Virus record (IMG/VR): IMGVR_UViG_2562617158_000001
Location: 13,029-77,028 of that record
Length of the DNA: 64,000 nucleotides
Direction: 5' to 3' (one strand)
Source: a virus
Taxonomy: Duplodnaviria > Caudoviricetes
This document shows, in pieces, positions 1 to 64,000 of the stretch. How positions within the stretch are numbered: the stretch's first letter is position 1; each line of letters begins with the position of its first letter. Under the pieces are notes generated by a model, which searched no databases, was not told the DNA's origin, and worked only from the letters and a program-made list of their open reading frames with translations. Made by a program: the position numbers and the translations under genes.

Positions 1-18
1 GAAGGAGAGTGATTTCCA

Positions 19-1008
19 TTGAGAAAGCTGGCATCTGTACAGGTCATCCGTAAGTTATCCCCAATCAAAGACGCTGACCGCATTGAATTAGCACATATTG
101 AAGGATTTCAATGTGTTGTTCCCAAAGGCCGCCATGTTGGAGACAAGGTTATCTACATTGAAACAGACAGTATCTGTCCGAAGAATGAGACATTTGCGTT
201 TCTCAAGGGTAAATCTCATATCAAACTCCAGAAAATCCGTGGCGTATACTCACAAGGCATTGCACTAGAATATCATGGGGATGCACCTGTTGGCACGGAC
301 ATGACAGAAGTACTTGGGATTACCAAATATGAACCTCCACAGCAGCCAGAGGACACCATTGGTGATTTCCCTTCATTCATTCCTAAGACTGACGAGGTGA
401 GAGCACAGAATATCCTTGAGCTGCTTACGAAGTACAAAGGTGTTCCGTGTTATGCAACGGAAAAGCTAGACGGATCGTCGTGCACTATTTACCGCAAGGG
501 AAAGCATATAGGCGTCTGTACTAGAAAGCGTGAGGTTGACAATACATCCCGTATGTACCAGACAGCAGAAAAACAGGGACTTATTAAGTTTCTCACGTTT
601 AAAGACTCTGGAAATTCATATGCCGAACACGATTGGGACTTTGCATTGCAGGGTGAGTTTGTAGGACCAAAAGAACAGGGGAACCATCTGCATTTGTCCG
701 AGCCGCACATCTACATCTTCTCAGTATATGACATCAATAAACAGGGGTACTTCGACCAAGACTCAATGGATGTATTCCTTGGTTCCCATGATGTTGATAC
801 CGTGCCAGTCATTGATGAATTCAATTTGACCGACGATATTGATGCACTGGTGAAACGTGCTATTGGCAATAGTACCTTTGGCAATTTCCCTAGAGAGGGC
901 ATTGTAATTCGTCCGATTGAACCGATTGAAGGACTCATTGGATTCCCAGGCAATCGTTTTTCCTTTAAGGTTATCAACCCTGAATATCAGATGAAGAAAG
1001 GGGAATGA
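19..1008 (+). CDS. ATP-dependent RNA ligase, Rnl2/DRB0094 family
   Basis: N-terminal MRKLASVQVIRKLSPIKDADRIE module; nucleotidyltransferase motifs EKLDGSS (I), LQGEFVG (III), REGIVIRP (IV), SFKVINPEY (V). Confidence 0.9.
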   Translation: MRKLASVQVIRKLSPIKDADRIELAHIEGFQCVVPKGRHVGDKVIYIETDSICPKNETFAFLKGKSHIKLQKIRGVYSQGIALEYHGDAPVGTDMTEVLGITKYEPPQQPEDTIGDFPSFIPKTDEVRAQNILELLTKYKGVPCYATEKLDGSSCTIYRKGKHIGVCTRKREVDNTSRMYQTAEKQGLIKFLTFKDSGNSYAEHDWDFALQGEFVGPKEQGNHLHLSEPHIYIFSVYDINKQGYFDQDSMDVFLGSHDVDTVPVIDEFNLTDDIDALVKRAIGNSTFGNFPREGIVIRPIEPIEGLIGFPGNRFSFKVINPEYQMKKGE

Positions 1009-1238
1009 TTATGAGAAGACGTGTAGCAAAGTTTGATTTCGAGACTTGCATGGATGAACATGTAGACAAGCGCATCGTAAATATCCTTATGGAGTTACAG
1101 AACGACTACTTTGTCAAGCTGGAGATTGCCAGACAGACAGATAATGAATCCGCTAAAGAGGCAGCCAAAGAAGCCTACCTTACGCTAGTCATGTCCTGTC
1201 CCGTTGGTACTCTAGTACCATGTGACAATGCCCATTAA
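1005..1238 (+). CDS. hypothetical phage protein
   Basis: ORF translationally coupled to neighbours; no recognisable motif. Confidence 0.5.
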   Translation: MIMRRRVAKFDFETCMDEHVDKRIVNILMELQNDYFVKLEIARQTDNESAKEAAKEAYLTLVMSCPVGTLVPCDNAH

Positions 1239-1404
1239 GGCATACCTCATTGCAGATAACCATGGCAATGTGTGGACAATGCGTTCCACCATTGCCGCTG
1301 CAATGGAAAAAGCAGAGGAGTTGCATGCAGCTCATCCTCTAATCCGATATAGAATTCATGAAGTGACCAAGACTCAGATTGTAAAACGGGAGGAATTATA
1401 TTGA
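1222..1404 (+). CDS. hypothetical phage protein
   Basis: small ORF overlapping neighbours in operon-like fashion. Confidence 0.5.
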   Translation: MTMPIKAYLIADNHGNVWTMRSTIAAAMEKAEELHAAHPLIRYRIHEVTKTQIVKREELY

Positions 1405-2447
1405 ATATCAAAGACCATTTAGAAGGAAATAAATACGGAAAACTTACTGTTATTGAGAGGGATAAAAACAAAGGAGGTTCACACTGGATATGCAAATGTG
1501 ACTGCGGAAACATAACTTCTGTAGTAGGTACAGACCTAAAATTAGGTAAAACTAAATCATGTGGGTGTCTTGGAAGGGAAATACACAGAGAGAAGAGTAC
1601 AAAGCACGGGTTTTCTAAGACAAAACTATATAGAATCTGGAAGGGAATGAAAAGCAGATGTTACAGTAAGGGTCACAATAGTTACAAATATTACGGAGGA
1701 AAAGGGATAAAAGTATGCAAGCAGTGGGAGCACGATTTTGTGGCCTTTCGTACATGGTCGCTGAATAACGGATATAAGGAAGGACTATCTATAGATAGAA
1801 TTGATAGTAATAAAGACTACGGGCCAGATAACTGTAGATGGGTGACACCTCTTGTTCAATCCAATAATACTTCCAGAAATCACATTATTACGTACCACGG
1901 GGAATCCAAAACTATGGCAGAGTGGGCAGACGAGGTTGGCATAAAGTATTCCACCTTGAGGGGCAGAATTAATACCAGTAAATGGCCTATAGAAAAAGCC
2001 CTGTTTGCTCCCTTACAGCGTCAAGAAGAAGCCGTTATCAAAGTAAAGTATAGAGATAGTCTTTGCCAATTAGAACAAAATGGCAGTTGGATAGACCTGA
2101 GAGCATCACAAGATTACTCTTACAAAAAAGGAGATTTTATAATGATAGACTTAGGTGTTTGTATTAAATTACCAGAAAGACATGAAGCACATCTACTTCC
2201 TCGTTCAAGTACATTTAAGAGATATGGCTTGATTATGACTAATTCTATGGGAATTATCGACTCCGCATACTCGGGAAATGATGATTGGTGGGCAATGCCA
2301 TGTCTTGCAGTAAGGGATGGAGAAATCCATAAAGGGGATAGAGTTGCACAGTTTAGGATTGCAAAAGAGCAACCCGTTATGTATGCAGAATCCGTTGACC
2401 ATCTTGATGATGTATCTCGTGGCGGCTTTGGGAGTACAGGAAGATGA
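1401..2447 (+). CDS. dut: HNH homing endonuclease fused in frame to trimeric dUTPase
   Basis: N-term GKLTVIER..WICKCDCG..KSCGC and SIDRIDSNKDYGPDNCRW (HNH); C-term WIDLRA, PRSS, GIIDSAYSG, GDRVAQF, RGGFGSTG (dUTPase motifs 1-5). Confidence 0.9.
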   Translation: MNIKDHLEGNKYGKLTVIERDKNKGGSHWICKCDCGNITSVVGTDLKLGKTKSCGCLGREIHREKSTKHGFSKTKLYRIWKGMKSRCYSKGHNSYKYYGGKGIKVCKQWEHDFVAFRTWSLNNGYKEGLSIDRIDSNKDYGPDNCRWVTPLVQSNNTSRNHIITYHGESKTMAEWADEVGIKYSTLRGRINTSKWPIEKALFAPLQRQEEAVIKVKYRDSLCQLEQNGSWIDLRASQDYSYKKGDFIMIDLGVCIKLPERHEAHLLPRSSTFKRYGLIMTNSMGIIDSAYSGNDDWWAMPCLAVRDGEIHKGDRVAQFRIAKEQPVMYAESVDHLDDVSRGGFGSTGR

Positions 2448-2758
2448 AACAGAATATTAATGGCATGACCATCGTAAGACTCCTGGTTGACTACGGCGAC
2501 TCTGGATTTCTTTACTGCATGACCATTGCCACAAAGGATAAAGACATGCTTTTTCAGTGCATGAAAGGGTATTCCCATGATGTTCGATATCTGGACACCA
2601 AGAAGAGAGCAGGGAAGAACGACAAGGGCAACCGTAGACTCCCGGACGGCTCCATTATCATCGGTGCGACTGCTTTTGGTGACAAGGTATCAGCCAACAC
2701 AGCCTTTAACAAATCTGAAAACCGTATGAATCTCATTCGTCAGGCGGTGATGGTATGA
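2444..2758 (+). CDS. hypothetical phage protein
   Basis: ATGA overlap with upstream stop; no motif. Confidence 0.55.
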   Translation: MKQNINGMTIVRLLVDYGDSGFLYCMTIATKDKDMLFQCMKGYSHDVRYLDTKKRAGKNDKGNRRLPDGSIIIGATAFGDKVSANTAFNKSENRMNLIRQAVMV

Positions 2759-3315
2759 AGGATTCTATTGAACAATTCCTAGATGATTATAAAGCAGGGC
2801 GCATTGACGTCAACGCACTCCAAAGGCGAATCAATTATATGGATTGGAGCCAGAATAAGCCGATGGCAATGCCGATGGATTATATCGAATCCAGTGAGGA
2901 GCCATGTGAAACCCTTGTTAACAGAGAGAAGTCTAATGACCTCGCTACGGCATTACATGACCTAAAAATGAACCTCTCAGATGATGACTGGAACATGTTT
3001 CTCATGACGGCCAATGGTTGTACCCAAGAGGAAATCGCCAACAAGTTACACTATACCCGCAGTTCAGTCATACGGCATATGCAGCGCATTGCCAAGATCA
3101 AACCTGAGTTACGTACTTTACTGAAAAAGGATACCCCAATGTACTTCGCGGATACGCCAAAGGATAAGCTGCGGTATCCCATGGACATTGCACGGAAGGT
3201 CACTGACCCAGACGGTAAAGTCCGTTGCCACCTTCCTGAATACCTCCATACCCAGGATTGTGACTCTATCTGTACCTATTGCCAAAACTGTACTCGTAAG
3301 ACTTCCCAGTGTTAA
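2755..3315 (+). CDS. sigma-70 region 4-like HTH protein with C-terminal Cys cluster
   Basis: LSDDDWNMFLMTANGCTQEEIANKLHYTRSSVIRHMQRI resembles a sigma r4 HTH; C-term CxxxCxxCxxC. Confidence 0.55.
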   Translation: MKDSIEQFLDDYKAGRIDVNALQRRINYMDWSQNKPMAMPMDYIESSEEPCETLVNREKSNDLATALHDLKMNLSDDDWNMFLMTANGCTQEEIANKLHYTRSSVIRHMQRIAKIKPELRTLLKKDTPMYFADTPKDKLRYPMDIARKVTDPDGKVRCHLPEYLHTQDCDSICTYCQNCTRKTSQC

Positions 3316-3317
3316 AA

Positions 3318-3349
3318 AATAGGGGACTACCTAATAAGTAGCCCCTATT
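3318..3349. terminator. hairpin, putative intrinsic terminator
   Basis: aataggggactac-ctaataa-gtagcccctatt (one bulge), A-run on 5' side. Confidence 0.55.
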
Positions 3350-3377
3350 AATTCACTTGATTGAGAGGAGAATCATT

Positions 3378-4079
3378 TTGAACGTTATTCTGTTAACCCA
3401 TACCCCAGAGCCAGAGAAAATCATTGCTGCCGCTGCAAAGCTCTGTTATTCCCAGAAAGCTGACATTCAATCACTTATGGATGGCCTTGAACCAGATACG
3501 GTGAAAACATTCATCTCTAAGCTGATGTCCATGCACCATGAGAGTCCATTGGAACACGTGTCCTTCACCTTTGCCGTTGAGGATGTATCCCGTGCCCTTC
3601 TCGCACAAATCACAAGGCATCGCCTTGCATCCTTCTCTGTACGTTCCCAGAGGTATTGCTCAGAGGAAACCTTTAAGGCTGTTATACCAGATTCAATAGA
3701 CAAGGACCCGAAGAAGCGGGTAATCTTCCGTGATGCTATTGTAGATGCGAAGAACGCATACAATGGATTGCAGAGACTCGGTGTTAAGAACGAGGATGCA
3801 CGAGCTGTACTCCCTAACGCCTGTTGTACCCGCATGGTGTTCACGATGAACCTGCGTGAGTTATTACATTTCTTCAACCTTCGTTGCTGTGTTCGTGCTC
3901 AGACAGAGATTCGTGAACTTGCAAACCAGATGCTAATTCTCTGCAAAGAAGTCTCTCCGATTCTCTTTGAACACGCTGGTGCGCATTGTGAATCCCTTGG
4001 CTATTGCCCAGAAGGAAAAATGAGCTGCGGCAGAGCACCGACAATTGAAAAACTCTTGAGTGTGTATCGTTCCAAATAA
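3378..4079 (+). CDS. thyX: FAD-dependent thymidylate synthase
   Basis: HESPLEH and RHRLASFSVRSQRY (ThyX signature RHRxxSxxxxSxR); RBS gaggag before TTG at 3378. Confidence 0.97.
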   Translation: MNVILLTHTPEPEKIIAAAAKLCYSQKADIQSLMDGLEPDTVKTFISKLMSMHHESPLEHVSFTFAVEDVSRALLAQITRHRLASFSVRSQRYCSEETFKAVIPDSIDKDPKKRVIFRDAIVDAKNAYNGLQRLGVKNEDARAVLPNACCTRMVFTMNLRELLHFFNLRCCVRAQTEIRELANQMLILCKEVSPILFEHAGAHCESLGYCPEGKMSCGRAPTIEKLLSVYRSK

Positions 4080-4085
4080 AAAAAC

Positions 4086-4112
4086 AGGGGCTACCTTATG
4101 GTAGTCCCTTTT
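4086..4112. terminator. bidirectional intrinsic terminator between convergent gene blocks
   Basis: aggggctacc-ttat-ggtagtccct flanked by A-run and T-run. Confidence 0.75.
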
Positions 4113-4115
4113 GCG

Positions 4116-4391
4116 TTACTCAATTTCCCCTGTCTCCAGATTTAACTTCTTTCCCTTGTCGATCCTGTAAGCTGTACATGGTCCGTGTTCCATGTCTGTC
4201 CATACAAGATGATAGAGAGGTACATATCCGTTCTCAATGTCATCCCCAAGGCGAATACAATCTGATTCCCATGTCCCTTCATTCCATTCAAGGTCAGACA
4301 AGGGGATGTAATCGCCATCCCTATGACCTACATCTTCAAGAATCTCTCTGATAGTCATGTTGTATACGGTCGTATCCATTGTAACCTTCAT
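4116..4391 (-). CDS. hypothetical protein
   Basis: RBS aaggagtgagg then ATG (MKVTMDTT). Confidence 0.55.
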   Translation of the reverse strand: MKVTMDTTVYNMTIREILEDVGHRDGDYIPLSDLEWNEGTWESDCIRLGDDIENGYVPLYHLVWTDMEHGPCTAYRIDKGKKLNLETGEIE

Positions 4392-4415
4392 AGTCCTCAC
4401 TCCTTGTTCTTGATA

Positions 4416-4958
4416 CTAGTTAACGTACGCTTTCACCTCAAAATACCAGTGGCTTCTAACCCTATCGTGCTCAGTTACCAGCCGATAGTATCTTTGTGTA
4501 TCGTGACAGTAGAAGAAGCCACGCCCATATTCCTTCGCATTATCTCTTGCTCTGCATAACTGACGTATTTCTTCGCTATCCCAAGTATAGTTTTCAGAAT
4601 CAGTTCCAACGGCAGTGAGTAGTAGAGTAGTGGCAATGTGCTCCAATGCCATTGAATTCGTAGAGTCTGGAACAGTCATTGATAGTCCACAAACGTACCC
4701 AGGCTCATTCTGGAATACAGCCATAACCCATTCATCTAGATTGTACGTGATGTACATCCGCGTATAGTCGTTCGGACCTTCTACTTGTCGCATGGGCACG
4801 TAGAACTTCACATCGTCTGTGAAACGTGAATTAATAGCTGCTTTAGTCTGTTCTACACTGTATGTTTCGTTTAGTTCAACCTGTTGTGGACTTGCAAAGG
4901 CAACGCTAGACAACAATATCATCATGGTTGAAACTATTGATACAAATACTCTTTTCAT
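4416..4958 (-). CDS. putative exported protein (signal peptide)
   Basis: MKRVFVSIVSTMMILLSSVAFA-S: Sec signal peptide with AxA cleavage. Confidence 0.65.
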   Translation of the reverse strand: MKRVFVSIVSTMMILLSSVAFASPQQVELNETYSVEQTKAAINSRFTDDVKFYVPMRQVEGPNDYTRMYITYNLDEWVMAVFQNEPGYVCGLSMTVPDSTNSMALEHIATTLLLTAVGTDSENYTWDSEEIRQLCRARDNAKEYGRGFFYCHDTQRYYRLVTEHDRVRSHWYFEVKAYVN

Positions 4959-4973
4959 AGTCCTCACTCCTTG

Positions 4974-5354
4974 TTATTCTACTTCTCTGCCACAGTACCG
5001 ACAAACCTTGGCGTCTTTTTTGATGTACTCCGCGCAATACGGGCAGACCTTCATGTCAGCCATGTTTGGCTTAGGGTCTTTAGCAAGGACGCAAATCAAG
5101 GCAATCGGGAAAAAGAGAATCCCAAACACTCGCCACAAGCCTAAATCCGTGAAGTTCTTCTGCTCGGCAATGTCAACAATGATACTAGACAAAAGCCAGT
5201 ACCCAAAACAGAGAAACGCCAAGGACACCAAGAAACCGCCAAAGTCAAAAAAGTTCGAGTAAGGGCGAACAAGCGTCTCATAGTAAAGGGCATCAATAAA
5301 CAGAACGATTGGTGCACCGACGATAAATCTCAATATATTTTTCGTTGTACTCAC
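4974..5354 (-). CDS. membrane protein with C-terminal zinc ribbon
   Basis: three hydrophobic segments; KVCPYCAEYIKKDAKVCRYCG. Confidence 0.75.
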   Translation of the reverse strand: MSTTKNILRFIVGAPIVLFIDALYYETLVRPYSNFFDFGGFLVSLAFLCFGYWLLSSIIVDIAEQKNFTDLGLWRVFGILFFPIALICVLAKDPKPNMADMKVCPYCAEYIKKDAKVCRYCGREVE

Positions 5355-5438
5355 TCCTTATTTATAATCCAATCCATACGCGACTCAAGTCATATCAGTT
5401 ACCTCCTCAGATATACTCTACATCAAATTCCCTATTAA

Positions 5439-6676
5439 TCATAATCGCTTCACGGCGAGTGCAAACGTAATGGTCTGGCTCATCCTGTCAAGTATAACAC
5501 AGAAGTTGTTCCCATAGGACTTCTGCATATCTTCGTAGTCTGCATAGCATACTACAGGGTCGCCTTCTTCCTCGGCAATGACAAAACGACGTTGATGCAT
5601 CCATTTCTCACGCTCCTCGTCGCTCGTGAACGCATAAGAACTAAAACCGCCGCAGCCAACACCACGGCTCCAGAACTTTGCATAGAATAGGTTCTTCTTG
5701 TTGGTGTTCTTGTCCATAGTCATTTTATTTCTCCTCCTCTTTCTCGATAGACAACAAGCAATCACCCATAAGGTCTTCTCTATTGTCGTAGTCATCAATA
5801 TCACGGCCACAATAATAAGCTAACTGGTCGTATGCATCGCTGTCAACGACATCCCAGGAGTCAGCCTTGTCTGTTTCCTTTTCGATATAGTCATACAATT
5901 CTCTTGCGGACGGATTGTAGTAGTTTTCATTCCTTGCGGTTCTAACGTCGTTCGTCCAATTTCCATTGCCATCTGTCCAAAGCATTGTCAATCATCCTCC
6001 TCTTCCAGTTTCTTTCTCATGTCCTTCTCGATGTAGTCGGCCATGATTTCTTTCAATGCATCCGTAATAGCAGATACGCTGTCAAATTCATCATCCATAA
6101 GGTCAGCCGCAATAGTATTCCCTGGTCCGAATGATAAAGTCGTATGGCCGTATTTGTTCTCTGCATTGATATCAATCTCAATCGTTGCTTTCATTGTAAT
6201 CATCCTCCTATTCCTATTACTTCCTGCGGATGTATTCAAGTTCGTCTAACACATAATCAAACCTACATCCATGAACCGACGAATAAAGTGGACATCTACC
6301 ACATTGATGTTCGTGAGTAGTAGTACGGCATCGCAAGTAATTTCCTTCATAGTTTCTACTTCTTTAATTATATTTTCCAATCTTGTCATAACACTCGCTC
6401 CTATTACTTCTTATCTACCCATTTGATTGTCTTTACAGGGACAACCTCTTGACATTCGACTTCCTCTTCGTCTTCCCAAGGCGTCCAATCCTCTGGCTCC
6501 TCTGGTTTATCATAACTAGCTCGATATGTCTTTCCGTCTACGTCCCTGAAAATCAACGTATGGTCGACCAGGCCACAATCAGCGTAGTCAATTGTATCCT
6601 CGATGAAATATTCGTTACACAAACTATATGGGAGACCAAGCTCCTCAATAAGATATTCCCTCTTGAATTTCTTCAT
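5439..6676 (-). other. cluster of small leftward hypothetical genes (approx. 5439-5723, 5725-5991, 5988-6194, 6246-6389, 6404-6676)
   Basis: tightly packed acidic ORFs, each with a GGAG-type RBS. Confidence 0.6.
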
Positions 6677-7290
6677 CGTAATCACTCCTATTTCATTTAC
6701 TAGTTGCCCATACTACTAAAAACGTAAATATAATCCCTGCCGTAATCATTCCTTCATCATCTGCTACTTAAAACATAGATAAATGTGCCTATGCTAAGAT
6801 GTTTTGCTACAATCTCACGATTTGTAGTTCCTTGTTCATCATATCCGTCCTCGCCGTCAAAAGACAGGCTACTAACGTTTGAGTGATACTCCAAAGGCGT
6901 AAATTCCCGACTAGCCATCGGTACATATTGACAGTATCTTGTTTGTGATATTCTGCCAATTACATCTAGTAGCTTTCTCCTTTCATAATATTTTGTTTTT
7001 GCGTATTGGTTCGCCAACCTTGCTTGGTTCTCGCATTTACCACTGTCCAACGGCTACCATCAGGGTTCTATCCCGTAGTTAGACGGACTGTTTCAACCGC
7101 CTCTGGCTTATTTCCAGCCGTTCCGACTGCTGTAAAGTCAGCACAAACTAACTCAATGGATTCTTTGAGTCTTTAGCATATTGCTACACTTTTATTCATA
7201 TTTGAGCATCCTTTCAGTTGCTTAAATTTCCTGTTTTTATTCACCAGTTGACCATACAATCAAAAAAGGTAAACAAAATAACAGCTGCAA

Positions 7291-8229
7291 TCATTCCTTC
7301 ATCATCTGTCTGCTGACCAATACCTGTGCCGTATCCCTTGTTATAAGGTATGCTTTGATACTCCGAATCTGCTTCACGATCTCGTCCAGTTTCTCATCCA
7401 CTGTATTCGACGTAGAGTCATCAGATTCCTTCATGGAATAGCTGCCAGTCTTACGAATGGACGGCAAGACTTCCGATGTTACCCAATGCTTGAACCGTCT
7501 CGCCGATTCCAGTTTGCTGCCAAAGATAAGGCTGTACATACCTGACTCATTGATTATTGTGAGTCCTCTCGGCGGCACATTGAGTCCTGTGATATTGATA
7601 GGAGAGGGGAATGGATTTCCCAAAGTACGTGATTCCCGTACTTTAGAACCATTCTCATTTATACCATTGATTTCCAAACGTCGCGTTTTGCGACCTTTAG
7701 AATTACCATTGTTGCCTAAACGCCCTAAAACAGGGCTTTTAGAACTATTCTCATTTACTACAACAATTCCCATGCCATTCTTTTGCTTCAGTAACGCCTT
7801 ATCTTCATCGTAAACATGTTCCCTGATAGCATTCCTTTCCTTTAAATACCCCAAGTCTTCGGCAACATCCTTGCCAACAAACCAGGGATTCCCATTCGCA
7901 TCCTCAATGACACGTAGCTGCTGAAATTCCGAACACGAAAATGACATGACATTTCCAACTGGATTTGCCTGAACCAACTCCCTGCCAAATCCCTGTACGC
8001 TCAATGCCTTATCCATGTCGCCAGTCGTGAATAACAGGATTCCTCTAGGGTATTTCCTGCTAGTCCTATTCTCATCCCCAAACATGACCGACTCTGCCCG
8101 TGTTAACTTCATAGGTTCAATCCCATGGCGTTTACAGAATGAATGAACGCCGTTGTATGAACTCACCCCGATAATCTTCTTGAATTCCTTCATAGTGTAT
8201 ACTCGTTCACCTTTATAGAACATGACCAT
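7291..8229 (-). CDS. BRO-N family phage antirepressor
   Basis: LRVIEDANGNPWFVGKDVAEDLGY and IINESGMYSLIFGSKLESARRFKHWVTSEVLPSIRKTGSY. Confidence 0.9.
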   Translation of the reverse strand: MVMFYKGERVYTMKEFKKIIGVSSYNGVHSFCKRHGIEPMKLTRAESVMFGDENRTSRKYPRGILLFTTGDMDKALSVQGFGRELVQANPVGNVMSFSCSEFQQLRVIEDANGNPWFVGKDVAEDLGYLKERNAIREHVYDEDKALLKQKNGMGIVVVNENSSKSPVLGRLGNNGNSKGRKTRRLEINGINENGSKVRESRTLGNPFPSPINITGLNVPPRGLTIINESGMYSLIFGSKLESARRFKHWVTSEVLPSIRKTGSYSMKESDDSTSNTVDEKLDEIVKQIRSIKAYLITRDTAQVLVSRQMMKE

Positions 8230-9010
8230 ATACCTCCCTTAAAATATCCCTTGTCTTATCTTCGTCTATATTCAAGTATCCCATTGTCGTTGTGATACTC
8301 GCATGTCTCATGGCAACCTGTATGTCCTGCACGGGTATCCCATTACGCGACAAGGTATTAGCAAAGTACCTTCTCAGGCTATGCGCATGGAATGCCAGGC
8401 CGTTATCATGGAACTCGTTACGGATGAACTGTGCAAGGCCATTGCAGCTCATGCGCACCCCTCTGTGATTCAGGAAGAGGGCAGGGGACTCACTTTTTCT
8501 TTCCTTAATATATGCCTTGAGACTCGACAGGACGCGCGGATGGACTAACGGGATGATAGCATCGCGCTTTCCTTTGGTGTTCCGTAGTCTCAGCCTATGC
8601 CCATTCAGTATGTCATCCATGTCTAAACCAACAACTTCTCCAACGCGCAACCCATTGTAAGCCATCAGCGCGAACATAGCTCGATCTCTATGCGTTAACA
8701 GGTTGCCCCAGACAAGCTCAACGTCCTTATCCGTTGGGCACTCCTGTATAGTCACGTTCGGCCTATAGGACTTGATGAGTTTCTTATGTGCCTTGTCGTA
8801 CATGTCATTATACTCAAGGGCAATACAGAGCACTTTAAGCGTTTGCTTTTTCGTACTGTCTGCAAGGTCATTTTCCAAGAACAACTTGATTTCATCCAAT
8901 GAACCATCCTTGAAGTATCTCAAGGCATTCCGATAGTTCTTATATGTGTTATCCGACTTCGTTGCATGAACATCATCCAGGAAGTCATGCCATAAACTCA
9001 TGTCTCCCAT
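8213..9010 (-). CDS. tyrosine recombinase (XerC/D-like, about 265 aa)
   Basis: catalytic R (NGLRVGEVVGL), K (TKGKR), HxLR (HSLRR), H (MRHA), Y (TMGY). Confidence 0.93.
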   Translation of the reverse strand: MGDMSLWHDFLDDVHATKSDNTYKNYRNALRYFKDGSLDEIKLFLENDLADSTKKQTLKVLCIALEYNDMYDKAHKKLIKSYRPNVTIQECPTDKDVELVWGNLLTHRDRAMFALMAYNGLRVGEVVGLDMDDILNGHRLRLRNTKGKRDAIIPLVHPRVLSSLKAYIKERKSESPALFLNHRGVRMSCNGLAQFIRNEFHDNGLAFHAHSLRRYFANTLSRNGIPVQDIQVAMRHASITTTMGYLNIDEDKTRDILREVYGHVL

Positions 9011-10919
9011 GTTCTTCCCATCTCCTCTCAGCAGCCGAACGTACAACCTTATCCTTCATGGTACGAATCAATGGACGCTCCCCAAGGTTATACAGTGCCC
9101 ATACCCTGTGCTCTGTTTCCAGACAATAGCAGGGGACACGCCATTTCCTTTTTCTATCCTTGTTATACTCAGGCTCTCCAATAAGCCTATATGTCAACAC
9201 GTGTTTCATTTGCCAAACCTCCAAACGCCGTTGCTTTCCTCTACGTGAAAATGGGATTCCTTGCCGTCAATCGTGTTGTATACTGTGCCACCTTCTCCAA
9301 TTTTCCAGATACCATCAATGTAGAAACGCTTGATTTTCTCCAACATTTCCCGCTTAGAATATGCTTCTAAAATAATCCTCTCCATGTCATTACCCTGCCT
9401 TCCTATGCACCTTATAGCGATCCGCAACACGTTCCAGGGCTATCCGTTGGATTTTCCCTAGTGTATACACGTCATCGCATGGCGTTCCTCTTGCAAGATT
9501 CCTGTATTCCTTCCGTACATCTTCCGTGAATTCACGAATAAACGTGTTGAATTCCTTCATGTTTATACCTCCTTAACCAATAGCAGGTGTTCTCATAGCG
9601 TTATGTCCATCGTTTACGCCACTGTTATAGGCATGTTCGTTGCAGGATACGTTTGTATGCGTTACCCTGGCATATGGGAAAAGCTCCTGGACTTTATCGT
9701 CAACCTCCATTGACTTCTTGACGTCCTTAATGCTTTCCTCTAGCTCTTCTAGAGCCAGGCGGATGGATGCATTCTCTTCCTCTAGCTCGCTATGTCTTTC
9801 CGTAACCTCTTCATCGACGCGACGAGAGATGTAATGCTCTATAGCCTTCTCGATCTCTACGGCTTCCGCCATAGTAAAGCGCGAACGAATTAACTTCTGT
9901 ACCTCTAGAATAGTCATATATCATCCCTCCAATAATTCCAAGGCCACATAGTTTTCTTCTTTTTTGTTGCAGCAGATGTAAACACCTTTATTTCTCGTCT
10001 CAACCATAGCAAAATCCTTGCCACAGCAATGCTCTACAATTCTTCTCGTTGTCGCTGCTACCTTATTCCAGCATTCGCCCATCTCGTTATCGCAAACCCA
10101 CTCATCACGCTTTTTCTTGGAGTCGAATGCGTAAAAGGTAAAGGCATTTCCTCTACCTCCAAACGATTCGTAAGAGATGTTAACGCCATACTCGTAATAC
10201 TCAGCATAGTACATTCTCATTTCAATTACCTCCTATAAAGTTAACCACTAGTTGATACCGTAGAGCCTACAAAAGTGTTATCCCTTGTAGGCTCTGGCTA
10301 CCAATTAGAAGTCATAGCATCTTGCGCCGTTTACGTAGAACCAAACCTTGCAGGTTTTACAGTATTCCGCGATACACTCTGGTGTAGCCTGATATTTGTG
10401 GAAATACTTAACATACGCATTGTCTAACCATTCTGCAACGGAATAGCCGTACTGATTCCACTTCAGGTCAACGAGCAGATTTGACATGATAATGTTTTTC
10501 AGCTCGACGTTATTCATTTCGTCAAGTGTAGCCAATGCGCTAGCCAGGTTAATGTCAGAATTCTGCTTGCCAAGGAATCTAGCACCAGTCCAATAGATGC
10601 CATCGAACGCCTTGCAGATGATTTTCGCGCAGTCTGCAAGTTCCTGCTTAATGATAAGGTTATGATCGCCCGCCATAACTCTGTATGCGCTTGCCTTGGC
10701 ACTCTTGCCCAGTTCCTCGTAGGAATACAGCGTAATCTTTTTCATTTCAATTCATCCTTTCTGGCTATGATACATGTAAACACCTAATCCGATTACATAC
10801 AATCCCAAAAGCGTATGGGACTGAACAAACCCACCTACGTCAAATACTGGCGCGATAGGGGAAAACCATCCTGCTACCATCGTCAGGATCAGCAAAACAA
10901 CAAGCATGACCTTTTCCAT
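8985..10919 (-). other. cluster of small leftward hypothetical genes (8985-9224, 9206-9430, 9573-9917, 9921-10220, 10305-10745, 10752-10919)
   Basis: contiguous ORFs with GGAGG RBSs; the last is a two-TM peptide. Confidence 0.6.
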
Positions 10920-10987
10920 TTTTATCCACTTCCTTTTAATTGTTCTAGTGTGCGGACTATCATGGGGATAATCCGTACAAAGAGCAA

Positions 10988-11644
10988 TCAAAAGTCCATC
11001 AGAAATGCTCGCGTCTTCTTCTTGTTCGTTCCATGGACAGGAAATACTATGACTTCTTTCCTTCCTTTCTTCCAACACTTGCCACAATCACGGCATGTCA
11101 TGTTTTTGTCATGACTTGCAGGACAGAGTCTATAGGTTATCCCGTCAATACGACGAGCGGCCTTGTCTTTCTGTGTCCACTCATATACCGCCAATACAGC
11201 AGGCACATGATTTTCACGGCATTCCATAACCTGGCTTAATGTCTCGCATGACATATTAATGACAAAGCCATTTTCTGCCGCCTTGTGAATCAGCTGAAAA
11301 TTCTCTGCCGACTTGCTAGCATGCGTATAGGTGTATGCCTTAACACCCTTATATGCTCTAGACAAATCGCGAATCAATTCGCCGTCAAGTTCGTCAGTGT
11401 CATGGATACACATATCGCCGGCCACATTGTGGCGCAACACTTTTGTATGGCCTTTTGATTCCATCATGTCAGCAAGGGTTTTTGATGTGCAATTACTCTG
11501 CACCCAATGGCGGCGAGTGGTGAAATTTTCACCATAGCATCCGTGACACTTAAACGGGCAGGACTTTGGACAGGTGTGGGGATCACTATACGTTTGTGAA
11601 ATATCTCCTGTTTTCGTGTTGCAGGAATGTGCGACGTACTTCAT
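10988..11644 (-). CDS. Cys-rich phage protein (putative Fe-S/Zn binding)
   Basis: NTKTG..TCPKSCPFKCHGCY, LRHNVAGD, YTYTH, CPASHDKNMTCRDCGKCW; a pattern I recognise from phage/MGE early regions. Confidence 0.65.
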   Translation of the reverse strand: MKYVAHSCNTKTGDISQTYSDPHTCPKSCPFKCHGCYGENFTTRRHWVQSNCTSKTLADMMESKGHTKVLRHNVAGDMCIHDTDELDGELIRDLSRAYKGVKAYTYTHASKSAENFQLIHKAAENGFVINMSCETLSQVMECRENHVPAVLAVYEWTQKDKAARRIDGITYRLCPASHDKNMTCRDCGKCWKKGRKEVIVFPVHGTNKKKTRAFLMDF

Positions 11645-11649
11645 TTTGG

Positions 11650-12126
11650 TTACCATATGATATTACATCTCCTCTCAGTTCCGTCCGTACGGAATGAATA
11701 GAAATTATCTCCTACAATGATATGGTCAAGAACAGGTACATCAAGAATATGTCCCGCTTTGACAAGTCTTTCTGTAATCGCCTTGTCTTCACGGCTTGGC
11801 GTAACGTCTCCACTTGGATGATTATGAAACACGAAGCAAGCGGCCGCGTTTGCCAACAAACAAGGCTGGAAAACCTCTCTAGGATGTACGAGAGAACAGT
11901 TTAGCGTTCCCTTTGTCACAACGGTAACACACAAGGGTTTACTCTTAGAGTCAATGGGCACGACAATGAACAGTTCACAAGGGACTGTGTCAAAGTCGAT
12001 AACGCTCTTAATGAATTCGGCGGCGTCTTCTGGAGAATGCAAGGTTCTTGGGACGTCGTACTTGTGCGAGGATTCCTTAACGAGCTGTACACTCATACGC
12101 TTGATAATGGTTTTCATATTACTCAT
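11650..12126 (-). CDS. RadC-family JAB/MPN domain protein
   Basis: VHPREVF and JAMM motif HNHPSGDVTPSRED, LDHIIVG. Confidence 0.93.
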   Translation of the reverse strand: MSNMKTIIKRMSVQLVKESSHKYDVPRTLHSPEDAAEFIKSVIDFDTVPCELFIVVPIDSKSKPLCVTVVTKGTLNCSLVHPREVFQPCLLANAAACFVFHNHPSGDVTPSREDKAITERLVKAGHILDVPVLDHIIVGDNFYSFRTDGTERRCNIIW

Positions 12127-13108
12127 CCTCCTCATATTCTTCTGCTTTTAGCGCGTCGATTACAGTGGCGGCCTGGTCACTCATCGTTGTGCCCTCTACA
12201 GACTCGCTGTACACGACAGCAGGGGCATCCCAATGGCAACCATCCCAATTCTCTGCTTTCGCAATGGCATTACGTGCCGCCTTGGGGATCACGGCATAGA
12301 TTTTTGTTGTTGTGATGTAGTTGTTACCGTAATATTCTGTGTAGCTCTCGTAAATAAACCTCTTCATATTAGTCACCCTTTATCTCCATATGCCTTAGCA
12401 TATTCAGACTTGATTTTCTTCCTCAGATATTTCGGAAGGCACTCTGGAAAGTCAGCAGAAATAACAATCTTCCCATTTTTCTTGTCTGCGGCAAAGGACA
12501 TGCAAGTGCCAAAGCTAGGAATGATAACCCCGACATATTCAAGCCATCCCGACATACGTCCATCTGGCCATATATTCGATACTTGAATCTCCCAATTTCT
12601 GCACTTGATGAGTGTGTTCATAAACTTCTTCATGATTAAATCCCCTTTCTCATGCTTCTCTCTTAATACCTAATACAAAGTCGAATTTATCGGCAAGAAT
12701 CTCAGGAATCACAACGGCCCCAAACATTGCAGCCAATGACAATGCTACCATGGGCGCGACATATGGGCGCAAGGCATGGCCGTCGATGTATCCAATGATA
12801 ACGGCGAGAATCAGGAACACCTGGGGAATCATGACAATGGCCGACACGATGAAGAACGTGACATTCTCAACGTAATTAAGGGAACGATTGACGCGCACAA
12901 CGTCTTCATCGGCCATCGCCCAGTGACGTTTGAAGCCGCCAGCGATGTGACGGTCAAGTGCATCACGATGTAGATGGAACTTCTTGACGATGTCCGCCTT
13001 TGCCATACGTTCGACACGGCCAGACGCCCAACGGATGGCATAGTGTTCGCCCTTGTAGACGATAGCGCACGGACGGTTTTGAATGGAAATCTGTTCATAG
13101 CCTTTCAT
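12119..13108 (-). other. three leftward hypothetical genes (12119-12376, 12373-12633, 12650-13108; the last has two TM segments)
   Basis: coupled ORFs with RBSs. Confidence 0.6.
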
Positions 13109-13109
13109 T

Positions 13110-13138
13110 TTGAAAACCCCTTTCAGATGTGTTATAAT
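13110..13138 (+). promoter_or_regulatory. sigmaA-type promoter, rightward
   Basis: TTGAAA-17 nt-TATAAT with TG extended -10. Confidence 0.6.
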
Positions 13139-13690
13139 AGAGTTAACATCATATTGCAGGGCTTAATATTGATGTATTCTGTCCGTTCCTCCGTTTTGAT
13201 CCTTTGGCAACATCGGGAATCTCAGTTACTCAATCAGGGACGCAGGATAAAATCCGTTGTGTGTTCGCTGAGTACCAATATTAAGCACTGTATATACAAG
13301 GTTAACATTGGATTGTCATCGCTATCGTGCGGGTTTGTAGTCTCATCTCTGAGGCATAGCCCGTGTCATGCACAATCAGTCTTTCGACGGTTCACTACGT
13401 TATTTTGGTTCGCTGCAACATTACAGCGTTTACATTATTTGGTTGTCTTATTTCTTTATCTCTCTCTTTATCTTGACTATAGTATACCGCAAAATAGCTG
13501 TATAGTACATCAATAGAATCACTTGTTACAGCTTATTAACACACATTATATCGCAATATCGCTGCATATCTCACTCGATCGCATTAATGCTCTTGATTTC
13601 AAAAAGGCGTCAAAACAGATGTGCAGTACAAGGGGACACGTAGCGGATCAGTCAATATGCAATGCATATATGTATAGTATGCAATAGGAG

Positions 13691-13921
13691 ATGTATAACA
13701 TGTCATTAAAACACAAATTAAAGGTACTATGTGCTAATAATGATATAACATTATTAGACATAATGAAGGCATATAATAAAGCATATGACAAGTCAATGGT
13801 ATCTCAGACATTCTATAGAATGGTAAATAGTAACAATATGCGTTACAACCAATTATCAGATATGCTTGACTCAATTGGCTATGAAATTGTATTCCGACGC
13901 AAGCGCGATGGGGATCAGTAG
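13691..13921 (+). CDS. small HTH repressor/Cro-like DNA-binding protein
   Basis: 76 aa, KVLCANNDITLLDIMK..SQTFYRMVNSNNMRYNQLSDMLDSIGYEIVF; divergent from the early cluster. Confidence 0.6.
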   Translation: MYNMSLKHKLKVLCANNDITLLDIMKAYNKAYDKSMVSQTFYRMVNSNNMRYNQLSDMLDSIGYEIVFRRKRDGDQ

Positions 13922-14063
13922 AATTGTTTTTCTAAATTCAATTTGATTCAATGGATGAAAGCAGCCAAATACACATGAATGGCCGTTCACATGTATTGAT
14001 CCTTATTGTGTTTCCGTTGTATGCGTTGATGTTACGTTGAGTTCCCGTTGTGTAGCCAATGAG

Positions 14064-14211
14064 ATTACAACGAGATACCGTTGTATATTCCATTGTCATG
14101 ACAGGCGTGTTGACAGATTGACGCGCGTTCTATACCACTAATATATTGACGTTCATCAATATGTTATCAAGGGAATAGTCATTGATCCTGACGATGGTAT
14201 CTCGTTGTAAT
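14064..14211. repeat. 16-bp perfect inverted repeat (attacaacgagatacc / ggtatctcgttgtaat)
   Basis: arms at 14064-14079 and 14196-14211. Confidence 0.85.
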
Positions 14212-14565
14212 TCGCCTGGTTACAATGAATATCTATGTCATTCATTGAGATGCATTATCATATAATTGTCATCATTGGTATCACAATGACAGCAGCGCAC
14301 AAGGCAATGACACATTACTGTATGTAATATTAGGTTGTAAATGGCGTAATATAATGGGTTATCGCGATGGAGATCGATACGTCCGCAAATCGGATACACT
14401 GATGGGGCGGTGCATTTCATCGTACCAATTTGGGAAACGTTGTCAGGAAAGTTCGCGGCATAGTCCCAACACAAACCGCGCACCTCATTGGAATTTCTAC
14501 GTCATGCACCGTATTCATTGTGTCTCATTAAATTTCATGCAATTTCATTAAAAAACACCGCAATC

Positions 14566-14683
14566 CCCTTGTGCCACAAGGGTTTATCGAAGGTGAAACA
14601 GGGTAATCCGTTACCATTTCGTTGCAGAATCGTGCTCTACCCTTGTAAATCAAGGGTTTATACAAGGTGATACGGGTGATTCC
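14566..14683. repeat. two imperfect ~44-bp direct repeats, each starting with a CCCTTG-N5-CAAGGG palindrome
   Basis: cccttgtgccacaagggtttatcgaaggtga (14566) vs cccttgtaaatcaagggtttatacaaggtga (14640). Confidence 0.8.
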
Positions 14684-14738
14684 TAAATGGGCACACAGGA
14701 CAATCTGGACGTTCAGAAAAATTTTTTATATTTTTTTG

Positions 14739-14795
14739 AGATTTACCGAACAAATACCCCCATTTTTCGACATTATATATAGAGGGGTAATTTTA
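14739..14795 (+). promoter_or_regulatory. conserved phage promoter-like motif, copy 1 of 3
   Basis: ACCGAACAA-N(16-17)-ACATTATATATAGAGGG, also at 17693 and 39021. Confidence 0.6.
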
Positions 14796-15488
14796 TTACC
14801 AAGTCGAGTGAAGGTGGAGCCGTAGTATGCGTTGAGTGTCAATGCTACGCAGGCGTGAGCCATCGCATTTCTCTCTTCTTTTCCTTGGCCTACATTGTAA
14901 GTCAGAAACCTCCCTGCCTGACCGTAGGAAGTCGGGCTATTCAATCTTTACGTCCATGGCGTAAGTCAGAGTCATGCATAGATACCCATTGGGCAGCAGT
15001 GACAGCGTAAAGAGAGAAGAAAAGGAAGTGCCCCGGGGATAGTGTATCTTCACGGGGGATTACAGGGGGACATAGAGATACAATAGAGTATACTATAGTA
15101 ACTCATTGGATATACATTGAATCTCTATAGATAACATTGTATTCAACGATAAGCGTATAGTCTTTAAACATAGTCCTTCCGTTGATAACAATGATTCTTA
15201 TAGAGTTAATGGTTAGACAATGTAAGGCAATAGGGTTGCATTCCTTCCCTTGATTAAATAAATTACTTACGAAGTAAGTGTTTGCGATAGCAAACTTGAA
15301 CCTTGATATACCTATGTACTCATTGAGATGAGTATAGTGTTCCAATGAATCTGATTGGAAACCGTTAGTGAACTATGTTTAAAGAACATAGTCTTTACAA
15401 CAGAATACAATAACACTCATTGTATACTATAGATATACAATGTATATACATAGTATAGCCATGACCATAGAACTCTATGGTCTTTTTT
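14796..15488 (+). ncRNA. candidate long non-coding transcript between the conserved motif and a terminator
   Basis: no credible + strand ORF; several hairpins; ends at gaccataga-ac-tctatggtc-tttttt. Confidence 0.35.
15463..15488 (+). terminator. intrinsic terminator just upstream of the phoH RBS
   Basis: 9-bp stem GACCATAGA/TCTATGGTC followed by T6. Confidence 0.8.
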
Positions 15489-15504
15489 ATTAGGAGGACA
15501 TAAC

Positions 15505-16167
15505 ATGAATGACAAAGAAATTCCGCTGTTCAACAAGGATCGTGACCGTTTCTATAAGAAGATGTCCAATGAACAACATGTGATGTTCGATAGCATCCTT
15601 GAGGTTCCATTTACCTTTGTAGAAGCCAAAGCAGGCTCTGGCAAGACAACTGTTGCATTTGCTGCTGGCATTGATATGCTCGCCAATGGTGTCATCAGTA
15701 AAATCATCTATATCATCAAGCCATCCAAGCGCAGCTATGCCAACGGATACTTACCAGGAGACCTTGAACAGAAAACAGCGCAATTATACTATGCTGCATA
15801 TGACGCACTGGAAGTCCTTGGATTTTCACAGAGGGATATCCAGGCACTCATCAATACAGAACAGGTCATGCTCATTACAGACAATAATCTCCGTGGCGTG
15901 AACCTTATGGATTGCCTTGTCATCATCGACGAGGGACAGAACATGGGCGTGAGTGACTTACGATTGGTGTTGACGCGCATTCATGATGATTCTAAGTGTG
16001 TATTGCTTGGTGATTCTCGACAGAGTGACAATCCAGGCAACAAGGAGCATTGCTTTGTTGACTATGGAAACTACATGGTTGAGCACATTGGACGCAAGGT
16101 TGAGCTGACACGGAACTTCCGTGGACGTTTATCGAGGATTGCAGAGGAATACGAACCATTAGATTGA
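15505..16167 (+). CDS. phoH: PhoH-family ATPase
   Basis: AKAGSGKTTVA Walker A, LPGDLEQK, LRGVNL, IIDEGQN, LTRI, LLGDSRQSD. Confidence 0.93.
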   Translation: MNDKEIPLFNKDRDRFYKKMSNEQHVMFDSILEVPFTFVEAKAGSGKTTVAFAAGIDMLANGVISKIIYIIKPSKRSYANGYLPGDLEQKTAQLYYAAYDALEVLGFSQRDIQALINTEQVMLITDNNLRGVNLMDCLVIIDEGQNMGVSDLRLVLTRIHDDSKCVLLGDSRQSDNPGNKEHCFVDYGNYMVEHIGRKVELTRNFRGRLSRIAEEYEPLD

Positions 16168-16537
16168 ATTATAAGGGGATGTTTATTTGATATATATCAC
16201 GATTCATGATGATAGCATTGAGGGTGCGTTGAAGGATATGACGGTGCGTGTGGATGATAATGGAAATCCCGCAGAGGTTTCGCACAAAGTCCAAGAAAAA
16301 GCCAACGAGCTGTTTACGGACTGGAATAATAAGCGTATGGAGGTGGAGCCTGATGAATAATGGCGCATTACTAATTCTCTTTGGTGTTCTCATGGCAGTT
16401 GTATCTCTGCTCTGTGCAAATAGCGTGCAGATGTTCAGAGCAACCGTGTGTGTTATGCTCCTCGTAGCAAATATTGGTATTTTGGCACTCGTTGCGGCTA
16501 GTTTTGAGGTCGTAGACGGGGATGACGAGGAGAAAAA

Positions 16538-17484
16538 ATGAACCACACAAAAGACGAATTAAAGGAACTCCAGTCGCTCCCCTTGGTAGATAAGGTGGCG
16601 TTAACAAAGTTAAGAATCACTGAATGGCACGAGCATTATAACGGCAAAGTGTATGTAAGCTTTAGTGGCGGCAAGGACTCCTCTGTATTACTTCACATCG
16701 CAAGGGAAATTTACCCAGAAGTGGGGGGGTATTTGTTGATACTGGCTTAGAGTTTCCAGAAGTTAAAGACCATGTAAAGTCATTTGAAAATATTACAATC
16801 ATACGTCCAAAGAAGTCCTTTGCTCAAGTGATTCAAGATGAAGGTTTGGTATTTCCGTCTAAGGAGGTTGCTCTAGACGTTTATTATGCTCGAAAAGGCT
16901 CTCTGTGGGCAATCAACAAATTTAATGGGCTTGATAGGCATGGAAACAAGGATGCCTACAAGCAGTCCAGTATGAAATGGAAATGGTTGATTGGTTCGCC
17001 GTACAAGATTAGCCCCTTCTGTTGCGACATAATGAAAAAGAAACCCGCTCATCAGTACACAAAACAGACTGGTGAGTTTCCGATACTAGCAACAATGGCT
17101 TCCGAGTCCAGGCTGAGGTATAATGCATGGATAAAGACAGGCTGCAATGCGTTTGATGCGACGTATCCATCGTCTAAGCCAATGAGTTTTTGGACAAATC
17201 AAGATGTCCTTGAATACATTGCTTATCATCGTGTGAAAATCCCTAGCGTCTATGGGAATGTTGTAAAATCTAAGAATGGGAAATACGCAACAACGGGGGA
17301 AGATAGGACTGGCTGTGTATTTTGCCCGATTGGATGTCATCTTGAAAAGGGAGATAGCCGTAGGTTTGTGCGACTGTCTAAGACGCATCCCAAGCTGTAC
17401 GACTATTGCATGAACAAACTAGGAATGAAAGAACTACTTGATGCAATCCAAGAACATACTGGATGTGAAAAGCTTTATGTATGA
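16538..17484 (+). pseudogene. PAPS-reductase-family protein split by a frameshift in a G7 tract
   Basis: VYVSFSGGKDSSVLLHI (PP-loop) in ORF 16538-16750; the continuation VFVDTGLEFPE...DRTGCVFC is in another frame after G7 at 16723-16729. Confidence 0.85.
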
Positions 17485-17677
17485 TAAGATTAGCTGCTTT
17501 GCAGATTGTGGCAGTGAGTGCCTTATAATGCGTGTTCCGTATGATATTGCAGCCACGATGATGAAGAATATGCCTGAATCTGATGCTAAAAACCAACTCA
17601 TAGAGCGTGCAAGGGTGGCTTCTAGGCGTTCAAAGATATTGAAATCGGCTCTCGATGAAATTTTTGAAAAAAAATAA
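17481..17677 (+). CDS. hypothetical protein
   Basis: ATGA overlap with upstream stop. Confidence 0.45.
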
Positions 17678-17692
17678 AAAAAATTACAAAAC

Positions 17693-17744
17693 ACCGAACA
17701 ATTACCCCCATTTTTATACATTATATATAGAGGGGTAATTTTAT
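17693..17744 (+). promoter_or_regulatory. conserved phage promoter-like motif, copy 2 of 3
   Basis: accgaacaattacccccatttttatacattatatatagaggggtaattttat; AATTACCCC/GGGGTAATT inverted repeat encloses the TATATA. Confidence 0.6.
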
Positions 17745-17930
17745 ATGATTATCACTCGTAGACACGGTTCGCCTCCTTACCGTGTCTATTTTCATGTCCA
17801 AGAGGCATAGGTGGGAAACTATTGTACACTCCCACCACCTACCGTCATAACGACGAACACGGTATATGGATTTCCCCTTTCGTTCATATGCCGTTACCAT
17901 GGCAGGGACAAGGTTAATGCCTTGAATCTG
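17745..17930 (+). ncRNA. candidate sRNA with anti-Shine-Dalgarno-like loops
   Basis: 9-bp stem TAGACACGG/CCGTGTCTA with CCTCCTT loop; further stems; motif shared with 19717-19775. Confidence 0.4.
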
Positions 17931-17969
17931 CATTGAACGAGAATGGGGATGTGTAGAAAGGGAATTGAT

Positions 17970-18560
17970 ATGAATGAGAATTTTGGCGCGGTCGCTCATG
18001 TTGAATCTTACGGAGTGACCGTTAGTATTTATGGAACGTTACGGATGCCCTTTGTTAAGGCAATGGACTTAGCTGATTGGATTGACCATCGGTTAGGCCG
18101 TACAGAGGTCATGGTTGAGACGTTGGGTATCAGTCCATATCGTGATGAAAACAATGAGCCGTATTATACATTGCGGACAGCTGCAAAAACAATCCTTGAA
18201 TATTTCCCTAGAGGAAATGGCAAGGCTTTCCTTGATGTGATTCATCGGAAACTCAAGTACCTCAATGTACGTGATGGACGAGAGTATATGAATCATGTTG
18301 ATGATGATAAGGTATTCTCCATGAATCAGTTTGCAGGAACTGTATGGAATAGATTCAGTATTGGACACAACAAGCTGTATCGTTGGATGGTGAATCATGG
18401 ATATATCTATAAGACACCTGAGAACAAATACATGCCATATCAGCGTTACATTGACTATGGATGGTTTATTGTCAATCCGCTGAAAGACGATAGGTCCTAT
18501 ACGGAAATCACGAGTTTAGGATCGTTGGTGTTGATGGAATCTCTAGAGCGTCACAACTGA
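17970..18560 (+). CDS. phage antirepressor with KilAC (ANT C-terminal) domain
   Basis: FSMNQFA..IGHNKLYRWMVNHGYIYK..YMPYQRYIDYGWF. Confidence 0.8.
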   Translation: MNENFGAVAHVESYGVTVSIYGTLRMPFVKAMDLADWIDHRLGRTEVMVETLGISPYRDENNEPYYTLRTAAKTILEYFPRGNGKAFLDVIHRKLKYLNVRDGREYMNHVDDDKVFSMNQFAGTVWNRFSIGHNKLYRWMVNHGYIYKTPENKYMPYQRYIDYGWFIVNPLKDDRSYTEITSLGSLVLMESLERHN

Positions 18561-18576
18561 CGCTCTTTTGTTTTAT

Positions 18577-18599
18577 AGGAGTGTAGCCAAGTGGCTATG
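18577..18599 (+). pseudogene. 5' fragment of a disrupted tRNA (Gln-type)
   Basis: AGGAGTG-TA-GCC-AAGTGG; AGGAGTG pairs with CACTTCT at 19455-19461. Confidence 0.75.
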
Positions 18600-18620
18600 T
18601 GTTAAAGATATGAATATTAT

Positions 18621-18695
18621 AGGGATATAGTTTAATGGTTAAAACGATTGACTTTGAATCAATAGATTTCAGTTCGATTCTGAATATCTCCGCCA
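18621..18695 (+). tRNA. tRNA-Gln(UUG)
   Basis: cloverleaf: GTTT/AAAC D stem, ATTGA-CT TTG AA-TCAAT anticodon arm, TTCAG-TTCGATT-CTGAA T arm, G73, encoded CCA. Confidence 0.92.
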
Positions 18696-18727
18696 TTGAT
18701 ATGTTTTTTAATACTTGGTGATGAATA

Positions 18728-19426
18728 TTGACAAAATACGATTATAGTAGAGAGAACTTAGCTAAAATAGTCTCTCAGTCTGAATCTATTTCTGATGTTG
18801 CAAGAGCCTTAGGAATGACTACGAAGGGTGCAAACCATAATACGTTAAAAAGAAAAATTAACGAATTTGATTTGGACACAAGTCATTTTAAAGGGAAAGG
18901 ATGGAGCAAGGGCAGGAGCCTTGAAAAAGTACCTATAGAAGATTATTTAAATAATACCAGAAAAATATCTTCATGGAAATTAAAAAATAGACTTCTAGAA
19001 GAGCATTTGAAAGAAAATGTTTGTGAAATATGCGGCATATCAGAATGGAATGGAAAGCCAATTTCTTGTCAACTACACCATAAAGATGGAGATAATACTA
19101 ATAATTCATTAGATAATCTACAAATGTTATGCCCCAATTGCCATAGTCAAACAGATAATTTTGCAGGGAGGAAAAATCGTAAACATAGTGCGAGGAGACG
19201 TAAGCATATATCAAATATTGATAGAGCACTAACAAAAGAAGAACGGAGTAAGATAAATCAACACCCTCGACTAGGGCTTAGACGGGTAGCTAGGCCAAGC
19301 TATTTACAATTTAAGAAAGAATTAACGGAATTTAATAATAACTATTGTGCGATGGCAAGAAAGTATGGTATTTCTGATAGTGCTATAAGAAAGTGGGAGA
19401 AATCCTATAAAAAATATGGGGTTTAG
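18728..19426 (+). CDS. HNH homing endonuclease
   Basis: CEICG..LHHKDGDNTNNSLDNLQMLCPNCHSQT; AT-rich codon usage. Confidence 0.93.
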   Translation: MTKYDYSRENLAKIVSQSESISDVARALGMTTKGANHNTLKRKINEFDLDTSHFKGKGWSKGRSLEKVPIEDYLNNTRKISSWKLKNRLLEEHLKENVCEICGISEWNGKPISCQLHHKDGDNTNNSLDNLQMLCPNCHSQTDNFAGRKNRKHSARRRKHISNIDRALTKEERSKINQHPRLGLRRVARPSYLQFKKELTEFNNNYCAMARKYGISDSAIRKWEKSYKKYGV

Positions 19427-19465
19427 GTCCTGCATCCGTTGGTTCGAATCCAACCACTTCTGCCA
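19419..19465 (+). pseudogene. 3' fragment of the disrupted tRNA (anticodon loop, T arm, acceptor strand, CCA)
   Basis: GGG-TTTAGGT-CCTGC-ATCC-GTTGG-TTCGAAT-CCAAC-CACTTCT-G-CCA. Confidence 0.8.
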
Positions 19466-19479
19466 ATATGAAATTACAT

Positions 19480-19882
19480 GAAATAGCCATCGGTATGTCT
19501 GTGAACAGAATCCGTAGAATGGGCGTTGGCATTCCTAGACCTTGCGGAGGGGTCTATAATATCTAACCGTAAATGTCATCGGGGTTTTCACAGGGATTCC
19601 GATGACTACATAGATTATTACACTGTATGCATAAAAGCATGGTTCGCTATGAGAATCATTGCTAACCCATATGGTGTTCATCACGGTGAGTCGGGGTAGC
19701 TCCCCATAGACAGGTTTCCATTCCTTCCCCTGTCAGCTCACCGTTATTTATGACAAGAACAAGGTTAACGCCTTGTGATTGCGAACATGATATGTGAAAG
19801 CTGAAAATTCAGCTGTAACCTATTTAGCTCGTCCGCAACAATGCGGAATCGAGTATCTGGGGTCGTAAGACGCGACCCCTGC
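19480..19882 (+). ncRNA. candidate highly structured ncRNA in the tRNA island
   Basis: no credible ORF; many stems (GTCATCGG/CCGATGAC, ACGGTGAG/CTCACCGT, GACAGG/CCTGTC, AGCTGAA/TTCAGCT, GGGGTCG/CGACCCC). Confidence 0.45.
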
Positions 19883-19886
19883 TTAT

Positions 19887-20003
19887 GTCGTAGTAGCTCA
19901 AGGGATGGACATTCCATCTGTGGCGAGAGCAAAGGAGCATATGCTTAACGAGGTGCACATCGTTAATTAATCCTTGATACGGGTTCGAGTCCCGTCTATG
20001 GCT
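19887..20003 (+). ncRNA. tRNA-like RNA with insertions in the D loop and anticodon loop
   Basis: GTCGTAG/CTATGGC acceptor, GCTC/GAGC D stem, AAGGA/TCCTT anticodon stem, ACGGG-TTCGAGT-CCCGT T arm; 27-nt D loop, 34-nt anticodon loop. Confidence 0.75.
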
Positions 20004-20009
20004 TATTAT

Positions 20010-20084
20010 GCCAATGTGGCGCAATGGTAGCGCAGCGCACCTGTAATGCGAAGGTTGTCAGTTCAATCCTGACCATTGGCTCCA
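20010..20084 (+). tRNA. tRNA-Thr(UGU)
   Basis: GCCAATG/CATTGGC acceptor, GCGC D stem, CC TGT AA loop, GTCAG-TTCAATC-CTGAC T arm, encoded CCA. Confidence 0.88.
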
Positions 20085-20116
20085 TTAAAAAACAATACAC
20101 AGAAAGGGTTTATCAT

Positions 20117-20410
20117 ATGGATGACTACAGAGTACCAACGGATGAACAGGAGACAGTTATTCAATTTGACCGCAATGGCACGGTTTGCCATGTCTATACA
20201 ACAGACCTCACTGTGATGACAAAGCTTGATAAGAAATACAAGCGTGTCAAACAGGATTATGTTAATAGAAAGCCCATTGCGGCGTACTATGAGTTTGATA
20301 AGAGACTACTGTCGTTTCGCTCTAAGGTAATGAAAAAGAATCTTTCCGATGAAGAAAAGAAAAAAGCTAGAGAACAATTAGCGAAGAACAGAAAAATGAA
20401 AGGAAAGTAA
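20117..20410 (+). CDS. hypothetical basic protein
   Basis: RBS gaaaggg before MDDYRVP; the longer ORF call overlaps the tRNA. Confidence 0.55.
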   Translation: MDDYRVPTDEQETVIQFDRNGTVCHVYTTDLTVMTKLDKKYKRVKQDYVNRKPIAAYYEFDKRLLSFRSKVMKKNLSDEEKKKAREQLAKNRKMKGK

Positions 20411-20489
20411 TTTCAATTCTATGTCAAATTTTTAGGTAATACAACCTATATTTGCCTTGTCCTTCCGTTGGCCTATATAGTTAGACCTA

Positions 20490-21161
20490 TTGGAAAAACA
20501 AGGAGGAATTTCTATGGCAAACAAGCATCCAGTGCCACCACCACCGAGAATCAATCGAGCAGACCATCCGCATTTTGAATCTGCGGGTATGACATTGGTC
20601 GAACAGTACAACCTGACAAACCTTGTCCGTGAAAAGCGCATGCAGGGCATGAGTTACCGTGAGTTGACGGATTACATCAATAACACAAAGGGACTCATTC
20701 CGAACAACTATAAGATTTCACACAATTCTATTGCGCGTTACTGTAGAGACCACGGACTTGGCGGGGATGTCTCTGAGCAATCCAATGATGAAGCTGTGAA
20801 TGTATATAGAGAGAATTGTAAATCTCTCCATGACATCAACACAGCTCTCGATATCATCTCTGTACAACTCGATGAAATGAATAAACAGGTTGGCAAGGGT
20901 TCCGTCAATGTAAAGGACCTGAGTGTCATGATTAACTCGTTGGATAAGCTCACACTGCGCCGTCAAACGCTCACGGCATCCATCGGAGAGATGCAGGAGA
21001 AAGTATACAAATACGAGACGATCTCTCGTATCATTGGCACAGTGATGGCAAAGGTATCTGTATGGATTACACCAGAACAGTATGAAGAACTCAAAGATAT
21101 GCTTCGCCAGGACCCGATTCTCTGTGAAGCATTACGTGAAGTTGCACCATCTAACATTTAA
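20490..21161 (+). CDS. putative terminase small subunit (HTH plus coiled coil)
   Basis: REKRMQGMSYRELTDYIN..ISHNSIARYC HTH-like segment; position upstream of terL. Confidence 0.5.
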   Translation: MEKQGGISMANKHPVPPPPRINRADHPHFESAGMTLVEQYNLTNLVREKRMQGMSYRELTDYINNTKGLIPNNYKISHNSIARYCRDHGLGGDVSEQSNDEAVNVYRENCKSLHDINTALDIISVQLDEMNKQVGKGSVNVKDLSVMINSLDKLTLRRQTLTASIGEMQEKVYKYETISRIIGTVMAKVSVWITPEQYEELKDMLRQDPILCEALREVAPSNI

Positions 21162-21261
21162 GGAGGATAACCATGTCGATGGAAGAGAAGAACAGGCGCA
21201 TGAACCATGTGAAGAAAGGCAAAGATGTTCGGCGTACCGTGAAGAATAGAGAGGATAAGAA

Positions 21262-22167
21262 ATGGGCGAAAAAGGAAATCATGCAGTACAAGACACGGTG
21301 ATTGTTGATGGAGATGTCTATATGGACAGCCGTGTGATTGCATGGGAGTTGCACCGCGCTCACAAGGATATCCTCGAAAAGGTACGTAGGTACACAACGG
21401 ATTCCCTTGATTCTTACTATATAGACAAACAAGGGAAAAGACGAACGTCATATCTTGTCTCTCGTGATGGTTTTATCTTGATGAATATACAAGGACGCGT
21501 CGATGAACGACTCAGGATTCTCCATCGTTATGACATGGCTAAATCCGTAACAACTATTGATAAACAGCTCAATGCATTACGTCACGATCTTAATGAATCT
21601 GGTGTTGTCCGTCCATGGATTAATCCAAGGTATCAGCTTGATAATCTCAAGTCCATCTACAAGGATGTGACTGGTGATGATACGCCGAGAGGTTTCTATG
21701 ATTCCATCGGTGATTGGATGGGTATCAATGTACCCTATAGCCATCGTTTGAAAATCACTGTACGGGATTGGATTTTACAGAATATCCCGATTGAGAAAAT
21801 CAAGGAATTCGTCACAGGTATTCAATCACACACCATTGTCCGTAGCGAACGAGGGCATTGGATTTGTCTTGGCGGATTCGACAACAACACCGTTGAATGG
21901 GACAAGATTGTCAATGAATTCCATGGAAAGTGCGCATACTGTGGCGAAGAGAAGCCATTGTTGCCAGAGCATATCATTCCGCAAACAGTGCTCAGTAAGG
22001 AGCATCCAGAGCTTGTCGATAGGATTCAGAATGTTGTTCCTAGCTGCTCTGATTGTAACCATAGCAAATTACGGTACAACTGGGAGCGATGGTTTAAGAG
22101 TCAACCATTCTATACAGAGTCCCGTTTCAATGCGATAAAAAGACATATTAACAAATACAAGATGTAA
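21262..22167 (+). CDS. Rha-like N-terminal domain fused to a C-terminal HNH nuclease
   Basis: MDSRVIAWELHRAHKDILEKVR..YIDKQGKRRTSYLVSRDGFILM (Rha); CAYCG..EHIIPQ..NVVPSCSDCNHSK (HNH). Confidence 0.8.
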   Translation: MGEKGNHAVQDTVIVDGDVYMDSRVIAWELHRAHKDILEKVRRYTTDSLDSYYIDKQGKRRTSYLVSRDGFILMNIQGRVDERLRILHRYDMAKSVTTIDKQLNALRHDLNESGVVRPWINPRYQLDNLKSIYKDVTGDDTPRGFYDSIGDWMGINVPYSHRLKITVRDWILQNIPIEKIKEFVTGIQSHTIVRSERGHWICLGGFDNNTVEWDKIVNEFHGKCAYCGEEKPLLPEHIIPQTVLSKEHPELVDRIQNVVPSCSDCNHSKLRYNWERWFKSQPFYTESRFNAIKRHINKYKM

Positions 22168-22182
22168 GGGAGGTGTCAAAGA

Positions 22183-23838
22183 TTGTCCACTGATATTATG
22201 AAGGAAATCTTTGGTAATTCCCTTAGACGCACGGGAGAAAAAGAGACCCCTAAAGACCGAGCAGCGCACGACTTTCAGTTTTTCTGCGAGTATTATCTAG
22301 CTGATTACTTTACATCCCCATGGAGTGAAGCGTTCCACAAATGGCTTATACACAAATACGAAGACATCATCTTCAATCACAAGGATGAACAGAACAAGGT
22401 CTGCGTCTCGTCCCCACGAGGTCATGCTAAGTCAACCTTGTCATCTTTTGCGTTTGTCCTCTGGTGCGCGTTGTATGGCTATAAGAAGTTCATCGTTATC
22501 ATCTCGGCAACGGCCATTGTTGCTAAACAGTTCATCCTGAATATCCGTGATGCGATTGAATTTAATCCATTGATTAAGCGTGATTTCGGCAGTCTCAAGA
22601 ATGATAGTCTGTGGAACTCTCAGGAGCTGCTTCTTCGTACTGGTGCTTATATCATCTGTAAAGGCGCAAACGCACAGCTCCGTGGACTTCAGTTTGGCGG
22701 CACTCGTCCTGACCTGGCACTCCTTGATGATATGGAGTCCCAGGAAGAAGTCGATAGTCCAACACAGGTTGATTCATTGGAACACTGGTTGACAGCAGAT
22801 GTCATCCCGATGCTTTCCGTTGATGGAGACGCGATCTTCATCGGAACGGTACTGAGTTACAACTCTGTTCTCTGGAGACTCCTGACAGAAGCAAGGTTTG
22901 CATCGTGGGAGCGCAAGAGATTCCAAGCAGTCATTGAATTTTCTCCGAGCAACCTTTGGGCTGAATGGGAAAGCATCATGACAGACCTGTCACGCGGTGA
23001 CAATGCCTATCGAGAAGCCAAGAATTTTTACAACGAACATAAAGAAGAGATGCTTGATGGTGCTAAAGTTCTTTGGCCTGACCAGAGAAAGGACCAGTAC
23101 CTGTACCTCATGGAAAAGCGCTTGGAATCCGAGGAGTCCTTTGCTAGTGAGTATCAGAATGACCCGATGACAGAGAATCTTCGTGTATTCAAAACAGAGT
23201 GGCTTGAGAACAACTATTACGAGGAGACTCCTGATATCAAAGAGGTCAACATTGCGCTTGACCCTGCTGTCAGTACGTCCCGTACCGCAGACTATTCGGT
23301 CATCCTTGTATTAGGGCGAGGAACAGACAATTACTTCTATGTACTTGAGTGCGATGCTCAGAAGAGAAGCGGCGACAAGCTCATTGATGATGCAAAGAAA
23401 ATTATTGCAACATACTATAGATATCGTCCGAAGATTATCTGTGAGACCAATCAGTTTCAGGCATTCTTCTCGACAACATTACAAAAAGACTTGATTGACT
23501 CTGGTATTTATTTGGAATGGATTGATGTCATGCATATGGGTAAAGATAAAAAGAAAACTCGTATCGAAAGCCTTGCGCCCCATATCCGTCAAGGCCACAT
23601 CAAATTCAAGAAGGACCAGAGTTTGTTACTATATCAGCTGCGTATGTACCCTAGGACTCATGATGATTGCCCTGATGCACTCCATATGGCAATCAGTCCA
23701 ATGCTCGAATCGTCAATCGCCAAGTTCTCCTTTGGCAGTTTTGGCGGCAACACGACACACAACGAGAACGGCTCTAGGATGACCATAAGGCAGCTCGGTG
23801 AACAATTAAAGAAATGGGGAGGTGAAACTTACGAATAA
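22183..23838 (+). CDS. terL: terminase large subunit
   Basis: SPRGHAKST Walker A, RPDLALLDDME Walker B, IALDPA and HDDCPDAL RNaseH-like nuclease. Confidence 0.95.
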   Translation: MSTDIMKEIFGNSLRRTGEKETPKDRAAHDFQFFCEYYLADYFTSPWSEAFHKWLIHKYEDIIFNHKDEQNKVCVSSPRGHAKSTLSSFAFVLWCALYGYKKFIVIISATAIVAKQFILNIRDAIEFNPLIKRDFGSLKNDSLWNSQELLLRTGAYIICKGANAQLRGLQFGGTRPDLALLDDMESQEEVDSPTQVDSLEHWLTADVIPMLSVDGDAIFIGTVLSYNSVLWRLLTEARFASWERKRFQAVIEFSPSNLWAEWESIMTDLSRGDNAYREAKNFYNEHKEEMLDGAKVLWPDQRKDQYLYLMEKRLESEESFASEYQNDPMTENLRVFKTEWLENNYYEETPDIKEVNIALDPAVSTSRTADYSVILVLGRGTDNYFYVLECDAQKRSGDKLIDDAKKIIATYYRYRPKIICETNQFQAFFSTTLQKDLIDSGIYLEWIDVMHMGKDKKKTRIESLAPHIRQGHIKFKKDQSLLLYQLRMYPRTHDDCPDALHMAISPMLESSIAKFSFGSFGGNTTHNENGSRMTIRQLGEQLKKWGGETYE

Positions 23839-25141
23839 ATTACAGAGATTCCTTGCATCCAAGATTCCATCCATGAAACTCTTGTGGACTGACCGATATG
23901 GCATGAATATCCCAAATGAGAATAAGGCACGGAAAATGACGTTACCTCCCCCAGACAAACGGAGACTCCGTAACCTCTCCCGTGAACCTATCGTGCGAAA
24001 AGCCATGAATATCATCAGTGATGCCGTGTCATCAATGCCATACACCATTGATGTGATTGCCCCAGGACGCAAGAAGTATGTCAAAGAGATTGCTGTGATT
24101 CAGAATATCATCGAGCATCCGAACGTCATTGATAGTCGGCGCAGCTTCACGAAGAGAATCATGGACGATGCACTGGTCTTAGATGCGATGGTTGTTGAAG
24201 CGGCCAAAGGAAGTGACCGTAATCATCCCATTTACCTTTACCCTGTAGATGCAGGGACAATCAAGCTGCTTGAACCATGGGATTACACGAATCCGCATGG
24301 ATTCCGCTATGTACAGGACCAAGAGCATGGTGCTCAGAAGTTCACGGCAGACACGATCTTCTATGGCACTCGTCAGAATTTCACGGATACACACTATGGC
24401 TGTTCTCCTGTCCGCTATGCATACAAATACATCAGTGATTACATTGAAGCCTGTGCAAGAGCTAACGATATTGCGACGAATACAACGTCGAGCTTTATTG
24501 TCGGACTCAAGGATGCAACTCCAGAGATGGTTGAGAAGTTCCGTGACTACATGACAAATGAGATTGAAGGTACAGGTCATATCCCTGTCGTTGGTGGTAC
24601 GGATATTGATAGTAGGCAGATTCGTAGCATCAACAAGGACAACCTTGGTATCGACTGGATTGACAGGCTGACAAAAATCATTGCTATGTCTTTCAGTATC
24701 CCTCCTGAAGAACTCGGTATTACCATTCAGAACGATAGAAGTACTGAAGATGACCGTGATAACTCCATGACAGAGGGTGCAATCAAACCATACGCCTATC
24801 TCCTTGAGGACTTGTATAACAACTACGTCATTGCAAAGATGGGACTTGGTGGTGTACTAAAATTCCGATTCATCCATGAGGATAGTGAGAATCAGAAAAC
24901 AGCAAAGAGTACACGGCTTGTCAATGAATATAAAGCTGACCTTATTACGGAGAATGAGTTCCGTACACTTTGCGGATACGAAGAGAGTCAGTCGAAATAC
25001 GCCAATATGACACACGTTGAAAAGACAGCTAATCTCAATGTTGACCTTGGAATCGCAGGCGGTGGCGGCTTCAATGGTGTTGGTGATGTTAAGAATACAA
25101 CAAAAGATGATGGTAGCAAGAAGGATGGTGATAGTGGTTGA
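23822..25141 (+). CDS. portal protein
   Basis: follows terL; LYPVDAGTIK, YGCSPV, IAMSFSIPPEELG portal-like motifs. Confidence 0.85.
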   Translation: MKLTNKLQRFLASKIPSMKLLWTDRYGMNIPNENKARKMTLPPPDKRRLRNLSREPIVRKAMNIISDAVSSMPYTIDVIAPGRKKYVKEIAVIQNIIEHPNVIDSRRSFTKRIMDDALVLDAMVVEAAKGSDRNHPIYLYPVDAGTIKLLEPWDYTNPHGFRYVQDQEHGAQKFTADTIFYGTRQNFTDTHYGCSPVRYAYKYISDYIEACARANDIATNTTSSFIVGLKDATPEMVEKFRDYMTNEIEGTGHIPVVGGTDIDSRQIRSINKDNLGIDWIDRLTKIIAMSFSIPPEELGITIQNDRSTEDDRDNSMTEGAIKPYAYLLEDLYNNYVIAKMGLGGVLKFRFIHEDSENQKTAKSTRLVNEYKADLITENEFRTLCGYEESQSKYANMTHVEKTANLNVDLGIAGGGGFNGVGDVKNTTKDDGSKKDGDSG

Positions 25142-26058
25142 GTAAAGAATTGATGAAGAGTTCCTTGACAGAAGTCACAATGTCCTCGGAACTTGGTAAG
25201 ATGGTTATCAATGGCTGCATTACGAAGATTGGCAAAGCATCTACTGGTGCTCCTTGTGGTACTGATGGAAAGCTCGCTGTGTTTACCGCAGAATCTATTA
25301 AGAAATGCGCCGATACATTCGTCGGTATGCCATTGAACTGCACATATCCTGATGGATGGTTTGCAGATGGTACGGATTTGTTTACGAATCACGGCGATAT
25401 GAACATTGGTTATATCCGCAGTGTTGAAGCGAAAGACGATAACCTTATGGCAGAAATCGTCGTATGGAAAGATAAATTCCCTGAAGAAGCATTCATGATT
25501 GTGAATGGCGCAGAAGCACTCGGCTTTAGCGTTGAGTGGTATGCAACGCAGACACATGAAGATGAAGAAAATGTCTATATGGATGAATTTCAGGGTGCTG
25601 GCTGTGCAATCCTTTGGAAGAACTGCGCAGCTTTTAGTGACACGTTTATTGAGACTCTTGCAGCAAGCAGAGATAAAAAGAATAGGAGTGATAATTCTAT
25701 GAATGAACAGGAAAAGAAAGAGATTATCGACAGCATTATGGCTGGTTTGGATGAGAAGCTGAAAGGCTACGAGGAGAAAATTGGTGAGATCAAGGCGTCC
25801 GTCGAGAAGGTTAAGGGTGACGTTGATGAATCCGTAAAGGCTTCGATTGAGGAAGTCAAGGCAGATATGGAGAAGGCCAAGGATGAGTTCAAGGCATCTG
25901 TTGCTGTTCCGCAGCCGAAAACGCAGGAGCCTGCAAAGAACCCGTTTGAGGGTGGCGAGGAGAAGTCCAAGGAAGAGAAGATTGCAGAAATCAATGCTTC
26001 CAACATGTCTCTCGCTGATAAGCTCCATGAGATCACGAAGATTCGCTACGGTAAGTAA
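25138..26058 (+). CDS. prohead protease/scaffold protein
   Basis: between portal and capsid; ALGFSVEW protease-like Ser motif, acidic coiled-coil C-terminus. Confidence 0.7.
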   Translation: MSKELMKSSLTEVTMSSELGKMVINGCITKIGKASTGAPCGTDGKLAVFTAESIKKCADTFVGMPLNCTYPDGWFADGTDLFTNHGDMNIGYIRSVEAKDDNLMAEIVVWKDKFPEEAFMIVNGAEALGFSVEWYATQTHEDEENVYMDEFQGAGCAILWKNCAAFSDTFIETLAASRDKKNRSDNSMNEQEKKEIIDSIMAGLDEKLKGYEEKIGEIKASVEKVKGDVDESVKASIEEVKADMEKAKDEFKASVAVPQPKTQEPAKNPFEGGEEKSKEEKIAEINASNMSLADKLHEITKIRYGK

Positions 26059-26073
26059 TTTAGACTAACAGAC

Positions 26074-26105
26074 AAGACTGTTGCATTTGCAATGGTCTTT
26101 TTTTA
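26074..26105 (+). terminator. intrinsic terminator
   Basis: aagactgttgca-tt-tgcaatggtctt followed by T-run. Confidence 0.65.
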
Positions 26106-26126
26106 TTGGAAAGGATGATGTGAATA

Positions 26127-27203
26127 ATGAGTAATGGTGTACTTTTTAGTGCGGCTATCGCAACTACAGACAAAGGTCAGCCGATTAAGGCTGCATCGAA
26201 TCCGATTAGCGTTTACAATGAAGACCATATGTTGGTCGTCGGGGACTATGACAAGGTCCTCCATGATTATCTGAAACGTGACTTTGCACTTGCTGTTAAG
26301 GTCAACAGTGTCCGTGCATCGGGCTATCCGCATGTATGGAATGAGCAGAAGGGTCTCCCTGCAAATACGCAGGCTGTTGACCCGAAGGTCGGCTTTGGCA
26401 CGACGGATGCTCCGTCTTATCGTCCGAAGACGCTCTCCACGGAATACAAGCGTGATAACTGGAAGCAGGCATTTGCTCGTTGCTATTCTACGGGTATCCG
26501 CTATGATTACTTCACGCGCCAGATGGAGAATAACTACGGTACGTTCGAGAATCTGACCGAGAAGGACTACAACGACATGTTCGTTGACTTCACGAAGACT
26601 ACGTGCAATGACTTCTGGAATGGCGCAACGAAGTTTGACGCAACGGATGCATTTACGTACTACGGTGTTATCGCTCAGATTTCTGAGAATAAGGACAATG
26701 TTACGGCTATTGCTGATGGCACGAAGATTGCCGATGCACTCAACACGAAGATTGCAAACCTCATGGCTCGCCTTGACTACACTGGCTACCCGGATGTCAT
26801 TGCAATGAACCCTGCAACGTATGACATTCTCATCAAGGAAGAAGCAGAGCGTTCCCTGTATCAGCGTGATATCACGACGGAAATTGTCCCGGGCGTCAAA
26901 GTTCCGGCATTCTTCACACCGATGGGCAAGCTCCCGATTGTCCTTACGCCGTTCATTAAGCCGACGGTTGATTCCTCCGCTGGTACGACGAAGCACCAGA
27001 TCGTTGCAATCAATTCGGCTATGATTGACCGTATCTGGCTCTTTAATGACGCCCCGAAGGTCTATGAGATTGCTAACCCGGAGCTCCCGCTTGCAAATGA
27101 CCGACTCCTCACGGATAAGTTTGTACTCGACTTTGCCAACTACATCGTCCATGGTGTTGACACGGGTATGCACTTCATCCTCACGAAAACGGTGAAGAAC
27201 TGA
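26127..27203 (+). CDS. major capsid protein
   Basis: 358 aa, strong high-expression codon bias, position after scaffold. Confidence 0.85.
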   Translation: MSNGVLFSAAIATTDKGQPIKAASNPISVYNEDHMLVVGDYDKVLHDYLKRDFALAVKVNSVRASGYPHVWNEQKGLPANTQAVDPKVGFGTTDAPSYRPKTLSTEYKRDNWKQAFARCYSTGIRYDYFTRQMENNYGTFENLTEKDYNDMFVDFTKTTCNDFWNGATKFDATDAFTYYGVIAQISENKDNVTAIADGTKIADALNTKIANLMARLDYTGYPDVIAMNPATYDILIKEEAERSLYQRDITTEIVPGVKVPAFFTPMGKLPIVLTPFIKPTVDSSAGTTKHQIVAINSAMIDRIWLFNDAPKVYEIANPELPLANDRLLTDKFVLDFANYIVHGVDTGMHFILTKTVKN

Positions 27204-27278
27204 TAACTAAGTGAAATCGTCGCTTGGCATTCAACCAACAAATAAACAAACCATGCGGCTTTTATAGGAGGTAGTTAG

Positions 27279-27485
27279 ATGGCAAGAACAGCAAAAGCAG
27301 CAGCAACAACGGAAAAGCCAGTTGTTGAAGCAACGGATAAACCAGTGGAGTGTGAAGTGAAAGACTTTTTGAAATCTCATGGTTCTATCATGCTTGGCAC
27401 TCACTTCATTCCGATTGTTGGTGGTAAGGTCAAAATCAGTGCAAAGACAAAGGAAATCTTTGAGAAAAGTGGGTTCCTGAAATGA
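27279..27485 (+). CDS. small head-associated protein
   Basis: position after MCP. Confidence 0.5.
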   Translation: MARTAKAAATTEKPVVEATDKPVECEVKDFLKSHGSIMLGTHFIPIVGGKVKISAKTKEIFEKSGFLK

Positions 27486-28051
27486 AAACGTATCTGACTG
27501 AGGATGAAATCCCCCTGTACTGTGGCCTTATCAGTGGCGTCAAGATGGAACACATCGAAGCGGCTACAACGCTCATTGATGCATTTAAAGGACGTTCATT
27601 TTATCCAATGGAGCATACAGAGCGTGTTGAGTTGAAGCATAAGCGTGTAGACCATGAATTCCGTGGGAAACTCAAGCATTTTCCTCGTGTTTCCATTGAG
27701 AAGGTCACGGCAAAGACACATGGGTTTTTTGGAGATGACACATTGACTCTGAATGCAGACACACTGGATTTCGACGATGATGAGTCCCTGTATTTTACCT
27801 TTGAGTTCCCTCAGTCGTTCATGTTCCGTAAGCCACCGAAGTATCTTAAGGTTACTTATAAGAGTGGTTATGCGGAAATCCCAGAAGCAGTAAAGCGGGC
27901 ATGTGGAATCCTTGCCTGTAACATCAAGCAGATGGGCGGTACATTACGGTGGAAAAGCCGTGATGACTATGACGTCAAGGTAACACTTAGTGACTCTGGT
28001 GTGTTCTCTCCAGAGATTGAGAATATATTGCGAGGTGTAGAGATTCAATGA
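27482..28051 (+). CDS. head-tail adaptor
   Basis: KVTYKSGYAEIPEAVKRACGIL, typical of gp6/gp15-like adaptors. Confidence 0.75.
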   Translation: MKTYLTEDEIPLYCGLISGVKMEHIEAATTLIDAFKGRSFYPMEHTERVELKHKRVDHEFRGKLKHFPRVSIEKVTAKTHGFFGDDTLTLNADTLDFDDDESLYFTFEFPQSFMFRKPPKYLKVTYKSGYAEIPEAVKRACGILACNIKQMGGTLRWKSRDDYDVKVTLSDSGVFSPEIENILRGVEIQ

Positions 28052-28608
28052 ATGTACTGGCTTACTATACTGACCGAATGGAACCATTGACGAATGAACA
28101 TGGAGCAACGGAACAAGCCCTGGTATTGCGCAGAGGTAAGACAATGAGTCCACAGACGATTGCAGACGGTAGAGTGATGCTTGTAGACCTTGGGACACAA
28201 TTTGTTGGCGGTGATATCTTATCGCGACAGAATGGTGAGCAGTATTTCATCGTATCAAAACAGCAGAGTTCAGACTGTGTTCAGATTCAGGGTAAACGAG
28301 TGAATGCCCATGTCAATATCAGTGCATTAACGGACAAATATGTGAATCATAAAAAGGTTGGCACAGAAGAAACCGTGATTATTACGGACTGTCCAACGTA
28401 TTATCAAGATGTGTCGGCGGCAATGCACACGTATGACGCAGGACTTTTACCGAAAACCGTGAAGCGCATCGTTATCCATAATTCTATCAAGGTGAAACTC
28501 CTTGACCGTGTTTCGTTCGGTGAACGGAACTATCAGGTAGACAACATTGATACGGCCAAGTATGTCGGATTGTATGAGCTGCAATTATCAGAGGATACAC
28601 GACAATGA
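28048..28608 (+). CDS. head closure protein
   Basis: synteny; LLDRVSFGERNYQVDNID. Confidence 0.55.
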   Translation: MNVLAYYTDRMEPLTNEHGATEQALVLRRGKTMSPQTIADGRVMLVDLGTQFVGGDILSRQNGEQYFIVSKQQSSDCVQIQGKRVNAHVNISALTDKYVNHKKVGTEETVIITDCPTYYQDVSAAMHTYDAGLLPKTVKRIVIHNSIKVKLLDRVSFGERNYQVDNIDTAKYVGLYELQLSEDTRQ

Positions 28609-29162
28609 GTAATATTTCTAAGGCCGTCACTCAGTGGGCAAATAAGAATATCGCGGACATTAAGGGCGAATGGGGGAAATCAACCATTGAAGGTAACGCA
28701 GAAATAAATTTCAAGATCACGAAGGACAGCCCCGATGAAGTCACAGGTGAATTTACCGCGAGTGGACAGAAGATGTGGATGAATGAATATGGCTCTGGTT
28801 CTAGACTAGACCGTAGCAATCCGTTTTTATCCCAATACACCAGTTCATCGGTATTCAACAGGGAACGCCTAAATGATACTGGTTTTGAATATGCAATCCG
28901 TACAAGGCCGTCTGGTCATTACTACCAAGACCTTGATGGTAATAATCATAGAGGTTCTGGCATTGGTATGCCGCATGGACTCCGCCTTGAAAGTAAGACT
29001 ACTTTTGGAGATATGGCAGTCAAGCCACATGAGCCTAAGCATACCATCAAAGAGACCTTGACTGGCAATACGGTATATAACGAACAATTCAAACAAGATT
29101 TATTGAATTCGTTTGGCGCAACAATACAAGAGTCCATTGCAAAGGTGGTGCGTAAATCATGA
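28605..29162 (+). CDS. neck/tail completion protein
   Basis: synteny; NEYGSG motif (HK97 gp10-like). Confidence 0.5.
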   Translation: MSNISKAVTQWANKNIADIKGEWGKSTIEGNAEINFKITKDSPDEVTGEFTASGQKMWMNEYGSGSRLDRSNPFLSQYTSSSVFNRERLNDTGFEYAIRTRPSGHYYQDLDGNNHRGSGIGMPHGLRLESKTTFGDMAVKPHEPKHTIKETLTGNTVYNEQFKQDLLNSFGATIQESIAKVVRKS

Positions 29163-29560
29163 ACGCATTTGAGTTTGGTAATGAACTCTGGAATCTATTC
29201 ACGAATGACGAGACTCTGGTGAAGCTATTGGATGTCGATGTGGACGATGAATCATCGTATGTAAAGCACTATCGACAAGAAGATGTAGCACCAGAGCTTT
29301 TTAATGTGGAGAACTTGCCGTCCATTGCATTTTACTTTGCAGACGCAGGCTCTACCGTGAATGACTATTTGAATCTCGGACTTCTACGTATTGACATCTA
29401 CACATCTTATCGAGATGACGTAGAGCCAATCCGTAAACGTATCGTTGATATCATCCACGAGAGATTCGACGAGCGTGTCCGTGCGGAAGGACAGAGGAGT
29501 TCGGGTATCACCAATGTATACAAATATAGACTGGAGTTTACTCCATTGATTTTCACATGA
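29159..29560 (+). CDS. tail terminator protein
   Basis: synteny immediately before the major tail gene. Confidence 0.55.
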   Translation: MNAFEFGNELWNLFTNDETLVKLLDVDVDDESSYVKHYRQEDVAPELFNVENLPSIAFYFADAGSTVNDYLNLGLLRIDIYTSYRDDVEPIRKRIVDIIHERFDERVRAEGQRSSGITNVYKYRLEFTPLIFT

Positions 29561-29577
29561 GAAAGGATGATGTGTAG

Positions 29578-30321
29578 ATGGCAGTTAAAGACCTTCTGAA
29601 TAAAGGACTGCTCCTGCATGGTATTGGTGCAGGCGTTCTGAAGAGTGTCACTGGCAAGATCGCTGAGATGACTACTTCCCAGAGCATGAATATGAACATT
29701 ACGGCAACGACAGAGGATGTCTATGGCGGTGACGGCCTGTTCCCGCTCTATACGTACATTTCCAAGAAGGAAGGTACGGTTGAGATTACGAACGCTGAGT
29801 TTAAGCTCTCTCAGGTACAGATTGCACAGGGTACTAAGATTACGGCAACGGGCAATAAGCGTAACTACCGTGTCCTCATCACGAAGGACGATAAGCAGCT
29901 CATCAAGGACGGTGCTCTGACTGGTGTTGAAGCCCTTGCAGTCATCGGTCCGGATGGCAACGATGCATCGGCTGCTGTTACGGTCACGGATACTGGCGCT
30001 GTAACCTTTGGCGAAGCTGCGGTTGCCGGTGAGTATGTTGTATGGTTCAAGGCAACGGATGCTAACAGTGTTAAGGCCGAGATGCTCAAGAATGCAATGC
30101 CGGAAGTTGCAACGTTCAACTGGATGTTTACCACGGAGGATTCCGAGGGCAACAAGTATCAGATTGATATCTATGCTCGCCGTGTCCGTGCTGATGGCGA
30201 ACTCAAGATTGAGACGGCTCGTGACAAGGCAACCACTCCGTCCCTCAAGATTAAGATTCTTGACCCAGGTGATGGCCATGATGACTTTGCAGTTGTCACG
30301 ATCACGCCGCTTGCTGCTTGA
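29578..30321 (+). CDS. major tail (tube) protein
   Basis: high-expression codon bias, synteny, followed by a terminator. Confidence 0.8.
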   Translation: MAVKDLLNKGLLLHGIGAGVLKSVTGKIAEMTTSQSMNMNITATTEDVYGGDGLFPLYTYISKKEGTVEITNAEFKLSQVQIAQGTKITATGNKRNYRVLITKDDKQLIKDGALTGVEALAVIGPDGNDASAAVTVTDTGAVTFGEAAVAGEYVVWFKATDANSVKAEMLKNAMPEVATFNWMFTTEDSEGNKYQIDIYARRVRADGELKIETARDKATTPSLKIKILDPGDGHDDFAVVTITPLAA

Positions 30322-30341
30322 TGATTTAGTAGCTTAACTTT

Positions 30342-30368
30342 GGGACTGACTACGGTCAGTCCTTTGTT
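30342..30368 (+). terminator. intrinsic terminator
   Basis: GGACTGAC-TACG-GTCAGTCC-TTTGTTT. Confidence 0.8.
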
Positions 30369-30400
30369 TAAACTACCAAGTTACAAGGAGGTAACAATAC

Positions 30401-30817
30401 ATGGCAGAAGAAAAGAGTAACGATAATGTCATTGGACTCTATGAGATTGTCCGTGACCGCTATGGCAAGAAACATAAAGTATATAGTGCAAAGTTCAAGG
30501 ACTTGCATACGATTATGAATTTCACTCAGCATTACAGCCCAGATTCCTTTGGCCTCTACATGCTTGCCCCTGTGATTGACAAGGATGGCGAGGTAGACAT
30601 GGATGCAGAGGGCAACATCAACTATGACAACGGATTCTATGATGACCTCATGGAGATGATTGAGATGGCACTTGACCATCGTGAGACTCGTGAGCAGATC
30701 GAAGAATGGCTCGATGTAGAGGTTGCTCGGAATATCATCATGGTCTATCTTCGCGTTTCTCAGTTTAAAAAAAACAATCCATTAAATCTGGAGAAGAGAC
30801 TCATTGGCGAAATCTGA
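30401..30817 (+). CDS. tail assembly chaperone (gpG-like)
   Basis: between major tail and tape measure; slippery site near 3' end. Confidence 0.8.
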   Translation: MAEEKSNDNVIGLYEIVRDRYGKKHKVYSAKFKDLHTIMNFTQHYSPDSFGLYMLAPVIDKDGEVDMDAEGNINYDNGFYDDLMEMIEMALDHRETREQIEEWLDVEVARNIIMVYLRVSQFKKNNPLNLEKRLIGEI

Positions 30818-31002
30818 TTGCAAGCCTTGTTCAGAACACGAGTCTCAACGTACATGACATTGAGGAACTTCGTATCAATGAAATGGAGGACCTGTTGCAG
30901 GGTATCAGTGAGAATAACGAGGAACTGAATAAGAAGTACGGCAATGGTGGCAAGGAACAGCTTGAAGGTGATGATGCTATCCATGCACTCCTTGGAAAAT
31001 AA
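30401..31002 (+). CDS. tail assembly chaperone -1 frameshift product (gpGT-like)
   Basis: A AAA AAC at 30769-30775; the -1 frame is open (KQSIKSGEETHWRNLIASL...LLGK) to TAA at 31000-31002. Confidence 0.8.
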
Positions 31003-31005
31003 CTG

Positions 31006-31034
31006 TTGACAACTTTTGATATACGACGTATAAT
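31006..31034 (+). promoter_or_regulatory. consensus sigmaA promoter of a moron
   Basis: TTGACA-17-TATAAT. Confidence 0.85.
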
Positions 31035-31086
31035 CGAAGAAAACAAGGAAAAAATGTTAATAGTTGTGTAAAGGAGGATTACAAAA

Positions 31087-31467
31087 ATGAAGCGGCTACT
31101 CATCATTTTCATGACATTATTCGCATTCTCATCAGTATGTTTCGCAGATGGCAATGAAGACGTATTGGATCACGATGAACAGTTTGCGTATGATTGTATT
31201 GACAAGTGGTATACCTTCCTAGATAATAGCAAGGTACGTTTCAAAGCAGTCGATGCAACAGACAAGGACAACGTCGAAAAAGGATTATGCGTAATATCCT
31301 TGGAAGTACCTAATCAGTTCGGTGGAATGTCATTCAGAAACTACTGGTTCCAAGACGGAAAACCAGATTCAGTATACGACGGCATCGGTGACAGCGATGT
31401 TTGGAATAGGTTCGATATAGCAAAGATGAACAGGGTGTGGAAGGAAAAACATCCACCCGAGCAGTGA
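31087..31467 (+). CDS. moron: exported protein
   Basis: signal peptide MKRLLIIFMTLFAFSSVCFA; own promoter and downstream hairpin/T-run (about 31488-31527). Confidence 0.7.
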   Translation: MKRLLIIFMTLFAFSSVCFADGNEDVLDHDEQFAYDCIDKWYTFLDNSKVRFKAVDATDKDNVEKGLCVISLEVPNQFGGMSFRNYWFQDGKPDSVYDGIGDSDVWNRFDIAKMNRVWKEKHPPEQ

Positions 31468-31544
31468 ATATACAATAGAATAACGAAAAGGGGTATCATG
31501 GTAAAACATGGTATCCCTTATTTTTTTATGTTTGGAGGGATAAA

Positions 31545-33644
31545 ATGGCAGATAAACAACAGTTGGTATATGAGATTAATATCATTGCCAACGGTACGGA
31601 TAAAATTGAGGGTGTCAAGAAGTCCCTCGAAGGTGCAAAAGACCTTGTCGATAAAATGAATAACACCAACCTCAAGATTGGTGTCAACGGTGATTTTGAG
31701 TCGAAGATGCACACGATTTCGCAGGACTTGCGTGAGGTCAGACGTGGCATTGAATTGCTGAACAAAGGTGCGACCATTAATATTTCTGGCGTACCTCAGA
31801 CAGAACAGTCGCTTCGTGCTTTAGAGAAGACCTTAGAGGATACGCTGAGAAACATCAAGGCTACTTCTTTCAACAACGTTGCTAATGACATGGCAAAACT
31901 GCAAGAAGCCGCAAAGAAAGATAGTGATGCCATTGACAAGCTAATGAAGAAGTACGAGAGACTAACGCAGACATTCAATAGTGCAACGCAGAACCGCAAG
32001 GTCATTCCTGAGTCAACATGGTATAACCGCAGGGACTCTCTTGATGGTGTCATTGCAAAACTCAGGGAATACGGCATTGTTCGTGACAACGTATACCGTA
32101 GCGAACAGTATGCCACCCATAAGTCATCCATTGAAGGATACATTCAGGCACAGAAACGCCGTTTGGAGCTAGAGAGCCAGATTGAGAAGGTCATTGATAG
32201 ACAGACAGTTGCCATGGAGCGTGGCCAGCAAGTTAAAAAAGCTGACTTTGATTTATCCATGAGACAGCTACAGCAGCTCCTTGCTGAATACAACAAGCTT
32301 GGTGGAACCAAACAGTTTACATCTCCGTTCTCTGCATTTAAAACGTCCAGTGAACAGAACAAGGCTATCATGGCACAGAACGCCGAAGCATGGTCTACGG
32401 GACTCAAGACATATTCTCAGGAGCTATCACGATTGATGGCACTGCAAGAGCAGATGTACATCCTTTGGCGTCATGATGGTACACAAGAAGCACGAGAGAA
32501 CCTTAATAAGCTCGCTGAGAGTATTGCAAAAGTCCGTGCGGAACAAGAAGCCTATCAGAACTCGACAAGACCTGTGACTCAGCCCGTAGACCCGTCAACG
32601 AAATGGGCAGAGGGACTCCAATCGTATACACGTGAACTCCGTAGACTTGAAGAGGTACAACAGAAAGTCTTTGCGGCATGGAAGAGTGACCCAACGGCTG
32701 CTAATAAACTTGCATTGGATAATGTAAAGGCAAGCCTTGCGTCGGTACGAAAAGAGTATGAGGAATTCCAGAAATCCATTGGCAAAGCCGGAGCAAACAT
32801 CAATAAAACCAATGGATATTTCACGTCGTTTACACAGAAGCTCCGTAGTCATCTTTATTGGATTACCGCAGGATCGTTGCTTGGAGCTGCCTTTGCTGTA
32901 CCAACGGAGACATTCAATTCTCTTGTTCAACTCGATGAAGAGATGCATAACTTGGCAACGGTAATGCCACAACTTGAGGGACAATCCGAAGAAGCTGTCA
33001 AAAAATACCAGGCAGAGCAGCGAGAACTCATCAATACAGCCAGTGAATACGGTGCATCTGTAAAGGATGTCATGGAATCCGCACGACTCTGGGGACGTAT
33101 GTACAAAGACCAAGCAACGGTCAATACACTGGTATCACAGTCGGCTAAACTTGCAGTTGCCGATAACTTCTCTATGGCAGAGTCGACGAAAGCCGTAGAA
33201 GCCGCAATGTTCCAGTATGGACTTGTTGCGAAAAACAGTGCAGAAGCATTGGCGTATTCTAATAAGATTGTCGATGTATATACAAAACTGTCACATAATG
33301 CCGGTGTTTCCGCACAGGACCTTGCAGCAGGCGTAGAACGCTCTGGTTCTGTCGCTAAACAGGCAGGAATCTCCTTTGAATTCCTCAATGCGCTCATTGC
33401 ACAGGGCACTCGTGCAACGGCATTGAGTGGTGCGGAAATCGGTAATATGCTCAAGACAATGCTTGCATCGTTCAACAGTGATAAGGCTGTGAAGGAACTC
33501 AAGAAACTCGGCATTGCAACCACAGAGACAGTCAATGGCGTGAAAAAGGTACGTTCTGCGCAGGCTGTATTGATGGACGTTGCAGTTGCCGCGCAGGGAA
33601 CTAATAAAGACCTGAAAGACCTCTGGATTCAAATGAGTGGCGGT
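31545..33644 (+). CDS. tape measure protein, exon 1
   Basis: TP901-type core (LARLWGRMY-like, AVADNFSMAESTKAVEAAMFQYG, GAEIGNMLKT); ends QMSGG at the intron. Confidence 0.88.
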
Positions 33645-33916
33645 AGACGATTTGCCGCATGATATAGAAATATATCATTAGTATGTTTTAATAACGGTTA
33701 AACTCCAATGGCAGGACAAGACCGTGGTAAAACCCATAAGGGGAACCGTAGAGACTACAAATAACCGCCTTAACATGTAATGGTGAAGGATGAATGTATA
33801 GTCCGATCTCACGATATAGCCAACAAATGAAACGTGAGAGCATGGCAGAAATGACCATGCCCGTAATTATAAGTCATGATAAATAGTCATGGCTTATTTT
33901 TATGAGTAACAACATG
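33645..33916 (+). mobile_element. group I intron (ORF-less, 272 nt) in the tape measure gene
   Basis: exon ends in U with P1 GCGGU/GCCGC; P3 ACGGTT/AACCGT; P7 GAGACTA/TAGTC; terminal G; splicing joins the frames exactly (SGG|KFQWAK). Confidence 0.9.
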
Positions 33917-36900
33917 AAATTCCAGTGGGCAAAAGCAGCAGCAATGTTCAGTAACTATCAGGAAATCATCAAGAACTGGGGTCTCGCCGTAAACTCCATG
34001 GGATTTACTGATAATCAGGTAAAGAACCAGATGGATTCTCTGTCTCGCCGTATCAACAAACTCAAGGCTGACTTGACTGGCTTGGTTGCACAGGGTGGTA
34101 ATAGCGGCTTAACGCAGTGGCTCAAGGAATGTGTCACGGAATTAGACAACCTCGCTAAGTTCTTATCGACAGTCAGCACATCTACATATCATTTCATTGG
34201 CAGCTTCACGAAGTTGCTCATGATTATGTATCTTGTAAATAAGGCAACGAGACTCCTGCGAACGTCATTGAATATGATTACAACTAGTGGTGCAACAGCG
34301 ACGATTACTAGTATGTCTACGGCATTTGCATCGGCTACAACCACAGCAGAGGGACTGAGGGCTGCTATCATTGCACTGAGGCACTCCATTAATCTTCTGA
34401 AAGCCGCTGCAACGGTTGGTGTATCCATTGCGATTGACCTTGGGCTTGAAGCACTGACAGATTATATCGACAACACAACTAATGCCGTAGAAAAACAGAC
34501 GGAAGCCGTGTCTAACGATATGGCTGTAAAGCGTCAACAGATTGAGATGTATAACCAACAAGAGGATTTCCTTGACGCATTGTTTGTTGCCCATCAAAAA
34601 CTCACAGCTGAAATTGAGAGTTCTACAGTTAGCGACGAGAAGAAAAAGAAGTTACTTGAAGATCGTATTGAAACAGAGAACCAGATGGCAAATGTTGTTG
34701 GGGGGTCTGCAGTACAACAGATGCAAGCCGATAACTGGACGGATGCATCAACCAAAAAGGTAAGGGACAACTATGTAAATGCAACGGAAGCTAAGAAAAA
34801 ATCCTTGGCGCAATTCTTGTCGGCAAAACAACAAGAAGCAGTTAAAAACTATAGAATTGCCACGGAGAACATGCAGAATTGGAAAGAAGAAACTGACCAA
34901 TTTTGTAGGGCAACTGGCGACAAGATTAATGCACTACACGCATATGTATCTGCACAGGAATTAGTTGCCACGGTCGAGGAAAAGGTTCATCAATTACAAA
35001 AATCAAGTGCAGAACAAGGTCTTGAGAACTTCAAGCAGAAACAATATGAACTCAGTCAACTACAAAATGACCCAAACCATGAATGGACAAGTAGTGACCA
35101 AGAGGCATTAGATAATGCTAATCGCATGGTCAGCCGATTGAATGGCGATGTTGATAGACTAAACAAAGAAATATATAATGATAGACATACTATTCAATGG
35201 GAGCAGACAGGCGCGGAACTTGCAAAGGAAGAAGAAGCCGCAAGGAAAGCCTTTATGGATATAGGTGGAGCTAATCTTGTTAATCCTGGTGGCGTCATGA
35301 GTCCTGATGACTTTCTACAAAAGTGGGGTTCAGGAGAAGGCGCAGGTGGCGACGAGTATAACCATACACCAACCAGTAAGCAACACCATGAGCGCAAGAA
35401 GAAGGACCCGAATTATGTCAAGGAAGACTGGCAGTATGGAGACACGACTTCCCAGATGTTTGCAGAGCTGTCCAAGAAATTCGAGTCGAAGTTCGATACA
35501 AAGAATGGCCTTGATATGGCTACGTTGTCTGCTATCGTCACGAAATTGACTGGTATCAACACTTTGGACTTTGACGGGGTGTCTGACCCATTCGGTACTG
35601 GTGGACGCAATACATGGGAATCTGGACGTTTGTTTTATCAGAAGATGGCTCCGTATTTAGCACAGGGGCTCAGTGTGCCCCAAGCACTTGGCCATCTGAC
35701 TCCTGGTATCACCGACGAGGAATGGAAGACATGGCTCGATGATAAAGCACTGTATCTCCGTAACAAATACAATTACACCAAGAATGACCAGAGATTCAGT
35801 GACCCTAATGAGCAATCAGGGGGACTCTATGACCTCGGTGGTGCACCTACGTCTGGTGGAGGAGACGAAGACTATGTCGGCAATGATGTTGATGAAGGCC
35901 ACTTATGGGAACTTGCAGTCATAGCGGCTAATCAGGCAAAGGTTGTAAAGGACCCATTGTATTATTGGCTTATCATGATGCATGAGTCTGGACGAGGTAA
36001 AGACGGTACATCTGTAGCAAATCATAACTTCGCTGGTCTTGGTGGCGGTTCAGGAGTTGACATGCAGACCGATGCTAATTTTGCGAGCACTTTCGCTAGA
36101 ACGCTCGATGGAATGTTTACGTCTGCACCGAACAATATTGGAGAACTTGTCTATGGCATGTATACTCATGGCTATTTCACAGGTGATGCTGAAGCATATC
36201 AGTCTGACCTTGAGGGGATTAAGAATGAAGGTCTCGTTAGCGGTGGCAACAACCAGGGCACTGGTGTATCGTCTGCACCCATTGGAGATGCTGTATATGA
36301 CGAAGCATTAAAAGAGTCCGCAGAACGCAAAGGACAAGCCCTTGGCGCAAACACATGCGCTGCCTTTGTTTCTTATGTCACTCGCGGTATCGGTGCAAAC
36401 ACAGGTATTGATGACCCATTAGTTAAGAATTGGGTTGATAAGGCTCAAGCGAATGGCGCATGGGTTGATTCTTCTAGTGGACAGACAGCTCCTAAAGGCT
36501 CGTTGGTTGTATGGAGCCGCGAAGGAGAACAGGATGGTAATCCGTGGATGCATATTGGTATTTCCGATGGCCAAGGCGGTTGGATTTCTTCGGATACACA
36601 CGGACTCAAGCATCACACTGGCCTTGATTCCTACTATAGTGGGAATGGATATAACTATGCTGGTTATATTGATATGGCAAAGTTAACTGGCGGACAGACT
36701 GTATCTGGGTATGCGACTCCAAGAAAGCCCTCCTTCTGGAATGGCCATAAGAGTTCCCTTGCTGACTTCACGAGAGACCAGATTGCAGAGACCATCTATG
36801 ACCAAGACCGTCAGCAGAAACTCTATGAGGCTCGTAAGAAGAACTTTGAGTATCAGATGAAGATTCACGGTGAGACCTATGCATTACTTCGTGCTAACGA

Positions 36901-38824
36901 TGCAAACGAGAAAGCATACTATGAAGCCTTAGAGAAGAACCGCAAGGGCTGGGCTGATAAATACGATGAACTCACAGATGCTATCTCTCAGAATCTTAAT
37001 GAACACGTAGAAATCAAGCAGAAGCTCGACGGCAAGAATATCTTTGATATGCCACAGGATGAGCTGAATAAGCTCTTAGACCTGTCCAAAGGCGATGACC
37101 CAGAGCTTAAGCAACTCGTTGACAATCTGTTCAAGGTACGTGAACGACTCAGTAATACCGATAGTAAACTCGTTGAAGCCCGTACTGCTGAGAAGATTCG
37201 CAACGGTTATATGAACCCTGAACAAGATGAGGATTATAGGCTCAAACGTCTGGACAAATGGTATAACCGTACAACGGCCAATAAGACAGATGGAGAGAAG
37301 TATACGGATACTCATGAGTATTACCAAGCACAGCTTGAAATTTATGAGGAACGCCGTGCACGCCAAACGAAAAAGCTCATGGACATTCGTAGACGTGACC
37401 AAGAGCAGCTTGAAGACTACTATAACCAGATTGATGAGCTAGAGCATGGCAAGAGGAATGAAAAGGGCGAAGTCACACAGAAGGGACTTGACCAGTACAA
37501 TGGTGATTCTTCAGATGAAGCCAAGGATAAGATTGCAGAGCTCAAGGCTAAAATCAAGGACCTCAAGGAGAACACCGACCAACTTGCAAAGCATGGCAGT
37601 GAGAATTTCCAGAAAGTACAGAAGGAAGTCGAAGATACCGAAGCGAAAATCCGTGAGATCGCTGAGAAAGACAATGAAGTCACGAAGAATCTCTGGGATA
37701 CCATTGAGAATGATATTGATGATATGTTCTTCGATATTATCAAGCAGGGTGGTTCGTTCAAAGAGTCTTGGAAAAAGCTCTGGGATGACGTTGCCAAGAT
37801 TGCATTGCAACAAATCATGCGCATGACGGTCAACAAATGGCTGTTCAAGATGCGCACGACGATTGACGATGCGATTGACAATAGGAATGCAGGGAAAAAC
37901 GCTGCTATCAATGCAGGCGTCGGGCTTGCATCGAGGTTCACAACATCGCCAAAGAGATGGAATCAGGTTGCTACTGGTAATCGTTATCTTGATATGGCGA
38001 ATGGCGTAACGAATGGCAACTTCTTCCCCATGAAATCCAGTGGTGCTTCTGATAAACTTGCGACGAATATCAATAAGTCCGTGCAGGCCACCAGTAAGCT
38101 CAGTAACGTCACACAAAAAGCAACTGCGCTTACCAACGTGTCGAATACATTGACGCAGACAGCAACTGCAAAGGGTGCATTGAATACTTCGGCTACCACA
38201 GCGCAGACTATGGCAACTCAGGCTAATACTTTGGCAATGCAGGCTAATACCGAGGCAAGGATAATGGCAGGAACCCCAATTACTCAGTTTGCCAATGGTG
38301 GCTCTATTTCCTCTCGTCTGCTTACCGCAGCATATGCTAATGGCGGCTCTATTCCAGGCTATGCAAGCGCAGGGCTTATCCGTGGAGCAGGCACAGGGAA
38401 ATCCGATAGTATTCTTGCGTATCTTGCCAATAAGGATAAGTTTGTATACCTCTCTAATGGCGAATACGTCATGACGGAAGAAGCAACGAATCGCATCGGA
38501 AAAGACAATTTAGATGCCATGAATTACGGTAAATTTGCCGATGGCGGTGCGTTGAATCCAACTCCTTATGTCCCACAAATTTCCCCTAGAATTGCAAGGA
38601 GAATTGAGAATATCACACCGAATAATCCTAATGCACGCATGGAAAAACTCATGCAGGAGCAGACGGATACCATTCGGAATATGGGTAATTCCGATGGTTC
38701 TGGCAATGTGATTGTGTTGAATACACACGCATCTAGTGATGATGTTTTAAATGCAATCCAGAAGAATCCAAGGGCATTCCAGGCTATCACACAAAGACAG
38801 AAACGTCACGGTTTCCGTAGTTAA
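33917..38824 (+). CDS. tape measure protein, exon 2, with peptidoglycan hydrolase domains
   Basis: long helical region; glucosaminidase/lysozyme-like MMHESG..NHNFAGL; CHAP-like TCAAFVS..WMHIGI. Confidence 0.85.
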   Translation, partial: KFQWAKAAAMFSNYQEIIKNWGLAVNSMGFTDNQVKNQMDSLSRRINKLKADLTGLVAQGGNSGLTQWLKECVTELDNLAKFLSTVSTSTYHFIGSFTKLLMIMYLVNKATRLLRTSLNMITTSGATATITSMSTAFASATTTAEGLRAAIIALRHSINLLKAAATVGVSIAIDLGLEALTDYIDNTTNAVEKQTEAVSNDMAVKRQQIEMYNQQEDFLDALFVAHQKLTAEIESSTVSDEKKKKLLEDRIETENQMANVVGGSAVQQMQADNWTDASTKKVRDNYVNATEAKKKSLAQFLSAKQQEAVKNYRIATENMQNWKEETDQFCRATGDKINALHAYVSAQELVATVEEKVHQLQKSSAEQGLENFKQKQYELSQLQNDPNHEWTSSDQEALDNANRMVSRLNGDVDRLNKEIYNDRHTIQWEQTGAELAKEEEAARKAFMDIGGANLVNPGGVMSPDDFLQKWGSGEGAGGDEYNHTPTSKQHHERKKKDPNYVKEDWQYGDTTSQMFAELSKKFESKFDTKNGLDMATLSAIVTKLTGINTLDFDGVSDPFGTGGRNTWESGRLFYQKMAPYLAQGLSVPQALGHLTPGITDEEWKTWLDDKALYLRNKYNYTKNDQRFSDPNEQSGGLYDLGGAPTSGGGDEDYVGNDVDEGHLWELAVIAANQAKVVKDPLYYWLIMMHESGRGKDGTSVANHNFAGLGGGSGVDMQTDANFASTFARTLDGMFTSAPNNIGELVYGMYTHGYFTGDAEAYQSDLEGIKNEGLVSGGNNQGTGVSSAPIGDAVYDEALKESAERKGQALGANTCAAFVSYVTRGIGANTGIDDPLVKNWVDKAQANGAWVDSSSGQTAPKGSLVVWSREGEQDGNPWMHIGISDGQGGWISSDTHGLKHHTGLDSYYSGNGYNYAGYIDMAKLTGGQTVSGYATPRKPSFWNGHKSSLADFTRDQIAETIYDQDRQQKLYEARKKNFEYQMKIHGETYALLRANDANEKAYYEALEKNRKGWADKYDELTDAISQNLNEHVEIKQKLDGKNIFDMPQDELNKLLDLSKGDDPELKQLVDNLFKVRERLSNTDSKLVEARTAEKIRNGYMNPEQDEDYRLKRLDKWYNRTTANKTDGEKYTDTHEYYQAQLEIYEERRARQTKKLMDIRRRDQEQLEDYYNQIDELEHGKRNEKGEVTQKGLDQYNGDSSDEAKDKIAELKAKIKDLKENTDQLAKHGSENFQKVQKEVEDTEAKIREIAEKDNEVTKNLWDTIENDIDDMFFDIIKQGGSFKESWKKLWDDVAKIALQQIMRMTVNKWLFKMRTTIDDAIDNRNAGKNAAINAGVGLASRFTTSPKRWNQVATGNRYLDMANGVTNGNFFPMKSSGASDKLATNINKSVQATSKLSNVTQKATALTNVSNTLTQTATAKGALNTSATTAQTMATQANTLAMQANTEARIMAGTPITQFANGGSISSRLLTAAYANGGSIPGYASAGLIRGAGTGKSDSILAYLANKDKFVYLSNGEYVMTEEATNRIGKDNLDAMNYGKFADGGALNPTPYVPQISPRIARRIENITPNNPNARMEKLMQEQTDTIRNMGNSDGSGNVIVLNTHASSDDVLNAIQKNPRAFQAITQRQKRHGFRS

Positions 38825-39014
38825 GATACTATAGCATGTATGCATAGGAGCTATATGTTTCTATGCATATTTCTATGGTATCTTGAAATAAATGTCCATC
38901 GGTAGTGTACAAAATATGCTGAGAAAACACATAGAAAAGGCATATGGGCGCATTAAATATGGCAAAAATAGAACATGCTTTAGAACGATAAGTAAAACTT
39001 TGATTAAACTTTCA

Positions 39015-39061
39015 AGATTTACCGAACAATATGCCCGAAAAAAGACATTATATATAGAGGG
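39015..39061 (+). promoter_or_regulatory. conserved phage promoter-like motif, copy 3 of 3
   Basis: agatttaccgaacaatatgcccgaaaaaagacattatatatagaggg. Confidence 0.6.
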
Positions 39062-39575
39062 ACAAATAAAGAGGGTATCATTGGATATACATTGAAACTC
39101 CATACAGACTTCGTGAACAACAATGGATGAAGCCTTAGAGATTTGACTTTGGTCCTTCCATTGAGATTCACGATAAGCTATGAGAGTAATGAATGGATAC
39201 TGAATGGTTTTGACATTCTCCTGTTTATAAAATCATTTGCGATAGCAAATATTTACGAAGTAAATCCTTCAAGGAGATAACATTGAAAGCATTGTCCTTA
39301 AAGAAGCTATTGAGTAGTAGTTGAAATACTATGAGATATATCTCATAGACAAACAACGAAAATTCAATAGCTTCTTTTTGTACAATGAATCAAATATATC
39401 TCTTTGATTTGATTTGCTTACGCAAATACTTACTTCGTAAGTGATTTGTTTAATCAAGACAAGCATGTCCCTCCCATTCAAATAACATGAATATCATTGA
39501 TGACAATGGATAGAACCTTAGTATTAAACCTTGGTTCCTCCATTGAATACAATGAATACCATGAAATACCAATGA
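39062..39575. repeat. non-coding segment homologous to 15090-15460
   Basis: 19-nt identity tcattggatatacattgaa (15103, 39078); ~46-bp inverted copy 15248-15295 vs 39412-39458; twin mini-hairpins. Confidence 0.75.
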
Positions 39576-39588
39576 AAGGAGGTATGGA

Positions 39589-40281
39589 ATGGCCATTGAT
39601 ACATTCACACTGATTCCTTATGGAAAAGTCAAAATATCATATGCATGGTCATCCGATGAATATGAATCGGAGAATGGTACGAAACTCTATCGTCGCAAAC
39701 GTATCCATGCAAAGAAAACATATAGCTTCACTATACAGGGCATCCGTGAAGACATGGATAAACTCATGGATTTTTACAATGCACATCATGGGCAGCTCGA
39801 TCCATTCTTCTTTGAGTACGACGGAATCAAGGACTTGTGCTATTTCTCTAGTACACTTGCCGTAAAACAGACCGTAGCAATGAAAGAGATTCAGATGTTT
39901 TCCTGTGATGTTGCATTGGAAGTCAAAGCACAGTCCGTGTCTTATCCCGATGCATCAACCGATGATATATTGCCATCGCCATACAAGGACTTCACGCGGA
40001 CGATTGACTGGAACGTCCAAGTGCTTGAAATGGGTGCTACGGATAGACGTGCGAAGTCCGATAGGAAGCACGAAAAGCTCAATGCAACATGGAGCGGACT
40101 GAAACCAGAGAGGGATACGATGATAAATCTATTCAATTCTCATTGTCGTGTTCCGTTAAAGATGGAGTATGACCATAATACAATCTCTGTGATTCTCCCA
40201 GATACAATGGAAATCACGGATTATCGTGAAGGACACAATATCGTTGGCTATGAGTGCCAGATGGAGGTGACAATCGTCTAA
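39589..40281 (+). CDS. distal tail protein (gpM/Dit-like)
   Basis: synteny after TMP; FYNAHHGQLDPFFF. Confidence 0.6.
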   Translation: MAIDTFTLIPYGKVKISYAWSSDEYESENGTKLYRRKRIHAKKTYSFTIQGIREDMDKLMDFYNAHHGQLDPFFFEYDGIKDLCYFSSTLAVKQTVAMKEIQMFSCDVALEVKAQSVSYPDASTDDILPSPYKDFTRTIDWNVQVLEMGATDRRAKSDRKHEKLNATWSGLKPERDTMINLFNSHCRVPLKMEYDHNTISVILPDTMEITDYREGHNIVGYECQMEVTIV

Positions 40282-40697
40282 TGGAAAACGTGAATAAATA
40301 CATCGGGATTCCGCACTACTTCGGTGAGTCCTCATTCAAAAAATGTGACTGCATTGGTTTGTGCCGTTTATTCTATCGCAACCACGGATGGAGCCATCCG
40401 ATTGAAGATGGGAAACCTGTAGACAAAGACCATTTTTCCGAACCATCAGTTTGGCGCAGATTGTATAAATATTGCCTACTCAATATGACTCAGGTGTTTT
40501 ATGATGAACTGTCCTTTGGTGACTTTGTCATCTTCAAGATAGATGGTGATTTGCACACGGGAATCTATCTTGGGTATGGTGATTTGTTATCCATGCAGGT
40601 TCCAACGGTATACGGTGCGTCCACATCGACAATCTATCATCGTGCATGGTGGACACCGTTCTTCAAGTATGCATTTCGCAAGGAGGGATTATTTTGA
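40281..40697 (+). CDS. NlpC/P60 tail tip protein (gpK-like)
   Basis: YIGIPH..DCIGL..GDFVIF..HTGIYLG. Confidence 0.85.
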   Translation: MENVNKYIGIPHYFGESSFKKCDCIGLCRLFYRNHGWSHPIEDGKPVDKDHFSEPSVWRRLYKYCLLNMTQVFYDELSFGDFVIFKIDGDLHTGIYLGYGDLLSMQVPTVYGASTSTIYHRAWWTPFFKYAFRKEGLF

Positions 40698-41485
40698 TAA
40701 CGTTACCAGTCTCTATGGCAAAGGCAAAGGAATCTGGTAATCCATTTTTCATTGAATTATATATCTTGCAGCTCCGCGATGGCGTCATGCGTATTGCTGC
40801 GACAGACGAGAATGTTCTGTTCAACAACGAGGAGTACACAGCAGTCCCATTTCAGCGTGGAGAAATCACGACAAGCATGGATAATCTCACGGACTCCTGT
40901 GAGGTATCTCTTGGTGACTGTACCTATGAGGCTCTGCGGTATGTCATGGAGGGCTTCGACTTCCGTGGCTGTAATGCTATCATCTTCCGCATCCAGTATC
41001 CAGACTCATTGAAGGACCCGACGATCTTCCAACCAGTCTTTGCAGGATACATTGATGAACCATCGTACACCAATGGTGAGTTCACATGCAAGGTCAAGAG
41101 CAGGCTCCCTGAGATTGAATGTCCGAACCGTGACTTCCGCCTTGCTTGTAACAGTGAGTTTGGCGATGAAGAGTGTGGCATGAGTCTTGCAGAAGAAACC
41201 ATGACTGTCCAGAGCGTATCTTCGAATAACGTGACACTCGACAAGAGTCACGCAGACAACTATTGGAAAGACGGTGTGATTACCGTTGGGGGCGAGTCGA
41301 GAATCGTTGTACAGTCCTCTGGCAATACCGTGACACTCAATGTCAATTTCGTGCAGGATATCACAGGACATTCCGCAACGTTACGCAGAGGTTGCAATAA
41401 GACCGTCGATATGTGTCGCGCGTATAACAACATGAAACACTTCAGTGGATTCCCTGCAATTCCATTTGAAAATAGTTACCATTAA
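40694..41485 (+). CDS. tail tip/hub protein (gpL-like, Fe-S Cys pattern)
   Basis: CNSEFGDEECG and GCNKTVDMCRAYNNMKHFSGFP. Confidence 0.8.
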   Translation: MITLPVSMAKAKESGNPFFIELYILQLRDGVMRIAATDENVLFNNEEYTAVPFQRGEITTSMDNLTDSCEVSLGDCTYEALRYVMEGFDFRGCNAIIFRIQYPDSLKDPTIFQPVFAGYIDEPSYTNGEFTCKVKSRLPEIECPNRDFRLACNSEFGDEECGMSLAEETMTVQSVSSNNVTLDKSHADNYWKDGVITVGGESRIVVQSSGNTVTLNVNFVQDITGHSATLRRGCNKTVDMCRAYNNMKHFSGFPAIPFENSYH

Positions 41486-41497
41486 GGAGGTGAGCAA

Positions 41498-44400
41498 TTG
41501 GATAAATTTGATTTAGAGTTCCTTATGGATAAGAAAACGAACCTTCAGAACGCTCGCAATACTATGTCTGACGGCCACTTACGGTATCTCTATGAACATG
41601 CTATGGGTCATACCGCAGCGTTTGACCTACAGCGTTTCGGACACCATCATGGTAAGTCTGGCGGTAAGATTTTTGCGAGTATTGCAGGATTCATTGTTGG
41701 CTTTACAACTCCATGGCTGTTTGGCGCAAAAGCGTTCGCAGCTGGTGTCATGGGTGCGTCTCTCTTTGGTTCTGTATGGAGCGCAACGCATCAGCAGAAT
41801 GTAGACTCTAATGGCTCTGCCGATGTATCTCGATTTGACCGTGCGCAGGAGACCATGAGCTCTGATGCTCAGATTCCTATTGTCTATGGCACGCGACAAA
41901 TCAGTGGCAATCAGACCTTCCACCAGACGAATGCCGATGCAAACACGCTGCATAAGCACGTTGTCCTCTGTGAGGGTGGCATCGAAGGTGTTGTGTCTGT
42001 CATGGCAAGTGACATGATTATCCCTACAGGCTCCCAGACGGGCAATACGGTGTTCACGATTATGAACAACAAGTATTCCGATGCTCGTGTGCGGAAACAT
42101 GGTCAGGACTTTGACTTGTGGGCAGGAGACAATCATCATCACATCCATCTGTGTACCAAGAAGGAAGTAGAGAATAGTCACGATACGTACTGGGAATACC
42201 AGGTATCTGTATCGTCTCTTATCTCGTATATCAATCAGTTATATGCCGAGGGATGGCAGGCATTCCCCGTTGCATCTACCAACAATTACCCTGGTGATTT
42301 ATGGGACGCCGAGGGCAATGTCTATGTAGAGACGCCTTGGAGTAAGCTGTTCGAGAATCAGGATAAGTACAACGAGCAGAACTATGTGACCATTGACGCG
42401 AAGAATAGTTTCATCAACTTCTGCGCTGACACAATCAGGGGCGGCACGAACTACACTTTCCATGACTGTGAATCCCCATCGAATTACAATGAAGTCGGTG
42501 GCTACCCTGCAATGGCATGGCTCGACATGAATTTCATTGTGTCCAATGAACTCAACGGCAATCCTAGTGTTACTGCTGTTGTCATGGGCAAGAAAGTCTA
42601 TGATACTCGTACCAAGACTACGGCTTATTCAACGAATCCTGCCATGTGTCTTCGTGACTTCATGTTATCGAAACGATATGGATTAGGCCGTTGGATTACA
42701 GCAGACGATCTTGACGAGGACTCATGGAATCGTGTTGCTGATTACTGTGATGAAGAAATCAGTTTCCTTGACGCATCCGGCGCAATCATCAGGGCAAAAC
42801 GCTTTGAGCTGAACATGGTCATTGACCAGAAGAACAGTGCATTGGACTGGGTACAGGAAATCCTTGCTAACTTCCAAGGCTATCTTACACTCACTAATGG
42901 CAAGTTCAAGCTGCACATTGAACAGCAGACGGATGTCTCGTACAAATTCAATGACGACAACTGCTCTGACCTGAGTGTCACTCCGTTGAGTCTCAACGAT
43001 ACGCCAAATAAGTACACGGTGAAAATCATTGACCCGAGAAACAACTGGAGTTCCGTTGCATGTAACGTAGAGGACTATGCAGACCAGAAGGAACGCCAGA
43101 AGATTATCACCAAAGAGGTTAATCTGAACGGCACTACATCTCAGTATCAGGCATTGAGGTTGGCGCGCTTCTACCGTGACCAGAACTTAGCATGTCCGTT
43201 GACTTTATCGTGGAAAACAGGAATCAATGGTATGCACCTTGAACCAGGCGATGTTGTTACCATCAGCTATCACAAGGTATTTACCGATCTCCCTGTACGT
43301 ATCACGGAAATCAAACAGGATGACGATGGAAAATTTGAACTGACAGGCCGTCAGTACAATGATACCATCTATGGCGATGCGCTTGGCGGTGGTGTTCACT
43401 GGTATAACTACACGGATACTACGCAGACAGTCGAGAAGCGCACTCCGTCAAATCCTGCAAACCTAAAAGCATATACACAGTATAGACGCTATGAAGATGG
43501 CACAACGGGATACGACGTAATCTGCTCATATGAGTTACCACAACGCTACGATGTAGAGACAGGGCTAGTCTACTATAAGACCAATCATATGACAGCGGCT
43601 CAAATCGGGACGTTTAAAGAGGGCGAAATAGTTGATTCCGTTGGCTTATCGAGGGAATGGATATATGCAGGGGATTCTCCTACGAAAATCGTTATATCCA
43701 ACGCAAAAGTCGGCGATATCTATGAGTTCCGTGTGCAGAGCCGTACAACCGATGGATTAATCTCTAGTGAAGCTAATGCACCTACTGTGACTATTAAGGT
43801 AACGGCCAAAGAGACAGTACCGTCACAACCGTATAACCTGACCTATGATTTTACTAAGGCGTTCACTTTTAAATGGTCTGACGTCCCTGATTCTGATGTG
43901 GTGTACTATGAAGTCCGAACGGATACGAACGTAGGAAGTATTAATGGGTTGCTCGGTAAGACACAATCTACTTCTCTCGATGTGAATATCATGGAGCGCA
44001 ATGGTACAGTCTATGTCTACAGTGTAAATACGCTAAAGAAATACAGCTATCCTGCAAAAGTAACATATAATTATCCAAAGCCAGATGCACCGAGTTACAT
44101 TCACTTCACTGAGGCTCTACGCGGTGTCAATGTACTAGTGGCTCCATTTCCCGCTCATGTGAAGTCCATGCGGCTCTACGTGGAAGGACACAATATCTCC
44201 AAGGTATTTGACTTAGACAATGCATCGTATACATTCTATGGTGAGCCTGACATTTATAATTTCTGGGCGTCTTACGTTGACCTTATGGGTGAAGGTTACA
44301 CATCTGTAAAATATGCTTACACGATTAAGCCTGAGTTGAATCCAGAATGGCTCAAGGACGAAGCTATCTCACTCAAGAAGGTAGACAAAACCATCCAGAG

Positions 44401-46105
44401 TGCGGTTGCTGATGCGCAAGAAGCTATCCCTCGATTAGATAGTGTAGATGGGAACATCGAGACTATTAACACGAATATCTCTGAGTTGCGTCATACAGAC
44501 ACAGAGCTGACGTCAACCATTGTACAGAACAAGAAGGACGCCGAGAACTCTGACGCCGCACTTGCTAGTCAAATCGAGCAGACAGCCGATGAAATCAGGA
44601 CTACAGTCCAAGAGAACAAAGACACAACCGACAGTGCTATCTCTCAAGTATCACAAAAAGCGGACAACGTAAAAGTTACAATCGAGAATAACCTCAATAA
44701 CACCGACCCGTCGAAAAGCGTATATAAATCTATATCGCAGCTTAAGGTTGATATTAATGGATTGACCACAACTGTACAGAATAATAAGTCTGCAACAGAC
44801 ACTCAGATTTCTCAAATCAAACAGAATGCAAATTCATTAAGCTCTACTGTGCAAAACTATCATACAGATGCTAACAATCAGATTTCTGGACTGTCATCGC
44901 AAATCGAGCAGAACGCAAATAGTATCACGTCGGTTGTCACAAATCTCTCCGATTCGACCAAAGCAAAGGCAAATTACTCTGCTATTGCTCAGTTAGATAA
45001 CGATATTGCACTTAGGGTATCTAAAAACGATGTTATCAATCAAATCAATATTAGCAAAGAATCTATTCTCATCGACGGCAAAAAGATACATATCACTGGC
45101 GATACTCATTTTGACAATAATGTCGTTGTGCGTGGCATGATAGCCGCAGGAGCCATTACTGCTGATAAACTGAGTGCTAGCACATTAGCATTGAGCAACA
45201 ATCAGGGTATCAAGGGAGGTAACGTAATACTTGATTCCAATGGTATGGCATGTACAGATTCTAGCGGTACAACCATACAGTTTGGACAGGACGGCATGAC
45301 CTCAAAAGACAAAAACGGGAACAGCTTTGCAATACTTTCTCAGTGCATGATGGGCGTAGCTAAAAATGGTCAGTATGTGAAATTCTCGAATCCGTGGACG
45401 GAAGTCCCTGTTATCATTGTTACGCCACAGAACATCCAGACAAACAACCCTGCGTACAGCACATCAACGGTAAGATTGCATTGTTATGCCGATGAGGTAT
45501 CCGTGAATGGATTCAGGATGCGCGCTTATAGTGGCATTGCGGATGGTGCTGGTTCAATTGCAAAAAATCAAAGTTGTGGGACAATGACATGGACAATTGG
45601 ACGTTCGTATGATGCTTGGAATGATTTGAATCCAATCTTTGGTAGTAAGAGTATAAACTTCAACGTGTCAATGCCGAGCAATGCAAGTTCGGTTGTATTC
45701 CACGGAAGACTACGGACAAATGCTCACTTTAGAGAACCACAGATGAAGATACCAAGTTCGACAAGATACCAAAGGCTGGAAGTAAAATGTAATGGCACAA
45801 CTACGTACTCTGACGTTCTGTGGAATAGTGGAGACGGAGAGGTCGGAATACAAAAGAATACAGATATATACACGTCTATTACAACCAGTAGTATCTCAGT
45901 TACAAAGGGAGCTGCACTAAACTGTACGCTGACAATCGACCCGTGCGTTTTACATCCAGGCGACGGTAACGACTCATTGGATATTGAATTTATACTTGAT
46001 TCAATTGACTGTAGGATTGATGGTGAACAGGTACTTGATAACGATGGAACAGGAGCGTTCTTTATTGTGAACAAGAGTAACGGATTGTATACGGTTACAG
46101 ATTAA
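41498..46105 (+). CDS. central tail fibre / host specificity protein (gpJ-like)
   Basis: IPIVYGTRQISG, VLCEGGIEGV, STNPAMCLRDFM, FN3-like repeats, coiled coil, DGKKIHITG. Confidence 0.9.
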   Translation: MDKFDLEFLMDKKTNLQNARNTMSDGHLRYLYEHAMGHTAAFDLQRFGHHHGKSGGKIFASIAGFIVGFTTPWLFGAKAFAAGVMGASLFGSVWSATHQQNVDSNGSADVSRFDRAQETMSSDAQIPIVYGTRQISGNQTFHQTNADANTLHKHVVLCEGGIEGVVSVMASDMIIPTGSQTGNTVFTIMNNKYSDARVRKHGQDFDLWAGDNHHHIHLCTKKEVENSHDTYWEYQVSVSSLISYINQLYAEGWQAFPVASTNNYPGDLWDAEGNVYVETPWSKLFENQDKYNEQNYVTIDAKNSFINFCADTIRGGTNYTFHDCESPSNYNEVGGYPAMAWLDMNFIVSNELNGNPSVTAVVMGKKVYDTRTKTTAYSTNPAMCLRDFMLSKRYGLGRWITADDLDEDSWNRVADYCDEEISFLDASGAIIRAKRFELNMVIDQKNSALDWVQEILANFQGYLTLTNGKFKLHIEQQTDVSYKFNDDNCSDLSVTPLSLNDTPNKYTVKIIDPRNNWSSVACNVEDYADQKERQKIITKEVNLNGTTSQYQALRLARFYRDQNLACPLTLSWKTGINGMHLEPGDVVTISYHKVFTDLPVRITEIKQDDDGKFELTGRQYNDTIYGDALGGGVHWYNYTDTTQTVEKRTPSNPANLKAYTQYRRYEDGTTGYDVICSYELPQRYDVETGLVYYKTNHMTAAQIGTFKEGEIVDSVGLSREWIYAGDSPTKIVISNAKVGDIYEFRVQSRTTDGLISSEANAPTVTIKVTAKETVPSQPYNLTYDFTKAFTFKWSDVPDSDVVYYEVRTDTNVGSINGLLGKTQSTSLDVNIMERNGTVYVYSVNTLKKYSYPAKVTYNYPKPDAPSYIHFTEALRGVNVLVAPFPAHVKSMRLYVEGHNISKVFDLDNASYTFYGEPDIYNFWASYVDLMGEGYTSVKYAYTIKPELNPEWLKDEAISLKKVDKTIQSAVADAQEAIPRLDSVDGNIETINTNISELRHTDTELTSTIVQNKKDAENSDAALASQIEQTADEIRTTVQENKDTTDSAISQVSQKADNVKVTIENNLNNTDPSKSVYKSISQLKVDINGLTTTVQNNKSATDTQISQIKQNANSLSSTVQNYHTDANNQISGLSSQIEQNANSITSVVTNLSDSTKAKANYSAIAQLDNDIALRVSKNDVINQINISKESILIDGKKIHITGDTHFDNNVVVRGMIAAGAITADKLSASTLALSNNQGIKGGNVILDSNGMACTDSSGTTIQFGQDGMTSKDKNGNSFAILSQCMMGVAKNGQYVKFSNPWTEVPVIIVTPQNIQTNNPAYSTSTVRLHCYADEVSVNGFRMRAYSGIADGAGSIAKNQSCGTMTWTIGRSYDAWNDLNPIFGSKSINFNVSMPSNASSVVFHGRLRTNAHFREPQMKIPSSTRYQRLEVKCNGTTTYSDVLWNSGDGEVGIQKNTDIYTSITTSSISVTKGAALNCTLTIDPCVLHPGDGNDSLDIEFILDSIDCRIDGEQVLDNDGTGAFFIVNKSNGLYTVTD

Positions 46106-46122
46106 AGGGAGTGTGATACAAT

Positions 46123-48921
46123 ATGTTAAACGCAGGATTTCAATATCTAGAACAACGAGACGCAAATGATACCATCACAAAAAATGGTGTAGTTGGCAAG
46201 AATAGCCCCTTTTCTGCGCCGGATAACAGTGGTATCTATGATGTAATTGCAGAAGATTTACGATGGCTCAAAGAGAATATAGATGATGTGAAAGACACGT
46301 CTGACCTAGAAGCCATCAAACAGTCTGTGACCGATATGTATAACACCATGAAGAACGATTCTTCGTTTGGTGAAGCAACGGCTAAGGCTCAAGCAGAAGA
46401 AGCAAAGAAACAGGCACAGGCGGCGCTAGAATCTGCAACGAACGCTAAGACATACTATGATGATATTACGACAAAATCTACGGAAGTCAATAATACCATT
46501 GCAGAGATTAAGTCCTATATCGAAAAAGCAGAAGCACTCAATGAGTCCAATAAGACACTTGAACAGTCTATTTCTGATTCTGCCACGGTGGCGACAAATA
46601 AAGCTAAGAGCGCGGCCAGCAGTGCTACAAATGCGGCTACGAGTGAAACCAACGCTAAAGCATCGGAAACCAAAGCTAAGGCAAGTGAGACTAATGCCAA
46701 GGTATCCGAGACCAACGCAGCTAAAAGTGAATCTAATGCAAAGGCTCATATGGACGCTACGGCAACTAGTGAGTCGAATGCGAAAACTAGTGAGACAAAC
46801 GCAAAAGCATCGCAGGCAGCGAGTAAAACGTCGGAAACCAACGCCAAGACCAGTGAGACGAATGCTAAACAGTATTCCATTAATTCTTCCAATAGTGCTG
46901 ATTTAGCTAAGGCATGGGCAGAGTCCAGTGATTCTCCTGATTCGGTAAACGATACAGATTCGACAACTGGCAAAACTCAATCGTCTAAGACGTGGGCAAT
47001 CTATTCAAAAGACCGTGCTATTAGTGCCTTCACCTCAGAGACTCATGCAAAGACCTCTGAGACCAACGCTAAAACCTCAGAAACAAATGCGGCCAACAGT
47101 GCTACCAATTCAGCGTCCAGTGCAACAGCCAGTGCAAATAGTGCCGAAGAAGCCGCTACTAGTGCTACCAACGCAAAGACAAGTGAGACCAACGCTGCTA
47201 CGTCTGCATCTAACGCAAAGACCTCAGAGACGAACGCTAAGACATCAGAGACTAATGCAAAGGCCAGTGAGACTAATGCGGCAACGAGCGAAGGTAACAC
47301 GAAGGGGTACATGGAGAAAGCACAGGTTGCCTATGAGTCCGCAAAAGCAATCCAGTCTGTTGTTGACGTTGCTAAAGCCGATGCGGAGAAGTGTGTTGCT
47401 GACGTAGAAGCCGTAAGAGATTCGTTAGCTAAAATGATGACGTATCAGGGGTCTGTAGATAATTACTCTGATTTGCCGGCAAATCCTCAGGTTGGCTATT
47501 CGTATAATGTTAAGAACGCCGACAAAACACATGGTGTAAACGCAGGAGATAACCTTGTATGGAATGGTACGGACTGGGACAACCTTGGTGGTACTGTAGA
47601 TATGAGCCTATTCGCTGAACTTGGTAAGGACGTTCGTTTTAATGCTGTCACGGCTACGACTTTCACAGGTGACTTGAAGGGCACAGCAGACAAAGCGACG
47701 AACGACAAGAACGGCGCCGATATTGCGGCAACGTACTTGAAGAAAACAGGAGATACTGCAACAGGTAAGATAACGTTCAATTCAACAGACTTGAACGCGC
47801 TCCCCGAAGTCAAAAAAACATCTGATGACAATATGAGCGGCATTCGTTTTTCTTCTAAGTCAAAATTCCTCGGCGCCGTCGGCAAGCGTTTGTCGAACGG
47901 CGAGGACTTGCTGAACTTGCGAAGCGATAATACTACGACAGATATCGTGCTCGACAGCCGGAACTATAATAACTTTGCTCCCACAAATACCGGCTCCGGC
48001 GCTTCCGGTACATGGGGTATTAATATCGCGGGTAATGCCGCGACGGCAACAAAACTCGCCACTGCCCGCACGATTGCCCTCAGTGGCAACGCAAGCGGCT
48101 CGGCCACATTTGATGGTAGCGGCAACGCAACAATCAACGCGACGGTCAGCGAGAGTGCTCACGCAACGAAGGCGACGCAGGACACGAACGGGCGCGCCTT
48201 TACGGATACGAACGCTTATATGCATATCAGCTATTTAGCGAATGGTACAGACTTTAATGACGTCAAGACGACGGGTATTTACTATTGCACTCAAGATACG
48301 TACACTAACCGGCCGCATAATAGTTGGGGTATCCTCACGGTTTATTCTATCGGCACGGTAAAACAGGAATATAGGCCAGACAATGCGGCAGTCTATTACA
48401 CGCGCGAATATAATAACTCGAACTGGACAGCATGGAGCAAAGTCGCCGCTTCTACTGCTGATAATGCAGACACGGTGGATGATTATCATGTTAGCGACAT
48501 TATAAGCAAGATATATCCGGTTGGTAGCATCTACATGAGCATGGTTGCGACGAACCCACATGACTTGTTTGGTGTTGGTACATGGGAACGTATTAGTCAG
48601 GGGCGTATGCTTTTGGGTGCAGATGATAGTGCCTATAAGGCAGGAGCAACTGGCGGCGAGGCTACACATACGCTGACGGTTGATGAGATGCCACGCCATT
48701 TTCATAACTATGACTTGTATGTTGGTGATTACGGAGTTAGCCAAGGTGATGCTAGACAAGGCAAGTTCTTATCCGCAATCGCCACTGCTCTTACAAATAA
48801 ATCTTTTCTCTGTGGCGATGGGAAAAGTAATGAAAATCACCTTTTGCCTGCTGGTGGTTCCCAGCCACATAACAATATGCCGCCATACATCGTTTGTTAT
48901 ATCTGGCAACGGACAGCTTAA
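46123..48921 (+). CDS. side tail fibre protein with SETNA repeats
   Basis: Ala/Ser/Thr-rich repeats; ATKLATARTIAL; C-term IYPVGSIYMS..HNNMPPYIVCYIWQRTA. Confidence 0.85.
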   Translation: MLNAGFQYLEQRDANDTITKNGVVGKNSPFSAPDNSGIYDVIAEDLRWLKENIDDVKDTSDLEAIKQSVTDMYNTMKNDSSFGEATAKAQAEEAKKQAQAALESATNAKTYYDDITTKSTEVNNTIAEIKSYIEKAEALNESNKTLEQSISDSATVATNKAKSAASSATNAATSETNAKASETKAKASETNAKVSETNAAKSESNAKAHMDATATSESNAKTSETNAKASQAASKTSETNAKTSETNAKQYSINSSNSADLAKAWAESSDSPDSVNDTDSTTGKTQSSKTWAIYSKDRAISAFTSETHAKTSETNAKTSETNAANSATNSASSATASANSAEEAATSATNAKTSETNAATSASNAKTSETNAKTSETNAKASETNAATSEGNTKGYMEKAQVAYESAKAIQSVVDVAKADAEKCVADVEAVRDSLAKMMTYQGSVDNYSDLPANPQVGYSYNVKNADKTHGVNAGDNLVWNGTDWDNLGGTVDMSLFAELGKDVRFNAVTATTFTGDLKGTADKATNDKNGADIAATYLKKTGDTATGKITFNSTDLNALPEVKKTSDDNMSGIRFSSKSKFLGAVGKRLSNGEDLLNLRSDNTTTDIVLDSRNYNNFAPTNTGSGASGTWGINIAGNAATATKLATARTIALSGNASGSATFDGSGNATINATVSESAHATKATQDTNGRAFTDTNAYMHISYLANGTDFNDVKTTGIYYCTQDTYTNRPHNSWGILTVYSIGTVKQEYRPDNAAVYYTREYNNSNWTAWSKVAASTADNADTVDDYHVSDIISKIYPVGSIYMSMVATNPHDLFGVGTWERISQGRMLLGADDSAYKAGATGGEATHTLTVDEMPRHFHNYDLYVGDYGVSQGDARQGKFLSAIATALTNKSFLCGDGKSNENHLLPAGGSQPHNNMPPYIVCYIWQRTA
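46560..47300 (+). repeat. coding tandem repeats (A/T)SETNA(K/A)
   Basis: more than ten recurrences of gagac(c/t)aa(c/t)gc-type heptapeptide units. Confidence 0.85.
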
Positions 48922-48935
48922 TAGAAAGCGAGGTA

Positions 48936-49316
48936 ATGCTTACGTTTGACATTAAAGAAAATAAGGTGGTCTATCAGTACGATGCTGAGGGTGTTTTGCT
49001 CAAGGCTATTGTGCTGGACGCCACAGACAGAGCAGAAAATGGCGACTGGATTTATCCAACGAGAACAACTCCGGTTGTCCCGCCGCTTTCCAAGAAGGGA
49101 TATGAACTCATCTGGAAGAACGGTGCATGGCAGTATCGTGTGTATGTGCCAAAGCCACTGAAAACCGATGAGCAGATTGCAAAAGAAGAGTATGAATCTA
49201 TGCAGAACGAGTGCATTAACAATCTCAACGTTGCTATGCTGAGAAACGACGATAAAGCCATTGCGTCTGTACGTCAGGACTATGCCGATTTGCAGGAATA
49301 CTACGGAGAGAATTGA
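48936..49316 (+). CDS. tail fibre assembly protein
   Basis: VYQYD..IYPTRTTPVVPP..WKNGAW (Tfa-like); RBS gcgagg before ATG at 48936. Confidence 0.7.
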   Translation: MLTFDIKENKVVYQYDAEGVLLKAIVLDATDRAENGDWIYPTRTTPVVPPLSKKGYELIWKNGAWQYRVYVPKPLKTDEQIAKEEYESMQNECINNLNVAMLRNDDKAIASVRQDYADLQEYYGEN

Positions 49317-49341
49317 GTTTTTGAAATGAGGTGTATATAAA

Positions 49342-49497
49342 ATGGCTAGAAAGAAATTTACATTACCGCCGAGATGCCCGTATTGCGCACATAAACTTCG
49401 CGCGGATGGTACATGTCAGAATCCAGAGTGCATTATCGGGTATGTTCCAGAGAAGACAAAAGATACATCGGACACGTCTAATACGGAAAATAAATGA
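49342..49497 (+). CDS. 51-aa zinc-ribbon peptide
   Basis: MARKKFTLPPRCPYCAHKLRADGTCQNPEC; RBS gaggtg. Confidence 0.6.
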   Translation: MARKKFTLPPRCPYCAHKLRADGTCQNPECIIGYVPEKTKDTSDTSNTENK

Positions 49498-49739
49498 TGG
49501 GACAAGACGATGTTGTGAAGATGCTAGAGAAGCTCAGTGACATCTCTGAACGTCTAGCAAAAGTCGAAGTAATACTCAATGAACGATCCCGTGCAACCAG
49601 TGAGATAGTGGAAACTCTAGAGCAGCACGAAGAACGCATCCGTGAACTGGAACAATCAGATACCCAAATGTTCACGACGAAGAACCTCTTTGTGTGGGGC
49701 GTTGCAACCCTCATTGCAGCTTGGGGGGTGCTTCATTGA
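49494..49739 (+). CDS. XhlA/holin-like protein
   Basis: coiled coil plus a single C-terminal TM. Confidence 0.6.
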   Translation: MMGQDDVVKMLEKLSDISERLAKVEVILNERSRATSEIVETLEQHEERIRELEQSDTQMFTTKNLFVWGVATLIAAWGVLH

Positions 49740-50047
49740 AAGACAAGATATTGCAGTTTGGTAAATGGGCAGAATCTAATCATATGACACTGATATACCT
49801 TGCAGGAGCATGGGTATTAGCACTGTTGAGTCTTTGGAGTCTGTCTATTTTGATGTGCTTCTGGCTCAATGGACTCTTTGGTTATCACTTTGAACTGAAT
49901 GTGGGTATCAGTGGGATTGCCACGATTGCCACGGCAGGAGCTACAGTGTATGGCATTGCACGAGCAGCGCAGGCAAAGTACAACACTGACAGTACCGTGA
50001 ATACACCAATGAGTATCATGCCGTACAAGGGAGGTAATAGTAAGTGA
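49736..50047 (+). CDS. holin
   Basis: two TM segments, directly upstream of the amidase. Confidence 0.65.
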   Translation: MKDKILQFGKWAESNHMTLIYLAGAWVLALLSLWSLSILMCFWLNGLFGYHFELNVGISGIATIATAGATVYGIARAAQAKYNTDSTVNTPMSIMPYKGGNSK

Positions 50048-50634
50048 GACAAGTTTCATTGGAAGAAATCAAGGATATGGCAGAGAATTGCCGTGAATCT
50101 ATCTGGGAACAGGCAAAGGCATACGGTAGGGAACCTAAGATTTACTTGCACTGGACAGCAGGGCACTATGGTCAATACTATTTGAATGACTACCACATTG
50201 CCATTGACTATGACGGCTCCATCTATGTAGAACACGACCTGGACGAGGTGCTTGCCCATACGTATCGTAGAAATACAGGTGCAGTTGGTATTACACTTGC
50301 ATGTTGTGTCGGTGCTACATCCGACGATCTTGGCAGTGAACCACCTACGGCTGAACAGATTGAGGTCATGGCACAGGTCATCACTGTTGTTGCAGATGGA
50401 CTCTGGCTGACCATTGACAAAGACCATGTGATGACTCATGGTGAAGCTGCGGATAATGAAGATGGTATCTACCCGCACGATCCGTATGGTCCTAAATCGA
50501 CATGTGAGAGGTGGGACTTGGAATACCTGGGAACCAGTGAGTCTCCATCGTTCAATCCGTATGCAACCAATGGCAGCCGTGGTGGTGACGTACTGCGCGG
50601 CAAGGCTATCTGGTATCACAATCAGGGGGTATGA
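50044..50634 (+). CDS. endolysin, N-acetylmuramoyl-L-alanine amidase (Amidase_2)
   Basis: IYLHWTAG, YHIAID, AHTYRRNTGAVGI, MTHGE..C. Confidence 0.9.
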   Translation: MRQVSLEEIKDMAENCRESIWEQAKAYGREPKIYLHWTAGHYGQYYLNDYHIAIDYDGSIYVEHDLDEVLAHTYRRNTGAVGITLACCVGATSDDLGSEPPTAEQIEVMAQVITVVADGLWLTIDKDHVMTHGEAADNEDGIYPHDPYGPKSTCERWDLEYLGTSESPSFNPYATNGSRGGDVLRGKAIWYHNQGV

Positions 50635-51194
50635 CTATGGAGAAGGTCAAGGGATTCTTTGTTGACCATTGGAAGCTCATTGTGGCGTTCGTTTTTGTCA
50701 TTGTCTTATCCTTTGTCTGTGGATGGAAAGCCTGTGTTCATTTCAACAAGAACGTTGTAGAGGTTCCTGTGACAAAGGTTGAGGTTCGCGAGGTAAAGGT
50801 TCCAGTGGAGACACAGGCAAAGACGGAGATTCAATACGTCGAAAAGGAGACTCCACAGGATGCCGATGTACAGATCACTAAGCCTGCACCAGAAGTCGTA
50901 GTGGACTACAATGGACAGCAGACGAAATTTGAGACGTTAGACAATGAGACTCAGAAGTTCGACAAGGGAAAGCTACAGGTTGACCAGGCATCCAAGGTAA
51001 CTCTTGATGTTACACCAATTGTACAGAAAGAGGTACAGACTGCGGTCGACCAGAACACTAAGGAGATGACCAAGGCGAAAGACAATGAGGTTGCCAAGGT
51101 CAAGTCCGAGGAGACCAAGAAGCGGCACAAGCACGAACTCGGTGCATTCCTTACAGGTGCAGGAGTAGGCGCATTTGGTGTCCTTCTCTTCTAA
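50631..51194 (+). CDS. spanin-like protein
   Basis: N-terminal TM, periplasmic coiled/beta region, hydrophobic Gly-rich C-terminus; follows the endolysin. Confidence 0.5.
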   Translation: MTMEKVKGFFVDHWKLIVAFVFVIVLSFVCGWKACVHFNKNVVEVPVTKVEVREVKVPVETQAKTEIQYVEKETPQDADVQITKPAPEVVVDYNGQQTKFETLDNETQKFDKGKLQVDQASKVTLDVTPIVQKEVQTAVDQNTKEMTKAKDNEVAKVKSEETKKRHKHELGAFLTGAGVGAFGVLLF

Positions 51195-51265
51195 TATATA
51201 CAGGGAGTTCATCAGTGGAGACGCTGGTGGCTCCCTCTTTTTTTATTGTATACACAAAATTTCCG

Positions 51266-51294
51266 TTGACAACGATAGTTATACGATGTATACT
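51266..51294 (+). promoter_or_regulatory. sigmaA promoter starting the next transcription unit
   Basis: TTGACA-17-TATACT with TG; preceded by a hairpin and T-run (about 51213-51246). Confidence 0.8.
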
Positions 51295-51323
51295 AGATAT
51301 TGTCAGACGGGAGGTGATTTGGA

Positions 51324-54300
51324 AATGCGCTACTTGAAGTTTGTCGTTGGAAACAATGAAGTCGCAAGGGGTTTCAAGAATAGCGAGAGTACACCTGTGG
51401 TCGGAATAATGCATTACGATGGGTATGACATTGAAATATCTGAATGTTCATATAAAGAAAAGTATCGTATCTGGCGCAGGAGGAAGAACTGGTTGTCCGA
51501 TGTAGTTTCTAAGTTTATCAAGGAGGGTAAGTATGGGCGTCAAGGAGATTCGACATGATGCACTAGAGATACTAGGGCAAATCGATGGGATGCAAATCGT
51601 GTTCTGTCTAAGATACCGTATTTGTGATTCTCCAAATTGGAGATCGTGTAAACAAGAAGAGTGTGAGGAATGTCCATCTTATCTTTCCTCGGATAACGAA
51701 TGCTTCTTTGATGTACTCAGAGATAAGGCATCGGATATTCATAGAGAGACAAGTAGGATGATGATGGAGGGCATGCAATGACAAATTGGACGATATTCTC
51801 GTTACTATCAACTAGATATGGCATTAACCCAGGAGAAGAGTTCTACGCTATCTCTCCGAAAACTCGCCATAGTGTGCATTGTAAGTTCTCGTCGGATGCT
51901 GATAGAATTATCGTTCTGTCAGATGACGATGAAAACGATGTAATTTGCGGAATCCTCTATGATAAATATGTTATCAGCCGCAAGAAATTCAAACCAAGAC
52001 GCGGAGAGAAGTATTACATTGTTGCCGGGTACAACGCGGAATATTCATACATTGTCATGGAATGGAAAGGTAGCCTAGAGGACTTTGCGAATTACATGTC
52101 TGGCAATTGTTTCCCTGCATATGTCGCCAATAGCGTCCCTGCCGGTGACATGTATACGTTGCTGCGGAAATGGCAAGATAAACTCTTTGCAGACTCCGAT
52201 GGAATTCCATATGATGATATTGTAGGTTCGATAGACCCTATGTATTTAACAAGGGGAAAGAGCATACGAAAGGACATGGATAAACATGAAGCAGAGAATC
52301 ATTGATGGTATTGCAGGAATCATCGGATGGAGTACTGCATTGTTCATTGTGGCATCCGTTGTATTTGTGTTTGTAGCGATCGCGGCGTTTTACGTTGCCA
52401 TGTTCATTCGATTGGTGATGATGATGTTATGAAAGAGGAAACCATTGCGTTCATGTTCATCATGGGATGCGGCACGGTATTAGCACTGTTTGGTATGTAT
52501 GTTGCCTATAAAATAGAAATGAGGAATTAACATGAAGACTTTTAGTAAAGATTACTTAGTGAATGAACTTGGACTTCCATATGATTCTGATTGTGTTATC
52601 GAGGATACCATAATTGACAAGGAGAGATGGAGTATCGTACATAGACTCATTTTCAAGGACAATGACAAGGCATATCGCGTGTACTACGAGGAGCCTGCAA
52701 CGGAAGAACAGGAAATGCAGCCATGGGAAGACGAGGATGAAATCGAGTGCGAAGAAGTCATCCCCGTAGAGGTCAAGGAAACGGTCTGGGTATCGCCCGA
52801 TGAACTTCATTGTGCGGGGTGAGGTGTTGAATATGAAGGACATTCTTGATTTTGTTAGTTTCGTGTTCGGGGTAATGATAGCGACATCTGCTGCTGTATT
52901 CTCTTTAATCAGCACGGTCGTCTTATGCAGATGGTTGTTTGGAACAATCTGACGGAACGAGGGGTAAGTAATGGACATTCTGGTAATCAATCAGGATAAC
53001 ATCATCGGATTCGTAGCGGGATGCTTCACAACTGTAGCAGTTATTTTTTGTATTTGTTTGTGGGTGCATGGTTGGGGATACAATGAAGTGAGGTATGTCA
53101 ATGCTTGAGTTTTTTGTCATACTGTTAGAGATATGTGTCGGAATGATAGATACAAGTGATACCGACGGATACGATGCATATCATGTATAACTATATGATT
53201 TCTATTAATGATTGTCCCGGGGAACACTAATGCGACTTGATAATTTAGAGTATAATGCAGAGTCATTTCTAATGATATGTATCTATATGGTTTTAGCGAC
53301 AGGCTGCTTATGCTTGTCAGCTGTTATTCTCGTATCTTTCTTTAAATGGTTATTCGGATGTATCTAATATATTGCGCTAGGAGGTAATGTAGGTGCAGGA
53401 ATATACATTTAGTGATTTATGCAGACTCAAGGAACGATTCGATAATGACGATATTCTTGATGATTGGGAGTTTGATGATGCAGAACAATGGGCGTTCCGT
53501 GTTGGTCTCGACGCTATGATTGGGATAAATGTCACATCTGAAGAGTACGATTTACACGGATACTCTATTAGGTTCTATGCTATGGAGTTGGAAAGAATGA
53601 TTACAGTTAAAACCATTCATCGGCATGGTAGTGAAGTTCCAAATGATAGGTTTAATGAGTACGAAAAGGCTATATTGGCAAAAATGAGTCTTGGGCTTTA
53701 TTTGACCTTGGAACTACTAGGAGAAGAACTATGAGTAACATCAATATTGAAATCAGCAATAATGTTGTTGTAGTATCAATAGACAATAAGTATTGCGGTA
53801 CTTCAGTTATACCTAAAGAATATAACGATGAACCAGTATCGGTGTTTGTTGGGCATGTATCTGACTGTATAGCAAAAGCAATAGAAGATACAAAGGAAAA
53901 GATGTGGCCTGAAAAAGGGGATGTGTATTATATACCAACTATTTCTAATTGTAACCTGTGCGGCGAGTTAACATATGGAGATGATTATTTTGATAGATTG
54001 TATAAGAAACGAGGTTTGATTTTCAAGACCAAGGAAGAAGCTATCGAAGCAGCCAAGAAGATGTTGGAGGTAGTCAAATGATTGAAGTCGGAGATACAGT
54101 AGTGACACGCCTGATAGAGGGGAAGCATTGTCGTAGCAAGTCTTTTGTACGATTGTATAATGATATGACAGGACGAGTGATTGGGAGAACCTTTATGCCG
54201 CATTTAGGATATTTCACGTATTTAGTGGAAACATCTTGGACTGATGATGCATTGTTCTTTACAGAAGATGAACTTAAGGTGGTCAAATGAGTGACTGGAC

Positions 54301-57300
54301 ATACCATACTGGGGATATCATCACATTTCATCTGCCAGACGGAGATGTTAAAATGAGAATCCTTGGTATTGAGTACGACAGGGAAATTATTCTGAACCAT
54401 TCAAATGCGTTCACTAATCCATTGGCTAGATTGTATGATGTAGATATTCAATGGGATGAACAAGGCAAGCCAAAGCATCTCCGAGGCACTGTCAATGAAT
54501 GGTGGTTGAGTCGCGTGGTCAAGGAAAGTCGTGTCGATGTAGAGCATGGTAATCACAATGGAGGTAATAAGATGAAATACAATGTAGGTGATGAAATCCG
54601 TTTTAATGGTACGGTGTACAGAATCACGAATATAGTAGATGACAACTATGTTATTCGCGATGAGATTAATAGGATAGACTTTAATATCCCGTGCCCAACG
54701 ATAGACATCCATGCTATTGCCATCAAGAAGCCTGTAGAGAAGCCCAAAGACCCCGCTGTTGACCATCCATCATATTACCAGGGCAGGATTGAGGTCATTG
54801 ACTTTATCGAGGACAAACACCTCGGGTTTAATCTAGGCAACTGTGTAAAATACATCAGTAGAGCTGGTAAGAAGAATCCAGATAAGCTAATTGAGGACTT
54901 GAATAAAGCACGTTGGTATCTGGATAGAGAGATTGCACGTATTGAGAAGGAGAAATAACTTGGGGGATTTGATTGTAAGAGTAGAGGAGGATAATTATGG
55001 TTGACATTGAGTTTTTACGGAAAAACACCACTAATTGCGAGGCATGTATTGATGAGTTCCTGAGAGATATAAGGGACAGGATTGAGGACTACTCCTATTT
55101 CAAGGAAGAAAGAGAGGATATAAGGAAAGAGATTTACGCGGATGTTGTTTATCTGCTTACGTACCTCCGTATTATGGATGTTGACTTTACCAATTGTGAT
55201 TTTCATCATGACGTGGAGTTAGCCGTAAAGTTCATAAAAGAAATACAGGAGAATAAAAAATAAGAGGAGGAGTAACCATGAGCTGGAAAGATACAGACCG
55301 CATATGCGAAGGCGTAGGCCGTATCGTCGATGCGTTTCAGGACAACCTTCCATGTAAAGGCCATGTATGGAACGAGAATGAAGATAAGGATTTCTACAAG
55401 AAGTGCTACGAGTGTCCTGTTTATTACTATGATGAGCACTCGAACAAAGATTGTTGCCATATCAGGGACACCTACTATGCTATTGATAAATTGGATGATT
55501 AGGAGGAGTTTCATTATGAACCTCACAGTTTTGTTTGGAGTGCTGCTAGCATTTGAACTAGTAGGAGATATTTGCTACCGTGTTTTCTATCGTATGGTTG
55601 GTAGGAACAAATATAGGGTTGGTGATATCATCTGGGTTAGAGTAGGAGATGCTTTAGAGATTGCAGAGGTAATCAGCATTACATGGCGGTGCTACTACCG
55701 CAATGAATACGGTGCTAAACCTGAGTATCACGTCAAACTTCTCAATGAGGTTGGTCAGTATTGGGACTTTGAGCAGTCTGAAATCATGTGCAAGTTTAAT
55801 GGAAAGGACGAGAAGAAACAATGAAATTATCCGGTAAGGAAGTTAATGATAATTTAGATGAACATAAGTCTCAATTCAAAACAGATGCAGATACCTACAA
55901 GGAGATGTTTGAGGATGTGGCGTGTCGGATAAACTGTAATAAAAACCCTGCTGTGCGATGTGTGTTTTGGCAAAAGTTATGGTTATTCTCTAAGAACTTC
56001 ACTTGGAATTATGTTCAGCATGACTTTGATAAGGGCATCGATTGTTTCAAGGAAGATATAGAGCTTGATATATTAGATTACGGCGAGTAACATATCGAAG
56101 AAAAAATACAGAGAATGGAGGATCAAAATGACTGTTGATTATATTGAAAAGAGAATGACGCCATATGATTACGAGACTAAGATTTCTATTGATGGCCGTG
56201 AGTGCTCAGAGCATTGCATTCGTAGAATCAATGGAAAGGTAACGGAGTATTTCGTTGACGGATGCACTTTTAATGATGTGTTCACTCGATTATTCCCTAA
56301 GGTCAAATCATCACATATCACTGCCCTTGTCAATGCAATCCGTAGATGTAACAATGATTTCGGAGTGAATGACGTACAGGAGATATTGGAATATGTTGAG
56401 GGGTTGAATTACAATGAATAATCTGAAACGTAAGGCTAATATTATAGACCATTCCATTCCTTATCGTGCATTTGGGTGCGCCAAACACAGGAATGACCGT
56501 TGGAGACTTGTGAATCGCGCCATAGAAACACGTAGGTTATATAAGGTGACGTACAAAGAGAAGTGTATGGGAGAATACATTACATTCATCATGTATGAGC
56601 ATGACTTATCCGAACAGGCTGTGCGTAATAGATGGAAAGACGAAGATAACATGGATATTGTCGAGGTGGTAGAGGTCAAATGACAAATTGTGACTACAGT
56701 GTCCCTTATGGTGTTGCATGGGCTATCCCATGCTCACCGTATAGTGGAGCAATATACTATGGGTACTATACACTATTTTGGAGGTATTGAGATGCTTGAA
56801 CATATTAAGCGAGAGATGAGATATATCAAAATAAACCAATATGGGTTCAAGACAACTATCACTATTGATGGCAAGGAATACACTGAGAACGAAGTGTGTA
56901 TTGGTGGAGAGTCTACGATTTACCCAGAGTCTATTGACGAACAGCTCCAAGAACTAATCCCTGATGTAGATATTGAGTTTATCACGGAGTTTGTCAATGA
57001 CGTAGAGAATGTAAAAACGTCCGATGATTTTGAGGATACACAAAAGACATGGGATGCTCTTGTAAGAGTCCAGGAACTCATAGATAAGATATCTAATGAT
57101 AGCGATACCAATAAGTTCGACAGATTGTATCGTATTCTCGTAAAGGCTCATGACACAATCTTCAGTAATGGTGGAGGTATCTGCGAGGAGTATACGGCGA
57201 AACCTGACCGCAAGAAATGCCCATTGTATAAGGATGGTAAATGCATGCTTAATTCTACGCTTACTGCATTAAATTCCTTGCGGGACGCATGTATTGCAAA

Positions 57301-58246
57301 GAGGTGAATGTTATTGAACGCTGTAAATGTCAATAAGATTCAAGGAATCCATGGTGGTAAATTCACCCATACGAAACCCAATGGGATGACCGTACACGAT
57401 CTTGTATGGGAACTACAGAAATATCCATCGGATGAAATGGTTTATATGTACACAGAGAACGGTGACATGGTTCATGTATGCCGTGCTATGAAGGATAAGC
57501 GGAGGTTGGTTCTGTTTTGATTACAGGGTTTATTTTTGGATGGCTTGGTTCATCTATCACGATTCTGTTGATACTAGCGTTATTTTATGGAGAGTCAAAG
57601 CATGATTAACGTAATTCTCGGGGCAGTCACAGCCCTCATTGTCTTCACTATTTTAGGACATGCTACTGCACGGCTAGTCAAGAAGAACAAGTACGAGCCA
57701 AACGATTATGTCTATGTGAAGACCATTGGCGGCCCACTATTAGCTAGGGTAGAAAAAGTGGTCTGGGAGAGTAGTGTTTCCCCGTTAGTCACTGGTCCTA
57801 TCTATCATCTCTACTATGTGGAGTCAGAAACACGTACACATCTCTTAGAGAGTGCTATTCTGTGTAAATTCAAAGGGGAGCGGTTGGTCAGCAATGAGTA
57901 ACGGTGGGTATCAACGTCCTATCATGAAAGTTCCCGGTGAATTTTCATGGGCAGTTGTCCAGTTAATCAAGTGGCGGGACAGTGTAAAGGACAGGAGAAA
58001 GGCAATGGCTATCCAACGAGTCATTGATAAGAAGATAATGTGGGCAAGAGAACACCACATGGACCAGTCACTGTATATGTATTGCGTTGGTTGCAGATAT
58101 GATTTGTATGGAAGGAAGTGGGGTAAATGATGCATTTAGTTGAATCATATGTTGATTGGTTTGTGCTTGCAATCGTCGTCGGGTTCGGCTTTGAACTTGG
58201 CGGTGCGCTATATCATATTGTAATCAGTAAGATTCACAAGGAGTAA
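51324..58246 (+). other. array of about 25 small hypothetical genes, including Cys-rich, SH3-like and single-TM microproteins
   Basis: overlapping ATGA junctions and RBSs throughout. Confidence 0.65.
54287..54958 (+). CDS. protein with C-terminal DUF3310 (SaV-like) domain
   Basis: VDHPSYYQGRIEVIDFI..GFNLGNCVKYISRAGKK..EDLNKARWYL. Confidence 0.8.
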   Translation: MSDWTYHTGDIITFHLPDGDVKMRILGIEYDREIILNHSNAFTNPLARLYDVDIQWDEQGKPKHLRGTVNEWWLSRVVKESRVDVEHGNHNGGNKMKYNVGDEIRFNGTVYRITNIVDDNYVIRDEINRIDFNIPCPTIDIHAIAIKKPVEKPKDPAVDHPSYYQGRIEVIDFIEDKHLGFNLGNCVKYISRAGKKNPDKLIEDLNKARWYLDREIARIEKEK

Positions 58247-58251
58247 TTTCA

Positions 58252-60540
58252 ATGTATATCTCATTACATAACCATAGTGACGGCAGTCTACTCGATGGCT
58301 ACCAGACTGTACAGGAAATGGTAGCCCGTGCAAAGTCATTAGGTATGCCTGCAATCTCTCTGACTGACCATGGAACAATGCGGAATACCATTCGTTTCTA
58401 CGAGGAGTGCCAGAAAAACGACATCAAGCCTATTGTTGGCTGCGAGTTCTACTTCTGTCCCGATGTGAATATCAGGGATAAGTCACTGACACACCATTTG
58501 GTCATCCTTGCAATGAACGATGAAGGATACATGAACCTCAAGAAACTCGATACGTTTGCGTACAATGAGGACTCGTACTACTACAAGCCCAGAATTGACT
58601 GGGAAGCCCTGCGGGAACATAGTGATGGACTCATTTGTCTGTCTGCATGCATGGCGTCCATTGTCAACACAGAGAATGGCGAGGAGTGGTTCGAGAAATA
58701 CAAAGAGCTGTTTGGAGATCGTTTCTATGCAGAGATTCAGCCGCTCAACCTCGAGAAACAGTGGGAGTACAACGACAAGGTCATTGGATTGGCACGGAAA
58801 TACGATGTTCCCCTTGTTGTAACAACAGATGCTCATTACTCTATCCCAGAGGATAAGGTATATCATAGCCATTGGATTCGTATCAATGGCAACCAGTATC
58901 ACGATGACGAGAACTACATCTGGTCAGATGACGAGATACGGAGCACAAAGTGGATTCCACAGGATGTTATTGATGAGTGCATCGAGAACACAGAACACAT
59001 TGCGAGCCTTTGCAACGTCACAATCCCCGACTCTGGTAGTCACTATCCAAAGTATCCCTGTTCCAATCCTAAGGAAAAGGTAAGGGAAATCTGTAGGAGG
59101 CACTGGAAAGAACTTGTGCCGAAAGGGAAATACAAGGAATACGCTGAACGCTTTGAGATGGAGATGAAAGACCTTGAAGCAACGAATTACCTTGAGTATC
59201 TACTGATTATCTGGTCTGTATTGAGTTGGTGTAAAGAACAGCGTATTCCGTTGGGAGAAGGCAGGGGTTGCTCGATTTCTGGAACCAAGGTTCTTATGTG
59301 GAATGGCACAGTGAAAAACATAGAAGATATTGTTGTTGGCGACAAGGTTATCTCTCATACTGGTCAGATTCGTGAAGTAACCAATACGTTCAAGTATGAG
59401 GTCAATGAGCCAATGATTCAGGTGACGGTTGAGAAGAGAAATCCAATGACGTTCACTTGTGACCATAAAATTCTCGTATTCAGAGGATCACGTTGCCACA
59501 AGAAAGAATCAACTGGGTATAAGTATTGCAGACCTACATGTTCACAGTCTTGTCGAAAGTATGGTTCATACGAATGGATTCCAATGGATGAAGTAGAGAA
59601 GGATGACCTCGTATGCTTCCCGCAGGTTCGTTTACCTAAACCCCAGCAGACAAGAATAGATGTGAAGGAACTATTCCAAGATGTCATTGAGAAGGATGGA
59701 TACGTTAATGTATTTAGTAATGATGCGCAGTGGGAAAAAGGAAAAATTCCTCGATATATCGACATTACTCCAGACCTTTGCAGGCTCATTGGTTATTTCA
59801 TTGGTAACGGATGGGCAACAAAGGGCACGCACAAAGATGGGGTTTCGGGAGGATATAAACTCGGCATTGCTTTTCCGACAATTCATATGGAATACGTAGA
59901 GGATTGTCGCAGATTACTCAAGCAGATATTTGATGCAGATACCTCGGTTAAACCAAACAAAAGGAATACTTGTGTCCAGATACATTGTTATAGAAGTATC
60001 ATCGCCATGCTTTTTGCCAAGTTGTGCGGCGTCCATGCAATCAACAAGCACATCCCAGATATTCTAATGGTTGATAATCCATCATGGACAGTACATTTGC
60101 TTGAAGGATTGATGAGAACCGATGGTTCTGTGGCGGGAGGTAGAACAACATACGATTCTATTTCGTACAACCTTGTCTGTCAAATCAAAACTCTGTGGTC
60201 GTACCTGGGGAGAGACGCAGTGATTAGAATTAGGAACGTAACGCATAAAAACTGGCATACGTCTTATAAACTTGTCCTGCACTCGACGTCGAGATGGCAC
60301 GGAGACAACATGTTCCACACCGAGGTGAAGGATGTAAAGCATATTGATAATTTTAAAGGATATGTTTATGACTTCACTACAGATGTAGACCATAGCTACA
60401 TTGCAAACAATACGGTTGTCCATAATAGTTCAGCCGGATGTCTCGTTGGCTATCTCATGGGTATCCATAAGATTGACCCGATAAAGTACCACACGGAGTT
60501 CTTTCGGTTTTGCAATAGAGAGAGAAGAAGTCCAGCAGAT
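58252..60540 (+). CDS. dnaE: DNA polymerase III alpha subunit, exon 1 (PHP domain plus intein 1)
   Basis: LHNHSDGSLLDG, TDHG, GCEFY, TTDAHY, GRG|intein|SSAG, ends SPAD. Confidence 0.95.
59269..60426 (+). mobile_element. intein 1 (386 aa) with LAGLIDADG endonuclease
   Basis: C1 CSISGTKVLM, block B TCDHKIL, LIGYFIGNG and LLEGLMRTDG, terminal VHN followed by Ser. Confidence 0.93.
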
Positions 60541-61522
60541 AAATATTAATGTCGAGCTGCTTGGAAACAAGTGGTGTTAATTCTCGTGAACGCTTAATTC
60601 AGCGGTGTGGGGGAACTCCCTGCTAACGGTGGAACTCCTTATGATTAAGGACAATACCGTGCTAAGTAATTTCGCAACCTTGTCATCTACAGAAAGGATG
60701 ATGAGGATATATAGAAATATTCCTGGGTATGACGGGAAATACATCATGTATGATAATGGAGATGTATGGAATGCCATATCCCAAAAGAGAATCTTACCCA
60801 AGGTAAGAGGTAAGATGAAATTGCCTAGTTATCGGCTTTATGACGCGAACGGTGTTGGGCATGTGAAATCAGTTGAAACATGGTATTCGGTTGTATTTCC
60901 AGAAAAAGGACATGAACGAAAAAATGGATTCATGGATATACCAGGGTATCAAGGGCTATATGGTATCTCTACTAGTGGAGAAATATGGTCTTACAGTAAA
61001 AAGAGAGTCCTAATATCAAGTCCAACAACAACATGTCCTTACCTCTGCATCAAGTTATCGCTCAACAATAAAGTACATTACGAGTTAGTTCATAGGTTAG
61101 TTGCTATGACATATATTCCTAACCCAGATAACCTCCCAGAGGTTGACCACATAGATAGGAATATTATGAATAACAATGTTAGTAACCTAAGATGGATTAA
61201 TCGAATTGGCAATCTAAAGAATAGCTCATGCGGGTTAGTTCGAAACTTTCGAGAGTGCTCATTGTTTTACAATGGAACGTTCGTCGGAAGGTATCAATCA
61301 ATATGTGAAGCAAGTAGGGAAGGACATAAGCTGTTCGGAGCTTCATATAGTGGGCTTAATAGGAATCTTAAAAGTAAAGGCTGCGAAATTAAAAGTGTAA
61401 CGACTAGTCCGTTGGGACGTAGGGTGGGGTAATGAATTACCACTCGAAGTGCGAGATACCTAAACCAGAAATGGCATGGTAAAGAGATAGTCTAATCCCT
61501 GTGGTAACATAGGGTAGTAATG
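60541..61522 (+). mobile_element. group I intron (982 nt) in dnaE
   Basis: exon ends in U; P/Q-like ggggaactcc..gacaataccgtgctaag; R AACGACTA; S GAGATAGTC; P9 CCCTGTG-GTAA-CATAGGG; terminal G; the splice restores SPAD|VDSD. Confidence 0.92.
60698..61432 (+). CDS. intron-encoded NUMOD4-HNH homing endonuclease
   Basis: two IPGY(D/Q)G.Y NUMOD4 repeats; VHRLVAMTYIPNPDNLPEVDHIDRNIMNNNVSNLRW. Confidence 0.92.
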   Translation: MMRIYRNIPGYDGKYIMYDNGDVWNAISQKRILPKVRGKMKLPSYRLYDANGVGHVKSVETWYSVVFPEKGHERKNGFMDIPGYQGLYGISTSGEIWSYSKKRVLISSPTTTCPYLCIKLSLNNKVHYELVHRLVAMTYIPNPDNLPEVDHIDRNIMNNNVSNLRWINRIGNLKNSSCGLVRNFRECSLFYNGTFVGRYQSICEASREGHKLFGASYSGLNRNLKSKGCEIKSVTTSPLGRRVG

Positions 61523-64000
61523 GTTGATAGTGATCTCTCTACATTAAACCGTGGACGTGTCATTGAACACGTCAAAGAGATGTATGGTAACGTCTGCAAG
61601 GTACAGACACTGGGATACACGAAAGACCCTGATAAACCAAGCGCAGGCAAAGAAGCTGTACTAAAAGCATGGCAGGCACTGTTCAACAAGTACAAAGACA
61701 ATGCCCCTATGATTCCTTGTGAAGAACAGGGTGGCCTTATGATTGACCCGTCATGGGAATACAATCCGAAGTTCAAGACTGAGGCATCAAAATACGTCGA
61801 GTCTTCCATTGATGATTTACAGGACGCACCCATTTCACTCAACGAGGAACAGAAAGCAGAACTCATTGATGTGGCAAAACATTTCTGTGGACGCATCGAC
61901 AAGATTGGTGTTCATGCATCGGCTGTCCTTGTCACTCCAGATGACCTCGTGAACTATACACCAGTAGAAGGATGCTATTCCAATGATACATCTACGAAGA
62001 AGCGCGAATACATCCGTACTGCATGTTATTCATTCCATGAGTTAGAGCAGCGTGGCAATCTCAAACTGGATTTGCTTGGACTCAACACGTTAGACCTCAT
62101 CGACAAGTGCATGAAGTACATCGGCAATGACATGAACCTCGATGACATCCCGATGGATGACGTAAAGGCGTATGAGATGTATTCCAACGGCAACCTCGAT
62201 GGAGTGTTCCAGATGGAGTCTCCTGGTATGCGCAAGGTTGCCAAGGAGCTACACGTGTCATGCTTTGATGACGTTGCGGCACTCGTCGCTTTGTACCGGC
62301 CAGGCCCTCTTGACTCAGGGATGATGCAACAGTACATCGACGGAAAGAATGGTGCTGCTGTAGATTACCTCTGTGATGCATATAAAGAGGTCACGAAGAA
62401 TACATTCGGTGTCATTGTCTATCAGGAGCAGTGTATGAAGCTCGCTATGAAGATGGCAGGGTACTCACTGGGCGAAGCGGATATGCTACGTAAGGTCATT
62501 GGACGCAAGGAGATGACAAAGATTGATGCTGCGGTCAAAGAGTTCATCACTCGCTGCATGAAGCATGGGTATTCCCATGAGGTTGCAGAGAAGGTTGGTA
62601 TGCAAATCAAGGCGGCGGGCCGATACCTGTTCAACAAATGCCTGAGTGGCCGTGAGTGTGTTGTTATGCATACAGGAGCAAGGACGAAGCGGTCTATCCG
62701 TGAGTTGTACAGGTTCTTTCACGATGACAAGTATAACAAACGCCAGCTTGACCCTTGGAATGTCAATGGCGTCAAGGCGTGTTCGATGGATAACGATGGC
62801 AAGATGGTGGAGAACTATATTGTTGACGTTAGAGAGTCTGGTATCATGCCCGTGTTTATCCTTGTAACAGAGTCTGGAAAACAGGTAAGATGCACGTTGA
62901 ACCATAAGATTCCAACACCAGATGGAACCAAGTTGTTGGTGGAGCTGTCCGTTGGGGACTCTGTGTATGTATCTGATGTACTCAATACACACATTGAGAA
63001 GGTCTCGGCTATCTCCTATGAGTGCGACGAGATGTGCTACGACGTTGAGATGGATGACCCATATCACAACTTTGTGACTAGCAATGGTATTGTCGTATGT
63101 AACTCCCATTCTGTTGCCTATGGTCGTCTCTCGTACAAGACGGCGTACCTCAAGGCTCACTACCCTGTACAATTTATGTGCGCTTTGTTAAATACCAAGG
63201 ATAAGCAAGAGGATATATTGCCGTATGTTGCCAACTGTAAGGCCATGGGTATCCGTATCCTTCCACCGAGTCTCTTTGAAGGGAACCGTGAGTGGGAGAT
63301 TGTCGGCAACAATGCAATCCGTGTCGGACTCACGTACATCAAGGGTGTTGGCAAGAAACTGGTCACGGAGAAGTACGGTGCGTTCAATGACAGGGAAATG
63401 CTTACAACATGGAAGGACATTGTGGCATACAATAGCAGCGATGTTGTGAAAAGCCTTATCAGTGCAGGAGCATTGGACTTCCTGAAGAAGTCTCGTGGTT
63501 GGATGATGGGCAACCTACTGGAGACTCAGAGATTCACGAAACGCATGGCGCAGTGCGAGGAGAGGTTCAACTATTATCGTGACCAGTATGATAACGCAAC
63601 GAATGACAAGGACAAGGCTCGGGCAATCCGTATGGCGAATCAGTGGAACGACAAGATCAATGCAACGATTCTCCACGAGAAGCCAGAGGTTTCCTTTGAT
63701 AACGCCGCAGGAGAGATGAAGGTGCTTGGGTTCTCTTTTTCGAGTCTGCCTGACATCCTCACAGGTATTGCATCGTCTGTCCATGAGATTACAACAAAGA
63801 ATGGCAACAAGATGGCATTGGTTACGTTCAAGACCGACTATGGAGACTTCAAGGGTTCCATCGCACCATTCCTGTGGGGACAGGGCAAGACACGGTATGG
63901 ACGCAGCAAGCTGTTTGTTGTTCAGGGGAAGACATATGATTTCATGCTGAAGAAGAATGGCCAGTATACGGATATTGTCGATGTAAAGGAAGTGTGCTAA
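61523..64000 (+). CDS. dnaE: DNA polymerase III alpha subunit, exon 2 (includes intein 2)
   Basis: VDSD, GVHASAV, LKLDLLGL, GVFQMES, LYRPGP, YQEQ, FNK|intein|SHSVAY; stop TAA at 63998-64000. Confidence 0.95.
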   Translation, partial: VDSDLSTLNRGRVIEHVKEMYGNVCKVQTLGYTKDPDKPSAGKEAVLKAWQALFNKYKDNAPMIPCEEQGGLMIDPSWEYNPKFKTEASKYVESSIDDLQDAPISLNEEQKAELIDVAKHFCGRIDKIGVHASAVLVTPDDLVNYTPVEGCYSNDTSTKKREYIRTACYSFHELEQRGNLKLDLLGLNTLDLIDKCMKYIGNDMNLDDIPMDDVKAYEMYSNGNLDGVFQMESPGMRKVAKELHVSCFDDVAALVALYRPGPLDSGMMQQYIDGKNGAAVDYLCDAYKEVTKNTFGVIVYQEQCMKLAMKMAGYSLGEADMLRKVIGRKEMTKIDAAVKEFITRCMKHGYSHEVAEKVGMQIKAAGRYLFNKCLSGRECVVMHTGARTKRSIRELYRFFHDDKYNKRQLDPWNVNGVKACSMDNDGKMVENYIVDVRESGIMPVFILVTESGKQVRCTLNHKIPTPDGTKLLVELSVGDSVYVSDVLNTHIEKVSAISYECDEMCYDVEMDDPYHNFVTSNGIVVCNSHSVAYGRLSYKTAYLKAHYPVQFMCALLNTKDKQEDILPYVANCKAMGIRILPPSLFEGNREWEIVGNNAIRVGLTYIKGVGKKLVTEKYGAFNDREMLTTWKDIVAYNSSDVVKSLISAGALDFLKKSRGWMMGNLLETQRFTKRMAQCEERFNYYRDQYDNATNDKDKARAIRMANQWNDKINATILHEKPEVSFDNAAGEMKVLGFSFSSLPDILTGIASSVHEITTKNGNKMALVTFKTDYGDFKGSIAPFLWGQGKTRYGRSKLFVVQGKTYDFMLKKNGQYTDIVDVKEVC
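62639..63103 (+). mobile_element. intein 2, mini-intein (155 aa)
   Basis: FNK|CLSGRECV, block B TLNHKI, block F YDVEM, terminal VVCN|SH; no endonuclease. Confidence 0.92.

Follow-up and report, generated by a model that had tools for sequence, protein, structure and literature searches.

Organization of the locus

The window analyzed here is a 64-kb stretch (64,000 nucleotides) of a 77-kb phage record, IMGVR_UViG_2562617158_000001 in IMG/VR. Around a phoH-like gene it carries the following features, numbered from the first base of the window:

14745–14796, + strand: promoter-like motif of 52 nt, copy 1 of 3, directly upstream of the module; putative promoter
17693–17744 and ~39015–39061: the other copies of the promoter-like motif
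14797–15085, + strand: structured module of ~290 nt, 50% GC, bearing tracts 1 and 2 (below) and lying between the promoter motif and an AT-rich leader
15463–15490, + strand: terminator-like hairpin and T-run, just ahead of the phoH ribosome-binding site
15505–16167: phoH-like ORF

The promoter-like motif holds an inner inverted repeat (TACCCCC...GAGGGGTA), and its copy 1 is nearly invariant across the homologues described below. A sigma-factor-like ORF is found at 2755–3315. We predict a leader or noncoding RNA of ~0.7 kb, bounded by the terminator-like hairpin; downstream of the module this leader is AT-rich (32% GC). An equivalent hairpin and T-run stands ahead of phoH in one homologue (L007). 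In leader 3, the promoter motif is followed by 17 nt and then by the box found at 15103–15129 in leader 1. The module region contains no ORF, and a small-ORF reading was rejected because alignment indels are not multiples of three and no frame is conserved.

An exceptional same-direction complement pair

The module bears two tracts, one of pyrimidines and one of purines, each with a short extension:

14868–14886, + strand: tract 1, all-pyrimidine, 19 nt (TTTCTCTCTTCTTTTCCTT), the proposed Hoogsteen third strand; three variants in homologues
15009–15027, + strand: tract 2, all-purine, 19 nt (AAAGAGAGAAGAAAAGGAA), proposed as the central strand of a triple helix
14863–14867, + strand: extension of tract 1, in this genome only
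15004–15008, + strand: extension of tract 2, in this genome only

The initial annotation had described a perfect 24-nt parallel complement here, and this is exact: 14863–14886 (TCGCATTTCTCTCTTCTTTTCCTT) and 15004–15027 (AGCGTAAAGAGAGAAGAAAAGGAA), both on the + strand, are complements read in the same 5'→3' direction at 24/24 positions. The two lie 141 nt apart from start to start, complementarity stops at both ends, and the gap between the 19-nt tracts is 122 nt. At spacings of 12–600 nt, this is the longest same-direction complement in the 64-kb window, where the runner-up is 13 nt and no other pair reaches 14 nt. The expected frequency, which the annotation had proposed to compute, puts 24 nt against maxima of 11–14 nt in 20 first-order Markov simulations. 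Long homopyrimidine and homopurine runs are present elsewhere, with six pyrimidine and nine purine runs of at least 14 nt on the + strand of the window. Given one all-pyrimidine and one all-purine 19-nt tract of the same composition, the chance of a full match is ~2 × 10−5. By the simulations and this match probability, a chance origin of the tract pair is excluded.

At the DNA level, the purine run is 20 nt long on the non-template strand, 19 nt of which match tract 1. The tracts are single copy in the 77-kb record. Allowing up to three mismatches, we found no further copies except a chance-level match at 55109–55127 (three mismatches), which apparently lies inside coding sequence and was rejected as a second copy.

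The two tracts covary in parallel

We found the homologous locus in 11 other assemblies: five contigs of IMG/VR plus six from metagenomes, of which at least two are human gut. These 11 loci represent eight distinct sequences and three tract versions. An assembly artefact had been named as a possible explanation; the same locus recurs in 12 independent assemblies and so is not one. Across the homologues, only the 19-nt homopyrimidine/homopurine core (14868–14886 / 15009–15027) is conserved. The five extra bases, TCGCA/AGCGT, are confined to this genome and already broken in its nearest relative (L017), and other lineages have TTGTCT facing CAGGGT at this place. Thus, the 24-nt unit is exact in this window, but its conserved part is the 19-nt core alone.

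Within the core, tract 2 is the same-direction complement of tract 1 in 151 of 152 cells over the eight distinct sequences. The tract versions differ at positions 6, 7, 8 and 15, and each time both tracts are altered such that complementarity is kept. These positions are 96.9% paired with double changes at 4/4, compared to 50–72% paired and 0–1 double changes in control registers slid by 1–3 columns. In an unbiased scan of all column pairs, the parallel stack ranked first. Antiparallel registers of tracts 1 and 2, in which 14–16 of 18–19 positions pair if G.U is included, showed no covariation. The sole exception to complementarity is an A opposite G in one homologue (L014), on a contig with ~3x coverage. 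Such a combination would form an A+.G-C triple, as known from Tetrahymena telomerase RNA (PMC13541005).

The annotation had singled out compensatory changes in homologues as its decisive test, and at four positions the outcome is positive, with parallel complementarity retained. Statistical power is limited, as there are only three tract variants, produced by at least two evolutionary steps. We know of no polymerase error, replication or slippage route that yields a non-reversed complement; Hoogsteen pairing, unlike polymerase error, does account for joint changes in the same direction. Because compensation is parallel at four positions and the antiparallel registers lack covariation, the best reading of the sequences is a selected Hoogsteen, or triple-helix, relation between tracts 1 and 2, as the annotation had suspected.

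Exact and degenerate patterns of the tract, core and promoter motif retrieved from public collections only the same five IMG/VR contigs, pattern scans of genome contigs returned nothing, and blastn of the locus against GenBank phages gave no match. The terminase protein matched GenBank phages of many unrelated hosts at identities <60% (best listed, 34%). One locus added by a looser promoter pattern (L025) was discarded as a chance match in what is apparently coding sequence. Eleven further PhoH-bearing phage loci (L033–L043; PhoH 40–53% identity) carry neither the tracts nor anything similar to the module. In two of them (L037/L038), a same-direction complement of 11 nt is at chance level, apparently in coding sequence, and was likewise set aside.

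A third tract pairs antiparallel with the purine tract

Between tracts 1 and 2 lies another pyrimidine-rich element:

14940–14953, + strand: tract 3, TTC-AA-TCTTTACGT, Watson-Crick partner of 15005–15018

Tract 3 pairs antiparallel with the 5' flank of tract 2 and with tract 2 positions 1–5 and 8–10. In the unbiased covariation scan, this helix (14945–14953 / 15005–15013) is the rank 2 stack. Including a 3-bp extension it comprises 12 pairs, paired in 100% of 144 cells over all eight sequences, with two compensatory pairs: CG/GC in the flank and UA/CG at tract position 8. When each of the eight homologues was folded alone, the 9-pair core had a probability of 0.84–0.98, and the 3-pair extension reached 0.84–0.87 in 6/8 sequences.

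Position 8 of tract 2 covaries with both of its partners, reading C.G-C in one lineage and U.A-U in the others. These are the two canonical isomorphic triples. Read in reverse, tract 3 mirrors tract 1 at 8/10 of the first positions, and at 9/10 in some homologues; over positions 1–5 and 8–10, tracts 1, 3 and 2 together follow the triplex code. Tract 1 is separated from tract 3 by 53 nt with two independent hairpins, and tract 3 from tract 2 by ~51 nt. In every lineage, purine-tract positions 6 and 7 face a 1–2-nt mismatch, and position 8 alone among the four covarying positions has a compensatory change in the RNA Watson-Crick strand as well.

The tracts are embedded in a structured module

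Around the three tracts, the module contains the following elements:

14850–14853 with 14913–14916, + strand: short helix CAGG:CCTG, which would close a loop containing tract 1 and the following hairpin
14887–14903, + strand: hairpin directly 3' of tract 1, GGCCTAC-ATT-GTAAGTC
14916–14937, + strand: invariant hairpin GCCTGAC-CGTAGGAA-GTCGGGC, pairing probability ~1.0, in all homologues
14954–15004, + strand: conserved 51-nt sub-domain including AGTCAGAGTCATGCAT and GCAGTGACAG, enclosed by the tract 3:tract 2 helix
15031–15057, + strand: G/C-rich hairpin CCCCG...CGGGG after tract 2, containing the pyrimidine stretch 15047–15053

The four pairs of the CAGG:CCTG helix are 100% paired in the eight sequences, one of them as AU in five, GC in two and GU in one, which is weak to moderate evidence for a real element. 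The hairpin 3' of tract 1 folds in every lineage from unrelated sequences, being GGAAGATG...CATCTCC in the others. In the hairpin at 14916–14937 only the loop varies; as its stem is invariant, it gives no covariation evidence, and it includes a U.G pair compatible with the + strand alone. Invariant U.G pairs of this kind, compatible with the + strand only, occur in two helices and give the element its + strand polarity. The loops of the module are also strongly conserved. Folding of the single sequence showed no extra stability relative to shuffles (z = −0.63), and the RNAalifold consensus for the module as a whole was unconvincing.

A supported RNA Watson-Crick partner covers positions 1–5, 8–10 and perhaps 12 of the purine tract only. 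For positions 11–19 of tract 2 we considered three candidate partners, and convincing covariation was seen in none. The pyrimidine stretch 15047–15053 is 89% paired with the 3' half of tract 2, but controls do equally well and the predicted pairing probability is 0. UUCCUU ahead of the invariant hairpin fits two lineages only. The remaining candidate lies further downstream:

15244–15251, + strand: distal CTTCCCTT tract, candidate partner of tract 2 positions 13–20

It matches at 8/8 positions in four distinct sequences (six loci) and at 7/8 in the others, with no compensation. As it belongs to a repeated TTCC(C/G)TTGAT motif, it may instead be a protein site.

A proposed RNA triple helix and its rivals

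Our tentative preference, which we rate at slightly under an even chance, is a pyrimidine-motif triple helix formed within the + strand leader transcript, with tract 3 as the Watson-Crick strand. Transcription would start at the promoter-like motif (14745–14796, + strand). The purine tract (15009–15027) and its 5' flank would be Watson-Crick paired to 14940–14953, and tract 1 (14868–14886) would lie as the third strand in the major groove of this tract 3:tract 2 helix, parallel to the purine strand, forming U.A-U and C+.G-C triples. In this way the helix would fasten the 3' end of the GC-rich, ~290-nt module to its 5' part. Our best guess at a function is that the helix locks the long leader ahead of the terminator and the phoH operon, being rigid, nuclease-resistant and possibly sensitive to pH/Mg. 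We infer that the molecule is RNA and that the helix runs over all 19 positions.

The composition of the tracts argues against the RNA model, as three consecutive C.G occur at positions 15–17 in two lineages and two in this window. Consecutive C+.G-C triples destabilize the telomerase and MALAT1 triple helices in cells, and 19 consecutive triples would exceed the longest solved RNA triple helix, which has 11 (PMC7583470). That all 19 positions are triple in vivo, either through a two-piece RNA Watson-Crick strand or through a self-targeting nascent-RNA:DNA triplex controlling the transcription unit, is possible but doubtful.

The main rival, which we consider unlikely, is an RNA:DNA-DNA triplex in which tract 1 of the leader RNA binds the duplex at 15009–15027, parallel to the purine (non-template) strand, and would hold the RNA at its own locus or form a polymerase roadblock. 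Here the RNA helix 14940–14953 / 15005–15018 would merely sequester the RNA copy of the purine tract. The DNA duplex gives a perfect Watson-Crick partner at all 19 positions, which would explain why positions 6, 7 and 15 are compensated without a compensated RNA partner. This also accounts for the perfect match across the whole purine tract, the target being a pure 20-nt purine run on the non-template strand, and with a tether of ~120 nt the local concentration would be high. Duplex DNA carrying an RNA pyrimidine third strand is an established kind of triplex (PMC6411930; PMC7583470). However, the mirroring of tract 1 by tract 3 (8–9/10) and the three-strand covariation at position 8 are left unexplained, as is the need for so elaborate and conserved a fold, of ~290 nt, around what would be a simple third strand. 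The consecutive C+ problem applies as it does to the RNA model, and no functional RNA:DNA triplex has been established in bacteria or phages (reviewed in PMC13463272). The initial annotation had put forward nascent RNA clamping the downstream duplex. Its Hoogsteen relation is supported, but it missed tract 3; because tract 3 pairs antiparallel with tract 2, an intramolecular RNA 'paperclip' is at least as likely. Two other roles that it had raised fared less well: a two-stranded parallel RNA duplex is not needed to explain the tracts, and nothing in the analysis favors an origin or primer structure.

A structure made of DNA alone is improbable. This could be an intrastrand or looped triplex, of the type of H-DNA or of a potential intrastrand triplex (PIT), or a transcription-driven R-loop at the purine tract whose displaced purine strand sits on the upstream duplex in the purine motif; its effect would be on replication, recombination or supercoiling. 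As the two duplexes mirror each other, a third strand fits the 19 positions in each of the four combinations available to DNA. The purine strand is also the non-template strand, an orientation that favors R-loops, as known from work on GAA.TTC repeats. Against this, the tracts are spaced by 122 nt with conserved hairpins, compared to loops of a few nucleotides in H-DNA and PIT motifs; the element occurs once in the 77-kb genome rather than as a dispersed repeat; and no replication or recombination gene adjoins the tract locus. Invariant G.T pairs and strand-specific helices further indicate a folded single strand downstream of a promoter.

Least probable is that there is no triple helix at all: an ordinary antiparallel RNA duplex of the tracts would have ~−12 kcal/mol over its 14–16 pairs, many of them G.U, and includes a 7-bp stretch (tract 1 positions 8–14 / tract 2 positions 14–20) that is compatible in all lineages and partly used in the unconstrained minimum-free-energy fold, but the changes at 6, 7, 8 and 15 are unmatched where their antiparallel partners would lie, double changes are essentially absent from antiparallel and slid registers, and low-complexity resemblance by chance, artefact or slippage fails, respectively, on the simulations, on the 12 independent assemblies and on the inability of slippage or replication to make a non-reversed complement.

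Significance and comparison with known systems

Long Hoogsteen triple helices are well established in vitro. To our knowledge, natural ones with comparative support are few, namely some eukaryotic and eukaryotic-virus RNAs (MALAT1, NEAT1, PAN) and short riboswitch and telomerase motifs. In prokaryotes, the biological relevance of triplexes is, according to a review, largely unresolved (PMC13463272). The present locus offers a natural compensatory series: the tracts exist in three versions, four positions are changed on both sides, and one is changed in all three strands. This argues for selection on a triplex code of 19 positions in a gut phage. The tract pair is a rare natural case of a three-stranded-helix pattern in a bacterial virus. 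If RNA, it would extend the ENE-type principle to phages, and with 19 RNA triples it could surpass every natural RNA triple helix known; if RNA on DNA, it would represent a novel mode of bacterial cis regulation. Either 19-position reading, if true, would make it the first long Hoogsteen triplex of a prokaryotic virus that is functional and supported by evolution. As the locus is short, single copy and easily synthesized, it makes long triple helices in bacteria and phages, in RNA or on DNA, directly testable.

The initial annotation knew of no described phage element of this kind, and our searches agree. Rfam returned no family at E ≤ 1 for the region 13500–16500, ENE+A models included; GenBank phages gave no match; and reviews of RNA triple helices (PMC13541005, PMC7583470) do not mention phages.

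Among phage RNAs, the promoter-proximal antitermination RNA put of HK022 resembles the module in being a structured RNA that acts in cis, placed right after phage promoters and before terminators; an RNA triplex within it is important for its function (PMC9378689). However, put is ~70 nt long with two stem-loops and a short minor-groove triplex, and has no long pyrimidine/purine tracts; the two share no sequence or structural similarity, and a likeness in antitermination is unsupported. The eukaryotic lncRNA-DNA triplexes resemble the phage locus in that a pyrimidine RNA of third-strand length matches a pure purine duplex run by the parallel code (PMC6411930). They differ in that the phage target is found 141 bp further down within a single transcription unit, that the phage match is one of sequence, and that the RNA copy of the target is predicted to be itself base-paired within the RNA.

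In H-DNA, the tracts form a homopurine.homopyrimidine mirror repeat on one strand with a short spacer, whereas the + strand here has a pyrimidine and a purine tract that are complements, with no mirror, 122 nt apart. The PIT, BoxC and TM-ECO DNA motifs of bacteria share with the phage locus three tracts on one strand that obey the triplex code in prokaryotic genomes. Their tracts are ~8–10 nt long and G/C-rich with loops of 3–6 nt, and they are dispersed multi-copy repeats treated as DNA structures (Holder et al. 2015; PMC4666352). The phage element, in contrast, is single copy, with 19-nt tracts and structured linkers of 50–120 nt, in a promoter-proximal module resembling a folded RNA.

A close parallel is with the ENE+A elements (MALAT1, MEN-beta/NEAT1, and the PAN ENE with poly(A)), which are RNA stability elements whose purine tract is the RNA 3' end or a poly(A) tail. 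In an ENE, a single hairpin with one internal loop, flanked by stems, sets the two U-rich strands opposite each other, whereas ~53 nt and two hairpins lie between the pyrimidine strands of the phage. The phage purine tract is a mixed A/G sequence (6–7 G) of 19 nt that does not lie at a known 3' end, being followed by at least 460 nt, the next terminator-like site being ~460 nt beyond tract 2; unlike in the ENE, its Watson-Crick strand covers about half of the purine tract, and its host is a bacterial virus. Nevertheless, ENE+A helices, like the one proposed for the phage, are intramolecular and built of major-groove U.A-U and C+.G-C triples (PMC7583470). In both, an upstream pyrimidine tract is the same-direction complement of a genome-encoded purine tract, and a second pyrimidine tract in between is its antiparallel complement. 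The resulting linear 'paperclip' order of third strand, Watson-Crick pyrimidine strand and purine strand is common to ENE+A, intrastrand triplexes and the phage element.

A same-direction complement preserved by double changes

The initial annotation had reported that 14863-14886 and 15004-15027 are complementary base for base when read in the same direction, and we confirm this for 24 of 24 bases, with no extension at either end. The pair is the longest same-direction complement in the 64-kb window, the runner-up being 13 nt (pairs 12-600 nt apart). In 20 windows simulated with a first-order Markov model, the longest such complement was only 11-14 nt. Pure runs of at least 14 nt are rare on the + strand of the window (6 pyrimidine, 9 purine), and for two such 19-nt tracts of the same composition a full match by chance has p ~2e-5; chance is ruled out as the source of the match between the tracts. 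The features concerned are as follows.

Tracts and surrounding features
14745-14796, + strand: promoter-like motif, 52 nt, copy 1; the tracts lie downstream of it
14868-14886, + strand: tract 1, all pyrimidine, 19 nt
14940-14953, + strand: third tract, pyrimidine-rich
15009-15027, + strand: tract 2, all purine, 19 nt
Upstream of the PhoH-like gene: non-coding gap of ~1.3 kb containing both tracts
15505-16167: PhoH-like gene with a strong AGGAGG ribosome-binding site
17693-17744: promoter-like motif, copy 2
~39015-39061: promoter-like motif, copy 3

Queries with the PhoH protein and a conserved core pattern recovered the homologous locus from eleven further contigs, five in IMG/VR and six from metagenomes, at least two of which are human gut. 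The resulting set holds 12 sequences, 8 of them distinct within the module, the GC-rich segment that carries both tracts; identity in the non-coding region is 67-77%, the closest relative aside. The element was absent from the distant PhoH-bearing phages in which we looked for it.

Tract versions among the homologous loci (L numbers)
Version 1: this window, L017 (nearest relative); tract 1 TTTCTCTCTTCTTTTCCTT; tract 2 AAAGAGAGAAGAAAAGGAA
Version 2: L005, L008, L019, L020, L014; tract 1 TTTCTTCTTTCTTTCCCTT; tract 2 AAAGAAGAAAGAAAGGGAA
Version 3: L004, L006, L016, L007, L023; tract 1 TTTCTCTTTTCTTTCCCTT; tract 2 AAAGAGAAAAGAAAGGGAA

The covariation is based on these three versions, which vary at positions 6, 7, 8 and 15 along the tracts; each time both tracts are altered and the same-direction complement is preserved, so that the compensatory changes by which the initial annotation proposed to judge the pair are present. 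Across 8 sequences and 19 positions, 151 of 152 cells are complementary, the sole exception being an A opposite a G in L014, a contig with ~3x coverage. At the four variable positions 96.9% of cells are paired, with double-sided changes at 4/4 pairs, a score unmatched by any shuffle; sliding the partner by 1-3 columns leaves 50-72% of cells paired and 0-1 double changes. When all column pairs were scanned without bias and the hits extended in both directions, the parallel tract stack came first. Antiparallel registers of the two tracts give 14-16 pairs of 18-19, need G.U, and show no covariation. The proposed unit of 24 nt holds in part: its 19-nt core is conserved, but the five extra bases are specific to this window and broken already in L017. 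We take the 19-nt pyrimidine/purine core to be the selected unit. Version 3 is shared by two quite different 5' domains (L004/L006/L016 versus L007/L023; homologue alignment A1, columns 55-105), which implies two or more independent evolutionary steps with two double changes apiece, and also that the module is mosaic or its 5' hairpins are freely replaced.

To our knowledge, established chemistry allows no polymerase to produce a non-reversed complement; copying mechanisms are therefore excluded, and selection for pairing remains. The only established scheme we know of with parallel geometry restricted to pyrimidine opposite purine is the pyrimidine-motif triple helix, in which a U/C third strand runs parallel to the purine strand and forms U.A-U and C+.G-C triples. 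That relatives lack the non-homopurine extension is consistent with such a helix and speaks against a parallel duplex of a general kind; the parallel-stranded RNA element that had been offered as an alternative is not required.

A third tract would supply part of the Watson-Crick strand

Second in the unbiased scan was an antiparallel helix between 14945-14953 (TCTTTACGT) and 15005-15013 (GCGTAAAGA), the latter comprising the 5' flank of the purine tract and its positions 1-5. The helix resumes past a 2-nt mismatch, where 14940-14942 pair with positions 8-10. All 12 of 12 pairs form in 8/8 sequences (144/144 cells), two of them compensatory: one flank pair is either CG or GC, and the pair at position 8 either UA or CG. 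With homologues folded singly, the predicted probability of the 9-pair helix is 0.84-0.98 in each, and that of the 3-pair extension 0.84-0.87 in six sequences and ~0.2 in two. Purine-tract position 8 co-varies with each of its two partners, giving C.G-C in the window's lineage and U.A-U in others, and the third tract, read 3' to 5', mirrors tract 1 at 8 of the first 10 positions here and at 9 of 10 in some homologues. Along the sequence, the third strand comes first, followed by the Watson-Crick pyrimidine strand and the purine strand. ENE+A elements such as MALAT1 have the same paperclip order, and it is also the strand order of intrastrand triplexes (PMC4666352).

Invariant U.G pairs in the third-tract helix and in hairpin 14916-14937 are compatible only with the + strand, the one read from the promoter-like motif. 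A hairpin immediately 3' of tract 1 is present in all lineages with unrelated sequences, and one position of a 4-bp helix (14850-14853 with 14913-14916) shows pair types AU, GC and GU. In L007, a terminator scan picked up the counterpart of the invariant hairpin GCCTGAC...GTCGGGC (14916-14953 region) on account of the U-rich tract behind it, and this tract is the Watson-Crick third tract.

None of three candidates for the RNA Watson-Crick partner of purine-tract positions 11-19 shows covariation. The pyrimidine stretch 15047-15053 does no better than controls and is out-competed by a local hairpin, UUCCUU before the invariant hairpin fits two lineages only, and the distal CTTCCCTT (15244-15251) matches at 8/8 or 7/8 but leaves the position-15 change uncompensated. 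In all lineages the RNA Watson-Crick strand is mismatched at positions 6 and 7. At three of the four positions with double changes, compensation therefore involves the two tracts only.

The module is a discrete insert in the leader upstream of phoH

The window comes from an IMG/VR provirus record of 77 kb that has the gene content of a tailed phage: terminase, a long tail module, its own DNA polymerase, thymidylate synthase, RNA ligase, integrase and a sigma-factor-like ORF. This last ORF (2755-3315, phrog_1190) could recognise the three-copy promoter motif. Judging by the strong Shine-Dalgarno sequence, the host may be a Firmicute. The DNA polymerase gene is split into one ORF at 58252-60549 and another that runs from 61520 to the window end, with an HNH endonuclease ORF (60605-61432) between them; this looks like a homing-endonuclease or intron-type interruption. 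A perfect literal mirror repeat of 22 nt (55247-55268, AGGAGAATAAAAAATAAGAGGA) sits just upstream of a ribosome-binding site and ATG at ~55279.

A coding reading of the tract region fails, as there is no ORF and indels in the homologue alignment are not multiples of three. Behind promoter-motif copy 3, only 17 nt separate the motif from a box equivalent to 15103-15129 of the leader behind copy 1; the ~290 nt between them in the latter thus form a discrete module. This module (14797-~15085) has 50% GC versus 32% in the downstream leader, and is bordered by the promoter motif on one side and the AT-rich, hairpin-rich leader on the other. The leader terminates in a hairpin and T-run (15463-15490) immediately before the phoH ribosome-binding site, so phoH expression from the upstream motif would need read-through; a divergent relative keeps the position with a different loop (L007 3941-3985). 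Nested long-range inverted repeats (15107-15139 with 15418-15450; 15151-15174 with 15372-15395) turn the AT-rich leader (15107-15450) into one giant hairpin of ~350 nt, pieces of which recur behind copy 3 at 39078-39560. The motif TTCC(C/G)TTGAT(A/T)A, which may be a protein-binding site, occurs three times, once inverted, flanking the module on both sides (14162-14175, 15177-15190, 15245-15260); one of these copies shares bases with the distal segment considered as a partner for the purine tract.

We find an RNA triple-helix lock on the leader plausible, if not quite probable. The module would act as a structural lock on the leader or on a noncoding RNA, affecting RNA stability or phoH read-through; we propose this from its place immediately after a phage promoter motif, its character as a discrete insertion in a ~0.7-kb leader with a conserved terminator, and its highly conserved loops. 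Protonated cytosines would be required, making the lock sensitive to pH and Mg2+. An RNA:DNA triplex, in which tract 1 of the RNA would bind duplex DNA at tract 2, seems to us rather unlikely, yet stays a strong rival because double-stranded DNA offers a perfect partner at every position; two or three C.G positions in a row are disfavoured at neutral pH under the RNA and RNA:DNA models alike (PMC7583470). DNA-only structures, whether an intrastrand triplex with a loop or an R-loop whose displaced purine strand binds the upstream duplex, satisfy the triplex code equally but fit poorly with the long structured linkers, single-copy status and strand-specific helices, and we consider them improbable. 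That no triplex forms is very hard to credit.

Comparison with known triple helices

In two reviews of RNA triple helices (PMC13541005, PMC7583470), bacterial examples are confined to riboswitches and group II introns, and phage are never mentioned. Among solved RNA triple helices the longest run is 11 consecutive triples (PMC7583470), HK022 put RNA contains a short minor-groove triplex (PMC9378689), and according to a recent review the relevance of bacterial triplexes is unresolved (PMC13463272). Bacterial intrastrand triplex DNA motifs are short and multi-copy, with tiny loops (PMC4666352). The phage element lacks the clamp architecture of ENE+A and has no match in Rfam; it also lacks the short loops and multi-copy status of PIT repeats. 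From its sequence features, we therefore place it in neither ENE+A nor PIT repeats, but it would work like an ENE+A or paperclip triplex.

Follow-up and report, generated by a model that had tools for sequence, protein, structure and literature searches.

In the usual view, selfish endonuclease genes persist in essential genes because they reside in introns or inteins, which are removed by splicing. Group I introns occur in the anticodon loops of bacterial tRNAs, and I-HmuI is an HNH nuclease that is encoded within an intron. Integrative islands and prophages that target tRNA genes carry an intact tRNA at one end and a duplicated 3′ piece of the tRNA at the other. The nrdA gene of Aeromonas phage Aeh1 is reportedly split by mobE, giving genes-in-pieces through the insertion of a homing endonuclease. 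Within a phage tRNA gene cluster, SegB of T4 and T6 is a free-standing homing endonuclease (PMC2330249; PMC13096335), which cuts tRNA gene sequence and carries the neighboring tRNA genes along (PMC2330249). The mobile endonuclease ORFs (mORFs) of fungal mitochondria displace the end of a gene, supply a foreign one in its place, and leave the native end behind as a remnant, as in the gene hybrids of Allomyces (atp6) and Glomus (atp6, atp9, cox2, and nad3) (PMC3630166).

Here we analyze a 64-kb stretch (the window) of a 77,028-bp phage genome assembled as one contig, in which a resident tRNA-Gln(UUG) gene is split by a cassette consisting of a second tRNA-Gln(UUG) gene, which we call the cargo, and a gene for an HNH endonuclease. 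We consider it likely that this is a homing cassette that breaks the resident gene while supplying a substitute tRNA-Gln. The closest published logic is that of the fungal mORFs (PMC3630166), where an endonuclease ORF likewise lies inside a gene together with a foreign replacement and a downstream native remnant; the mORF order of gene start, foreign replacement, endonuclease ORF, and native remnant is found exactly in two relatives of the window phage (L040 and L047, below). However, mORFs target protein genes, replace only the C-terminal part in frame, and encode LAGLIDADG or GIY-YIG endonucleases, whereas the window supplies a whole tRNA gene and keeps a 5′ remnant too.

The cassette resembles SegB in its working but is no member of the SegB type. 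In both, a nuclease gene lies among phage tRNA genes, and by analogy the cassette enzyme would, as SegB does, recognize tRNA gene sequence, spread with its neighbors, and cause rearrangements between tRNA genes. SegB is a GIY-YIG enzyme that recognizes a T-arm motif and sits between intact tRNA genes, whereas the cassette encodes an HNH enzyme and interrupts a tRNA gene whose isotype is that of its own tRNA and whose two halves remain; no GIY-YIG domain was found in the cassette ORF, which matches only HNH and helix-turn-helix families. With group I introns and I-HmuI the cassette would share the placement of a selfish element in the anticodon region of a tRNA and an HNH enzyme aimed at the uninterrupted allele, but the window has no ribozyme, its exons are incomplete, and function would be kept through a spare gene rather than by splicing. 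Integrative islands, too, are bordered by an intact tRNA and, at their other end, by a tRNA 3′ piece. They use an integrase, however, and their attachment site regenerates the tRNA that they target, while the working tRNA here is a different gene; the cassette contains no integrase, only the tRNA and the HNH ORF, and no direct repeats at its ends. In Aeh1, too, a free-standing endonuclease gene is said to split a phage gene without an intron and with function kept, but there two protein pieces reassemble, whereas the gene split here no longer works and the cassette supplies a substitute. We found no account of a break-and-replace layout for phage tRNA genes in the literature, of which the journals were covered incompletely.

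A Foreign Cassette within a Resident tRNA-Gln Gene

The left neighbor of the cassette is a KilAC/Ant-like gene (17943–18560), 3′ of which a terminator-like hairpin and T run (18545–18575, plus strand) form part of a conserved left flank that is collinear with that of a relative, L001. The 5′ piece of the resident tRNA-Gln(UUG), AGGAGTGTAGCCAAGTGGCT, follows at 18577–18596 (plus strand; 20 nt, tRNA positions 1–20) and comprises the 5′ strand of the acceptor stem, U8/A9, the 5′ side of the D stem, and most of the D loop. The 3′ piece, TCCTG CATCC GTTGG TTCGAAT CCAAC CACTTCT G CCA, lies at 19428–19465 (plus strand; 38 nt, tRNA positions 39–76) and comprises the 3′ side of the anticodon stem, the variable loop, the T arm, the 3′ strand of the acceptor stem, G73, and CCA. 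The acceptor halves AGGAGTG and CACTTCT form seven pairs, one of them G-U. When introns were allowed, ARAGORN reported a “tRNA-Tyr(ata)” that ends at 19465 and would contain a 99-nt intron; we rejected this candidate, which joins the 3′ piece to random sequence of the HNH ORF.

The two pieces are halves of one resident tRNA-Gln(UUG) gene, as had been proposed in the first-pass annotation of this DNA, which also suggested seeking the uninterrupted gene in relatives. Such a gene is present at the same place in L001, a 77.3-kb IMG/VR contig whose Ant-like protein is 91% identical to that of the window (6623–6699, 64.9 bits). Collinearity extends from window 18414–18594 (L001 6460–6640, 92%) on the left to window 19428–19477 (L001 6662–6711, 92%) on the right, and the L001 stretch between these blocks consists of 21 nt without a counterpart in the window. 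The 5′ piece is identical to L001 6623–6642 at 18 of 20 positions and the 3′ piece to L001 6662–6699 at 34 of 38; a second relative, L040, has the same 3′ piece after its HNH gene. An empty allele closer to the window than that of L001 was found in run X10, an anaerobic-digester metagenome. There, a contig matches the window up to 18596, which is joined to 19428 via the 19 letters CAAGGCACAGGACTTTGAC, and these letters, set between the window flanks, give a 77-nt tRNA-Gln(UUG) in ARAGORN. The same run also has a contig across the left cassette junction, so that both alleles occur in one metagenome. Overall, the HNH gene is polymorphic for presence at a single site: the site is empty in L001 and the joined X10 contig, and it is occupied in the window, 16 further contigs, and X10.

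From the collinear alignment with L001 and the joined X10 contig, the cassette extends from 18597 to 19427 (plus strand, 831 bp), where it replaces 19 nt of the tRNA, namely the end of the D loop, the 3′ side of the D stem, the 5′ side of the anticodon stem, and the entire anticodon loop. Its order is a 24-nt spacer, the cargo tRNA, a 32-nt spacer, and the HNH ORF, followed directly by the resident 3′ piece. The cassette is foreign, with a GC content of 32.7% against 43.5% for the genome, and no other 831-nt stretch is lower. It is not an assembly artifact, since the identical HNH protein was found in the same context on 16 contigs from several samples, and the whole stretch 18300–19700 is present in seven small sequencing runs. 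At the cassette ends we found no terminal or direct repeats and no target-site duplication. A 9-nt direct repeat flanking the cargo tRNA, ATGAATATT, was discounted as being at about chance level for AT-rich DNA, and promoter predictions were not in excess (8 found, 9.5 expected).

These limits correct several details of the first-pass annotation. The 3′ fragment had been started at 19419, but 19419–19427 is cassette sequence that is not derived from the tRNA. The HNH stop codon TAG (19424–19426) had been placed at the anticodon; in the register of the intact allele, in which the 3′ side of the anticodon stem is TCCTG and a 5-nt variable loop follows, it is off by one and falls on loop positions 35–37. 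Nor is it a mutated anticodon, given that the entire loop lies within the 19 replaced nt and close homologues of the enzyme end in KYGV and a stop. TATG had been noted at both junctions; it is at the left one, but the right-hand copy is set back from the junction by 10 nt, within the cassette, and there is consequently no junction repeat.

Between the fragments, the intact tRNA-Gln(UUG) and the HNH gene that had been read from the letters both hold up. The cargo tRNA (18621–18695, plus strand; ARAGORN) passes the tRNA covariance-model test (Rfam, 67.7 bits against a cutoff of 29). It has the anticodon UUG, an encoded CCA, G73, and an A1·C72 mismatch; by folding energy alone it shows no cloverleaf (z 0.06), despite the high covariance-model score. 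The cargo had been called unrelated in sequence to the resident tRNA. The two are 58% identical, and the cargo is a distinct tRNA-Gln gene whose stems differ from those of the resident and whose anticodon loop is nearly alike (CUUUGAC vs CUUUGAA).

The HNH gene (18728–19426, plus strand; 232 aa) starts with TTG behind GGTGAT at 18716–18721 and matches the phage family phrog_10822 across the full profile (E 1e-50). Helix-turn-helix parts at both termini of the protein surround a CxxC...HH...N...CxxCH core. The motif residues C99, C102, H117, H118, N130, C135, C138, and H139 are invariant in 13 homologues, and the C-terminal KYGV and stop are conserved among close homologues; with the motif intact and this C-terminus conserved, the ORF is whole. 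Pfam matches fall just under the cutoffs (HNH, 20.1 bits vs 21.4; HNH_3, 20.4 vs 24.8). The predicted structure (pLDDT 79) gave only weak HNH and helix-turn-helix matches in Foldseek, the best being McrA, Cap5, and Cas5-HNH with weak E-values, and a sequence search of solved structures with the protein gave no match, so that no close solved structure was found by either means. The protein could lack activity, or its cleavage site could be a different one.

Allelic States in Close Relatives and Recurrence of the Layout

The relatives described here were found by protein-guided searches. Near and distant DNA searches of GenBank phages with the region returned nothing or the HNH core only, and scanning IMG/VR with exact patterns of the uninterrupted tRNA and of the cargo tRNA gave no match. 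In the phage group to which the window belongs, the locus exists in an empty state and in at least three cassette alleles, and three alleles occur among phages in which the neighboring Ant gene is 89–96% identical. L040, with an Ant gene 96% identical to that of the window, carries a different cargo tRNA-Gln(UUG) that starts exactly at the resident tRNA start, with no separate 5′ piece. The 5′ part of its HNH gene is only 72% identical to that of the window, whereas the last ∼140 nt, comprising the HNH end and the 3′ piece, are 91% identical and the junction is the same. This combination of a differing cargo and HNH 5′ part with a shared 3′ end and junction shows that cassettes turn over at the locus. 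In L004 and L005, the resident tRNA-Gln is intact and belongs to a second type; their relative L047 has a third cassette, followed by only the last 18 nt of that lineage’s resident tRNA. L002 and L003 have no intact tRNA-Gln at the locus, where the acceptor-stem hairpin alone is left; tRNA-Gln can thus be lost within the group. We note that this hairpin of acceptor halves, GGGGATG...CATCCCC ACCA (L002, 6610–6660, and L003), may be the scar of a tRNA or cassette loss.

The first-pass annotation had also suggested looking for the layout in other phages. At least five other phage contexts (L041, L042, L043, L055/L061, and L070) show the order 5′ piece, tRNA-Gln, HNH gene, 3′ piece. The acceptor halves of the two pieces match in these contexts, and in every nested case the isotype and anticodon of the spare tRNA are those of the broken gene. 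In L042 (HNH 56% identical to that of the window), the 5′ piece runs to position 34 and is followed by 26 nt, a cargo Gln, the HNH gene, and a 3′ piece from position 35, such that the HNH stop TGA is formed by tRNA positions 35–37. In L043 (HNH 53% identical), the pieces cover positions 1–38 and 39–76; in both L042 and L043 the two pieces sum to a complete tRNA. L041 (HNH 54% identical) has a 5′ piece (1–34) that is fused to the decayed 3′ half of a tRNA-Trp, then a cargo tRNA whose T arm is identical to that of the window cargo, and an HNH gene whose end reaches into the T loop of the 3′ piece. The fused gene at L041 3792–3869 is a hybrid pseudo-tRNA, joined in the anticodon loop, whose decayed half resembles the tRNA-Trp at L043 204–279; this hybrid points to tRNA genes having recombined at the break. 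L044–L046 (HNH 61% identical over the N-terminal 152 aa) have a cargo, a truncated HNH gene, and a 3′ piece. More distant copies (HNH ∼40% identical) occur in the same nested layout on human-gut contigs of up to 184 kb (L055/L061 and L070), and their acceptor halves covary (TGGGCTA/TAGCCCA in L055 vs TGGGCAT/ATGCCCA in L070).

The two junctions behave differently. The 3′ junction is nearly constant at positions 35–40, the exception being L047, where the 3′ piece starts in the T loop. The 5′ junction varies; it comes after position ∼20 in the window, 34 in L041 and L042, and 38 in L043, and there is none in L040, L044, and L047. Because the 5′ junctions differ from case to case, many of the events involved illegitimate joining or subsequent deletion instead of clean homing.

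In L014–L016 (around 2880–3000), a 5′ half resembling tRNA-Leu(UAA) precedes HNH homologues with ∼42% identity across the N-terminal 150 aa. These may be further loci of this type, with tRNA-Leu as the split gene; we considered a group I intron at these genes and dropped it, as Rfam gave no match. Some other homologues lie between intact tRNAs of one isotype (Trp-HNH-Trp and Leu-HNH-Leu).

Proposed Route of Spread and Alternatives

We propose a route that is read from the anatomy of the locus and its comparison with relatives. The setting would be the co-infection of one cell by cassette-bearing and cassette-free relatives, in which the HNH enzyme would recognize the resident tRNA-Gln gene in its intact form and cut it. 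We place the site around the anticodon stem-loop, a part that is missing or interrupted in every cassette-bearing allele. Repair of the break from the cassette-bearing genome, via flanking homology that includes the two tRNA pieces, would copy the cassette in. The resulting allele would be immune, its target site having been destroyed, and the cargo tRNA gene, which differs over the target stretch, would be spared. As the cargo would keep one working tRNA-Gln(UUG), the insertion would be near neutral for the phage. The cassette’s own 3′ piece would serve as homology on one side, and the other side would often be resolved illegitimately. A constant 3′ junction with a variable 5′ junction fits these last two steps, and the Gln/Trp hybrid of L041 would be such an illegitimate join. 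The first-pass annotation had envisaged a self-compensating homing unit. The split of a real tRNA-Gln, the foreign low-GC cassette, and the independent recurrence of the tRNA-Gln/HNH pairing all stand, and the last is as such a unit would predict; cutting, homing, and compensation are putative.

An alternative is that the nuclease is an ordinary free-standing endonuclease of tRNA arrays, with the adjoining tRNA-Gln co-converted or kept for the transcription or RNase P processing of the nuclease mRNA, and with the loss of the resident tRNA being incidental. SegB is a precedent for the co-conversion of neighboring tRNA genes (PMC2330249), HNH homologues in tRNA arrays adjoin various tRNAs (Leu, Trp, Lys, and Asp), and L002 and L003 do without any tRNA-Gln at the locus. 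Nevertheless, we judge this reading unlikely. The spare tRNA matches the broken gene in isotype and anticodon in every nested case, and Gln is strongly enriched directly upstream of the HNH gene. A same-strand tRNA lies within 130 nt upstream of the HNH homologue at 55 of 112 loci and is Gln at 31 of these 55, although Gln makes up 12% of all tRNAs in the 112 loci (binomial p 4e-15, over loci that are not all independent and include some near-duplicates); at 16 of the 112 loci, a cargo Gln is accompanied by an orphan T arm after the HNH gene. Furthermore, exactly one intact tRNA-Gln(UUG), resident or cargo, is kept at the locus by six of the eight group members that were fetched as loci or read directly (the window, L001, L004, L005, L040, and L047). 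The tRNA-Gln/HNH linkage could reflect shared transcription or a tRNA-array neighborhood instead of selection for compensation.

It is quite improbable, in our estimation, that the cassette was acquired once from a large AT-rich phage by nonhomologous exchange, that its nuclease is dead or domesticated and inherited passively, and that the alleles arose by ordinary recombination. The 19-nt deletion and the variable 5′ junctions do look like illegitimate joins, and target-site duplications are lacking. However, the ORF is of full length with motif residues invariant in 13 homologues, an identical gene is found in many samples, the same layout arose in several unrelated phages, and three alleles exist among phages with Ant genes 89–96% identical.

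A role in defense against the host is less probable still. In this scenario, which echoes a link to host anticodon nucleases drawn in the first-pass annotation, the spare tRNA-Gln would resist a nuclease that attacks the tRNA-Gln of the resident gene or the host, and the HNH enzyme would spread it. Phage tRNAs can counter tRNA-cleaving defenses, and SegB amplifies such genes (PMC13096335, PMC11555353); the stems of the cargo do differ from those of the resident. On the other hand, the anticodon loops are nearly the same, and no tRNA-Gln-cleaving defense was identified here, so that the link, though possible, gains no support. Such a role would in any case supplement a homing cassette rather than replace it. 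Finally, an intron that is spliced out to rejoin the pieces as a working tRNA, for which the insertion in the anticodon-arm region (the site of bacterial tRNA group I introns) and the complete sums of pieces in L042 and L043 might speak, is excluded for the window by the absence of 19 nt of the tRNA, by the lack of any Rfam intron family match in 17500–21000 at E up to 10, and by the presence of fewer than 60 nt of cassette outside the tRNA and the ORF, which leaves no room for a ribozyme.

If the resident gene is indeed broken and replaced by a homing cassette, this case and its relatives seem to represent a third route, beside introns and inteins, for an RNA gene. The target would be destroyed and a working substitute delivered, and the selfish gene seems to avoid harm by a spare copy, not by self-splicing. 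The homing cassette would explain why phage tRNA clusters contain tRNA fragments and duplicate tRNAs of one isotype, and annotators could read such fragments as the footprints that mobile cassettes leave. Three natural alleles at one locus in close phages, and one metagenome with both states, make the system directly testable, and the nuclease family may be a source of enzymes that recognize long sites in tRNA genes. We put forward more tentatively the possibility that tRNA-plus-HNH cassettes are a general, self-contained class of phage mobile elements, whose tRNA halves would act as portable homology arms into the same-isotype tRNA genes of unrelated phages and whose spare tRNA would make invasion nearly cost-free. 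Were this so, the cassettes would be a main driver of tRNA turnover, hybrid tRNA genes, and tRNA remnants in phages.

Other Features of the Region

Several further features were observed around the locus. The seven runs that contain 18300–19700 have 3–4 million letters each, are filed under named organisms, and date from 2008–2024; none of the runs listed with this stretch is of RNA. Cultured isolates may carry the phage. The sole other stretch of the genome with a GC content as low as that of the cassette, at window ∼38720–38900, may be a second foreign insert. A second HNH-containing ORF, in which a Rha-type N-terminal part is fused to an HNH domain, is located 1.8 kb downstream of the cassette (21262–22167).

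The conserved noncoding stretch from tRNA-Gln to tRNA-Thr contains a Bro-N/antirepressor-like ORF in L001 (7064–7711, corresponding to window ∼19790) and in L040 that the window does not have. Directly after the tRNA 3′ piece, a 141-nt stretch with a long imperfect hairpin (19473–19613; z −2.0) is likewise polymorphic, being present in the window and L001 and absent from L040 and from contigs of runs X8, X11, and X12. Just before tRNA-Thr, at 19887–20006, lies a tRNA-shaped RNA whose D and anticodon regions contain additional hairpins; its acceptor halves GTCGTAG and CTATGGC pair, and its T arm is normal. An Rfam match to YrlA at 19959–20053 (25.5 bits vs 69) was set aside, as it joins a T arm to the D arm of tRNA-Thr. 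Counterparts of the tRNA-shaped RNA follow tRNA-Gln in L004, L005, and L047 (Rfam tRNA, 38 bits, L047 1968–2066), and ARAGORN reads the L004 copy as a tRNA with a 2-base anticodon.
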